64,000 bases of DNA from Raillietiella orientalis (lineage: Eukaryota). Positions 1-64,000 of this stretch are shown piece by piece (within the stretch, counting starts at the first letter, position 1; every line of letters begins with the position of its first letter). A model generated the notes under the pieces. The model was given only the letters and a program-made list of their open reading frames with translations. It did not search any database and was not told where the DNA came from. The stretch spans positions 3,100,001 to 3,164,000 of the forward strand of contig JAYWIR010000008.1 in assembly GCA_036172245.1 (NCBI GenBank), in the 5' to 3' direction. A program made the position numbers and the translations under genes.

Positions 1-189
1 TGCAAACTCACCTCGAGGCAGCAGAATGTTTACACAGCGCATAGTAAAACTGGTCGCACAATCTATGTTTACGGTGTTTGAAGTAACATTGGATCAAATT
101 TGCTCCTGCTCTCGTCTGATCTACAAATGAGTTGATGAGGAAGAATGACGATGCCTTGAACTATGAGGTAGGTAAGATGGTCAATGAGC

Positions 190-745
190 CAGGCTTCATG
201 TTAGGATGAAGAATCAGGACATTTTCGATCTCTCCGAAACGATTCTTCTTTGGGCTATCCGATGCAACGCACGGCTTCAACACTGGACCAGGAGAAGTGT
301 GGCTCCAGACTGTGCCAGGTGTAGTGAAAGGGAAACTTTTCCGCATCTGTTATTCGAGTGCGTTGTCCTCGGTTGGCCACGTCTCTGAACCTCCCAAGAA
401 ATCAATCGAAGGACGTGCTAAGACGCCTCGTGTGGAGCAATGTTGTCTGAGACAGCGTTCGCAGCTTTTTGTGCTGCTTCCGTGGAGCTGTGGCAGCAAT
501 AAGCCACAGAGAAAGAGGCCAGAGGATCAGAGATGCAATGTTGAACGTGGTCTCCTCCCACTTATTACTCCCTGTGCATGCCCTTCTCGGCAAACTGTTG
601 GCGAGTAGCAAAGCTTCCAAGACAGCTACCGATGTAGTGGGATTGAGACCCCTCCGCGAAGAAAGGACCTGGCGATGTCATGCTACATTTCTTGTAAATT
701 ACATACTCTCTTATAGTTAGAATCCCAGGGGTGATAGGGTAAAAA
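190..745 (+). mobile_element. L1/Tx1-like LINE 3' fragment (ORF2 C-terminal zinc finger)
   Basis: CNARLQHWTRR..PDCARCSERETFPHLLFEC aligns with the C-terminus of the 38993-40573 ORF; frameshifted. Confidence 0.75.
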
Positions 746-769
746 TACATGTGAATTTTTCTGAAGAAG

Positions 770-3052
770 ATGTTTATTGGGGCGGAGCTCTAAGATGCAC
801 GCAAGTAGTGCAGAAAATTGGGCAGGGGACCAAGACGTTCCAGGAACTCTATCAGAAGCTCCTGAGTGACGCAGTCGGAAGCCTTCTGGAGACCGATGGC
901 GACCTTCAGGTCTCCAGATCTGTTTCCTTTGGATGTGGATTCCCTTGCTAATGCTAGAAGGCACCGTGGTGAAACGTCGGTCGCACCCTCCGTCCCCAGG
1001 TCACCGAATGGAGCAGCAGGCTGGGCAACTGCGTCTCAGCAAACACCTCGAAAACCCTTCGGCGTTGTCCTCCCTAGCGCGCATCCCAGCAGGGAAGGGA
1101 GCAGCGGCAATTCCCCCTACCACCAGATGAGCTGTTCCGGGGCCGAGGGCATACAGCCACCGCTCCGCCAATACGTGGGCAAAGCGAACTCGTCTGCCCA
1201 CTCTGGAGGTGGGTCTGAAGGGGTTCGTCAGAGTGGGCCGGAGAAGCCGCCATCGGCCCAGACCCACTTGGACGGCCTCGTCAAACGCGTAGGAGGGAGG
1301 TGACGCGCGCCTCTGATGGAGCAGCACACCGCCCGCGGGGCGGGGAACACCTGGAACAGGACCAGCTCTTGCTGGAGCACGACGGTGCCGACCCGGTCTC
1401 TCGGGCGCTCTATGGCGACCTGGCTTCCCGAGCCCGTGGTTCGGGTTGGCGGGGGCTTCCGGAAGCTGAGTCCACGCGTACCCCGGCTCGGCCTCGGGCC
1501 TCGGCTTCGCAGCGCCGGCCGAGGTGCACACCCCAGTCGGCGCAGCGGGCCGAGGCTTCCTGAGTGCCTCTAGCCCTCGTGACACGATCGCCTGACCCTC
1601 CTCGCCCTGACCGCCGCCTATAGTGCGAGCCCATCTTCCAAGTCTTCGGACTCCTTGGTCTCTGGCTTTTCCCACCTCTTGGCGTACCTCCTGGTGGAGG
1701 AGTGGCCTTGGCCTTCTGCTGCACCCATTGCATCGAGCCGAAGCCGCGGCAGCACTTCAAGGCCACAGGGACTGTGCCGGGGCAGGGGCAGGCAGAAGCC
1801 GTCAAACAGCGGTTGCTCCGTATGCTACGGGAACACTCGAAATCTCATCATGCCGCAGTGCGGCTACATATTCTGCTTGCAGAGGTGGCTGGAGATGCGG
1901 GGGTCGGACCACCGGACTTGCCCAGTCTACCGCACGTCCATCGACGAAGTACCGTCTGCCTGTCTGAAGAGCCACTCGTTGCGAGGGGGACAGCGAACGG
2001 CTGGCAACTCGGCTTCGGCTTGCACGTATTGCCGCTGGCGCTAGCGGATGTCCTTCCCTGCGGCCGTGGTTTGTCCGCTCCGGTAGCTTGAGAAACGCAC
2101 GTCACATTATTGTCATCCAGCTTACCACGGCTCACGCACTTTGTTCTGGGGCACCGATAGAGTAGGCACCTCTTTTTGCCGCCAAACCGGTGGCTCCCCT
2201 AAGCAACCCAGGTTGGCGTGTATGCCATCGACCTGCAGACTACGGGGGATGGTCACTCTTTTTCGCAGCCTCCACCCTGGACGCGGTAGGTTCGCCATGA
2301 TTAGTCACGAAACTGAAGGCAGCGTTTGCTTTTCTCTGGTCGACGGTGGCAAATCGGCCACGCGCTTTATTGAGCTGCCCGCCTGACATGTTTGGTGGAA
2401 CCCTGATCAGCGACAGGACGAAGGGGTGGTCCTCCACCACTGTCAAGATCTTGCGGCACTCAGAGGAGTCCTCAAGAGACGTTGCGTGAGTGCAGGGCCT
2501 CTGTAGGACAGACCTCATGCTCTTGTTGCTTGCAGAGGCGCGAGGACCAACAAGTCCTCCTGCCCTCACGAGCGACATGCGGAAGTTCGCACGTCATATC
2601 CGCTGCTACCCACAGAGGAAGACGATCGAGTTGGTGGACGGTATCACTACTCGTTTCTGTGCAAATTATGGACTCCTTTGGTGAAGTGGTCTGCTCCATC
2701 TGTCCCCCCCCTCCTCTTCTTTCTTCTGAAGAACTCACGTTCCTTCTCCGTGTGCGGACATCTCCTTGTTCCACTCAAATGGCCGCCACCCTGACGAGGA
2801 CGGCTACGAGGTCACCGAGGAGATCGTCAGGAGCAGTTGATGCCAAAGGCCATGGATACCCTCTCTTCGTTTCTTTTTTAAATTCCTTTCTTGCTCCTTC
2901 CTTCCCGCTCCGGACTTCCTCAGAAGCCGGCCTCCGTGCCAGTGAACCCTCCCGCTGAACTGAGTTGTCTTCTTTGTTGTTTCTTGGGAACTGAGTTCCT
3001 AACATGTTCTTTTATTTTTTCTTCGAATGAACGCCCCAGAGTGATCGGGTTA
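770..3052 (+). mobile_element. Degenerate L1/Tx1-like LINE with RING-finger 3' extension and intact family 3' end
   Basis: 770-1710 aligns with post-RT ORF2 (YWGGAL~YLGVPL, ALYGDLASRARGSGWRG~WLHWGLPCNARRFHWTRG, LTAAYS~IVAAWS, EEWP~IGWP). It is followed by a Cys-rich region, a T-rich UTR and the terminal motif AATGAACGCCCCAGAGTGATCGGGT at about 3025-3050. Confidence 0.75.
1814..2705 (+). pseudogene. Multi-RING-finger coding region (3 degenerate C3HC4-like fingers) inside a LINE
   Basis: CSVC..PQCGYIFCLQRWLE..TCPVYR (1814-1933); CTYCRWR..LPCG (from 2021); CSCC..TCGSSHV..VVCSICP (2518-2705); frameshifts and Cys substitutions. Confidence 0.7.
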
Positions 3053-3089
3053 TAACGAAGAGTGCCAGCTATTCCGAGGAAAACTTCAG

Positions 3090-3950
3090 ATGGAACCAGC
3101 TACTGTTTTTTCTCCCGTTTGCCTATCCTCTAGAGCCACTCTCCACGCCTGCGGACCTCCACTGGAGTTTCCTCTGGCTTCGTCCTGGTCAGGGAGAGTT
3201 CTCATCTTTGAAAGATTCCGAGAGGTGGATACAACAAGCAACTGGCGATCCACATTGGTAGCGATAGGACTTCGTCTCTGATGTGGAAGGGGAAAATGCG
3301 AGGACGCAGGTACAAGTCGAGCTGGTGGGATGTATTGTATAACGGGGAGAGTCGACCAATGAGATGGGCTATTGCCACCCAAAATCCTATGTGGAGTGGC
3401 CTTCCGTCCCATGATGCTCATGGTGACAGCGAGGAGGTAAATATCTGAAAATCCAGAGTGAACTCACGAGGAAGGAACTCGACAGTCGAGAGAGTGAAGC
3501 TCGAGTACATCCGCCACCCAACATGCGACGAGATGAAGGCCGCGGGGTGGAGCAAAGTATGTGGAATACCCCACCCAGCTCGCGGTTCATGAGAACCCGT
3601 CGCCGCATTGCACACAAGTGTGACACTGGCATTGGTTTCCCTTCTGATTCCTCTGCGTGTGTATGGGGGTGGCGTGGGGGTGGGGAGCCAGACGCTGTTC
3701 GTTTTCCGTTCTCAATTCAGCTATCCCCCCCCCCCCCCCGCTGCGTGCATTGCTAATGGCAACCGGCAGAAAACCGTGGCATGTTGGATGTCCATCTCGT
3801 GCTGATGTCACAACTTCTCTCTCCAAATGTGCCCGAAACTTTAAACGTCTCCTCTCGAGCGTTGCGGTTGGCATCGCGGGTCCCACGGCGAAGAGAGCGC
3901 TTCGCTCCATCTAACTTGACCACGACATATGCTTGATCGTGGTATTCCAT
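3090..3950 (-). pseudogene. Degenerate RING-region remnant of the same type
   Basis: SCDI(S), TCHG/FCRL, QCHTC, then VLMNREL and LCST, in the same order as other copies; no LINE ORF2 visible upstream. Confidence 0.4.
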
Positions 3951-3995
3951 TGTGTTTCGGATGCGCGAATGACCGAAGCCTCGATCGAGCGGTCT

Positions 3996-6675
3996 CACAA
4001 TCCCTTGGGTAAAGGAAGGGAGAGGAGGAAATCCCAATCATTGGCTTCCTTTATTCTCATCGCAATTTTTCTTCCTTTACTCTTGGGTTGCATCGGTGCA
4101 TCTTCGGTCCCTCGCGTCGCTATCCGAGGCGTATCCTCCATAGCGCGGAAGGACATCGCGGTCACTGTGCAGCAACTGAGGCACCGGGAAGTCTTTGGAG
4201 GAATAAACCACGACTAATAGAGCGGAAATACTTACATGGATGCAAACTCCGACTTTAGCATCTCAAGTTTGCTTTTCACCTTCTGATTGACTTTCGTCAT
4301 CAACTCAATCTCTCCCTCGATCCTCTCGATGGCCTTTTCTTCTTCTCCGATCTGCTCGACTACTTCAGCTATCTCGGATTCCAATTGCGTTGACCTCTCT
4401 TCCAGCTTGAGAGGGAGAGGAAGACAGGGAAAAAAAAGTAACCCTCAAAAGATTGCAAAATACACATTTGAAAGACTCCTCACCAGCTTCATGTTCTCGT
4501 TTTCCAGGTCTTGCTTCGGAAGCCACTTGTTCTTGTTCATGAGCAACTCTCTTTCATAAACAAAGTTCAATTTTTCCGTCATGGCATCCATGTACCTAAA
4601 CACGAATCCATCACCATCTAAATAAGCTGTGCAAGTCTCTCACAGCCTCCTCCTCTCCAAAACGATGTTTCGCATTTCGTGTTCCACAGTTCCAGGATAC
4701 CATTTGTTGAGCAGGTCCCTGGAGTATTTGCTTCTGGTTTGCTTGAGGTCCTCCAGAGTTTGACGGACCTCTCTCGGGTTCAACTGAGAGTACTTTCTCG
4801 CGCATTGTTCTATCGTCTCGCTGTACAATTCGCTAGTGGTTTCAATCTTTTCTATGAGGTCGATGACGTTGTCCTTGATCACTTCTGCCGTCTCGAAATT
4901 CTTTTTTTCGATCTCTTTTGCTTCCTCCAGCTTGACTCTCAAATCTTCTCTGCTTGGCCATTAGTTGGGAAGGAGTTGGTGTGCCTACGGGTGAGCTACT
5001 CACAGTTGTTTTTCAAGCTTGTCGTTCTCACGCTCGACCTCGAGAATCAGCATTCTCTCTCGAGCCTCCATCTTTTCCAAGTTCTGCAACTTCCTTTTAA
5101 GCATGGACTGCGTCTTCTTCGACAATTCTATCTTGCTCTCATCCATTTTGATTCCCTCTTTGATGGACTCGATGCTGCAGAGAATCTTGTTCTTTTCGTG
5201 GAGATCCGTGAAAAATTTTTCCTAAGTAGGAAATTGGGATTCAGGAGATTCCCCGGTCGGTGACTGCTGTCTTCTCCGATACCTCACTTTTCAAGAGCTT
5301 GGGAATCTTCTTTGCCACCTCTTCCTCCAGATTCTTCCTTTTTCTACTACTTTTGTAGAGTGTAGATTGCTTTTTTCCCAACAAATCTTGCAGAGAGTCG
5401 GCCTTTATTTCAAAGGACTCTTGACTGGAGTAGTAAATCTAGATGGACAAAGGGTTTTCATCGCGCACGGGGCAATGCAAGTCGGTCGACGCCGGGCGGC
5501 ATCGATATTGTAAAAGCAACTCACCCTTTCAAAAAGGGATTTGAATTCGTTCTGCAACAACCTATGATTCGAGTTGAGCTCTCTGTTTATTCTATGGAGT
5601 TCTTCCGCCTTGCGAGAGAGAGCCTCAAGCTCCTTACTGTCGACGTCACTCCCGGACTGCAGGCTGAGAATCTCCTTCTAGGTAGGGAACCCGCTCTTGA
5701 TGAGTCTCTCTACTCAAGGGTTCCACTCACCCGCATTGCGTCTAAGGAATTGCCGAAGGTGTTGTGCTTTTCCTCATGCTGCGACAATTTCTGTAAGAAT
5801 GCTTTCAACTCTTGCATGACCTCCATCCTGAGCTTCTGAATTTGCGGATTAAGATCAGCTGCTTGCAAATTTTTTCAGGCCAAATCCGAACAAGACAAAC
5901 TCATACAGGAGTTTGACAATAGAAGCTTACCATGGAAACGACCTTCGTCCGCTCTTTCGCCTCCACGTCTCGAAGCTCTCTCTTCGCCTCTGCTCTGTGT
6001 TCCATATGTTTTTCTGGAAATCTGGACATGAACTCGATGTTTCCCTCGGTCCTTCTCCGGTGGCGGGCAGCAATACGCGAACACTGCACGCGCATCCGAT
6101 CGACCTATTCCCCCTCAGGGCGAACTGGTCGAGGGGCAGTCCTGAGTCCGCTCTGAAGTAGGAAAGAGAGCGCTCTTTTCTCGCGAGCATCATTATCAGA
6201 CTCCTCTCAAGAGAGGAATGAGGGTCAAGCTACCTTCCAGAAATACTTCTTGATTTGGCATCTCGAAAGCGCCGAAGGGATATTTTTCTCCAGAGGGATG
6301 ATTCGAGGTGCCGTGGCTCGCCTTCGCACTAATCGTGAGGCATGGTGATCGTTGCCGCTGGGTCTCATGCCGAAGGATCACCCTTCGCGGTCGCGGATGC
6401 AGCATTCTCGAAACTCGGGTGCTGAGCCTCGGGCTTAGTCCATTTTTTTCCTCGAGGAGGTCGAATGCCATTTGGCGGATGGAGGGTGAAAGGCATCGCG
6501 GGCTTTCGGAATCGAATGGGAAGGGAGCTTGTGAGCTGGCATCACTCGGCTCAATCTGGAAGCTTTCTTTCGTTGGTGGCAGCTCAGGATCGACGAACCG
6601 TCCTCCGATCTCTGCATAGAGCGCCCTGCTGGCGAGTCTCGTGAAGGAAGCTTTGTACGAGGAGTCCGGGAGCAC
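3996..6675 (-). CDS. Multi-exon host gene, long coiled-coil protein of unknown identity (5' and 3' ends uncertain)
   Basis: E/K/L-rich heptad exons (e.g. IQKLRMEVMQELKAFLQKL; KELEALSRKAEELHRINREL; LEERSTQLESEIAEVVEQI) joined by GT-AG introns of about 45-85 nt, with donors near 5931, 5730, 5524, 5282, 5004, 4645, 4482 and 4234. Confidence 0.75.
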
Positions 6676-6999
6676 CTTCCAAGAGGACTCCTTCGGAAGA
6701 TCGACGGAGGCAGCAGCCAGAATCTCTTTGGCTCCTTGTTTTGTATTCAGTCGCGCCGAGACATTTATGTGAAAATAAATAAATCACAAATCAAAAAAAC
6801 AAAAAAAATGAACTTCAGGGAGGATTGCCATTAGCTCGCAGGTCCGGTTTCTAAGTCTAAGGGAGTCAGGAGTAGGAGGGAAGGGACAGTAAATAAATAG
6901 AAAAAGACAGGAGGGTCTTTGGTTCAGCTGCTCCTTGCTTCCTAGAAGCGAAAGCATATGCTGGCGATCTCACTGATGACCTCTTCTGGCAGGTGAGGC

Positions 7000-8250
7000 T
7001 ACCTTGAAGCCGTCCTCACAAAGGCGGCGGCCATGCTAGTGCCCTCCTTTCGCTGCGAATGAAACTCCACCACGGGCGGGCTGCAATGATGGTGCGGATG
7101 CAACATCTTGTTGCCATCACGGAGTCTGACTCGCAACCTGTTTGCGTATCACCACTGCCGGCTCCCATCTTGCGATTTCCCTCTCCGGTGTGTCGCTGCT
7201 CTGGTGAGAGCGAACTCGTGGATTCGCTGCCGATCTGCAAATACTCCGGCCTGGAGGCAGGAGAAAGTGAGGACTTGGGCCCAGCTCATCCGGACCCCGC
7301 TGGAAGTTGCCCGCTGCCGAGAGTTTCAGAAAAACAGCAGAAGAGCACTGGAGGTGGTATGTAGTGAGCTGACCATGTTGGCCTACCCACCAGCCACCCC
7401 CTTCGCCGCAGCGGTGTCCTCCGCTATCAAGGTACATGGCATCTGCCTACCGGCGAAGTGGGAGGTTTCCTGCGAGATCTCGGCCCGCGAACTCTTCTCC
7501 ATTCGTCCCGAAGAGTTGGAGGTGCCCCCCTTGTTTATGGACAGGAAACTGCTTCATCTCAAGTGGCAGCAATCGGCGCTGCTGATATTGCATTGGGGGT
7601 TTCCCGTGCAATGCACGTTGGCACTACTGGACGAGGGGAAGCACATCGCCGAACTGTGGCAGGTGTGGAGAGAAGGAGACTTCCCTCCACCTCATATTAC
7701 AGAGTGTCGCCCTCCGGCACTTGTGGGAACGTTTCTCTGCGTCCCTTCCGCATCCCGCGGACGATCTTAGAGACCATTTCAGGTCGCTCTTCGTGCGGGA
7801 CGCCATGACGCCCGCAGCTGCAATCGCAGCTCTGTGCTGTGTGCGCGGTGTCGCGGCGAAGTGCGACGCCGAGAGAGGCCGGAGCTACGGGGGGGCTGTC
7901 CTGCACGCCATCGGCTTCCTACAGATGGCTTTGAGGTGACCCCACCTGGAAAGGGAGATGGAGGAGTCGCCGGCATCCTTCAGCGGATGCAGAGGCCTCC
8001 CACCCACCACCAAATGTGATCCCTTCCCTTCCCCCCAACTAATTTTTGTTTTTTTGTTTTTGTTTTTTTTTGTTGCTTGTTATGGTTTGTTTACATTTTT
8101 CATTTTTGTTTCACCCTCCTTCCCCTTCGTGAACGTGATGGATCTCTCCACCCCCATCCCCCCTCTTTCTAGTGTAACAATTGGAATTGGTGGGCCATCG
8201 GCTCCATAGATTCCTGTAAGAGAATAAACGCCTCGGCCCACTCGGGTGCG
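7000..8250 (+). mobile_element. L1/Tx1-like LINE 3' portion
   Basis: LHLKWQQSALLILHWGFP, CGRCG-type finger, LFVRDAMTPAAAIAALCCVRG, T-rich UTR, terminal AATAAACGCCTCGGCCCACTCGGGTG. Confidence 0.85.
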
Positions 8251-8724
8251 AAATCACGGAGCCTGCCGTCAGTCTGCCTGCCCGCCTTGAGTGAAAAATT
8301 TCCGCAGCAAGTCCAAAGTCCAAAGCAGTGTCCTCCAGATGGCGGAGCGCCGAAGCGGGTCGCCACCAGATGCCCGCGAGGGCAAGTTAGCTCATTGTGG
8401 TCCAGCAGGAGGTGCTAGGAACAATTCAATCACCCCGTACCTAGAACAGTGGACCCCAGAAACCAGGTGTCTGGACTGACTGTCCTGGAGTTCTCAGTGC
8501 AGAAACAGAAGAACATCCTGTTTCCATATGAATGGGGACACGGAGGGTCCGAACGCGGGGAGGGACCGCGAGTTTTTCGAAGAGTGGGGAGCAGCAGCAG
8601 ATGGAGCAAGTCACTCCACTAAAGGAGTCCCTTTGCCTGGAAACGAGGAGTGGCGCTGGAATCAACTCACTTATCTTGCAGCCATCAAGGAATTTCTAGA
8701 GTCCTAAAATGGTGCAGGAGATTT

Positions 8725-10560
8725 GTTACCCTGTCATGCTAGGACGTTTATTTTATAAAAAAAATAAACCAGTTAGGAACACATGTTCCCAACCGATGTC
8801 AACAAAAAACAAAGGGAAGGGTCAACCGGCACTCAGGTCGGGATAACAGAAAGTCTGGAACGAGGGAAGGACAAGACAACAACAAAAACAAAAAAAGTGG
8901 GTGGGAAGGGCAAGAATCTTCGGTTTCGCTCCGTGTGCACCGTAATGAAAACAAAAAGCACCGGGGATGGGGAATAAGAAAAAGAATAATAAAGAAAGCG
9001 AGGAGACAAGAGTCACCGGGTCCGCCGTTCCTAACCGTCTATCAACCAGCGGTGGATGACGGTGATCTCCTCGGATTCCTTTTCCAGGTGAGGGTCTCCT
9101 TTGAGCCGTCCTGGTGACCTCCCTTCGCTGCGTGGTGGATTCCAGCACCTGTCGGACTGCTACGATGGCATCGATGCAACCCATGGTTGCAATTACAGCG
9201 CCCGTCGAGAGGCTCGGAGAACCGTCGCAGCACGTCTCAGGCGGTGTCCTTCTGGTGCAGGAGCGTTGCTGCTAGCCCTTGGCACAATTCTTAAAGAGCA
9301 CCACAGTCCAAAAGCATGTGCGCACCTCGCACAGTTCGGAAATGTAACCACTCCGGAAATTCTGTGCTGTCGCTCATTACACTGAAATCCTCAGTGGATG
9401 AAGAGTACTACGGCCTGCTTACAGGTTAAGGGGAACACTAGACCCTCAAAACAATGGAGAGGACCCACAAATTTTTCGGGAGCAACACTCAAAAGTTCGC
9501 CCCATCGAAGGAGTCCCTTCGTCACAACACACAGAGTGGCAGCATCCACCAGCTCAAGCGTCTTCCAGGCACCGAGGAGTTTTGTACTTCCTGCGATGGT
9601 GCACGAAAACGCCCACCTAGCTGTCGGCTGCTGTCCTTTCTTGCCCTGAGGGCTCTGAAGAAAGGAGTGTGTTCCCCAGACGGGAAGCTTCTTTGAATCC
9701 TACAGAACATCTCCCAGTGAGAGGTTGTGGAAGAAAAACAAGGGACGAAGCATTTCTTGGATGTTTACAAAGGTCAGAGTCCAGGTTACAAAAGTCTCCT
9801 ACCGTCACGCTTTCGACTTTATTGGGCAGCAGGAACAAGAACGAAGGATGGAGAAGGGAAAGAACCAAAGCAAAGATTGCTGCTCCTCTACAGGGTGGAA
9901 GCGAGCAAGTGCCTTCTCCTGAGATCAAATGAGAGGACTCTGGCACGTTGCTGGCATTCCTGGGAAACCATAATGAGGATGCAGATGAATAGGGCTTTCC
10001 CGATTGTGTCACATCCACTGCAGTTGAACAGCCGGTGAGACATTTTGCATCGATGGTGGGCCGAGAGCGACAGTGGCACTCGGGCAGCCCGAAGGGAGTC
10101 GACTCCGGCCAGGACAGGGTGAGAGGATGCAACGGGCACACTGGGAGGCAATCCCAGCGATCTTTGATGCAAGGCGGAATTCATCTTCAGCAAGCCAAGA
10201 GGAACCTTTCTCGAAGATCCTCTACTCATAATCCCACTGGTTCCAGAGGACAGAGACACTGGAACCACTAGATGTCCGACAACCTCCCCAGAAACATGTG
10301 CACATCCATTGTCGAGTCCACTTTGCTCGCCTTAAGAAGAACGTTCTTCTGGAAACTGAAAACGCGACGGTTGCTGAAATCAGGAGAGGGAAAGGTTCTT
10401 GGCGGCAGCCCTACTGAAAATCTCTCCATCATTAGCCCATTGCACCGTCGGTCCCGGAAAGGAAAGAAAGCTTTGTGCATGCGCTCGAGTCTCCCTCGCA
10501 TTTGTTGCCTCTTTTAACAGCCACCGAGCCGCAGCTCAGTTTTTGCTTGCCGTTTGCTTT
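8725..10560 (-). mobile_element. LINE fragments (3' end plus older ORF2 remnants)
   Basis: Minus-strand terminal motif AATAAACGTCCTAGCATGACAGGGT at about 8725-8752; ORF2 C-terminal-like peptides. Confidence 0.6.
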
Positions 10561-10799
10561 CCATGGGCTGTGCGCCAGTCTTCCCGCTTCCGCAACAGGA
10601 TTTCTCCCGCCGAGCAGCGACAAATCAGGGACACCGGTGTGGTTGCAAGGAAAGCCTGAGCCCGCAAAAGGAAACGAGCTCCTTGCAGTGAGCAGGGATG
10701 CTAGAGGTTTCCGGGGTGCTCCTTGGTCACGATGGCGGACCGGTCAGCAGCATTAGTAACGGCAGCCCAGGGCGCTTCCCGGCAACTCGAGTGGTGTCC

Positions 10800-13700
10800 C
10801 TCTGGGTCACTTGCCAAAGGCCTCGAGACTGCATCCTCAGCATCTCGTCGGTCAGTCGTCTCGTCCGCTTTGGCAGCAGCTCGGATTGCTCAGAGAAGAT
10901 TGGAGGGGGAGGGAGGGGGGAAAGCAGCAGTCCCATGCTCCTATCTTGGTCACGAAGGCATCAAGACAGGGTGTAGCCGACGAACGTCCTTTCCTAGGAT
11001 TTATCCAAGCTCGCAGGCTGGGAATCCTCGAATCTTCCTTCCGAAGACGCAAGCCCAGCAAAGGGGGATGCTGAACGAGAAGGTTGCCCTATGGGTGATG
11101 GAGAGGGAGTTACGAGGGCGCTTGGGTAAGGTCTTATGTGCTCATAGGCGAGAGTGGTGCATCTGTGTAGCTCCCGCAGAGGAGAGCAGCGGTGCGTGGC
11201 CCCACTTCAAGAGCGCCAGCCGCTTTGCGATGCCAGGAATGGGTTCCAGGGGGAACGAAGGCATGCAGGTGGGAACTTCTCATCGCGCCTCCGAGCACCT
11301 TCTTGGGAGACCGAGAACGAGTACCTCGTCGCCACGAGTGTCGTCGATTTTCACCCCGAATCCGACCGCGTCCACCCCACCGTTACCAGACTCCACTTTT
11401 CCCCGGAGTGATCCATTTGCAGCTTTCTCAAGGTAATTCCATCTCCGACGGTTCTCCTTTTCCTGCTTTCAGTCATATGCTTCTTTCCCCAATGAACCGC
11501 AGCAACACTGTGGGTCACCATACGCTGGCCAAACCCGTGTTGCTACGAACTTTCTCTTGTTTCCCGAATCTTTTCGCTTTTCCAGTTGTCCCACGGACTC
11601 GATAGGGATGACTCTGACCGTTTCGTTTTTCTTTCTCGTCTCTACCTCGCTTTGTATCACATCTTTCTTCGTTGCTGGCTACCTTTGTTCTCTATGCTTT
11701 ATGCTTCCACGTGACCTCTCCCCGATTCGGGCAGGCACTCCAATCCGTAGCGACTGAGTCGCTATGAATCCTGTCAAGTGAGGATAAGGGCGAACACTGG
11801 AATGGATGCTGGACGCCTTTCCAATGCTCGATCTCGTACTCGATCCTTCCCATCTGCCCCGAGGATCCATCGGTATGTCTCCGGCAAAATCGGGAGATCT
11901 TGTGCGCGGGTGAACCTGGTCCTCCAGTGGGCACGTCTTTCACTCTTTGTCAGTAAACCATCTTTGCTTCGGTGATGCTTTCACCATATGCAGGGTGGAT
12001 CCGCCCGAAATTTCTCCAGTTTCGTGTCCGTTGTCGCGTGTTTCGTGCGCAGCTTCTGGTGGATCTCGAGCTCCGATGGACGTGGGAGACTAATTCTCCA
12101 TTCTGCGCCTTTCCCGCTTTCGCATGGTGGCGCTCCGTTCGCCTTCTGTCTGCTCTGTCGCAGTCGCCATTTCAACAGCTACCTGCCGTTCATTTGAACG
12201 CGTCGCTGCTTTCTCATGTCGCCCACAGCGTGCTGACGCGTCGTCATTTCCGCGGCAACATCCCAGCAGACTGGAGTGCCTTCCCTTTGACGATGATGCA
12301 TGGTACGGCTCGGAGACTTGGCGCTGCACCCGCCGGCGAGGTCAGGAAACTTCTTTACCCGAAGTCCTGCGGAAGCGCCTCAACACAACAGCAAGGGGAA
12401 TTTGGACAGCGAAGTCGAGTCCAGTCGTTTCCGCTCCCCAAGGTAGCGCCATCCTAGTGTAGAAGGATCGCATCAGCCGAGTGCTCCTCCCGTCGCGGTT
12501 CGTAGCTATGTAGGGCTCCGCGGTGGGTGTGCCTTCTTGGCAGATTTCAGTGAGGAAACTGAATGCTGGCGCGCATGGAGCAGCAATGAACTGCCCTCGA
12601 GAGTTCTGGGAATTCGGAGGCGAGACACAGCTCACTGGGATGCTCGCAGACGTGTGCTTCCTTGCGCGTTTGAAAGGCAAATAATGGAATTTATCCGTGG
12701 ATAACTTCCCGTCATAATGAAAGAGGGCTGCTGTGCACGGGAAGGCGGTCTTCCGGGAACGTGCAAATAGTTCAGAGGAAAGCGCACTTCAGATCACGCA
12801 CTGGTTTGGTGAACGTGTTCATTTCAGATTTTGAATGCCTGTGCAAATAGCGCCCCCTCAAGACGTTAGCAACTGCAAGAAAGCGATTCTATGGGAAGAG
12901 CGCGCAACAGTTCAGTACTGCTTCGTCTGGAGAAATTGCTCGATTCGCCCTATTGAGGACGTGGGTAAGCTGCGCCCCTTACTTTCCCCCCGAAGCTCTT
13001 GCAGCAACAAACACACAGTCGGAAGGAGGTTCTGCCCTCGAAACATACAGTCGGGAATCAGCACCAGTGGAGCTTCAAGTGTCAGACAAGTCTCAAGACG
13101 TCCTTCGACTCAGGCGAGCAGCTCCACAGGTGATGAGGTGTCACCTGTGGAGCCTCCACAGGCTGAATTCCGAATCGAATGTCCTTGTAGCGTATTTCCT
13201 CGACACCTCCAGAAGAGTGTTTTATCGCTCGAGAGGGTGCCGCGAGATAGAAACAGCAGTCGTTTTCCTCCCCCGACGATCGGTTTGCCTGCGATGCAAA
13301 TGCCGAGTGCAACCCCGGAGGTCAGCCTCACCTGGCAGGGCTGCTTTGCAAACCACCTGCTCGCATGCAAGTTCCGGGTTGCTAACCGCTCCTCTGAAGA
13401 GTCGAATGTTCCTAGAAAGGGCTGCAGATTTTGTCGTTGGAGGAATCTTGTTTCCCCCTGTTGTCCTACGCCTGGCACTTCCAGTCGTGATCATGACGTG
13501 GATGCCTTCTGGATTCAGGGAGCCGCAGCATCGGTATCCTTCTGTACTTCCATTGTCGGACGCAAAGAACACTGTGTCCTATCTACGGATGACGCGTGTT
13601 CCAGCATCAATGCCGGAAGCGTTCGCAGATGTCTGACAAAATTTCCGGTCTCAGCATACGGCAACGCGTTGGCCAGCGTACATGCTCGTGGCCATAGTAG

Positions 13701-13900
13701 GGTCGAACCTCACTAGGGTAGTAATCTCCACTACTGTTCCGCCTCCGTATGGAAATCATAAATGGGCATTCTTTGCTCTCATTTGTCCCGCTCCGCTGTC
13801 ACTAAGAATCTCACTCGCTCCCACAAGAGAACGTGGTGCCGGCGTTTCCAGCTGCCTCGTGTCATCAAGAGTTGCTTGCTTTTCTTTGACAAGGCACGGG
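10800..13900 (+). mobile_element. Old LINE ORF2 remnant followed by multi-RING region
   Basis: AWSSNEL, VLPCAFERQIMEFIRGxLPV, TCKxFRGKRTSDHAL, RFALLRTWVSCA (ORF2 C-terminus, 12570-12980); then ECPCSV..VCLRCK, GCFANHLL, GCRFCRWR (13423), FWIQGAAASVSFC, ILCS/ICPAP (about 13770). Confidence 0.6.
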
Positions 13901-14199
13901 AAGTGTCGGTGCTGCTCATGTGCGTCACTCTAGTGCTTGGAACAGGAAGAGCAACAGCCGAAGAACGCGTGTGCATATCCCAAGTATTTGTGATTAATGC
14001 GGTGAGTGAAGACTCATCATCCCACTCGTTTTGAGGTGAGGACCGATTTTTGGATTTCGAATCCTTCGGCACTTGGCAGTACTTCGGCATTTTCTCGTCG
14101 TTGGTTTTTCTAATTGCCCTAATTATGGATGCATTTTTTCCACCTTTGCCATCACGGCTGGTGTGCCCCGTTGGAAGGTGGCAACTCCTTAAGTCAAGT

Positions 14200-16400
14200 A
14201 AATTCGATTAATCCTCCTTGGTCATTCTAGGCCTGGGGTTCTTGTGCGACAGTCTCTCGTGTGGAGGCCATGTTCCTTGAGGAGCATGGGAACCTGGAGA
14301 ATGGGAAACGACTTTGGTCAACTGATGGACTGTGGAAACATTGGTAACAGTGTTTCCAGAGTGCAAGGAAGGAATGGCAAGGAAGAGATGGATACTCTGG
14401 AAGACTATAATAACGATGAATAGAAACTCACTGAAATTAAGAACAGGATCCTGGAATCCGCGCAAACATCTCCAGTTTTTCGCAGCGGATTTCTTACTCA
14501 CCATGAGGGAGATGCTCGATTCCCAGTGTTGGCTCCTTCGGAAGGCGTCTATGAAGAAGTGCCAGAATCTAGTAGAAATAGTGAATTGGATGCCAGAGGC
14601 GTTGTTGCCGCATCACAAAGGTCCCCACTATTGCACTCATAAAAATCGAGCATCCGTTCAGGCTTTGGGACATCTTCCTGCCGAAGAAGGCATCAAGGAG
14701 TGCGCAGATTACAATTCGCCTGTGACCGAATCCAAATGCGTCTCTTGAAATCGAAGAAAGGAATCAGAGCCGCTATGGAGCGGGCTTCAGAAAACTGCGA
14801 AAAACTCGGCTCATAAGAAGGAGCTTTGCGGAAAGGATGGAGACTATTGAGCTGGGTGCTTCGCCGCGTACAGGACCGATCTGTCCAGCAAGAGGGAAGC
14901 CATAGAATCATAGAAACCAGCAAAGGCAAACGAGCACTCTGGGCAGGCGAGGGATCGGAAGAGAGAGCACAGTGTGCGATCAGATCATCAGCGCACCACT
15001 GAAGATCCGGGTGATGAAGCGTAGGAGAAGGCATGCTGAGGACGGAAGCTCGAACTTTTCAGAAACTCAGAGGAGGCCACCATTCGGAGATAAGTGCGGG
15101 GACTTGAAACTCAGTAGTGGAGAGAGTGGCAGTGAGTGATCAAGAGGATTGGGAGGAGCCACGCCTGAGCAAACTCGAAGTTGCTCTCCAAAGAAACAGT
15201 GTGAATAGAGAGAGCGTGAGAAACTGACGTCGTAGGCTTTTCGTTATCTGGGAGTGAGAAGACAGGAGACGCCTAAGAGAAAACTTGCCTGGCTGATAGG
15301 AATAGGCTTACGAAAATATGACGCAGATGTCAGAAGGTGAATTTTGATCTAAGAGTATTCAGTGAATTAAAGAAGAAACCATGCCAAGACTGCAAGGGGG
15401 GGGGGGCAACACACTCCAATAACAGCTGCGGAAAAGACTTCACTTCACTGCAGTCGGCACAGTTCGGGAACACCTTGTTTCGAGGCAGCAGGAACTGGGT
15501 CATCTAGGGCCGATGCACAAGTGCGTTCTTGGTGGCCAGGACCACGTCACTTTCCTTTGCCTAAGGCTATTGAAAACACTCGGCCACCTTCGTGCGTATC
15601 CTCTTCCCACCTTTGGCCCTTCCTGGCCTCGCTGGCCTCGTTTCTCGGAGTCATCATCTAAGACGTTTTCCTGCATGGACTGCTCATTGTCAGCGTCCCG
15701 GAGGCTCGGACGAGAAGTTTCCCGGCCGCTGTTCCTTGCGATTTCGGTCTCGCTCACGGGACACCACGCACTGAGGCTTTCGTATGTTTGCTCCTCGATG
15801 ACGTGGGTCACGAGGTTCAGGTAGGGTTGTTCTCTGACCTGCTGCAGGGAGTGCCCCTTCTCGACCTCGTCCTTTAGCTGGAGAGGGTGCCTTTGCATAC
15901 ATTTTCGCGTGCATCAGTTCCCTCGCTTTTGGTGGTACGTTGTTGCCTCCGCTTCAAAGCTCTGGTGTACAAGGTGGCGCCGAAGAAGGCGCGTGTTTCC
16001 AGACTCCCACAATATCGTTTCGGGACTTTATAAAGGGAGCCGGTGGGGATGCCTTTTGTGCCGGGGTCGGAGTCCGGTACAGGTTTGGATTCCAGGACGA
16101 AGCGCCCTTGCAACTTTATCCGTTCCTGGCATTTCTGTCATCGGCGCCGCTCGTGGCGCGCTGTTTCACAAAAGCAGCAGCGTTCGAATGTGACGCAGTC
16201 GGCTGACCAGGTGCCCGGCCCTGCAGCCTTTTCTGCCGCCTGGGCGCGCCGCCGTCCTGCGGCCGAGAGTCATGAGGAAAAGACAAAAGTTTAGCTGTTT
16301 GAGGTAGGTCAGCTGCAGCTGTGGTCCACCTGCACTTTTTTGAACTGCTCGTTTAGCTCGATCGGACGGGGGTCTTGATCCCTTCCTCCAACCTTAATCT
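14200..16400 (-). mobile_element. Decayed LINE with ORF1 CCHC knuckles and RT remnants
   Basis: CRAGHLVS..DC and CCFCETARHERRR(C) knuckles at about 16140-16230; FFDFK, MRQ..PL and CADS (YADD-like) RT motifs at 14780-14450. Confidence 0.55.
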
Positions 16401-17049
16401 CTCGAGAGCCAGTCCGCCAGTTCTCATGTCACAACTTTTAGCGTGACTTATCCGTACTGCTATAAGTGTCCCTTGCTGGTGCATTCGCTGATCATGACTT
16501 CGAGGCAAGGGACAGGTGGACAGAGGTCGCCGCCTTGTCGGATGATGATGATCGCCACGACGTGATCAAAGTTGGTCTTCCGGATGCTAGCGAGGTTTAT
16601 GTCGCACATCGCGCTCTTGATCAAGGAGCTCAAGGAGAAAGTGACAATGGTGAATTCCGGACAAAATTTTTCTTTAGGTCATCTTCGATGAAAGATCCGG
16701 CGATTACATCATGTTCTGCATCTGCCACCGTTGCTCACGACAACACGAGTGCCTTTGTGCTGTTATCACTGCCTTGGCCTCCGCCAGTTGCTTCTTTGTT
16801 TGTCTCTGCCTCCATTCCACCAGTGGCAGTGCTTACACTGTAGTTGTCCACAATCAGGTCTGTCTTCGCACTGTCTATTCGCCACGTGACGCTATACAAA
16901 AATTACTGCAACAGCGATATTTCACGCTGCCTAGGAGGGACATTAGGTGAATTTAGCCATCGTTTTGTGGCTGACTGAAAGCTCTCTCGCGGTAGAAGAG
17001 GCGTTCTCAGAGAACATTTCACGATGGACGGAATCGTGACTGTCATCGG

Positions 17050-17660
17050 AAAGCTCAAGAGGAGGAAGGCACCAGGGGAGTAAGGCCCGCCTGTGGAATG
17101 TTATCAGTGCTTCCCGGAAGAGCTGGCACCTTTGATGCACAGGCTGTGAATGCTGATCCAGGATCAAACTCCACAATCAGCCAGAGTACGTCCCTTCTCC
17201 CCAAGGGTAGAGACTTACACAATGTCGGCAACAGACGATCGATTACCGTTGTTAACGCGGGCCCCAAGTTGCCGGACAAGCCATGGACTGGGGGATTGAA
17301 AGGGTTGTAGGAATCCGTGATCAGTCTGGAAGAGTCTTTCGCCGTTCTCGGGAGAAGCTTGGGAACCAGCAGGTTCTTCTCCAGCACATGGTTTTAGTGA
17401 CCATCAGCAGGTTGCTCCGAACATCCTCGAGAATACGAGATTCTCCACCGGCCAGGTGGAGGGAAGCTGCACTGAATCGAGACGACGGGTTTCTTGGCAG
17501 ACTCAGTCGATTTGCAAAAGTATTCGAACGCTGGGTCGACCAGGAGCTTCTTCTGGTCGCTTTCCTGGATCGCATGGTTTTCCCGCCCGTCTTCCTGGTT
17601 TACACGCCCTCGAGCGGTCGCGACGCGTTCACGAGTGTGTTCCTTTCAGAGACCAGCACA
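17050..17660 (+). mobile_element. LINE RT fragment
   Basis: KAPGExGPPVECY; FAKVFERWVDQELLL..LDRMVFPPVFL, homologous to the RT at 38701 onward. Confidence 0.7.
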
Positions 17661-17664
17661 TGTA

Positions 17665-18725
17665 TTTTCACCCGGTTACTCCAGGGAGTTCCTTGTAAAC
17701 ACTCTCCTTAGGTAGCAACAAACCAGTCATGTAGTGGGATTGGCATCCTTCTGCATCCATATAGATCTGGAGGCAATGCCCTTCGCGAGAAACTTGCCGT
17801 GAAAGGAACTCACAGAGAAGGAGGAGGGTTTGGGGATGAACAAGAACAACAAAAAGTACGCCTGTACAAAGGTCATAAAAAAGGAAAAGCAACCCGTTGT
17901 TGCAACCAAAACCTTGTGTTGGCGAAGAATAGGTACGTGTACGGCGGTGCCAGTGAGACGAGGCCTATGGCGGGAGACAGTCTGAGCTCCCTGCTCTTCA
18001 GTACCTTCTACGACTTGGTGCCGGTAGCATACAGGAGAGACTCTAGCGACGTCGCTGAGCTCGTATCCCTGAGCGCCTGTCGTTCCTGTCCGCGACTACG
18101 ATCTTCTGCTCCTGTTGTCCGTGATCACCACCGTGGCATCGCTCAAGGATTTCTTCGAGTTGTTCTATCGGGGAATTTTTACCCGGTTATGCCGGGACGT
18201 TTAATGTAAATCATAAAAAAAGCATATCTACGTACAAGCGGTCAAAACATCAAAAAGAGAAGTTATTCCTCCGTAGGGGGATTGCAATCTCACGACGTCA
18301 GTGCAAGTCCCAGAGTCGTTTCTGCATCTAAGCAGTTTGCAGGAGAGGTCCGCACAGGGAAAATAAAGGGAGAGAGAACACAGTCGTCACTCTGGAGTCC
18401 TGAGCTTCCTTCCTGGGATGCCGGCGAGTTCCTCTTTGAAATGTGCCACGTGAGACCATCTCGTCGCGATCCCCAAGAAAGAGAAGGCGATATGGATGGC
18501 GTTCCTGTTCGTATGGTCGTAGCGTTCACCGCCACGGCTCAGAAAAGGCCGTACAGAGCCTCGATCGCCGCCGCAGGCGACATTGCGTAATGCCTGCTCA
18601 GGCGTCCCAGCACGTCTTTCAAGTGGTCGGCCCGTGAGGATCGCATCAGGTGTGGGAAGCTTGCCGTTTCACCGCGTCTGACACTGGTTCGGAGCCCCAC
18701 TTCCCCCTGGTCCAATGGTGTCACC
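17665..18725 (-). mobile_element. Stacked LINE 3' fragments
   Basis: Terminal CCGGGT motifs at about 17668 and 18180; GETASFPHLM..AMSPAAAIEALYG. Confidence 0.6.
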
Positions 18726-18789
18726 GGAACGAAAAATTCTTCTAAACTAGAACATCAGCTCCAGTTTAGAAGAATAGCCCTGGAAGCGA

Positions 18790-20170
18790 AGTTTTGGAGC
18801 ATTCATTGGTGTGTGACAGCCGATTCGGAGGGACTCCCCTCATTCCTAGTTTGCAGCCACCGAAGACTGCCGCGATGAGGCTAGCAGCTTCGGCGGATAG
18901 TTGTCTTGGCTCAGGACCACACTCGGATCTCCTGCTCTCCGACGAACTGTGGCTCCTGGAAGTAGGAAACAGCTCACAAGTGGACAAAAATCAGAGACTC
19001 GAGCCTGGGAGGGATGCAACGTCTGCAGCACTCCAGACACGCTCGCTGCTTGCTGAAGGAGATGATGGACTGCCCGAGGAAGACGCTGTAAGCCCAGCAG
19101 ACCCCTCTTGCTGCCATGCTGTCGTTCCTACAGGATAGCCAGGACAGCCATCAGCCCGCAAGATGGGAAATAAACTCCGAGATCTCAGGAAAAAAGAAGC
19201 TACTGGGATGCTAAACGGCGTGTCAGCTGACTGACTCTTCCTCTCCCGTCGCCTTCCTCAAAGGACTTTTCCGCTAACGGATCTTCTTGGAATCCCGTCG
19301 AAGGGAATGGAGATCCACGCAGTGTTCTTCGACGGCTCCGCGTCTCCACTGAAGTGGTAGGACTCGGCATTGCGAATGCTGCATTGGACCATCCCATACA
19401 AAGCGCGCCTCAACCACTGGGCCAGGGGAAATGTGACCCCAGAGTGAAGGGCAAACCTCTCCGCACTTGCTTTTCGAGAGTTTCTTTCGCCCTTTGGTGT
19501 GCGTGGAAACGGATGACCACGTCCAGGAACTTTCCAGAAGACCACCCGAGGGCCTCATTCAGACGCCTCTTCCCGCGTGGCAGGATGTCGCCTGCCGCGG
19601 CAATCGCCGTTTTGTCTGCGTCTGCGGAATCGTGGCAGATCTGGAAGTTGTGCTGCTCGCGAGCAGCCTGCCATGAGAGGAACGCACAAGCATCCGGGAT
19701 GAACAAAAATAACAAAAGCATCCCTGTACAAAGGTCATAAGAAAAAAGTTTCGAAAAGATGAAGAGGGCCGAACACAGAGAGGCCGGAATAGCAGAGAAG
19801 CCAAGTCCATCGTCTTATCCTTCCTAAGGATCGCGGTGAGATGGCCGCACCTGAAGCACGACCAGGATGAGCTTGCCGGCGTCCTTGCGAGTATGCAAAG
19901 GCCATCAGGGAGCCATTTGTGATCCTTTCCCTTCCCCCTCCAACATGTCTTTTTTTTGGTTAATATTTATTGATTTTTTTTGTGTATTTCCCTTCCCCCT
20001 AATTTCCCCGAGCGGGACCTCTTCCGGAGGCTGCTCCGAGCAGAGTACTCCTCCGGAACATGCGGAAGTGGTGGCTTGTACTGCCACTACGGAAATTCTA
20101 ACAGTTTTATTGACAAAATTTGTATATATATATTTTTGTACAATAAGCGTCCTGGCATGACCGGGTGAAA
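18790..20170 (+). mobile_element. LINE 3' fragments
   Basis: RRLFPRGRMSPAAAIAVL, T-rich UTR, terminal AATAAGCGTCCTGGCATGACCGGGTGA at about 20142-20168. Confidence 0.7.
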
Positions 20171-20199
20171 ATACACGAAAGGAAACGGTTTCCCTATAG

Positions 20200-21435
20200 G
20201 TTACGGGTAGGCGCAGAATGCATCGACCCATGATTTCCAGGGAAATCTGAAGTACGCGGTCCTTGCAATAACACGGGACACCTGAAGAGAAGGTGTCCCG
20301 AAATGCAATGTTGCCACTGGGAGCAGTTGGAATACATGCAAGCAGAGTGCCCGAAAAAGGAATGGTCGAGTTCTTTACGCTGCGGAAATGGAAGAAAAGG
20401 AAAAGACGCACGGAAAAGCCAGCGAGAACTGGAGAATCAAAGAGCGGACAGGGTCTGCGTCAGCACCCGCGAATCTCTCTCGAGACGCCTCGGCTGGGGA
20501 AAATAAGGTCATTGCCAAGAAGGCTGAAAGGCACCAGTTTTGTCAAGAAAGAGAAGAAAGGAAAGTCCTCGCGCCATGACCGAAAAGCCGAGAGGAAGGA
20601 GCAGATACCACCGTTGAAGATAACGCTCGAGCGCCTGAATACGCGACCGGTAAAGTTGCCAAGGCGACGACCGGTTCAGCGACCGTTACCGTGGAACGCG
20701 ATGACGATATTCCCTCCAGCTCGCAGATCTCAGCCAAGAATAGGCGCAGGGGAATCCCCTCGGGAAATTCCCGACTCCGGGCTGGAGCCGGAAAACTCCG
20801 TTGAGGGACCCCACAACACGAGGGTCCGTGAGATCCAAGCCCGGACGCGGCATGCATCCCCATGAGGGGAGCAAATGCCGGAAGTGAGACGATGTCCGTG
20901 GGATCGCAGAGAGGGTCTTGCGATACCAATCGTCCGAGGCTCCTGCAGAGAAAGAGAGGAGAACGATGGGCACGGATCGTTCTCTCCCCGAGAGCTGCCA
21001 CATCAGCTCGAAGCGGGAACCACGGAAGAAACTTCCCAGCAGCAATGCGAGAGAGTCGCCTCTTTGCATCTTATGCGAACTGCCGTTTGGCGCCAGCGGA
21101 ATTCCTCCGCAACGGCGTCAAAAGGCGAGCAGTGGTGGAATTGCTGAGCCACTTCGGCCTCGCTCTCCTCCAGGAGGTCGACAAGGTTCCCGCGGAGGAG
21201 GCTGCGGAGCTCGAGCCGCGCGCCCAGAGAGAGCTGTTTATCACCCGGGTGCGCCGGGGCGTTTATTACAAACTATCCGGGAACAAAGTTCCCGGACAAA
21301 GGGGTAAACAAGAGACGAAGCCCAGAGAGAGCTGTGTCGGCGTTGAGGTGCCTCACGCTCGTGCGGAGTTGCGCTTCCCGCGCCCGCGACTCGCACGGAT
21401 GCGATTCGCAGCCTCCGTTTCGACGATGTCGGATC
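20200..21435 (+). mobile_element. L1/Tx1-like LINE 5' part: ORF1 zinc knuckles and start of APE endonuclease
   Basis: PCNNTGHLKRRCP-EMQ-CCHWEQLEYMQAECP double knuckle; ASYANCRL..KRRAVVELL..LALLQEV and SRSCGVAL APE motifs. Confidence 0.75.
21238..21319 (-). mobile_element. 82-bp 5'-truncated LINE insertion with 16-bp TSD
   Basis: GCCCAGAGAGAGCTGT at 21222-21237 and 21320-21335 flanks a minus-strand AATAAACGCCCCGGCGCACCCGGGTGA end. Confidence 0.85.
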
Positions 21436-21540
21436 AACTTGCCCTCAAGACAGAAACAGCCAGACAGCCGGATCACCTTACCAACTCCAAACTCCAGCCT
21501 CGTGACTCCAAAGCGCACCGCTTCGATTATCTTTCTCGAA

Positions 21541-21575
21541 TGTTCTCGAGCGGAGTAATGTTTTACGCTGAGACA
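21541..21575 (-). promoter_or_regulatory. Candidate degenerate rolling-circle origin stem-loop
   Basis: Minus strand TGTCTCAGCG-TAAAACATTACTC-CGCTCGAGAACA: 10-bp bulged stem; loop contains AAACATTAC (1 mismatch to NANTATTAC); 35 nt upstream of the rep ATG. Confidence 0.35.
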
Positions 21576-21610
21576 CGAGAACCGCCGAAAATCATCCCTG
21601 GTCAGCAAAA

Positions 21611-22747
21611 ATGCCCTACTCTGAACACTGCCTTGGTGCTTTGCTTTAATCAACTACAGCCAGGAACGATAAAGCATCTATATCATGGTACGCCACAAAC
21701 TCGATATACGGCATCATGGGAAAAGAAACCAGTGCAACAGGAACTCCGCATCTTCAGGTGCACATGCATCTCTCCAAGATCCCAGAACCATCGTCCGGCT
21801 GAAGACGACCAGAGATATAGTTGAATTTGGTTATGTTAGTATGAGAAGTATGTTTAGTAATAGATTATTGGCTTGCGTGGTTTGGAGATATCATAAGATT
21901 TTAATTTTAAGTTAATGTTGGTTTTCTAAAGTTTATCTCGATGAGAGGAGCACACTTCCAGCATTCAAGAGGTACTGCCAATCACAACATGCACTACTGC
22001 TCCAAACAAATACACAACTCTGGACCACTGGCAACTCTTCCAACGATAAACACCAATAATACGAAAAGCACTCCATAGGGTAATGGGTCTCATGCGTGCG
22101 ACCCATGACCGCACAGCGTTCCCTCTTGAACAAAAAGGTATGTTTCTTTGTAGACATTGCAAGATACACAAGGCAGATTAAAAAGGATCAATGGACTATA
22201 CGTAACCATGACCTCCTATGAGAGCGCATCTTCGTAAAAGAAGCCATTCGTCTAAACCATAGTAAGTCATACCCACACCTACTGGCCAACCTCAGACTCC
22301 GCCACTGGCAACCTCAACCACTTCAAACACTCAGCCAACCACCACGACAGGGGCATCCTGTGGTGTCACGATCCCCAAGGAGACACACAGGAAATGTCGC
22401 AAGAGCCAAGTATCTTTGGCTAAAACTCAACGCAGCATATCTCCAAAGCTAAGAAAAATCAAACACCGCACACCTCTACAACGGCGAACCCATAGTGTGC
22501 GTCGACTTCACAAAAGACGACCAAGAAACCGTGCGATATGCTTTTTATCGAATCAATTAAGAAAGGGATCATTTTCGACATGAAATTCCAAGAAGCAGTC
22601 AAGTTCTCCCCATCGCCTCTCATCCTCTACTTCACTCACTCGCTGCCACACAAACCCAGCCAAGAGACGTGGAAAATCATCCGCAGAACCCAAGTCCCTT
22701 CGCCATGGAAAAAAACAGCGGACCTTACACTACGCTGTCCGGAGTGA
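21611..22747 (+). pseudogene. rep: CRESS virus Rep (HUH endonuclease plus SF3 helicase), frameshifted
   Basis: Motif I WCFALINY (21634), motif II GTPHLQ (21740-21757), motif III AHFQHSRGTANHNMHYCSK (YCSK 21995-22006), LRHWQ, DRGILWCHDPQG-TG..AKYL (Walker A region), YNGEPIVCVDF (Walker B), IESIKKGIIF..K, ETWKII. Confidence 0.9.
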
Positions 22748-22823
22748 GCCAAAACTGAAACGCCTTTAAAATTCGCAAGCGAAAAAACTCAAAGCAACCA
22801 GCAGCATAACAGCATTCTTTATT

Positions 22824-23724
22824 TTATACTTTCGACAACTGAAAGTAACGAACACAACGAACCCTAACAGCACCCCAACTACACGCATAGCGCCCAAGAA
22901 CTAAGTGTTTCAGTCGCATCACCACTCCAACTCTTAGGAACGATAAACGAGGAAACATGCCTTACAGGATCCAACCAAAAACCAGAGTTCACTTCAACAC
23001 TCCCACAACCAGCACTCAACTCATCATAAGGCAAACATGGAGACCTTATCTTGTCATAACAAGCACCTTCACTGTTCCCGTGCTCCCCAGGGCGACGTTT
23101 GTGAAACGAAAGCCATCACGGTCGAAATCAGACATCTCTACGCACTGCTGATCCCTTGCATCATCCAGATATTTTCCAGCTGTATCGTAATCCCAAGAAC
23201 AAACAAGACTAGGAGGAAGAACAGTATGGAAATGACTGCGATACTCAACTCAATCCTCAGGATAAAACTTGTCCAGCCTCAACTCAGAGGTTCCGCAACC
23301 CACTTCACACCATGAAACTCTGCCCAATGAAAATTATCCGCAAAGTCCATTGCTCCAAACTCCTCCAACCACTCAGTAACATTCTTAGACCCCCGTCCCC
23401 TTCATCCACCACCATACTACTCAAATAGAAAGCAGCAAAAGCCACTCGCCGCACCCAGCAACTGATGATAATTCAGCGACTGATCAAACTCTCCAGCAAA
23501 CTGCCGAGAACGACAGCCGAATCAAGCAGACGACAAGGCACCCGACCATTAGGACCCCGAAAACGACAGCACTTTTTGAAACGCCTAAAACGCATGTAAC
23601 GTCTTCTCTTGCCAATCTTCTCTTGTCCACGTCTTTTCTTCGCGATTCCTGGAACGAACCGGCGCAGCCTCCCTGAACAAATATTCACTGCTGACTCTCA
23701 ACCCAAACGCAAGTATTTGTACAT
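22824..23724 (-). pseudogene. cap: CRESS virus capsid protein, frameshifted
   Basis: Arg/Lys-rich N-terminus (RLRR..KKRR..KRRRYMRFRRFKK), FADNFHWAEFHGVKWVAEP, PPSLVCSWDYD, FWLDP, C-terminal VRVRCVRYFQLSKV* immediately followed by AATAAA. Confidence 0.75.
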
Positions 23725-23751
23725 TCCTGAAACTCAATCCCGTAATCCCGT

Positions 23752-23774
23752 ACGCCTCGGGCGTACCCGGGTGA
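23752..23774 (+). mobile_element. 23-bp LINE 3'-tip insertion with 17-bp TSD inside the viral sequence
   Basis: CAATCCCGTAATCCCGT at 23735-23751 and 23775-23791 flanks ACGCCTCGGGCGTACCCGGGTGA, the LINE terminal hairpin. Confidence 0.75.
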
Positions 23775-23899
23775 CAATCCCGTAATCCCGTTGCGACAAA
23801 CGTCCACGCAGTCACAACGTGGAGAAAAATCGATTCTTCGGCGCGCTCGGGAGCCACTGGCTAAGCAACGCGGATCCCAACGTGGTTCATATGATATCA

Positions 23900-25300
23900 T
23901 AGCTCAACCTCCGCCTGCTATCTAATGGCACCCGAAGAAAAATCTTCGAGGACAGATGGACGAGTTGCGCGGTCGGCTGACGCTGCCAACTTGCTCACTC
24001 ACTGGGAAGTACAACTCCGACCACTTGGATCACCTGTGTTCGCTAGTGGGTCGAACAGGCAAAATGGGATCGACCCTGTCAGGCCATTCCAGGATCGAGC
24101 CGCAGCTGCATCCCCTTGGCCGAGGCCATCTGCTGAATCTGTGGAGGCTACCGGCAGATCAGCTCAGCCAGCCGGAAGCCGCGGAGCAGGTCTCCTCTCC
24201 TTCCTCAGTGGTTAGGGTGCATACGTTTGAAGGATTTGATTTCTTTGCCATCACCAAGCTGGAGGACTGGGAGCTCTTCAGGGATTCCGCCCGACAGTTT
24301 TGCGTCCGGAAATACCCGCACCTCCTGCTCCAAGGCTTAGGGTGGGGTATTGGTAACAGCAGGGTTTTTTTTTTTCTACAGGCACGGACCCACTCCAGGT
24401 GTCCATATGCACGCGGGCATGCAGAGTACAGGACGAGGACAGAAAGACAGATTTGGCTGTCCGGAGGAGCATGTCTTCTGGACGAGAAAAGCCTGGAACG
24501 ATCGGATTCAGCTGAAGTAAAAAAAAAAGTAGTGCGTAACTTTTACTCCAAGATACACGCAAACGCACCCTTCGAGCTCGACTTCACAGAGAAGCCACTT
24601 CCAGGGTGCGCTTCAGAGCTAAGCGAGGAGGAGTATGTGCGCTTGGACGAGTGCTTTCCAATGGCGAAGATCGCCTCCGCCGTCGGAAATCTCGAAAAGC
24701 GTGGAGCACCAGGAGAAGACGGCCTGCCGGCGGACTATTCCCAAGTCTACTCTGCAGATGTGTACCCCTGGTTCGTAAGCTTCCGATGCTGATACGGGAG
24801 AGGTGCGAGGTGCCTTCCTCTTTCCGATCGGCTCGAGTTCGTCTCCTCCCGAAAGGAAGAGGCGCACTCTGCACGAGCAGCTGGCATCCGATCACCTTGA
24901 TGACCTCGGACGCCGAACTGCTCTCAAAACTGTGGGGCCATCTCCTGGGGCAGGTTGTGAACTTTGCCATCAGCCCGGTACAGTCCCACACTGTTCCTGA
25001 GGGTACATAAAGAACTACCTGTTCTTCACGCAGATCTAGGTTCGGCTGCAGAAAAGGGTTGCAACTGAGTACTACAGGGCCAATAGTACTCGGAAAGATG
25101 AGAAAGGCCAGAAAGACGGGAATCACCGGGAGTCTCGCGGCTGCAGTTGTTCTCGATAAGTCGTTCTGCATAAACCAAGGACTCCTTCTGAAACTCCTGG
25201 AATGCTTAGGTCTCCTGCAAATCCTTCTGATCTATGTACACTCGCTTTGGAGAACTGAACTCATAAATATCACTTTCCGTGGCTGAGACGTGTACGGCGT
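23900..25300 (+). mobile_element. Continuation of the interrupted LINE ORF2 (APE end plus RT)
   Basis: NLRLL..MAP (YAP-like), GRGHLLNLWRLP, APGEDGLPADY, WHPITLMTSDAELLSK, LLKLLECLG. Confidence 0.8.
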
Positions 25301-26287
25301 GACCCAAATAAAGTGCCTTCGCATATTTTGACATTTCCAACAATGCTTCTTATTTAACTGCTCACTACAATTCAGGAATTATTAACATATACGTATTGTG
25401 GGGGAATTTTCTCATTTAAACAATGAAATAATTTTACATTCTGAATCAGTTTTCAATCTGGAAAGAATGGCAACATACTCGATAAATTGCTTATTTGCAA
25501 GAACACTATCAAGTTCTTCAGTAATGTGAATGGTTCAACTGCGTCCATACAATTTTGTATGTTCAGTTTAGCGTTCTCAAAATGTCTAGAACATCGGTGT
25601 GTTCATGTTTATGTATCTAGTAATTCATAGTTTCTGGATTTGCAAACAGCACTGATCTCTAACAGATTTCTCTATCTATCAAATACGCTAACATTGGTAA
25701 TAGGAGAAGAAACCGTTCTGTCACAGTTTTCTGCATATCTCTTGGTTTCCGATTTTTATCAAACATATTCCCTGGAGCTTTTCCGAATAGCTTCTCCCAG
25801 TACTGATGGTTAGTCCTATGAAATAATTCGATAATGAAGAGGCGTAATTTAGGTTTCCTATTTTTTATAATGTCCAGTTCCAAGATTTTTGGTAGAATAA
25901 GAGCTAGTCTCAAGTGGTGCTTTTGTAAATACAAACCTTGAGATCAGAAGTACACAGATTTGCACCAGATGTAATGTAAGAAACCTAGATAAAGCAGAAC
26001 AAGAAAATATTCTGCAAAACTCAACGATTTTAACCATGAGTTACTATCAAATTCAGAGACCGTCAGAACAAAACAAATGTGTCTTAGTATTTGTGAATGG
26101 AGGATATTGCACCAAAGAAATTCATGAATATGGTAACATTGCACATTATTGGATTTAATAATTTTCGTTTGGAAGGCTAAAAGTTTCGTTTAAATCAATT
26201 TATTCCGCATACAAAATGCCAGTAAACCCCTTTAGTTTTGAAGTTGAAGGTAAACACACTACTCAGCCAGTTTTTTGAACTTGAAGC

Positions 26288-28393
26288 ATGTCTGTTGAGG
26301 GAGCTTCCAACGGTAGAGGCACCAACATGGAATTAGAAACAGAGAGGGTGAACAATGCAGAACTAATGAAGCTTAAGCGAGAATACCGAGTTTTAGAGAA
26401 GGAAAGGAGAAAACTTTTAGAAGAGTCCAAAAATGATTTATTGAAACGTAGGTTGGTATTCCCATTAATGATACGTAACGAGCAATAACATCCTTACGTT
26501 CCTGTATTGCTTTCATCAGAACTCTTATCAAAAGGCTAGAAAATGAAAAACAGCAACTTGTGACAGCACTGAATATTGCAGAAAATCCTTCAAATAAGTT
26601 AAGGAGCAAGAAAGAATCTTTAATGTTAGCCAAATTGCTATCTGAACAAGAAGATACTAAGAAATTAATTGAAGAGGAAACAATGCAGGTAGTGTTGCAG
26701 ACTAGAAAAAAGGGCTCCATGATCTTATTCCAAACAGATAAATTCTCTCGATCTGGAAATTAAGGCACTGAAAGATGATTCAGAAATTAATGCAGATGCT
26801 GTCACTGAAACCAAACACTTAGATTTACAAGAAACCATTGAAAAATTGGAAAACAAATTGGAAACGGTACCTATGTGTAGTGCCTTGGATCCCTCTAAAA
26901 TCTATAATCAAGCTTTCCGTACATTTCAATGAAACTCTGGCTGAAAATGCAGCCATGAGAAAGAAGATTGATGATTTGATGAAAGAAAGATCACAATTTG
27001 GGAAAGAGTTTGAGAATCTGAATAAGCAGATGACAGATGTGAGGAGAGAGATCCAGAACTTAACAGAACAAGCTATACAGGCATTTGACCAAAGGTCTGA
27101 TCTGTTTCTTCACGTAGTGAATTTAAACATGAGATATTGTAGGGAGGAAACATTTACAAAGTTGCAAGGTCTGCAAAAAAGATGTGAAAGAGAGACTCAT
27201 CAGAGCACTAATGATATGCAAGAACTGCAAAGATATCTTGATCACAATCAGAAGTTGCAAGAATTCATGCAATCTAAAAATCATGAGAGGCAACGGACTC
27301 TAGAAATTGAAAATGAAAAGCAAAATGCTAGGAAGAGTAAATGCGTTGTTTGTTTGTAGATAGATTCTATATTGCAAACATATTTCGAATAGCAGTAAAC
27401 TGTGGTGGAAATCGTAGGTCCTCTGAGTGAAAGAATGGACTTATCATCTGGAGAAGCACTGCAATACTACCAGGACATATTGAATGAGATTCAAGAGATG
27501 GAAAATGTGGTGGAAGTGGATCAGCTAGTGGATGTTTTTCGTGCAAGAGAAGAACAGAACTTTTCTTTGTTCTGCTACATTCATATGTTGAATAGAGAAG
27601 CAGAGGAATTGCAGTTGCAGCTGCAAAAACAGATGGAGCAGATCACACAGATTGAGGAAGAAGGTGCTATGGAAGAAGAGATGAGAGAGGAGCAGAAGCA
27701 AATCATAGGGGTACTCTAAATATCAGTAATTTTGTAAGATACTTGGATACTTGTTTTAGCAAGAGGTTGCTGTGAGTGAGGAGCTGGCACACAAGGAAGA
27801 AGAATATGTTAGGGAAATGGAGGAAACATTTTTCCACGTCACTTCAGGAGTCCGTGAGCTGTACCAGAAACTTCATTGCAGAGATGAGCAACTGTCTGCT
27901 TATTTAGGTGAGGCATGATGAAGGTGGCCACTGATTTACATGGTTTCAGGAGACCAAGATCAAGTGACTGTGGACAACCTCATTCTATACATTGTTGCCA
28001 TAGAGAAGCGTGTAGGGGAGCTATTGCTAATGAAGGAAGTTTTGGATCAGGGCTCAAAAGCGGCTCACAAAAAAGTTTTGAAAAAGTTGTCAGAGATCAT
28101 CATTCCTGTGCCCCAAGGTGCACCACAACTGCAAAGCCCTGCTCCAAGCATCAGGTGAGTGACAGAAGAGCCCTGTGCCATTTTTTTTCTCAAGGGAAGA
28201 CGTGGGAGACTTGTGGGGTTGGCCTCTCACTGAAGCAGAACTGCGAGCAGAAGCTTGGAACCATCACGAAATCTCACAGGTGGATTTCCCGAGTTCTCCA
28301 AAGCCAAAGACCAGGTCCACCAAACCTCGAGGCATCAAAGAGGAGCTTACAAGCCCAGCATATCACCGCAAATCATTTCATACGCACTTCTGA
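26288..28393 (+). CDS. ODAD1: Outer dynein arm docking complex subunit (ODA1/DC2; ODAD1/CCDC114/CCDC63 family), 9 exons
   Basis: Exons about 26288-26451, 26520-26688, 26738-26866, 26913-27094, 27143-27336, 27418-27710, 27760-27907, 27950-28154, 28195-28393 splice in frame at GT-AG sites; family motifs FNETLAENAAMRKKIDDL, EEQNFSLFCYI, YIVAIEKRVGELL, PLTEAELR. Confidence 0.88.
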
Positions 28394-28799
28394 CGGCATA
28401 ATGGCGTCAATATGGCCTCAGGATGCAGCCAAAGGACGGACATGCTCCTGATGAATCTGTGATTGCGCTGTGGTCGTTGTTTCATAACATGCTGGAGACA
28501 AGAGAAGAGATGAACTGCCAGTTGGGTCACATATACCGGTCTCCACTGCTGCATTTCCTAGTTTCCAGTTTGGGGAAGGATTCGGCATTCCCTGCGAATA
28601 AAGATTTCATGCTGGACTTTGGTCGTCGACTGGCATTTTTGAAGAAGAATCCTAAGCTGGTGTCAGCATACTATCTGTAAGGGACAGGCAAACATCCACA
28701 GGCCACCTGGCGTCCATATGGCCACATCACATGAGCGCTCCTCCTGGAATTTTTGCCTTGCTTCGATGCCGTGAAATTGTTTCTCGAGCATTGCGGATA

Positions 28800-29900
28800 C
28801 AGCTGCGCTTACATTAACACGAGATGCGAGTAGTTTTCACCCGAACACGTCTCTATTTTCCAAGAAACCAAGTTCTGTTCTCATGTTCCACTTGATCGAC
28901 TTCCATTTGAGTTTCGGAAACTTGATACAAAGCAATATTTATCTACATTCAATTTCATTCATGCAGCACAGATGATAGTCCACCAAAGACGATCTCGAAT
29001 GCATTGATGACCACCAGTCTTTGGGATGCAGCTTTTCTTTTCGAAGTACGCCGAGGTGTGGCATATTTTTGCGCCTCCACAGCACCCAATAGGTGACAGG
29101 TGGCGTAGTGAACACTGCGCCAATATCTGACCCACTAACGTTTCAAGTCCCTCACCAGAACTTCATAAATTTGCCATGCACTTTATTGATCTGAACTACC
29201 ATCCGACCGAAGAGCTGTAGATTCGGCCAAATGAATTTCAGACCGCTTTACGGACATTTTTCAAGTAGGCGAGCATGTCTATGATCGAAATCTTCATTGA
29301 AGATTTTGTCTGGAGGATCCATGCAAAGCCAGACCCACGAGAGTCTCGTTTCAAACATGGACGTTAAGCTCGCGTGGAGCTCAGTGAGTTGTCTCTTCCT
29401 GGAGAGCTCATGCAGTCTGACATCTTGTCAAAAGGTAATCACCGACTGCTCATTCTCATTTACGTAGATTGGTACTGTAGATTCGAGCAGAATTCTTTCG
29501 CTTCGGTAGGTGTAAAGTCTTCAGCGTATAAGCTTCAGAAACAACTCTGCAAACAAAGGAAGTGGTTGACAGGGATATCCATTTCCATGTATCCTAGGAT
29601 GATGGCTCTCCTGCTTTGTCGTTTGCATATGAAATATTCATCATATGTAACAGAACTCTCACGCAGCGCAGCCACTGAACTGTTAGTTGTGTTGCAAACG
29701 GCACTTCATCTTCATATCGTCTGATCAGAGAACTGGTAGCTCTCTGATTTGTTCTTATTTGTGCAGTCTTCACCATTCGTAAAGGATGAGAGGCTATTTC
29801 GACTGTAGGAACGTTTCTTTCGAAGTACCATGGAAACGAGGTAGCAACAGCTAACTCATCTTTATCTTCCCTTAGCGGAGCAACGCTTTTCACGCAGTAG
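28800..29900 (-). mobile_element. Possible hAT transposase remnant
   Basis: LAVATSFPW (TRW-like), CMDP, HPKDWWSSM and FPKLKWKSIKWNMRT (dimerisation-domain-like) in correct order, many stops. Confidence 0.35.
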
Positions 29901-30029
29901 AGTGGAAGGAAAGGGAAAGCTGCAGGAGGTTCTTGAGATCCTGAGGAAGGAGTTGCGGCGCGGGGGGGGAAAAGGTCACAGGCTCACTTCTGCAGCCAGG
30001 TTTCCGAGTATCACGAATGACTCAGGGGA

Positions 30030-31130
30030 GTCAAAGAGAAGCACTCACCTCCTCTGCATATTCGCAAATGGAGAAGAGTCTATTATTTTAGTAACGTGGC
30101 ACAGGGTTCCTACCTCATATCTCTTTGTTACTATGGAGCCGCTGTTGCAGACAAAAACCAGACGATCACACCGACATTTGCGGGTGTTCACTAGAAGTGC
30201 CAAACCACGAAGGTTGCAGGTGCACCGTTGCCCGAGGAGGACCACTGATGTTGCCTCTGATGTTGGGCTGCTTTGCGACTCGTAGGATCAAGAGAGAAGA
30301 TCGAAGGAGTGCAGAGACATCGAGCAGATGTGTGCAAATGGATCTGTGAAACTGGAGTCGCAGAACTCCTGAGAGCCTGCAAGCCAACTATCTTTGTACC
30401 TCTGATCTTATGTAGCTGCAGGACATCTACGAGATTTCCTCGGAGGAGGCTGCTGAGATCGCGCTTTTATGCTCCAAATGGATCTGCGAGACAAATGGAA
30501 ATCTTCTGAGATCATGCGTGACCTGCGCGGTCATTGTCTCTTGAATTCCGGTCCCGGAGCGGACGATCTCGAAGCAGGGGATTTCAAGGTTCCGCTACCA
30601 TTCGGCGAGAGCAGCACTCGGGGACAGAGTATGCAGGTTAACAAGCTACGAACAAAGACCAAACAAATCGAAAAAATATAAATGGTCGATGAGGAGAGGG
30701 AAGGGGTCACCGAGATTTTCGTAATCCAGTCCTACCACCTCTGCGTTCTTGCACTATGCGGGCCAAGTTCTTTCCTGCCCACTGCTTTCCAGTGAGGCCA
30801 CTTTCTGGAAAAGTCACACCATGTTGTTGCCGAGAAGAATGGTCTCCCTATATTCTTGGACGTGCATCTCTCTCCAGGCGTTCTGCCACGATGCCCTGAA
30901 CGCAGCACAGTATCGGTCTTGGAGAGCCTCTGCGGACGAAACAAACGCCTCAGCAGGTTCCAAGGGCATGTCAGCTGAGTACGAAGGGGCTGCTATTAGC
31001 CTCTTGCATCTCGCGGGAAGAGCATCACACTCCAGCAAGTGGTGTGGGATTGATTTGAACCTACTACATCTCAAGCAGCTCAGGGAATCACTACCACTGG
31101 CTTCACTATGGCAACACCTACTGCACGGAG
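30030..31130 (-). mobile_element. Old LINE ORF2 C-terminus followed by RING remnants
   Basis: CLRCSRFKSIPHHLLEC, RKWPHW; then (C)SICLADP, SCSYI, FCDSS, ICSMS, RCTCN. Confidence 0.55.
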
Positions 31131-31479
31131 CACTTCCGCGTAAAAAGAACCCCGTGGTGTGACAGAGTGAGAGAGAAAGCACGGAGCTGCCCATGAGGAC
31201 TACTAAGACTACAATTTCCCAAAGTTTCCATCTTTAGAGTTCCTCTAGAGGCACCATCCCTTGTGCCTCTACTTTTATGGCTCGTAGAAGGCTCCATCCA
31301 TCGAGAAGCTTGGTCTTTCCCGCTGGTGTGCCGAGGACCACCGAAACTCACTATGCTTGGACGCTGTAGTGGCCTCGCCGTAAAATGTCCCTAATGGATG
31401 CTTCGCGACGTGATCGAGGATGACCACCGATGGCACTACAGGTTCGTTTTCTCCCCCCCCCCCTTTCCTCCTTCTCTCC

Positions 31480-31790
31480 CCCTTCTGCATCACAACGTAT
31501 TGGAGCATGCGCTGGAGTCACAGGACAGATCGAGGCCTCAGATCTCGACGTGGTGGTTCCAATCCTTTCAAGCTCTAGTCCTTTCCAGCCACCCAGTTCC
31601 CGTGCCCGCTAGGGGTCGATGGAATCACTCGAGCACCTGCTGATAGACTGCGGCACCCCCTGCTCCTTATGGAAGCGTCTCGTACCAGTGCTCCTGCATT
31701 CGGGAAACGCGCCTTGTGACCTGACGAGTTGATTCTTTGGTGAAGGAAAACTTTTGCCTGCTTCCGTCATTCCAGTGTCTTTCGCCCAGG
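31480..31790 (+). mobile_element. LINE zinc-finger fragment
   Basis: ESLEHLLIDCG..LWKRL. Confidence 0.45.
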
Positions 31791-32479
31791 ATGACCTGCT
31801 TGACTGTGGATATCATTCTACATAAACGCTCGGAAGTCGCAGGTATCAAACAAAATTGAAGCTTGACCAGGTATCATATATCGACTATCACGCTAAGCAG
31901 CTCGTGCAAGATGGCTGTCACTGACACCCGCGCTCGCACAACCCCACTGAACATCTTAAAAGGCAATGGGGAATCGTTTCCAGCCGGATCGCGTGGACAG
32001 CGCCGAAATGGACAGTTTGATTACTGCCGAGTCTTTCGGAATGTCGAGGTTTCTTCCGTGTAACGTGCATCACTGTCTGACGTTCCTTTGAGAATAAGAA
32101 AACCTTCCTCCCTTAACGCTTACTGGTGATCAGAGATTGTGGAACAGAGTTGCATTTTTGAAGCGCGGGTCCACAGCCTGGCATTTTGAGCTCTTCAAGA
32201 TCGTCGGAGAGGACCTTGAAGTTTCTGGAGTTCTCTGAGAAACTCGATCCATGAAGCTTTCGCAATATGAGGCCCTAAGTCCCTAAAGCAGGGTGGTGAC
32301 TCAGCCGTGGTCCACCCTAGTTCCGTTATGGCTATGCCTCGCGGACGCTACGAGGAGGCTGCCGTCACTCGGGAGATCACCGTCGCGGTTTTCTCGACCA
32401 AAACCATCTCTCTCATCGCAGGCACAATTCTGAGAGCACAGTCCCGTGTTAGGGAGTTTCCTAAGGAGTCACTGTGTCA

Positions 32480-32850
32480 TCCCTTACAGGGGATAGAGCC
32501 TTGCATGACCTCCGAAACTCACCAGAAGGACATAGTGATGAAAAAAGGAAACCAGTTCATAGTGCTGGACGTCTGCTTCCAGTACGAGGGTGGAGACGAG
32601 GCGTTCAGAGCAACTAAAAGGAGAAAACAGGAAAAATACAAGTGGCCCTCCAGCAAGGAAGAGAGGGAAAGCAATACAGGGTGTATGCTTTCATGGTTGG
32701 CTTTCTGGTAGCCTGGGATCCAGGAAACGAGGGAGTACTACAGGACCTTGCAATTCCAAAAAAGAACTTGGGGACGGAGAGGCACCTAACGGTGACTCCG
32801 TGTATCCGGCACTTTAGCGACATTTATGCAGCCCACGTCCCATGAAGGAC
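32480..32850 (+). mobile_element. R2/NeSL-like non-LTR element, restriction-like endonuclease fragment
   Basis: QKDIVMKKGNQFIVLDV..YE..KQEKY and AFMVGFLVAWDPGNEGVL (PD..D/ExK RLE pattern). Confidence 0.7.
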
Positions 32851-33059
32851 CGACAAAAAGATGCAGCAGGTGAAGCGAGCAATGTGCGGTCACCGAACAG
32901 AGACAGTGGAAGGCAGCGGAAGCGGAAGCGCTCCCGAAACACATCCTCGGTGCTCGGTCCTCGGTCCGTTTCTGATCGGATGAGACCGGAAGCTTCTGAG
33001 CAAAGTGCAGGAAAAAAGTTTTCTGCAGTGACAAAAAATTTTTCCATCTGCATAGCAGA

Positions 33060-34330
33060 GCACTAGAGACTGGAACCACATCCTGAACCGAGAGCTCATC
33101 AGGCCTTTCCGATATTTCAGATTTCTCCTATGCAAGCGCCGTCCTCCCGCGAACGTTGTCCAGGAAGCGTTTTCTTCCCGATGCAAGAGGCTCCGTTTGC
33201 AGCGTCGGAATTTTTGATTGCAGCGAAGCGTGGAGCTTCCGTACGGCTACAGAAATTTTCCGCAATCTCTTTCTCCCCGCTAATGGCTATCATCGCCTGC
33301 CATTGGATCTCTGGATTTGGATGGTTGCCAATGTTGATTCCAATTTTGTGTTTTTGGCCTTCATCATGATGGCGCGTTCGAAATGCGATTGATTTGTACT
33401 TTTTCCTTTTCTTTCCGCATTTTGTTGCCTCGGTACAACCGAGGCTCAGTTGAGGAAAAGTGTCGTGAATTCCTTTATGGGATTGTTTGAGTCGTGGATC
33501 CATCATCCATTTCACGGAAGCCACCAACATGAGCCTGGAGACAATCCGTGTCCTTCCACATGGGAACTGTGAGTGCCCCATTTGCCACAGCAATTTGTTG
33601 CTCCAGTTCAATGTTGCTTTTATTTCGCCGTTGGACAGTCCATGGTCAAGTACTTTCCTGGTTCTCTAAGTATGTATCCCGGTAGAAATACCAGTCTTTG
33701 TCATAATTCAGAAGAAAAAGTTTTCCAACTGTTATTCGAAGGCGTTTGAGGCTTCGATGGTGAAAATCTTCTGAAATTCGACCTCGTACATGGACTCGAG
33801 CCTCTGGACCGCAGTTTGTGCCGATGTCCAAGCACCGATCCGCGTCTGGGAAAGGGACGAAGTTGCTTCGTGCCCATTGATGTTTGCTTCGGCAGATGGA
33901 GCCTATCGAAAAGAAGGAGAGGCGAGCATCCCTGTGTTCGATCCCGTCTCTTCTGGTACTTGTCGAAAGATCAATGGTTATGCGCGAGCCCGTCGTTGAA
34001 GCGCTTCTTTCTCGTTTACTGAGACGCTGCTGCATACGACCTTGGCAGTGTTGACTCGGCTGCAGCAAACACGAAGTCTTCGCTCCAGAATCGAGCGATT
34101 TGGCGTGCAGTTGAATTCTTCTCGTGTTCCGCGTGCCGGAAGCACCGTTATGCGCGACGGCTGCAGGCGTCCGCGTGGTGATTCAGGGTTTATCTGGACA
34201 CGGATGGATCACCTTTGTAAACCGCCATCCTCTTTTATTGGCAAAATGTTGGATTGTGAAGGGAATCCCGCAAAAGCTCCATCATTCTACTTTTCCTTTC
34301 ACCCGATGAATCAGATGATTCATCGGGCGA
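33060..34330 (+). mobile_element. Old LINE ORF2 C-terminus followed by RING remnants
   Basis: WNHILNREL, IFDCSEAW, EIFRNLFLP; then ATG 33529 MSLETIRVLPHGNCECPICH, VCADV, VASCPL, PCVRSRL, LCAS. Confidence 0.55.
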
Positions 34331-35099
34331 AAGGATTGCCCGGTGAGGTATCATGAAGTTCTTTCCCTCAGGAAGGATGAAGACGACCAGGGACTTCGCG
34401 TGTCAGGAACCATGATGCGTTTTCATTACGCGCGATATTTCAATCTTCTTCAACGTTGGCGACGTCCTGAATAATAACTAACTTGACCTTGAGTGTCTGC
34501 AGCAGCAGCTGTGGGAAAATCTGCGCACATTCCCCAGGGTTCCGTTGTGGAATGCACTCCTGACACCGACGCTTGTTCATAAATGGATGCCACGCATGTT
34601 GCGAAGAGCCTTCTCCGTGTTGCACTGCTCCCAGCTGCAGAGGTTGCAGCAAAGGGCACCGGCGCCCGGAGTGCAGCGCCTGCGACAGAGAATGCAGCGC
34701 ATCCGAAGAGCAGAGTGACGAGAAAGGCGCGGGTCATTTCGTCACCGGCTGAGACCTGGAGTAGGGGTTTTTCCTATTGACGGACGACTTTATCGCACTG
34801 TAACGGCAGGCCCGAGATCCTCCTCTTCCACTTCCTTTCCTCCTCCTGCTACTCGATGTTACTCGATGATGGCGGGAACAAACCACGGGGGTGAAGAAGC
34901 AGCGCCTGGCTGTCGTGAAGTTCCACCTGCCGATCCGGTCTCCTCCACCAACGGGAGCGCAAGCCTTTTTCTCATCGTTCTTCTTGAAAGGTTGCTGGAC
35001 ATTTGTCTTGCTGCGTGACTTGACGTTGAAGCCACTGCATCCAGACTCAAGCAACGGTGGCTTCACTAAATGAAAGAAACGTTCGAACGTTAGGCGCAC

Positions 35100-36900
35100 A
35101 GCTGAGGAAGCCTTGTTCCTTTTTTCTTCTCCTTCTTTTTCCCCTCCTCTTCCTCCTCCTGATCTGGCGTTTCCCGAAAGGACCGTCAGGGAAATTCCTT
35201 GCATTCAGAGTGTGAACGGCGATGCAGGTCGACACAGATTCTCATCCGGGAGTAGCTTTGTGGTGCCCGTCGCTGAAAAGGACTCCTCTCTTCCCGAGCA
35301 AAGCTGTATCAGACAACCGCGCGGTCCATCCCGTTCGAGAAGAAACAGGATGTCGCATCCCGTTGCACCGTTGCCCTGCTGGAGGGTGGGTCCCTAGGCG
35401 TCACTTACCCCAGCTAGACGTAGCTGCAAGCGGCTCTTGAGTAACAAGCGTTTTCTGAGAGTTCCTGTGACGTGGGATAAGGATGCAATCAGGATGCGAC
35501 GGGAATCCAAAGCTGCTTCCGTGAGGTGCCACAAGTGCTGCTCTGGATGCCTGGCAACTACGGATCAGGACGGGAGAAGTTTCCTCTCCATTGCGGCGGA
35601 AGTGTGAGAAACGCTGATTTCTCTAAGTCACGTCTGCGCGAATTTCAAAGAGGGGAGTCTGCGTACTCTCACTCTGTGAGGAGAAGTCCGCCGCTCACCA
35701 CGTGAATGCCTACGTCAAATATCTCGATGGACGGAAGGTGGACCTGAACGACTGACTCCATCAGGCGTGCTTGAACCGCAGCACTTGCGCATCCTGGACG
35801 CATGGCTGTACGCGAGGAAGATGCACTTGGAGCTCCTTGCATATTCTTGGCAGCTGGTCCCATCCAGCTACTCTTTCACTCCCACGCACCATGAAACTCA
35901 AGGTGCTTTTCGGCTGCTGCTCGTGAGACTATATGAGTGTTGGCTCCCTATCCTACTGGGCACAGAGAGTTTCATGAAACTGTTCTCAACATGCAACAGG
36001 TTGCTCTCGAGCTCCCTGACTGTGGTTACGCTTCAAAATGGCAGTTCATCTTCCAATCAGCTTTACTACAGATTGTTTTTTCTTTTGGCGCTGCAAGCCA
36101 AGGAATGCTCCAGGAGAAACTTCGTCCTCTGAGCCCATCAGTCCGTTGGAGGCGGTAATGAAGGACACGGTAAAGTGGTCGACCCTGGTCGCCGCCACAT
36201 CCCCTGCCTCAGCGCTCTATTTCCGGAGGGTAAGCGAAGACAGAGGCCAACCGGCGGGGTGGGAGTTTTCCTGCGCCACTTCAGAAAAGACAAAAACTCC
36301 TTGGCTGCTGGAAGACGCGCGAGCTGGTGATGAGTTCCGCGTATCCAGGAGTCCCTTCTCCTGGATACGCGGAGGAGTGAACTTCTCAGAGTCGCCCCCG
36401 AGGAACTCGTGGTCCTTTGAGTAATTCTGCATTCCCTGTGACCAGGAAACGGGCTGTGCTGCTGTCTCCGCGTGGGGACTCCGGTGCAATCAGAGCCTGC
36501 AGCGCGTTTCTGGTGAGGCTGCATCCCGGATTGTGTCGAGTGCGGGGAGGGGGTGGAGTCGATCCCGCTTCTGCTTTAGGACTGCGTTGTCCTTTAGGAA
36601 CTGCGGCAGAGGCTGGCGTCAGCGCTACTGCACCCTGGAGGAAGTCTCCCGCAACCTGATGACGCAATTCTTCGTGCCCGAAGGGTTCTCGACCGGTACA
36701 GTGGTCGCGATACTACGTGCTGCGTCTGCGCCGTCGTCACGACCCGCCATGTTTCGAGACGTAGATAAAGTGAAAGGAATCTCGATCTTCTTTCTTTCTT
36801 GGTTCGCTATATACTCGAGAACCCTCTATGTCCATCATTTCCTCTAGGTACACCATGTTCCCTGCCTTCGTTTTACACTGCTTGTGCTTAAGATTTCGGC
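35100..36900 (+). mobile_element. Decayed LINE ORF2 fragments
   Basis: PLHRCPAGGW, CWLPILLG, PDCVECGEGVESIPLLLxDC. Confidence 0.5.
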
Positions 36901-36922
36901 CTGCTCGGTTTGGGTTTTCATC

Positions 36923-37800
36923 TGGGTGTGCCGCAGCGTTCATTTCATATAGAAAAATAAACAATCACGGTCTCTGTGGTCGGACCGCCGGTCCAACCAC
37001 GTTCAATTTAACGGAAGCTTGCCGAGTAACCGGTATGCAGACCAGCGAGGTCCGCCATGGCAACAGAGGAAACAAAAGGAAAAAAGAAACAAGAATAAAA
37101 ACAAATAAACAAATTTGGAGGGGAGGGAGGTGCAGAGAAAGATCATTGTCTGCTGTCTGCAGTGGTCCTCTGCATCCTCTCTGTAGGATGCCGGCAAGCT
37201 CCTGCTGTATACAGTCCTTCAGGTGGAGCCATCTAGTGACCATCCTCATGGATCGGACGACACAGTGGATGTGGCATCCCTGTCTCTGTGCCCTCTTCTC
37301 GAATTTCTCAAAGTAGGTACGATGCCGCGCAGGCAGCAGAGAGATTCTTGCAAGGCTGCTGGCCGAAGGGCGTCGCGAACGAGGAGGGGTTTCATAGCGT
37401 CCCTGGAGTTGCCGCTGGGGGTTCCTAGGATCGCAGCACAGCTTTCCCAGGAAGGCTGGAGGGCAAAACAATTTACGAGCAGGTGAGGGAGAGATTCGCG
37501 CTTCCCGCACCTGGCACAGTTTGGGTCTATACTCCCCCGTGTCCAGTGATGTTGGCGGGCGTTGCCCGGGAGACCCCAGTGCAGCAGTATCAACTCCTGA
37601 CACTTTAATGGGAGGGTATCTGTCCAGAAGTGCTGGGGGCCTCTGCAGGTGGCCCCCAATACCTAGTAGCTCAACCCAGCGCAAAAGTCCTCGGGATGGG
37701 GCATTAGGGGTCGCAGCGTCTGTAAGCTGATCCATCGTCCACGCATCTGTTCCTTTTCCACTTCCGGGGATGTTTACAGTAACCTCCTATCTAACAGCAA
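36923..37800 (-). mobile_element. LINE 3' portion
   Basis: LLHWGLPGNARQHHWTRGSIDPNCARCGKRESLPHLLVNC; T-rich UTR; terminal motif at about 36923-36947. Confidence 0.85.
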
Positions 37801-38077
37801 GGCTGCTGCACATATGTTCACTCAGGGAGGGCAGCGCTGCGCTGAGGGAGCCTGCTGGACAGCGCCTTTTCCTCAAGGAGCTGACCCACGCGGTTGAACC
37901 TACGGCAGACCTAGGCAGGATGTTCTCCAGGAGGCTGAAACCTGGTGTGCAGAGTCTACTGTTGGTTTTTAGAAGCGTTTTGCTGACGCTTTGCTTGTGA
38001 TGTTCACTTTGAGATATTGAGCACGCGATCCCTTGTTCTGTGTCAGGTTCCCATGACGAAGTACCACAAGCATTCGA

Positions 38078-38700
38078 TTTTCACCCGGGTTTCGCCGGAG
38101 CGTTTATTAAAAAATAAAGTTTTACAAAGACGTGCAGCCGCTGGACCAATGCTCCAGCCATGCACGAAGAAACAGAGCCTGCCGGGTTACCGGTTCGCAG
38201 ACCGGTACGGTCCACCACGGCAGCAGGGGGAAGGGGATAAACAAAAAAACTAAACAAAAAGAAAAGAAAACTTGGGAGGGTACGGGAAGAAATCACTGTT
38301 TCTGCTGGGGCCGTTGCATCCTTCGCAAGATGCCGGAAAGCTCTTTCTGAATTCCTGGATCCAGGTGGGGCCATCGCGGCGCCCTCCTCAACAATTCGGC
38401 GGCGTGCTGGATGGCACCCTTAACGCGGGGTCCTCCCGCAGCCTTGCTCCAAGCGGCGACGATCCAGCGAAGGCAGCACAGGGCTGCTAACGAGACCGCA
38501 GGCCGAAGGGCTCGGCAACGAAGAGGGCTTTCAATGCGTCCCTGGGGTTGCCGCAGGGGATTCCGATAGCCGCGGCAAAGCGTAACCAAAGGGGCCGAAG
38601 GGCAACACAATCCACAAGCAGGTGGGGGAGGGACTCCCGTTCCCCACATCTAACACAATTGGGGTCCACCGCTCCCCAGGTCCATTGGTGTCGGCGGGCG
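38078..38700 (-). mobile_element. 5'-truncated LINE with 14-bp TSD
   Basis: CCACAAGCATTCGA at 38064-38077 and 38701-38714; CVRCGERESLPHLLVDC; ends AATAAACGCTCCGGCGAAACCCGGGTGAAAA. Confidence 0.9.
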
Positions 38701-40798
38701 CCACAAGCATTCGACTGCCTCGACCAGGAACTACTTCTGGAGCTTCTGGAACGCATGGGATTTCCGGCCGTCTTCCTGGCCTACCTGCGCCCCTGCTGGC
38801 GCTCCGCGTACATAAACATTGATTTCAGCGGCCGGCATGTGTACGGCGTGCCGGTTCGTCGCAGCATCCGGCAGGGTGACAGCCTCAGTCCCCTGCTCTT
38901 CAGCATCTACTTTGAGTTGGTGCTGAGAGCATACAGGGAGACTTTGGCAACCCTGTCGAGCTCCTGTCCCGGCACGCCTGCCGTGTCGGCCTATGCCGAC
39001 GACCTCCTGCTTCTGCTCCCTGGCATCGGCGCTCGAGGATTTCTTTGAGTTGCTGCGCCGCGGGACAGGCCTAGAGGTGAACAGGACGAAGTCGTCGTTA
39101 TTATTTACAGACTCGTCGCGGGCAGGACGGTCGGACTGGATCCGCTTGGGGATCCCCACGGGCGGGTACCTTGGCGTGCCGTTGGGGGACTTCTGCCCAT
39201 CAGAAGCCTGGTCAGGTCGTCTCCAAAAAGTGGAGTCGGCGATCGGCCCGTTCCTGGAGGGCAAGTTCCTCTTGCCGGAACGGGCCGCAGTGTGGAACGC
39301 GTTCGCGGCTCCCATCCTTCGCCCCCTGCTTTTTGTTTCACCCGTTCCTACCCAGTTGAAGAAGAGGACCAAGGACCTACTCCGCATCGCCCTCTGGGGC
39401 AAGGGGAGGCCTAGAGTGCCTCTGACGGACTTATGCGCTCCGCGTCGGGACGGCGGTCTTGGTCTCCTGACGCTGGAGCGCTTGGAAATCCAGCTGCGAT
39501 GGCGCACGTTGGCCATCGCAGCGAAGTTGTGGAGCACCACTTGGTGCGTACCGGCCCGCCTTCTTGCCAGCCGTGTTTCCAGGACGCAAGGACTAGCGTC
39601 TTATCTTCTGTGCTCCGGCCGGAAGATGCGAAGATGCGGCCTGCTCCTTGGACGCATGTCCACCTTGGCTAAGGAGAACGGCTGGATGGTATGCAGCCCA
39701 GCCGACTCCTCCGCATGGCTGGAGGAGACTGCTGGCACGTGGGCGAAGATACATGAGAGGAGCCACGAAACGTGGAACTGCCTGCGAGTCGGCTTCTACG
39801 CCCGCCGCACTCTGTGTGAAATTCTTAAATTTCCAGCGAGTTGCACGTGGGCGGAAGGGACACCCCTTGCTACGGCGATGCCCTTCCTCCAAAGGGCGCT
39901 TCACGAAAGCCGGAAGCCGAGGTGGCAAGTATGCTGCCGTATCGCAGGCAGAGAGAAGATGATGAGCGGCTGGACCATGGGAGAGCTGACAGATGCTACG
40001 ACCCCAAGTGTCCAGCCGCGTGGATTAAGAAGATGGGGCGAGCTGCTCGACATTCGATTGGATGACCTGAAGTGGCCTCCGGTTCTACTTGGATCCAGGA
40101 TTCTTCCCCTGAAGTGGCAAGAATCGGCGCTTCTGTGGCTGCATTGGGGTCTACCCTGCAATGCGCGCCGCTTCCACTGGACGCGGGGAAGAGTAAATCC
40201 TGCGTGTGCCAGGTGTGGGGAGCGGGAGTCGCTCCTCCACCTCCTAGTTGACTGCCCTGCCGTCCGGATTTTTGGTGATCGTCTTGGAACGGCCCTCAAT
40301 ATACCGGAAGGTGGCAACCCCAGGAATGTTTACAGTCTTCTCTTCGTGCGGGACGCCATCAGTCCAGCCGCAGCCCTCGCAGCACTTTGCTGCATCCGTG
40401 GTATCGTGGCGGCCTGGAGTAATGCCGAAGATGAAGATTCCGCCGTAATGGACGTCATGCCATATGCTGTTCGCTTCCTGCGGAGAGCTATCGGATGGCC
40501 CCAGCTGGGAAGATTGAAGGAGGACCTCGAGGGTATCCTACTAAGGATGGACCCTCCTCCCAGTAGACTGTGATCCCTTCCCTTCCCTCCAAAAACTCTT
40601 TTTTTTTTGTTTACTGATTTATTTTTCTTTTTGTTTTTTCCCCCCATCCCCTTCCACTGCCGAGGAGAGTCACACCGGGCTGCGTCCCGGTGTCCCGGCA
40701 GGTCTGGCATTGAGTGGCCGTTAGTGGGGCCTTGTATCACGTACTGTAATGACGAATGAAGCGTTTTTTTAATACATGTCCCGGAGTACTCGGGTGGC
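38701..40798 (+). mobile_element. Best-preserved L1/Tx1-like LINE: RT domains 3-7, thumb and C-terminal zinc finger, 5'-truncated, one frameshift
   Basis: AFDCLDQ, IRQGDSLSPLLF, AYADD, GLEVNRTKS, YLGVPL, LCAPRRDGGLGL, CARCGERESLLHLLVDC; 526-aa ORF 38993-40573; terminal CCCGGAGTACTCGGGTG. Confidence 0.95.
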
Positions 40799-41349
40799 AT
40801 CGCCGAGTAGGACTACTCGCGCTCCGGGACGACCATCCGAGGCAGGACCGGACCTCTGGTGCCGTCTTTCATTTCAAGAGCTCATTGCAGAAGTTTGGGG
40901 GAAATGCAGCAGGAGGAGGAGGATGGGTTTCTCGCTCTTTTCATCATCCTCCCCTATCGGTAGGGAGGTCACACTCTGGATCCGGGTCGCAGCTTTTCGA
41001 TGACCTCGGAAACCAGTGGCTTGAGCAATGCGAGCTGCAGCGTCGCTCACCTCACGGCATTCTCCTGCTGCCGGACGACGAATGGTATTAGAGAGAACCT
41101 TTGCCGGTCAACGAGTTGCGGGGCGTCCGCGCATGCAAGCAGCCTGCTGCCAAGAAAAGAACCTCGGGATGTGGGAGGCTATCGACCACGTCTTTCTCTA
41201 TGACCACGAATGTGCGCTCACGGGCGGTCAGAAGAGGGAGAGTGGTTTTCCGCTTCTGATTGGAAAAAAAAAAAAAAAAACACTGCAAGACGCCGAAACC
41301 GGTTTCGGGAATAAACGCAGGAATTTAGGTCGGAGCAACAGAATCTTCA

Positions 41350-42330
41350 GATAAAAATCTTTTCAGTTTCTCTATGGGAACTTGAAACGACTGTTGTACG
41401 AATCTTTATGTAGTGGCATGGTGCAGCTATTTCAAATAGCGCGTTTGCTCTCTTCCTCAGAGAGAGAGGGAATGCATGATTTCGCAAGACCATCTACACG
41501 AAAACGGTTGCCATGACTGAAAACCATCCCCCATCCGCATGGTTTCCAGGTGAAGTGAGTGTGCTTGCACCTCGTTCGGTAGTTGCGCGGATGGATCTCC
41601 AATCAGAAATCAATCCTGATCGTGTTGCAGCATCGTTCTTGCTCAATGGATGCTGAAAACAAGTGCGGATTCTTGGGTTCGGATTGCTCCAGTCGAACGA
41701 CAACAACCAACTGCTGCATTACAATTTCCTACTGATTTCGTGATGGTATCGCTACCGCAGCCGAGTATGTTTCGTTCCTGCTGACTTTGCACTACATACG
41801 GAGCGGTTCGTGACACCCCTCTGCATGTAGTGCACCCAGTCAACACGAATCCTGCCACTCCTGAAGCAAAACAGAGAGAGGAAGCTGAAAGATGAACTGG
41901 AAGGTGTAGCTCTCAGTGCAATACAGCAGTCTGCTGATGCATCTTGAACGAGCCATCACGAGGGATGCCTACAGAGGCGTCCGTGCAAAGTCCCACGACA
42001 GGCTCCCTAAGTCTTGAGAGAAGCGGAGAATGGAAATGTGCTTCAGTCGAGAAAAACATGCTCTAAGGCTCTTTATTATAAGAAGCCACTTTTACAGAGT
42101 TTCTGTTTCTTATCCAATTGCTGTTCCAGTGCGATGTACCTCAGTTCGTGAGAAAACTTCCTGTTGGAGGATGGAATCGATCGGACTGGAGAAGGAAAAC
42201 CGAGCATGCAAATCTCCAAAGATCACTCGAGCAACCCATTTCCTACACAGCTGCACTCCACCGATGACATGCAAGGCCTAAGCGCTTTCCTGAGAAGACG
42301 GTTGCGGAGTTCAGCTTGGACCCGAATTCT
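41350..42330 (-). mobile_element. Old LINE ORF2 C-terminus followed by RING remnants
   Basis: ALEHVFLD(C), LLQEWQ, GCTTCR; then RTCFQHPL, RCCNTI..F(W)LEIHPRNYRTRCKH, VLRNHAF, NSCT-CHY. Confidence 0.6.
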
Positions 42331-42829
42331 CAGTAGACACCTGAGATGCTGGAGCGGCAGCTCCAATGGAGAACTTTAGCGTCCTCTCAGAGAAGTGCTG
42401 GAGCGTCCATTGGTGCGTTCCTGTACGTCCTCTCGTCAGCTGTGTAGCTGGAAGTGAAGGACTTTCTTACCTGCTGACGTACCGCCACCGAAAAGTGACC
42501 GATCGAGGAATCCTAACCGATTGATTGGACGTCCTGCAGTCCTGCCAACTGTAATGCCTGGTTACAGGAAACGTGGGACAAAGATGAAGGAGCTGAGCTC
42601 GGAGAATTGGAACTGCCCGTGAGTCTTCGGATCACCCTTCACGCTTCTCGCTGCAGAAGATACTGGAGAGTCCCAGAATGAGCACTTGGACGGAGCGTAC
42701 TCCCCTTGCCGCAGAGATGCTCTCCCTACGGGGGGCAAATAGGAGTAGCCCATCGGCGAGGTGAAAAGCCTCTTGCGAAATCGCAGTCAGCCAAATGGTC
42801 GGATATCAGTACAGTATCTTCTGCAGGCA

Positions 42830-43560
42830 CTATCTAACTGACGCTGAGACCCCAAGTGCCCTACCACGTGGACTTCTCCGACGGAAGAGCTACTAAGAAT
42901 TCCTCGTGAAGGCCTCATGTGGCCTCCAGTGTTCTTGGACAGTCGTACCCTCCTCCTCAATTTGCAGGAGTCGGCGTGCTTGCAGGGGTCTCCTGAGTAA
43001 ACGCACGCTGACATCAGTGGACCCGAGAAAGGGTGGGACCGAATTGCCGAGGTGAGGAGAGAGGGAATCCCTTCCTCATCTGTTTGTGGATTGTGTTGCC
43101 CTCCAGCCTTTATGGGAACGTTCAACCACGACTCTCTGCGTTCCGGTAAGCAGCCCCAGAGACGTTTTCAGACTCCTCCTCGTGCGAGATGTACTGCGAG
43201 CCAGCCACTTCCTTAGCAGCTCTTTGCTTCATTCGCAGGATTGTGGCGGCCTGCAGAGAATCCGGAATGGGACGAGACGAAAGGGACACCATTCAATTCG
43301 CCATTCGCTTCCTGCAGATAGCAGCTACATAGCCCAACCTGGGAAGCCTGTAGATGGATCTTGTAGATGCCGAGAACGCCTCCAAACAGACTGTGATCTC
43401 ATCCCGTAAGCCCCAGAGTATTTGCAATTTATTTTCATTAAACTTTTATTTCATTTAATTTTTTGCTTTTTGTTTGTTTGTTGTTCTCCTCCCTTCCCAT
43501 GCCGAGGCGAACCCCGCTGGCCTGCATGACGGCATCCTGGCAGGTGAGCACTCGTGCTGG
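42830..43560 (+). mobile_element. LINE 3' portion
   Basis: HLFVDCVALQPLWER..PRDVFRLLLVRD; T-rich UTR. Confidence 0.7.
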
Positions 43561-44260
43561 CGGCCACTCAAGTGGCTACAGTCTCCGTGCCAAGCGTTGC
43601 AGGTTCGAATCCCCACGTGGAGGATAGATGCCGAGAAATGGGGGTTGCGTCGTGGTTTTGAGTTCCTCTTCTTCCGCAGGATGACACTGGTTGGCCTGTA
43701 GGCTTCGGGTGCTGCACTGATGGAAGCCGGAAAGCCCCGGATGTCCCCGTTGACTGACCGGAGTCCTTCCAGGAATCAAGAAGACGGTTTTCTTCGGGGT
43801 GCCCTCCAGTTGCGAAAATGGAGCTGTTCCTCCCCTTGAGGAAGGACTTTCCACTCCGAACCATGGAGCTGGTTGAGTACCTCCCCCCTCAGGATACCTC
43901 CCTCATTGCCCCTCCCGAGTGTGAAGAAGCGCTCTGTTCCCTTCAGGGAGTGGCCTTTCAGAGAAATTGGGAAGAATCCATTCGGGGTTCTCTTTGGAGG
44001 AGTGAAGAAGGAGCGGCTTCCTTGAGGGTTCCCTCCAGAGAAGAAACGGGGATCGGCCTCCGCAAACCGGGGGATCCCCCGAGAGAGAATAAGGAAGAGA
44101 TTCACTTCAGGGTTCCCTTCCAAGAGTGAGAGGAACGGATTCCTTCCTCCGTAGCCTTCCTGGATTCATACGATGGTCCCTCAGAGGTGACCCCCTAACT
44201 TGAACAGCTACATGCACCCTCGGTTGGCGTAGACAGCGCCAAAGAGCTTCGTGAACCCCA
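43560..44260 (+). mobile_element. tRNA-derived SINE-like repeat, copy 1
   Basis: Pol III B-box GGTTCGAATCC at 43602-43612, second degenerate B-box, body with ~40-bp GGGTTCCCT.. repeats; homologous to 52020-52715 and 59199-59959. Confidence 0.6.
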
Positions 44261-44723
44261 AAGAGAATGGCCCTTCAGCACTCCTTGAGAACCACAAAGA
44301 AGAAAATCCGAAAAAAAAAAAAAAATGGAAGGAAAGCAGCGAAACAGAGAAGATACCAAAGGGATTCCCATCATCAAGCGTCATTTCGACATCGTAATCC
44401 CAGCAAGGCGGGAACTGACTTGCTGCATAACAGCAAAGAAGAAAGTATTAGTAGCGTGGACAACTCGGGAGGTGGCGGGCGCTGCGACCCCGAGTGTCCC
44501 ACCCCATCGACTCGTCCGCTGGAGAGAGCTGCTCGGCATCCCTAAGGAGGAGGTGAAGCGGCTCCCAGCGTGCTGGAGCAGTGGCGACCCCTACCCCTGA
44601 GGTAGCAGGAGTTGGCGTTGCTGGGGATGCATGGGGAAATCCTGTACAGAGCGCGCCTTCACCACTGGACATAAGGGGCAGGGTGGACGTTCAGAGTTGG
44701 ACAGGCGCAGGAAGGAGAAGATC
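44126..44723 (+). repeat. Near-identical direct duplicate of 52581-53177
   Basis: About 520 bp identical apart from an A-run length, then a few mismatches. Confidence 0.95.
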
Positions 44724-45410
44724 CTCCTGCAACTTCTGCTGGATCATGCTATCCTCCGACCTCTTTGGGATCGCCTCACAACGACCCTAGGGATCCTGGC
44801 AGGTGGCTCCAGGGAAATCGTCAAACGCCTCTTTGTCCGCACTACCGCCACCAGCGGCATCCCTCGCAGTTCTTTGCTGTCTTCACGGGATCACAGAGGC
44901 CTGGAACGCCAGAAGGAGAGGTCGAAATGGCAAGGATGCCATCCATGGGGTGTGGATCTTCCTGAGAACCGCCTCGAAATAGTCCCACCTGGGCGAGACA
45001 CGGACGGAATTTGCCAGCATCCTTAACAGGATGCAGAGGACTCCTGGAAGCGTATTGGGATCCCTTCCTCTGTCCCTCCCCCCTCCTCTCCGTGTGAAAA
45101 TTCTTCTCCCCTGTTTTCTGTGTTTCTTTTTTCATTCTTTTGTTTCCGCCTCCCCCAAGCTGCCGGAGCAGACCTCTGCGGACTGCGCACCGCTCTTCGG
45201 CAGGTTCATCACACGTGGTAGAACGAAGGGTTCTACCACATTTCTAGGTATTTTTATTATATTTATAGAATAAATGTCCTGGAATAACTGCAAGATAATC
45301 ATCCTATACAGGCTATTCTATATAAATGAGCGTGGTAGGACCACTTGCCCTGACACTAGTTTTTGTATATTTATTGCACTTTAACAATAAACGCTCTGGA
45401 GTGACCGACT
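44340..45410 (+). mobile_element. LINE 3' portion(s)
   Basis: AWTTREVAGAATPSVPPHRLVRWRELLGI; terminal motifs at about 45270 and 45386. Confidence 0.8.
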
Positions 45411-45589
45411 GGAAAAGGGGGTGCTGAGTCAACCCCACGGATAAAAGAAGGAGCGTATTCCGATGCAGTAGAGGCACGTCCTTTATCGGAAAAGCCTCTC
45501 AAAGAGCCTTACATGGATGCAAGGGCTCCTCCCTCAGGAAAAACTCCTAGTGTAGGAGAGCTCATGGTCCTTGACCTCTGTAGGTGCTC

Positions 45590-46315
45590 AGAACGAAACC
45601 CCTGCACAGTGATGGTATGGTGAAGATTTGAACCGCAAGCCTTCGGTCAGTGAAGAGAAGGTCGAAGTCACAAAGATCGAGCCAAAGAAGCAGAGGAAGT
45701 GAACAACTCTCAAATGCCCGTGATCCCTTGCAACCCTGTGCCCACAGCTTCCTTCAATAAGCCGTAGCGTGAAGACAGACCCTGGGAGCCCACTCTGCCC
45801 CAGGTCCGAATAGATCATAGGAAACTTCTGGAGCAGTGGTCACGTAAGGTTCGCAAATGACGGAGCATGGAATGGCATCGAATCTCCGGGTGCGGCTTCG
45901 AAAACTCATCACGACTCTCACTTTCGCATGCATTGCGTGTCCGTAAAGATCATTCAAAAGGGAGTCCACCTTGCGTTTCTTCGGTTTTTTAGGACGCATC
46001 CAAAGAAACCGAAGAAGTACCCAGGTGATGCCTTCGGTTCAAACAGACTGGTGAAAAGGGAGCAGCGCAGCTCCCTTTTCACCAGACCAAGGGCATCATC
46101 TGGATAGATTCCTCCCAATATTGAAATGCAATGTCCCTGTGGAATCCGTTTCGCATGCTTTCTGAAACGAAGGGCCGAATGTCGCCTAAGAATTTGCTGC
46201 CGGGAAGCAGCCGCTCACAGAGTCGGCAGCATCGAATTTCCCCAACGTGCGCGTGCGCAATTACCGAAAACAGCAAGTCGTTGCCCCCAACCTCCTTCAC
46301 TTGACTTCTGATCAT
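45590..46315 (-). mobile_element. Old LINE ORF2 C-terminus running into RING region
   Basis: CCRLCERLL, GITWVLLRFLW-MRPKKPKKRKV..IPCSVICEP, SCGHRV(C). Confidence 0.6.
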
Positions 46316-46784
46316 TTAACTTGGCAATTTTTTTTTTCTATCGTTCATTTCCCCTTACCATGTTATGGAATATTATGTCTTCGTGGATGTCATCAACACC
46401 TAGGGTGTTCACAAATTGAAGCGTATCTCTAGTTCTCTCTCGAAGATTGTACCATGAATGTTCTAATGAGCTCCGGGTTTGATACAAACGTATTTAATCA
46501 AACATTCATCAATTAATTAACACTTCATGTTACGGAATATATACTTATCACTGCCCTTGATAGAATTTAATCGATGCAATCTTCATATAGCAATAAAATA
46601 GCATACGATAATGAAAATAATTTTTTAATCGTCAGTCTATCCTTAATTTCACTTAATAAAAACAAGAGGTCACGTATGGAAAGACAGGATGAACTGTTGA
46701 TGCCCAATCAAAGGATGAGTCTGGTTGGCAAGGGTACAAGCACAGGAGAGAAGAGGTCATGAGATGGGTTCTTTCGTTTAGCTG

Positions 46785-48330
46785 CACCCTCCTCTTTTGG
46801 ATTCTGGGTGTTCACGATCGATAGTCTCACATGCAAGGAGCTTTCGGGATGGATTCGTCGGGAGAGGCTCTTCCAGGGTGTTCCACATAAACACCCTGGA
46901 AGAGAAGCGGAAACAGAATGATGCCATGAATCTCATATCTCCCAGTACTGAAGTCGAACAGGTCTCATGGAGAGGACACTTGATTCTCATTTAGCATGCA
47001 GTTCCTTTTGAGAAGCTTGTCTGGTGCCACGTTGTCGGGCTTGCATCACGCCTCAAAAGCGCCATCGCATGAAAGATTCATTTAATTTCTCGAATTGGGA
47101 AGCTAAATCGCTGAATCCAGGAGAAGGCTCGAATTGAGATGATGGTCTGTTCTAAATAGGATGGAAGCTTCTCTCCAGCAAAACACCGCTGAGAGTCTTC
47201 GTGTTGAATTTACCGATTCGGGTTGTCCAGAGCGTCCTATCAAGTCAGCCCCACCTGATGTCTTTTGCTCCGTTGTGTAAAGATTCCGCCAGCACGAAGT
47301 TGAGAGTTTCAGGTGGACTTCTTGAGAGTTGAGAGTTTGGTCTCGAAACTTCATTCTTCACAAAGAAGAATTTCTCAAGAAACCTCGAAAACCAAGCCTC
47401 TTCCACAAATACCAACACCTGCTCTTTCATTGGCTCCCATCAGCACCGTTTCGTGTCCCGGGAAACGAAAGGAATTTCAATCAAGTTTCAATCATCCGGT
47501 CGAAGGTTCACTAGGGGTGCCTAAAGCAACCTCCAGGGATAACAGTGCACACTATTTTCGCCCTGCTTGCATCAAATGACGCTCATAGATTTCTCACACA
47601 CTGGAAACCGGATTCGTAACCTGCAGTTTCTCAGCGGACAGGATTGCTGTAAGGCATTTATGGAGGAGGATGGAAGGAAAGGATCCCTATTTATTAGAGA
47701 GATCAACTTTCAGAATAGTAGTGGGAACACAACCGATTACTGTATGCGGATTTTTAAGATTACCACTGCACGACATATTTAGAGGGCAGTGGAAGTGTCG
47801 TTGAAAGAGACCCATAGACCCATAGCAGCGAATTTGATGTTGAGAGAGGTGGTCGATGACCGGACGGATTATTTATTGGTCTTTTCAGAGTGGGAATGAA
47901 CGGATTCGGCAGAAAAGAGAACTTTGGATTACTCACTTGCGCTTCCTCGTCCAAAGATGGTAGGGGCAACCTGGATGGTGTCGTGAAGGGAAGTCCTGGA
48001 AAATGATGCAAGAAACGGTCAGATTCTCTGAAGCGAATGTCGGGAAGAATTGTGGTAGGTAATTCAGAGAGGCTTTCATTGTCAGAAGACTCCAGTAGAT
48101 GAAGAACTGGGAGTGGCTGTAGACAGAAATCCCACAGACAGAACGCAACGGAAGTGCTGTGTGAATCACGGACCAGGATATCCTGCCAAAACTAAAACCA
48201 GGCTCGGACCCGAGAAGTCGGAACATCAGAAGAGGATGCTGCGCTTTGGGACCCCCCAAAAACACGGAAACCCGACTGGAGAGATGTGCTTTAATAGCAG
48301 GAAATCCCGATTGCAGAACAGAAGCGGAGG
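46785..48330 (+). mobile_element. Possible LTR-retrotransposon gag/protease relics
   Basis: LLDSGCSRSIV aspartic-protease-like motif at about 46790; knuckle-like MCFNSRKS at about 48285; order atypical, very decayed. Confidence 0.3.
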
Positions 48331-48807
48331 GTTTGAACAGCAGCAGTGAACCCATCAGGTTTGTCAACGTGACCCCAGTCAGTCTGACTATGGATTGAAC
48401 AGAAAAAAGAATTCTACGATTGAGAAGAGTTCAACATGGTGACGGGTTGTCGAGTCACGTGACACGTCCATGACAAGCTGGGGATCCGAAATTCCTGCTG
48501 TTGGAGCAATGGCGATCGCCGTGGCGAAGGCAAGAAGCTTTCCTGTGTTGATGTCATGACTAGGGTCGGTTACGAACGCGGGAAAGCTTCCAGAATCATG
48601 AAGGTGGTGTTCCCTCCTCTCCATGACCCTGGAAGCTCAAGAATAGAGGGAGAGGCAACGAATCGCCATCATGAGGTGATGTGTCGATACGCTCAATATC
48701 GGATTTCGGTTTGCTGATGCCTTCTGAGATGCTCTCTCGGCAGTCAAGAACAGACAGGGGTTGTCAGACAGGTTGCCAACCCTCATTTCGAGAATTCTGG
48801 TTTGACA

Positions 48808-50010
48808 ATGGTTACGCCGGAGCGTTTATTTATATAAAAAATTAACATACAGGTCAGTGGCAAAACGCTTGGTTCTGTCACGTTACATATATAAACCAAA
48901 AGGAATCTGCCGAGAGCCAGCACGCAGGCCGGAGAGGTTCGCCTCGGCAGCAGAAGAGAGGGGGACAAACAAAACAGAAAAATAAAACAAAAAATATATT
49001 ACAAAAAATAAGAGGGTTCGGGAAGGGATCACCAGGAAATGGAGGGCGTCCTCTGCATCTTTGTAAGAATGGTGGAAAGTTCCTTGATGCTATCCTCATG
49101 AAGAGGACGGTAAAATAGATGGTGTCTTTGTCATTTTGGCCTCCTCTTGCGTTACTCCATGCATCAGCGATCCCGCGTAGGCAGCAAAGCGCTGCTGGGG
49201 ATGCAGCCGGCGTGAGGGTGTCGTTCAGGAAGAGGCGCTTCAAAATGTCTCTGGGGCTGCTCTAGGGAATACTCAGGGACGCAGCAAAGCGTTTCCACAT
49301 GGGACGGAGGGCAAAGCAATCCACGAGCAGGTGAGAGAGGAACTCTCTCTCGCCACACATGCTGCAGATGGGGGGCACACCTCCTCCCCCGGGTCCAATG
49401 ATGTCGGCGGGCGTTGCACGGGATCTCCCAATGCGACAGAAGGATCGCCGACTCCTGCCGCTTTAGGGGGAGCGTAGCACTGTTCCAGCACGCTGGGGGC
49501 CACTGTGCCTCCTCCGAAGGAATTTCCAGTAGCTCTCCTCAGAGTAGCATTTCTTTTGAAGGGACACTCGGGGTGGCAGAATCTGTCAGTTCCCGAGTTG
49601 TCCACGTATGTAAACGTTTTTTCCTGTTATTAATTCTGCAAGTCACCTCCCACTTTGCCGGAAGGTCGCTGTCTCTTGCTTCCCGTAGGGAGGACAGCAC
49701 TGGGGCGAGGGAGATGGACGACTGACTCCCAAAGCAGATTCCTGGTGTCTCCAGGATCTCCCCCAACGACTGACGAGTGCCTCTGCTGTTTCGTAGGCAG
49801 ATGCACTCTGTCTCGCTTGTGTCGTTGATTTCACCCATGCGAAAACAGACTCCTACAGCCAAGAAGCCCAAAAGGACGGAGGACGGAGATCCTCGCGGGG
49901 AGGACGGAGATCCAAGGATTTCGTTGTACCAAGGCAACCATTTGGCGAAGTTGGGAGCCAAGATGGCTCAAACTTCGCCAAAGAGAGAATTCTGGTTAAG
50001 CGGCCATCGT
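48808..50010 (-). mobile_element. LINE 3' portion
   Basis: TWTTRELTDSATPSVP, LFLNDTLTPAASPAALCCLRG; terminal AATAAACGCTCCGGCGTAACC. Confidence 0.8.
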
Positions 50011-50029
50011 TGATGTCATCGTCCTCTTT

Positions 50030-51840
50030 GCCGATTTAGCTGCAAAAATTCTCCGCAGTTTTGCAGCTGTCCTCCAGATGAGCTGTCTTTGTCGACGCGA
50101 GCACCCCGCGTGACCGAGATGGCTGCTAGCAGGTCACAGCTATGAAACTTCGACTAGTCAGCGATGGCATCCACCTCGGCCCTTATTTCGATGAAACGGT
50201 GCGACCGCAGAAAGCTTATTGTGGATGAGGACAGAGGGAAAGCGCCTGCTTCGTGCAACCAACAAACTCTGAGGACGGTTCAACACTTTTCACACGCAAG
50301 GCATCTCAGGTTAGCCCTGCATTATACGAAACGGTGCTGGGGGTGCCGGCGACCCGGCAGCGCGCTGTACTGCCTTGGTCGATGCGCGTGGGTATTTAGA
50401 ACAGCTACCGTGTCTCGCTCGCTGCAAGACAGTAAGCGAGTGACTCGTCCACCATGCTCCTTCGCTACGTGCCAACACGTGCGTCTACAGAGGCAAGCCT
50501 GCTCATGAGCTCCTCTCCCTGCTTTCCCTTGCTCATCTCTACACCTTCATCATACGCGTAGCAAGCCGAGCTCATTGTGTCTTTGTGCCTGCGGACAACT
50601 CACCAAGCAGGCAGCTGGTTTGGTAGCTACTGAGCTACAACCCAGCTGGTTTCCCCCACCGCACAGAGGGCGCAGTCGTTCCTTTCCTCTTAGTGGAAGT
50701 CTCTGAGGATTGAGGTTCCTTGACGGTTTGACAAACCACCCCCTGGAGTGCTTCCGAACCCAAGTCAACATCGCTCCTACGTCAGATCTGAACTCAGTGG
50801 TTCAGGGAAATCTTGGATTGAAAAATCAAATCTTGCGGCTTGTGATCAAACCTGCTGTCAGAAATCTTGCGGTTCTTAAAGAACAGAATCTGGAAATTAA
50901 GGTCCTTTCCAGAAATGATGTGGACGAAGGAATCGGAAGAAAAGTTGGGATCACTGAGAATGCCATCGAATGGAGGTCGAAGCTTGACCTTCCTCAGGAA
51001 TGTCCTTTAGTGCTTAGAGGAACAGGAAGCACTAAAGGACTTCCCTTCAAAGACCAACAGGGACGGTGGGGTGCGGGAGGCACTAAGGAAGTTGGGTTCT
51101 GTGGACTTCACGCGTTCGAACCCCCAGTTAGCAGCCCGAAGATCGTTGAGCCTCGTGGATGGATTGCTCTCATGAAACGGGGTTTGCTGCTTGAAGGATC
51201 AAAGAGCTGGAATATCCAAAAAGCGGAGGATGACGTCACACATGCGGTCAGGAATCGAGAAGTTCCGGAAGGACGATTCCGTTTGATGACTCCGTAGTAG
51301 GTGACTGATGACTCCACTACCCCGATGCTTCTCTTTCCGCGTTGACAAACGTCTCCTTCAGATCAGTTCTTAGGTTAGTCGCAGACTGCCTTCTCCATTC
51401 ACCGTTGCTCGGGGTAACAGCGAAAGAACCGTTTGTTTGTGACCATGTGAACCTCTTCCGTGGTTCGAAGAATATTTCTGCAGCGAAGATTTTTTTGTGA
51501 GAGGGAAATTGCTTCCGGCATCATTCAAGGCAAAGAAAGATCGGCTCCTTCCATCTTTAGAATCCATTCACCAACCTTCCAAACGCATCACCAGAGACCA
51601 GGAATCCACAAGAAGGCAGATTGGATCTCCATCAACCCCAACACCAGGCAGGAAATACATCAAAAGACGTCGGAGTCTGCCTATCAGCGCATGCACGTCT
51701 AGAAGGGCAGCTTACGGGTGTCCATGCGCTGACCGAAAGAGAGAAACCTTGGTCTGCTCAACCTGCCAAGCAGAGCTGGCAGCTTCGGGGTTGACGGACG
51801 TTTTAAGCTGTCGACCCCGACATTACAATTAATGGTAAGA
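50030..51840 (+). pseudogene. Possible further RING-region remnant with long linker
   Basis: RCWGCRR..CLGRC (finger-2-like) and LVCSTCQAELAASGLTDVL (like VVCSICP..EELTFLL) flanking an unassigned 195-aa ORF. Confidence 0.3.
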
Positions 51841-52019
51841 GATCTAGCTCGTGTCACCCCACAAGTAGTGGTCAAGAAGAAAATACGAAGCTCACCGGTG
51901 GACATCAAGATTCAGTCACTGGCAGATTGTTCCGGGTCTGCCAGTGACTGAATCTTGATGTCTGGGCTGTGGGGAGACAGCCTTCTAGTGAACTGAAGGC
52001 CACCAGGGTTTTCACCGTA

Positions 52020-52715
52020 GCCACACGGCCCGCTTTAGTGGTCGTATGACTGCGGTCTCCACTCGTGGCATTGAGCATTGCGGGTTCGAATCCTTCCCCG
52101 GGAAGAATCGACGCCGAGAAATGGGTGCGTCGTGGGTTTCGAGTCCCCCCCATCCCTGCAGGATGATGCTGGTTGGCCGATTCGGGTGCGACACTGGCGG
52201 AAGCCGAAAACCGGATGTCCAAGTTCACTGGCTGGAGATTCGGAGTCAACCTTCCGGAGTCCTTCCAGGAGTCCAGGAGTCCTTCGGGGTTCCCCTCCAG
52301 TTGTGAAGATGGGTGCCCTCTAACGCGTACCATGGATCTGGTTGATACCTTCCTCGGGGGGGTTGCCTCTCCAGAGTGCCAAAAGAGCGTTGCGCCCTAT
52401 GGGAAATGCTTTTCATAGAAATTGGGAAGCATCCATTCGGGGTTCTCTTTGGAGGAGTGAAGAAGGAGCGGCTTCCTTGCGGGTTCCCTCCAGAGAAGAA
52501 ACGAGAAACGGCCCCCGCAAACCGAGGGATCCCTCGAAAGAGAATAAGGAAGAGATTTACTTCAGGGTTCCCTACCAAGCGTGAGAGGAACGGATTCCTT
52601 CCTCCGTAGCCTTCCTGGATTCATACGATGGTCCCTCAGAGGTGACCCCCTAACTTGAACAGCTACATGCACCCTCGGTTGGCGTAGACAGCGCCAAAGA
52701 GCTTCGTGAACCCCA
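52020..52715 (+). mobile_element. tRNA-derived SINE-like repeat, copy 2
   Basis: GGTTCGAATCC at 52083-52093, second GTTTCGAGTCC, same body. Confidence 0.6.
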
Positions 52716-52794
52716 AAGAGAATGGCCCTTCAGCACTCCTTGAGAACCACAAAGAAGAAAATCCGAAAAAAAAAAAAAATGGAAGGAAAGCAGC

Positions 52795-53349
52795 GAAACA
52801 GAGAAGATACCAAAGGGATTCCCATCATCAAGCGTCATTTCGACATCGTAATCCCAGCAAGGCGGGAACTGACTTGCTGCATAACAGCAAAGAAGAAAGT
52901 ATTAGTAGCGTGGACAACTCGGGAGGTGGCGGGCGCTGCGACCCCGAGTGTCCCACCCCATCGACTCGTCCGCTGGAGAGAGCTGCTCGGCATCCCTAAG
53001 GAGGAGGTGAAGCGGCTCCCAGCGTGCTGGAGCAGTGGCGACCCCTACCCCTGAGGTAGCAGGAGTTGGCGTTGCTGGGGATGCATGGGGAAATCCTGTA
53101 CAAAGAGCGCCTTCACCACTGGACATAAGGAGCAGGGTGGACGCTCAGAGTGGGACAGGCGCAGGAAGGAGAAGATCTTCCTTATCCTCCCCTGTTTTCT
53201 CTGTTTCCTTTTCTTGTTCTTATGTTTTTCCCTTCCCTAAGCTTCCGGAGCGGACCTCGCCAGACTGCGCACCGCTTTTCGTCAGGTTCATTGCACACCA
53301 ATGTATTTTTATTGCTTTATGTAATAAATGCCCCTGCATAACCGGGTGA
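52795..53349 (+). mobile_element. Internally deleted LINE 3' portion
   Basis: Same as 44340 onward; terminal AATAAATGCCCCTGCATAACCGGGTGA. Confidence 0.8.
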
Positions 53350-54249
53350 GAGTCACCATAGGCCAAGAGTAATGTTCTCCCCGTGAGATCGCTACTGGTC
53401 TTATCAAAAAAAAAACTCGAAATCAAACAGAGGGAAGCCGAGGAACTCAGAAAGAAGATACAATAGCATCTGTCGCTCTCGGGAAATGCGCTGCAACCAT
53501 CGACCGGGTTGTCTCATGCGATAAACGTACAATCGGGAAAATTCCGAACCACCACTGTCAGAGGTGCAACTGTGGGAGTTGTGGAAGAAGACAGAAGAAA
53601 GAAGGAAAAAGAAAAAGCCCTGGTACACTCTCTACATCAGTTTTTTTCCTACCAACATCCATGTTGTCATAATGGGAAAGAGACGTTGCTGCCTACCGGT
53701 TAGTTACTGAGGTCACCTTCGATTAGGGAAGACACTTCTGCGCGGCTGAAGATGAGCGGGAGCATTTCTTGAGTCCCACATTGCTTGCTTGTGCCGCGGT
53801 TTGGGGGGCATAATGCTTTTCCCAGCCGTAAGCGAGGGAACCCCTTGACGAGGGATGCGCCACCCGGCTGCTGAAGGCCGCCATTCTCAGGATGTCAGAG
53901 GGAGCTTCCAGATAGTTCAATGAGCCCCTGACGATCAGCGAAACCTCTACTCCAGCCGTGGAGGATTGGTGCGCGGTGACTCCAGGGCGTTTGTTGAGGA
54001 CGAATGAACTCCCGAAGCAAAAGAGGGAGGAGGGGGGAAGGAATTGGGAAGGCCGCCGCCATTGGGCCGCCACCGGGAGGATGGGAAGCAAAACGACGCC
54101 AGGTGAGGACGTGTTGCCTGCTGAGTTTCACGACCCTTGACGCTCAACTAGACAGGATGGGGTTCCTCTTCGTTCGAGCGGTGCCGATCAAGTGGCTGAA
54201 AAGAACACAATCCCGGAAGATGCAGAAATCCCGAAAGATCAGAATCCTG

Positions 54250-56260
54250 AAAAATATAATTCACCATTTTTTGAGGGAGTTTCATTTATTGATGGTTAAA
54301 AAATTACAGAGAAATGAAATGCACAGCACAGAGAATCGTGAGAAAATAGCATCGAGATTACGGGAGCATTGGATGGGGGGTGGGGTGAGGGGAAAGCAGA
54401 AGGAATGAAAAAGAAAAACATGAGAGCAACAGAAAAAAAAGGAAAAGAAAATTCTACGAAATACAGAAGAAGCTACCGCTCTAACACTCGCGTTCAATTT
54501 ACTACTGGAATTCGGCCAAGTCCCGGAAGAATGGAAGTGTATCCGGCCACTTTTGATCCCGAGAGCTTCTGCCATATTAGAAGAGCTTAGCAACTAGAGG
54601 CCGATTTGCCACTGGCAACAGTGTTACAGGCTTTACACGGAAGTGCCTATCGATAGACTAAGACTACCAGGACGGACCCTGGAAAGCATGGCGGTCTGTC
54701 TCCAGCGGAGGAAATTTTTGCTCTTAGAAGAAGCTCTAGGCCAGAACATCGTTGGGCTACCAACGCGACTGGATGCCTCACGATCCAGGCATCTTGGGAT
54801 GGTCTCCGTTGACGTTACCGGTGCTTTCGTCTCGCACGTCACGACGCTAAGAACACGGGCGGAAGCTGGAGTCGGGTTGGCTTCCCTTTGAATCGCTGAA
54901 GACAAATCGTACGTCCAACAGCGGCCCACACATTTAAATGGCATCCGCTCTGACGAGACCTTTTCATCTGTGCAGAGGAGCGAAACAGGGATGTATCCCA
55001 AGTCCAGTTCCATTCATCTTAACGTTAGGGATAATGAGGGGGAGTTAAGGCGAGGATTTTCCTTCTGGCGTATGCCGATGACCCAGTCATGCTTGCGGAT
55101 TCCGAAGATGCTTTAAGAAAGAGACCGCGCCATTTTGAAGATCTAGTTGATGGGCTCATAATCTCGAAAGACACGCCCCGGCGTCTGTCCTCAATTGCTA
55201 AGCCAGAATGGCTTAGCAACCGATCCTTCCAAATGCTCCTGCCGTTTCTATTGCGGCAACGCTCCTCGAGGCTTGAGACCACTGGGCCCGACTGTCAGCA
55301 GTCAGCAGTGGTTCAGCTTCCAGCACCAATATAGCAGAGGCCCATAAGTATCTAGGAAGACCATCTGGGAGTGACATATCCAAGACTCATCCTCCTGAGG
55401 AAGAAATTCTTGCCAGAGCTGAACGCATCCTTAATTGTGGTCTTTCAGTATGGCAAAAAAATGCATGCGGTGGAAATCTCCTTTTGTTCCAGTCTCGTAC
55501 ACTACGAGAGACTGGGAACGTATAAGAAAAAGGATTGGAAATACGTGAACAAGGAAATAAGAAGGATGCTCAGGACACTGCTGCACCTTCCGTCCAGGGC
55601 ACACCATGAATTTCTTTGTGCAGTGAGAAAGCAGGACTCATGAAGCTGTTAGATGAGGCTGACACTTTCATCACGGATATCTATTTTAAGTTATCGTCCT
55701 AGGAAAGCAAAAAATAAGGGGAATTAGGCATATGAAAAAGTGTATGAAAGGGACGGATTGCGGGCAACGGCACGGAAATGGTCCATAAGATGTGGCCGAC
55801 TTTCACGATCATTGACTCTGTTTTAATTCTTGGGTCGTGATCACTATGCAGCGTCACAATCCAGAAAACCGCAATTCTCATTGAAAAAAACCCAAGAGGG
55901 ATAGAAAGTTGAATTGGTAATTGGTGGGTGTTCTGGCTGGTTCTAGAGATCGTTCTTTGCTTGGTAATGTCTTGGAGTTCTTTTCCAGTTGTTTTTGAAG
56001 GACCAGCCAAGGGTGCGCACATATGGAGAGTTGAATCCCTTACACATACATTCTCCGGTGCTTGAGCGCACCCTTCCTGGCAAAGGGAGCTCACCAATCG
56101 GGACAGGAAGTACTGCATCAGACAGGCACTTCCCATGCGCCCCACCTCGGAAGTGACGCATGCGTACAACTCTGTGGAAGATGTTTGTGGGATTACGCCT
56201 CGGAGCAACCGAATGAGAGAAGATGTTTGTGGAACTGTTTTCTCGCAGAAAGGCTGTGAT
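54250..56260 (+). mobile_element. Decayed R2/NeSL-like non-LTR RT region
   Basis: VDVTGAFVSH, KQG, LLAYADDPVMLADS, YKYLG, KEIRRMLRTLLHLP. Confidence 0.7.
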
Positions 56261-56399
56261 AAGTGAGCTGTACGAGGCTGCCCGGTGGTGAAAGAGAGGG
56301 AAATTTTCTATTGATGTTTATCGTTTTTTATGATTCTTTGTGTGTGTTTTTACCATTTCCAACACTCAATAAATGAAACTTGCTGAATAAATGATGAAT

Positions 56400-56497
56400 T
56401 TTGTCCGTAAATCTTTCCGGATTGTGATTCTGGGCATCCCAACATTCAGGATTATGGAATTCGGGATTGTATCTTTCGGGATTATGAACCAAACCCC
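56400..56497. repeat. TTCGGGATT repeat cluster, likely Mutator-like TIR remnant
   Basis: Four TTC(C/A/G)GGATT units ending ATGAACCAAACCC. Confidence 0.4.
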
Positions 56498-57929
56498 TGT
56501 CCGGATATTAATGTCAGGGACCCTGGCATCACCAGATCTGTTAAACCACGAAATCCCATGGGAACTCGGCATTGCTTGTTCAAGGTCAGTCTGAATAAGA
56601 TGAACGGTGGCTCTTTGGAATAAACGGAAAAACCGGAACATGTATCGTCTGGATCACCAGCCGGATGAAGGATCTGGACAGCAACGGCATGCACTGCAGG
56701 AAGCAGTTTACAATGTATACGGAGGCTGCAAATTAATTGCATAGGTGACACCGTGCCAGGAAGGAAGAGAAAAAAATACCCGTGCCGGAGTGCGTAAAGA
56801 ACCTGAACGAGCTCGAGTGAGTTTCTCCTGGCACAGTAATACTCGACTCGCCTATGAATTCGATCAGCCACAAGGTGAAGGCTTCGTTACTATGAATGGT
56901 ACTGAGTGGACAGATGTCGGAGATGCGAACCCCGAAGAGCCAACCCCGAAGCGTTCCCGTAGCAACGTGCCCCAAACCTCAATGAAATTGAGATAGCGTT
57001 GAGTCCAAGAGCGAGGAGGAATCACAGATCCACCTCTTGCACTCCTGCATCATCTTTGAGAAGGGACTTCTTCCCAGATGATGCGCAGGGAACATCACCC
57101 CTGGTCTACGGATTTCTCGCACTCAGATTTCGGCTGCCTCTGCACATCTGTGCCTTGAAATCCGTAGCTCTCCGGAAAACCTCCATTAGTTTCCTTCCAA
57201 CGGTGAGGTGGTCTGCCTCAAAGGGAGGCCAAGTGGTTGCATCCTGCAGCGGATGCTCGAAACGTAGGCATCCCAGTCCCTCACAACCGACGGCAAGCGT
57301 TCGAGAAGACATCGGAGCTGGGAACGCAGCCTGGACGGAAAGGTGGTCATCTGAACTGCATCTGTCTCTCGAAATGGGGCTACATTCTTTCAGACGGAGC
57401 CTGGAGCTCCAGTCTCCATTAAAGTCATTCCTTTGGAGAGCATGTGTCCGAAACGGTCTGCTTAGGGAAGAAAGAGGAACACCATAACTGGTTATGGTAG
57501 TCTGTTCATTTTGAGGTTTCCATGATTCAAATTTCCAGTTCGGACTATTCTGTTCCACCCTCTATGGGAACAAGCAATTCCACCTGGATGGCGGGCTCAC
57601 TCTTCCAGTCAACAAAATGAACCTAAGAGTATGCGCATGCAGGTTGCGCCCGCAGCGGAGTGTACCGCGCTCCCTTCGACTCACTTAATCAGGAAGTTCT
57701 TTGCCATGAAATCGGCTGATCCCACCCTCTATTTATTTATATAGTTATTGGATCTCCCTCCCTAATTATGGACTCGTGAAGTTTGGATTCTTCCGTTTCT
57801 CGTCAGCGGATGACTAGCCCTTTCCTTCTTCAGAATTCGGTCCATGCTCCGTGTAAACGCGACCCGGAACACTCCGGATGGCATTCCTTCTCCTTGATCT
57901 CTTTTCCTTGGTCAGTCCTCATTGAAAAT

Positions 57930-58780
57930 TCTTCTCCAAGCCTCTGTGCGCAACTTTTGGCCTCAAGCGTTTAAGAGATTTAGATGAGATTTGAGAAGAG
58001 CGGGAAAAAAAAGAAAGGCTGATGATCAGTCGGAAGAGCACCTGCAGGTGTGACACTGCGGTGCTCTTGGCTACAAAGGGTCTTCCAAGGATGGAGGTGT
58101 CTCGTCTCACCCAAACAGCAGGGAAGGACAGCCACTGCGAGCAGACGCGATGGTTCCTCGACAGTGCATGGGGGATTTCGCAGCATTCCTTGATCACTGA
58201 ATCCCCTGTGGCTCTTGCTTCACTTTAGTCCGCTGATGATCCTTTCGACGCTCCTACCCACCCGCAAGGCTTGGGCGCCGCGAGTAGCTGATGGAACTTT
58301 CAGAGAGAAACCCCGAAGAGGATTCTGGTGGTGATCATGCCGATGGGAAGGGTGAGCTGACCGATGGCGGTCGCCACGGAACTAAGGGAACCTACACTGC
58401 TCCCTAGGCACTGTTTTGTTTCTTTCGAGCACGACTGACTGCTTACTCTATAAGGCACTGCTGCCTGAAGCCAGATGGAGGAAGATGGAGGACATGGAGC
58501 AATCGCCCGGAGCGGCTGCAAATCTGCTGAACAATGGTCTCGCTATTCCCACACAAAAACAAAATACCCCCGGGTACCTGCAGCAAATACTCCATGTAAT
58601 TTTAGCTGAACATACGCACCATGTATATGTACGCCTTCTCAGTACAGCGAATGAACAGGCTGTACATTTCCAGGCGTACGTTTCTTTCAGCCGAGTTACG
58701 AATTTACGTTCGCGGAAAGTCGACCTCAAGCTCAGGAGCAAGCTCTGAGCCTCCGCTGCTTCCGATGTAACCACCACGCA
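57930..58780 (-). mobile_element. Old LINE ORF2 C-terminus followed by RING remnants
   Basis: CSAKITWSICCRYPGV (~CFALQPSWESCAAILGT); then ECCEIPHALSRNHRVCSQWL, QCHTCR, LLKSHL, SCAQ. Confidence 0.6.
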
Positions 58781-58852
58781 GCTCGTAGAGAGATCGGGAC
58801 ACGCTCTGTCCGCAACCAGCCAGACACGAATCCAGGAAGGGGCAGCGTATTA

Positions 58853-60420
58853 CCACTCATGCGCGCCGGGATGTTTATTTCATATAAACAAATAAGCATC
58901 TACAGTCCCTGTGGTTGGACTGGTTATCCATCCAACCACGTCCTTTTCAGATCAAACCTGCCGCGTGACCAGCGCGCAGACAGGTGAGGTTCATCACGGC
59001 AGCAGAGGAGAGGGAACAAACAGAAAGAAAAAGAAACAAAAAATAAATGAATAAATTTGGGAGGTTGTGGGAAGGGATCACGTCCTGTTGGGGACGGTCC
59101 TCTTCATCCTTTCGAGGATGCCAGCAAGCTCTTGCTGGATGTTGTTTTCCAGTTGGGACCATCTCGTTGCCATCCTCATGCAGCGGACGGCGAAGTGGGC
59201 TCTTTGCTCGCGTCGGAGGCCATGTGGTCGCAGTCTCCGTGCGTGGCACCAGGCGTTGCGGATTCGAATACTCGAAAAGAATCGACGCCGTGAATGGGGG
59301 GTGCGTTGTGAGTTCGAATTCCTCCAGCAAGATGACGCTGATTTACATCTATACGGGTGCGGCGCCGGTAGCGGTTAAAAGCGAATGTCCCCGATAAGTG
59401 GCTGGGATTGGGAGTCGACCCTCTGGGGTCCTTCCAGGAATCAAAGAGCTCTCGGGAGCTCCCCTCCGGTTGCACAAAGGAGCGGAATCCCCCTTCGAGT
59501 TGACCGACCCTCTCTTACCATGAAGCTGGTGTATTGATGGTGTTTCTCCAGTGCTGAAAGAAGCGCGCTCCGCTCCCTTCGGGTAGCGCCCTTCTGAGAA
59601 ATTTCGGAAGAGTCCTTTCGGAGTTCTCTTCAGAGTAAACAGGAGCGGTTCCCTTGAGGGTTCCCTCCGTAGGATAAAAATGGAGCAGACGCTTTCGGGG
59701 GTTCCTCCAGAGAGAATAAGGAAGGAGATTCCTTCCGGGGGTTCCCTTCGGAGACAGCGAGGATGGCGGATGATCGGGGATCCTTCCCCAAGCATGAGAG
59801 AAACGGACTCCCTTCTCCGGATCTCTTCCTGGATTAATAGAGTGGTCCCCTTCTGAGATACCCCTCATCTTGAAGAATTACACGGAACTTCGGGTGGCGT
59901 GTAACAGTGTTAAAGAGCTGAGTGAGCCGCCAGGCGCGAGTCGGTTCTTGAAGTACTTAGCGAAGTGGATGGCATCCCTCTCTCTCGGTCCCCCTCTTTC
60001 GTGGCTCCAGGCAGCTACAATCCCGCCTAGGCAGCAGAAAGCTGCCAGCGAGTCTGCTAGCCGAAGGGCATTGAGAACGAGGAGGGGTTTCAGATCGTCC
60101 CTGGAGTTGCCGCTGGGGGTTTCCAGGATCGCGGCACAGCGTTCTAAGAGAGGCCGGAGGGCAAAACAATTTAAGAGCAGGTGAGGGAGGGATTCGCGCT
60201 TCCCGCACCGTTTGGGTCCATATCCGTGTCCAGTGATGTCGGCGGGCGTTGCCCGGGAAACCCCAGTGCAGCAGCTTCAACTCCCGCCACTTTAATGGGA
60301 GGGTGTGTCTGTCCAAAAGCACTGGGGGCCACTGTAGATATTCCACCTGAATATCTAGTAGCTCGCCCCGGCGCAAAATTCCTCGAGGTGGGCACTTGGG
60401 ATCGCAGCATCTGTGAGCTG
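58853..60420 (-). mobile_element. LINE 3' portion split by a SINE insertion
   Basis: LPLKWRELKLLHWGFPGNARRHHW; sequence is contiguous across 59199-59959; terminal motif at about 58853-58880. Confidence 0.8.
59199..59959 (+). mobile_element. tRNA-derived SINE-like repeat, copy 3, with 9-bp TSD
   Basis: GCGAAGTGG at 59190-59198 and 59960-59968; B-box-like GATTCGAATAC and GAGTTCGAATTCC. Confidence 0.7.
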
Positions 60421-61149
60421 GCCTGAAAAAAAGAAAGAAAAAAACTGGAAGGAGAACAGCAAAATAGAACAACCGAAAAGGAGTTCCACCATCCAGCTGG
60501 ACATAATGGCAAAGAGAAGTTCCACGGGACCTCCCTGCGATCGGAACTAAATGTGACGTGTCTCTTGCCAGAGGGTCGATTTCATTCGAGTGAAGCCCTC
60601 GACCAGGAGCCTAGCGTCCATTCTCCAGGAACACCGATCCAATACCAGGGTTGAGTGAGCAGTGGTTCATTGATGCGAGCTTGATTTGGAAATCTGCTGC
60701 AAGGCTGCCTACAGGAGGCAGAAACGATCGCGAAGGTTTCGCTGTATGCTTGATAAATCCCGTACACCGTTTTTCTGAATATGGTCAAACCACTGGTGGA
60801 GCTTGGAAAGCTAAGATCGGATTGTCACCGGACTATCGAATGAAACAGACTGCCTTAAGATAAGAAAGCATCTTCCAGAACTTTCTCGCTCTCAGAGACG
60901 CCGCTTTTTCGGTTTATATTTTTTCATAATTGTATATTAGTACAATCATGAAATTTAAACTTTTAAATCTTTAATGGACGAAGTGCAACACTATGAAAAC
61001 CATTAGCTGAACCAAGGAGAATGGCCATCATAAAGAGATGCCTACAGAAAATAAAGTGTGCACACACGATATACAGTTACTACAAGAAGAAATGGAATTT
61101 GATGAACATCCTGGGCATACCCGTAAGGTTAGGATCTCTGTACTCATTG

Positions 61150-62480
61150 GATCCCATCACAGTAGGGTCTGAGCAGCCTAAAGCATCTGCTATATAGGGT
61201 GTTTTTTTCATAGCAGCTGCCAGTTGGATCCCTAATTTTGACTTCACGCCGGAATTTTCTTGTCACAGCTTTTCGGTATATTTTCCAGAAAATCGGATGC
61301 TGCTCCATCTACAGGTGGTAACCCCCTTGCCACCACATTCGGTGTTCACGCCTTTTATCGTTCGAGTCTTAAAGGTATGTGACTAAGCGAACGTTTAGGA
61401 TACACCATTGGTTCTTGAGATCGATCTTTCTGAGCCACCAGTATTCTCAAGGTCATCCCAAAACAGATCCTCTCTTCTCGGATTTAAACCCAAGTTCTTC
61501 CAAAATTAATTCACTCCCAAACAAAAGGCTCCAACTCTTCTCATAATTTTGACCTAGTAAACAGCTGATTTTTCACACACGCAGTGTCGTCTTTATGATG
61601 ATCATTGGTTGGAATGCATCCATGTTTTATACAATGTACAGTATATCAAAGTGAGAGAGAAAATGAGTTGTTCTTCACCGAATTTCCATATAAGAGCTAT
61701 AAAGAAAATGCTTCTTGTTGTTCATGTCTTTTTGTATGTTTCCATCAATTTTGATCCCATTAGCAAAAATTATGCAATATTTCAAAGACTCATCCTTAAT
61801 TGTGTTTTATTTCAGAGAGCCTATCCACTCACTACCTATCCTTTCATGTTTTGAAAAGCTAAAGAATATTGGCCTAAGAGCACTTGTTACCATGATGTCC
61901 CTTACTATGTTCCAAAGGTACGAAATTCGTTCTCCAAACATGCTAAATCATGTCTTTTGCAAATACAGTATTCTTTGCCTGCTTTCTTGTTTTTTGAAGA
62001 GCTGTACTTCTGTTTGCTGCATATTGTGGAACACCTCCATGCATCTAAACAAGACATCCAAATTCAGTCATTTTGTTCGTTGCCAGTGGTGTATTTCTTT
62101 CCAAATACTCTGGGTTTGCTAACATCATCCTAACACGCTGCAATTGAGTCTTCATGTTCTGTTTCACGCTTAAATTGCATTGCATTGCATTGTCGCTGTT
62201 ACGCATCTTTTTTTTACACGGGAATTTCAGCCTTCAAAGCAGAATTGACTATCTTCCGCTACATATCTGCAGCATCATGAATGATCTCTGTACACCCTCT
62301 TGAAAATTTTTCCCACAGTTTTTATGACTTGGTTTTTAGGCACGAATTCATGTAGTACATCCAGCTGCATTGTGCTCACACATCACAATGTTTTTTTTTT
62401 TTCCAGTTTATAAGACACAGTAGCCAAGTCCAGAAGTTTCAGGTAGAACGGAAATTGGACAGAAGTAAGGAAGGTCATTA
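61150..62480 (-). mobile_element. MULE transposase remnant
   Basis: IAxFLLMGSKLMETYKK, TRTIKGVN (RTNN-like) and HPIFWKI in the order expected for MULE; many stops. Confidence 0.45.
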
Positions 62481-64000
62481 TTTAAAGTTTCTTGATACTG
62501 TAAGAGTTTCTAATGATAAAAAATAATACTATATTTCAAGGAACTCGACAACAGGTTTTAAAAAAAAAACTCAGGGAAACATTATTTTATTTGAATCATT
62601 GTTGCAAAATTGTCGGTTTCATTCTATTAATTACTGCCAGTCTACTGTCAAGTAATTTTATTGCAAACTTTACTGTATAGGTCATTACTACTTTAAACTT
62701 CTATTATGTTACCAAAGGGAGATTATAAATATTATAGTTTGTAAATCTTGTAGCTACGAAATAATAAGTTCCTTATTGGAAACTGGAAAAAATAGGATGG
62801 ATGTGGGGCTTTAAATTTTTATCTAATTTGTGTTTCCAAATAGCCCATTAAAGGATAGTTTTAAGATAATTCCGTATTTTGTTCCTGCTAATACAAGCTC
62901 CTTTGGTTTCTGTGAATTGCTGTTCTAAAAACATCCAAAAATTCCTTTTTAAGTGATCATGTTTCTCATCTATATTTTGATGAGAGACTCGATCTAACGT
63001 GCGTGGCCAGGATGTTCATTTCATTCCGTTTCTTCTTGTCGCAACTGTAAAACACACTTTGTGCACACTTTATTTTCTTCATGATGGCCATCCTTCTTGG
63101 TTCAACTAATGCTTCTCATAATGATGGACTTCATCCATTAAATTAGATTTTATAGAATTGATGGCTGGTCAGTAGGCCAGTCAACAATTCTGCAATCAGT
63201 TATTTAATGACTCCACATTCGTATGGAAAATTTAGTCTTTACAATCAGTATTCAGAGTATTTGCTTTTAAATCATTCTGACTATAATTTTGTGCTTAATT
63301 ATTTATGCCTTATTAAGCTCAGTTATTTTTATTTAACCTCACAGTTTGTAAAGCATTCTTAAGTTCACTGACGTTTTAGGTGGGGTTTTGGAAGAGACAT
63401 GTATATAGGTTTCTAGCTTAATTTATAGCTTATCTAGTTTTATTAATTTATATCTAGTTTATAGCTTAATTTATTGTTTCATCAGTTAGTCGATTACATT
63501 ATACTTGATGCCTTTACAATACAGATGAATAGTGGTCATGTAAAAAAAAAAAAAAATCAGTTTCAGAAATGCAAAAAAAAAAAGTCGTGCATTATATTTT
63601 TTAAATGAATCAAATATCGTGCTGACCAAACGCTGCTTAAAGTATACAAAACACGTTAATTCATTCCGTCTTCTCATCAAACTAAGATTAATAATTAATG
63701 CACAAGTAGTCATATCTCTGGAATAAAGGGAGAAAAAGTCGGTCGAGTTGGTTGCACTAGTTAGCCGGAAAAAAATCTTCAGAAGGAATGTGCTAACGAT
63801 TGCTCCAACGGGGTATACGTTTTTACATTTTCCTGCATTTCGTAATTTCGGCATCCCTTTTAGTAATATTTTGTTAATAAATCTCCCATGAAACGTGGGA
63901 ATCAATCTGTTGCGGTAAAGCGTGAAGAAATAACTGTGGCTTTCTCATTCTCGCTGGTGCATTGAATTTTTTTTTTTTTTTTTTCTTCTTCCCATCTCAA

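Follow-up and report, generated by a model that had tools for sequence, protein, structure and literature searches.

The window analysed here, i.e., the whole stretch of 64,000 nucleotides, contains an apparently virus-derived segment of ~2.3-2.4 kb at 21435..23830, which is delimited by a shift in strand composition and whose edges are not sharp. The segment carries a Rep pseudogene on the + strand (21611..22747) that combines an HUH endonuclease with an SF3 helicase, and a putative remnant of a capsid gene on the - strand (22879..23697). Two candidate origin hairpins lie in its non-coding ends, and host retroelement sequence is found on both of its flanks and within it.

Rep pseudogene

The Rep pseudogene extends from an ATG at 21611-21613 to a stop at 22745-22747. 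The original prediction placed all RCR motifs and the SF3 helicase motifs on the + strand, and motifs I, II and III and the helicase region were indeed recovered there by tblastn, phmmer and profile searches, in colinear order across the whole interval but scattered across frames. The motif I-like sequence WCFALINY (21634-21666, frame 1) and motif II, GTPHLQV (within 21689-21778, frame 2), were located by tblastn with the Reps P0008, P0009 and P0010, and the motif III region with HYCSK (21926-22054) was also located by tblastn. Within these motifs, CFALIN, PHLQV and YCSK align with invariant columns of the Rep alignment (A1). The SF3 helicase region (22294..22744) alternates between frames and was assembled from tblastn and profile matches and from translations. 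Its pieces are 22294-22335, with LRHWQ at ~22294; 22343-22387, reading DRGILWCHDPQGDT; 22390-22539, which has one stop and includes VCVDF; and 22547-22744, with IESIKKGIIF...WKII.

Both domains are thus present in the order expected of a Rep, and their similarity to known proteins is specific. The frame with most motifs gave five phmmer matches among 1.84 billion proteins (E 4.9e-5 to 8.6e-4), all five of which are of the Pfam Viral_Rep type and 304-358 aa long. A comparison with Rep profiles had been suggested from the outset, and a profile of these five nearest Reps matched the six-frame translation of the window at E 8e-14, with an independent match in a second frame at E 4e-8; the two frames together span profile positions 31-318, and the next best match of the profile elsewhere in the 64 kb reached only E 0.49. 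Searches with the element itself were less sensitive. Pfam returned Viral_Rep alone from the three + frames, as a partial match of one frame in the motif III region. It scored 13.3 bits (E 0.1), less than the gathering cut-off of 26, as expected of a gene that is split over frames; among structures in the PDB, the Rep 7kii matched at motif II with E 1.9, the element's own best Rep structure match being no better. Judged from these sequence comparisons, the colinearity with the motifs of intact Reps is far beyond chance, and this part of the segment is almost certainly an endogenous Rep of a CRESS virus.

The gene is no longer open. The tblastn map requires at least six frame changes and several in-frame stops, and the three + frames contain 16, 10 and 17 stops over 21420-22800, in agreement with the earlier observation that no long ORF carries the Rep motifs. 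The Walker A motif (GxxGxGK[ST]) is not intact, its site reading GDTQEMS or being frame-shifted. In addition, a block with only 3 C in 115 nt (21811..21925, + strand) lies between motifs II and III; recognised by its composition, it may be an insertion or the remnant of an intron. No second copy of this block was found within the window, and none of the 78 related loci is split at the corresponding place. Given the frame changes, the stops, the degenerate Walker A motif and this foreign-looking block, the gene cannot yield Rep and is a pseudogene.

Relatives and classification

Among the 76 Reps aligned with the element, the nearest are at most 36% identical to it. In the Rep tree the branch leading to the element is very long (2.09), and support is confined to a 34-row set around the element. 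The nearest sequences are Reps of unclassified environmental Cressdnaviricota (P0008, P0010 and the IMG/VR contigs L002-L004), which, like the element, combine a Viral_Rep endonuclease with an SF3 helicase; their motifs follow one another in the same order, and the Rep is ~340 aa long. The closest loci are circular viral contigs of 2.0-2.7 kb, mostly ambisense, with a stem-loop origin and a second large ORF that has an Arg/Lys-rich N-terminus in the top examples. The cluster of P0011 includes "Skomarfal virus 46", which comes from a freshwater-mussel virome study; the available portion of that study's text does not describe the virus itself (PMC10458741).

Two other affiliations were considered and gained no support. 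The helicase pattern had originally been likened to that of nanoviruses and alphasatellites. The five-Rep profile described above matched both the circovirus-type and the nanovirus-type Reps of the HUH fold family, but the former far better: E was ~1e-32 for the PDB entries 5xor, 7lar and 2hw0, which we take to be from porcine circovirus 2, and 1.9e-14 for 6h8o and 2hwt, presumably from a nanovirus. This indirect comparison lends no support to a Rep of the Nanoviridae/alphasatellite type. The Helitron-type RepHel was discarded as well: the three + frames contain no Helitron/PIF1-type Pfam family at E up to 1, and the best relatives are of the Viral_Rep plus SF3 type.

Host retroelements around and within the segment

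The surroundings of the element are rich in repeats, with LINE-related sequence on both flanks. On the left, 19809-20174 is similar to the 3' ends of LINEs in other parts of the window, and closer to the segment (21222..21335, - strand) an 82-nt retroelement 3' end (21238-21319, family D5) lies between perfect 16-nt repeats. On the right, 25167-25322 matches the reverse transcriptase (RT) sequence at 38716-38871. The LINE family of the window has only one relative among 5.8 billion proteins. An outer-dynein-arm docking gene, ODAD1, was also noted in the same organism.

Inside the segment, a 23-nt tail (23752-23774) is enclosed by perfect 17-nt direct repeats (23735-23751 and 23775-23791). This feature (23735..23791, + strand, family D4) is a retroelement insertion with target-site duplication that postdates the integration. 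The terminal motif of the tail recurs at 8223, 21238(-), 38078(-) and 48810(-), and an alignment of the termini assigns the tail and the 82-nt end of the left flank to the same retroelement family. The element was proposed to be endogenous, and the assembly accords with this, placing a decayed CRESS-type Rep between host retroelement sequences; since the segment encloses a host retroelement tail together with its 17-nt duplications, we argue for a true integration, with junctions taken from one assembly.

Extent and strand composition

In a table of 100-nt intervals, the + strand is rich in A+C from ~21400 to ~23800, which agrees with the span of ~2.4 kb proposed at the start. The element has a GC skew of -0.25 and an AT skew of +0.21; skews range from -0.16 to +0.26 in related viral genomes and from -0.11 to +0.17 in host windows of 2.4 kb. 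A simple fit of two change points recovers only a core at 21951-23595, because the C-poor block breaks the composition pattern. The bias is common to the Rep half and to 22.8-23.6 kb, where it is stronger and extends to either side of the basic ORF described below. Related genomes have a median length of 2149 nt, compared with ~2.4 kb by composition for the element, and 51 of 57 relatives are ambisense, the second gene being putative here. Size and layout are consistent with one unit-length ambisense genome.

Candidate origins

The hairpin upstream of Rep (21533..21581, + strand) is a weak candidate for an origin, with an imperfect 16-bp stem and a 13-nt loop (21553-21565) that contains AGTA and TTAC with extra bases between them. 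Folded as DNA it has a z of -1.73, and 12 of 200 shuffled sequences fold as well. A distance of 57 nt separates the start of its motif from the Rep ATG downstream; in the 30 relatives with a motif on the Rep strand, the corresponding median is 52.5 nt (range 22-262). The pattern AGTA-N(0-6)-TTAC occurs in the 64 kb once on the + strand and five times on the - strand. A strict scan for a perfect 5-bp stem gave no match. The second hairpin (23803..23823, + strand) has a 6-bp stem and a 9-nt loop, CAGTCACAA, with two copies of AATCCCGT just before it; its z is -2.69 (5 of 200 shuffles fold as well), and at 5 of 9 positions the loop agrees with the CAGTATTAC of the relatives.

Unlike the relatives, which have an intact (C/T)AGTATTAC loop on stems of 9-12 bp, the element has no such structure: AGTATTAC with at most one mismatch is absent from its non-coding ends, and the frequency of matches with two mismatches there is that of the background (5 observed versus 3.15 expected per 600 nt). 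Because neither an intact nonanucleotide nor a clear origin survives, the proposed opening of the circle in the 5' intergenic region cannot be placed.

The opposite-strand region

The capsid-gene remnant on the - strand is proposed on account of its place, strand, size and the strand bias that it shares with Rep. Its reading frame is broken into pieces at 23473-23697, 23305-23472, 23279-23401, 23046-23249 and 22879-23115, and the lengths of the - strand ORFs are about what the base make-up predicts, as estimated from composition. The original prediction described an Arg-rich capsid relic with an AATAAA. Two parts of this description were recovered, namely an AATAAA on the - strand (22818..22823), which is separated by 71 nt from the stop of Rep and follows, at a distance of 55 nt, the stop of the final ORF on its own strand (22879-22881), and an Arg/Lys-rich ORF of 74 codons (23473..23697, - strand), which could be the N-terminal arm of a capsid protein or an eS30-like fragment. 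With 20 R/K in its best 45 residues, this ORF ranks at the top of four such stop-free places in the six frames of the window; the N-termini of the relatives' non-Rep ORFs have 18-23 R/K and resemble it.

Homology to a capsid, in turn, was not found by any of the searches. Pfam detected no family, capsid or other, in any of three frames or six ORF pieces; when 354 ORFs from the 78 relatives served as tblastn queries, the best match on the - strand had E 0.03, which lends no support to a capsid; 47 HMMs of non-Rep ORFs from the 78 related viral contigs scored at best 3.4 bits, compared with up to 6.2 for shuffled sequences; and PDB searches of the - strand stretch yielded nothing capsid-like. 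A capsid-like motif at 23332(-) occurs in none of the largest non-Rep ORFs of the 78 relatives. A capsid gene is therefore not recognisable here by homology. The capsids of CRESS viruses diverge fast, and for this reason the negative results lower the claim of a complete genome without removing it.

The basic ORF has one other candidate relative. A phmmer search of the PDB matched it weakly to ribosomal protein eS30 (E 0.029, ~45 residues), eS30 accounting for 24 of the 25 matches, and two control N-termini taken from the relatives' largest non-Rep ORFs gave no eS30 match. Pfam assigned the ORF to no family at E up to 10, S30 included, in a search whose filters may drop weak matches. A capsid reading of the - strand stretch is no more than plausible.

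Interpretation

We interpret the segment as an old, decayed endogenous copy of a CRESS virus that includes a near-complete genome, and assign this statement as a whole a probability of roughly 0.6. Under this interpretation, a small circular Rep-encoding ssDNA (CRESS) virus would have left a DNA copy in a eukaryotic chromosome, where it decayed. Its double-stranded replicative form may have been joined into the LINE-rich region by non-homologous or Rep-assisted recombination, the break in the circle falling within the intergenic region, at some point between the starts of the two genes, and the element would be functionless today. The stretch at 22.8-23.7 kb, in the opposite sense, would then be the capsid side of the same unit-length ambisense genome, which we somewhat favour.

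If only Rep (~21.5-22.75 kb) is viral, the 1 kb to its right would be host or repeat sequence, and the basic ORF would be an eS30-like retro-pseudogene or due to chance. Every capsid test being negative is in line with this, as are the nearly uniform eS30 matches with their two silent controls and the local activity of retroposition, seen in shortened retroelement tails with duplications. The unusual bias seen in the Rep half, however, continues and strengthens through 22.8-23.6 kb, and a unit genome would have about this total length and layout. Moreover, an E of 0.029 is too weak once all the frames and searches tried are taken into account, the S30 model of Pfam fails to match the ORF, and neither poly(A) nor a duplication surrounds it; we regard a Rep-only insertion as rather unlikely. 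A more elaborate version of the viral interpretation takes the segment for the near-complete fossil of a CRESS lineage that lacks a close living relative in sequence collections, in a ciliated or flagellated eukaryote that has been poorly sampled, and attributes the strand bias and the opposite patch of 115 nt to strand-asymmetric mutation around the integration, e.g., host editing of ssDNA. We consider this combination improbable; if true, it would tie the lineage to a host and also preserve a trace of that host's response.

The location among transposable elements, together with a capsid and an origin that are only putative, would also suit a Rep-bearing mobile element of cellular origin or a plasmid-derived gene, Helitron-like or other. 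Such a source is very unlikely in view of the uniformly Viral_Rep-type closest proteins, the circular viral contigs with stem-loop origin and second large ORF that form the closest loci, the lack of Helitron/PIF1-type families at E up to 1 and the presence of a single copy within 64 kb. Finally, since the junctions rest on one assembly, one may ask whether an exogenous virus contig was misjoined into it by contamination or chimera formation. In a replicating virus the Rep and Cap frames would be open; here, six or more frame changes and numerous stops are seen, and the stretch contains a host retroelement tail with its target duplication, which makes a misjoin scarcely credible.

Significance and comparison with known integrations

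There are few ways to tie the thousands of circular Rep viruses known from metagenomes to real hosts, and endogenous CRESS elements are one of them. The present element shows that the nucleus of the window's organism was once a site of replication for a divergent Rep lineage. As it stands, this host link is of little use, given how distant the nearest known Reps are, and its value is further limited in that the element is dead, its capsid is unrecognisable and whole-genome CRESS integrations have already been described.

Integrations of whole CRESS virus genomes in Entamoeba and Giardia have been published (Kinsella et al. 2020, PMC7493932). Those elements resemble the present one in having a CRESS-type Rep in a eukaryotic chromosome and in their use as host links; if the capsid reading holds, the likeness would extend to a Rep that lies beside the rest of the viral genome. 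The Entamoeba and Giardia elements are reported to have 73-84% nucleotide identity and 99-100% coverage to known exogenous viruses, with a recognisable Cap, unlike the element described here, in which Rep is at most 36% identical to its relatives, Cap is unrecognisable and the ORFs are destroyed. Viral fossils of this kind are already known, and the present element is a further example.

Rep pseudogene on the + strand

The putatively CRESS-DNA-virus-derived segment at about 21435-23830 (hereafter the element) almost certainly carries an endogenous CRESS Rep. Translation of 21420-22800 in the + frames yields the endonuclease-part motifs WCFALINY, GTPHLQV and HYCSK and the helicase-part motifs LRHWQ, DRGILWCHDPQGDT, VCVDF and IESIKKGIIF...WKII. 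Because these motifs are scattered over three frames that contain 16, 10 and 17 stops, the original prediction that Rep motifs occur here with no long ORF is correct. The sole Pfam match on the three + frames is Viral_Rep at a sub-threshold level (E 0.1, 13.3 bits vs. the cut-off of 26), and a PDB search with the element found a Rep endonuclease at E 1.9 only. A full HMMER scan of the motif-rich frame against 1.84 billion representative proteins returned just five matches, with E from 4.9e-5 to 8.6e-4; all five proteins are 304-358 aa long, and Pfam finds Viral_Rep in them (E 3e-15 to 1e-21). A profile made from the alignment of these five nearest Reps (A1) was searched against all six translated frames of the entire window, where it was detected in the motif-rich frame at E 8e-14 and in a second frame, which had not been used for finding the five proteins, at E 4e-8, compared to a best E of 0.49 elsewhere in the 64 kb. 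The predicted CRESS Rep is thus borne out.

Using tblastn with the five nearest Reps and with the Rep ORFs of 78 related IMG/VR viral contigs (the relatives; best E 3.7e-7 for these ORFs), a single colinear Rep path was obtained. It leads from a start ATG at 21611 (+) through motif I (21634-21666, + frame 1), motif II (21689-21778, + frame 2) and motif III (21926-22054, + frame 2) to helicase pieces at 22294-22335 (+ frame 1), 22343-22387 (+ frame 2), 22390-22539 (+ frame 1, one stop inside) and 22547-22744 (+ frame 2), and ends with a stop at 22745-22747 (+). The frame changes at least six times along this path and the Walker A site is degenerate; the Rep is real and the gene is dead.

The Rep is split between motifs II and III by a 115-nt block at 21811-21925, which contains only 3 C and 44% T, a base make-up opposite to that of the remaining element. 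No further copy of the block was found within the window, and an intron or split at this site is absent from the relatives examined; the block may be an insertion or what is left of an intron. A 330-codon open frame at 20832-21824 (+) starts in the GC-rich left flank and continues within the element up to the motif II region; Pfam lists no family for this frame, which may be a chance product of stop-poor sequence.

Placement among Reps

A quick tree was made of 77 Reps, with the element represented by a read-through in which X marks every break. The element's branch length there is 2.09, the rows closest to it by path are P0010, L003, L002, P0008 and L004 (P for Cressdnaviricota Rep proteins, L for viral contigs), and the only supported set around it comprises 34 rows (support 96). 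Its highest identity, 36% over 210 columns, is to P0008. Searches for closer relatives found none, either in viral contigs via P0008 or in viral and metagenome contigs via the 22547-22744 piece. The nanovirus/alphasatellite label originally attached to the helicase pattern is not supported: with the profile made from the five nearest Reps, E is about 1e-32 for the PDB chains 5xor, 7lar and 2hw0, which we take to be circovirus Reps, and 1.9e-14 for 6h8o and 2hwt, presumably nanovirus Reps. One neighbouring cluster contains 'Skomarfal virus 46', which comes from a freshwater-mussel virome (PMC10458741) and is not described in the accessible portion of that article's text.

The - strand side and the basic ORF

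The original prediction also included an Arg-rich capsid relic with AATAAA on the - strand; the Arg/Lys-rich ORF and the AATAAA were indeed found, but capsid homology failed. The ORF at 23473-23697 (-), referred to as the basic ORF, has 74 codons; its richest 45 residues include 20 Arg/Lys, the highest density among just four such stop-free places in the six frames of the whole window and a count inside the range of 18-23 found in the N-termini of the relatives' non-Rep ORFs. Broken - strand ORFs downstream of it reach a stop at 22879-22881, and direct reading of the sequence places AATAAA at 22818-22823 (-).

Pfam searches with the three - frames and with six ORF pieces revealed no capsid family; they listed nothing but SAM_2, in a 40-aa piece at chance level (E 0.013). 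A tblastn comparison of 354 ORFs of the 78 related contigs with the - strand side gave a best E of 0.03 and no homology support. With 47 cluster HMMs built from 157 non-Rep ORFs of the relatives, and with 50 shuffles and the reversed sequence as controls, the real - strand sequence scored at best 3.4 bits vs. up to 6.2 for the shuffles. Searching PDB by phmmer with the three - frames found no capsid match, an ESM Atlas search with the basic ORF found no usable match, and a word-based search with it gave one candidate, which was not scored. Since every homology test failed, it is by position alone that the - strand stretch is plausible as a capsid. A circovirus-like capsid strand motif noted at 23332 (-) was dropped, as none of the 78 relatives' largest non-Rep ORFs has it.

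Searched alone against PDB, the basic ORF gives weak matches to eS30 (best E 0.029), which accounts for 24 of the 25 chains among the matches listed. Two control N-termini from the relatives' largest non-Rep ORFs gave no eS30 match, and Pfam lists no family for the basic ORF, that of eS30 included. An E-value of 0.029 is too weak to hold up against the number of searches made.

Strand bias, origin and ends

The + strand is A+C-rich from about 21400 to about 23800, and this bias is confined to the element. Its GC skew (-0.25) and AT skew (+0.21) are both outside the ranges for 64 related circular genomes (-0.16 to +0.26 and -0.16 to +0.19, respectively), and the GC skew is also outside that of host 2.4-kb windows (-0.11 to +0.17). 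The right half has a GC skew of -0.34, compared to -0.17 in the Rep half, and the bias peaks at third codon positions of the Rep (A 0.32 and C 0.38 vs. 0.23 and 0.25 in the 78 relatives). It is present through both senses and therefore does not reflect codon usage; a check for an APOBEC-like context showed no dinucleotide preference.

In the relatives, (C/T)AGTATTAC occupies the loop on a stem of 9-12 bp; where this motif is on the Rep strand, its median distance upstream of the ATG is 52.5 nt. No such motif with at most one mismatch is found in the element's non-coding ends, which contain two weak candidate hairpins only, and consequently the point where the circle opened cannot be fixed. One candidate, at 21533-21581, has an imperfect 16-bp stem and a 13-nt loop with AGTA and TTAC separated by extra bases (fold z -1.73), its candidate motif being 57 nt before the Rep ATG; the other, at 23803-23823, has a 6-bp stem and the loop CAGTCACAA (fold z -2.69). 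An inverted repeat at 21238/23760 and the AATCCCGT repeats were considered as viral termini or iterons and rejected as host repeat events, because the shared 23-26 nt constitute the 3' terminus of a host repeat that recurs at 8223, 38078 and 48810, and because target duplications frame each repeat copy.

Host retroelements and genomic context

At the end of copies of this host retroelement family, AATAAA precedes about 25 nt (…CCGGCG.ACCCGGGTGA), after which comes a very short A-rich tail. Terminus copies are located at 8223-8248 (+), 38078-38116 (-) and 48810-48830 (-). Two copies with extreme 5' truncation have perfect target duplications: an 82-nt copy in the left flank (21238-21319, -; 16-nt duplications) and a 23-nt copy inside the element (23752-23774, +; 17-nt duplications). 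The viral segment sat in the chromosome during active host retroposition, the direct evidence being the 23-nt insert and its duplications. The left flank at 19809-20174 resembles the 3' ends of LINEs at other places in the window, and the right flank at 25167-25322 resembles the reverse transcriptase at 38716-38871.

Retroelement debris abounds in the window, which is eukaryotic DNA. The debris includes LINE-type reverse-transcriptase ORFs, each having a Cys/His motif at the C-terminus, at 38491-40573 (+; RVT_1 domain at 38491-39048), 36965-37786 (-) and 59878-60610 (-). The ORF at 38927-40573 (548 aa) has one relative among 5.8 billion proteins, a metagenome protein with 60% identity, suggesting that the host lineage is poorly sampled. 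A long exon-like ORF at 26823-27359 (+) matches the central coiled coil of ODAD1 (E 8.9e-27), which shows that the host makes motile cilia or flagella; this exon is in an AT-rich stretch (GC 0.35-0.40) adjoining GC-rich repeat DNA. Searching longer proteins with the exon gave no match, and an Atlas search gave the generic ODAD1 family only. The GC content falls sharply to 0.33-0.40 at 25001-28000 and 61001-64000, compared to about 0.5-0.6 elsewhere, and the right-flank reverse-transcriptase remnant appears to extend into the first of these stretches. Rfam, tRNA and tandem-repeat scans of the window gave nothing informative.

Interpretation and comparison with known integrations

We consider the segment to be a near-complete CRESS genome with a probability of about 0.6. 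The main reason for thinking that the right half shares the origin of the Rep is that the strand bias spans both halves. After subtraction of the 40-nt and 115-nt inserts the element is about 2.2-2.3 kb long, and the relatives have a median genome of 2149 nt and are ambisense in 51 of 57 cases. The failed capsid searches and the faint eS30 matches would suit a viral origin of the Rep only, with a right half that is unrelated or eS30-like, and set against the shared bias they leave this reading rather unlikely. That the Rep is part of a cellular mobile element would accord with the surrounding debris, but the nearest proteins are Viral_Rep proteins and we regard it as improbable. With a host retroelement copy inserted in the viral segment itself, an assembly chimera is scarcely credible.

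The near-complete genome that we favour has counterparts in Entamoeba and Giardia, where, according to Kinsella et al. 2020 (PMC7493932), whole CRESS genomes with Rep and Cap are integrated and serve as host links. The element described here is of the same kind as those integrations, but its age and divergence are greater and less of a complete genome can be proven for it.
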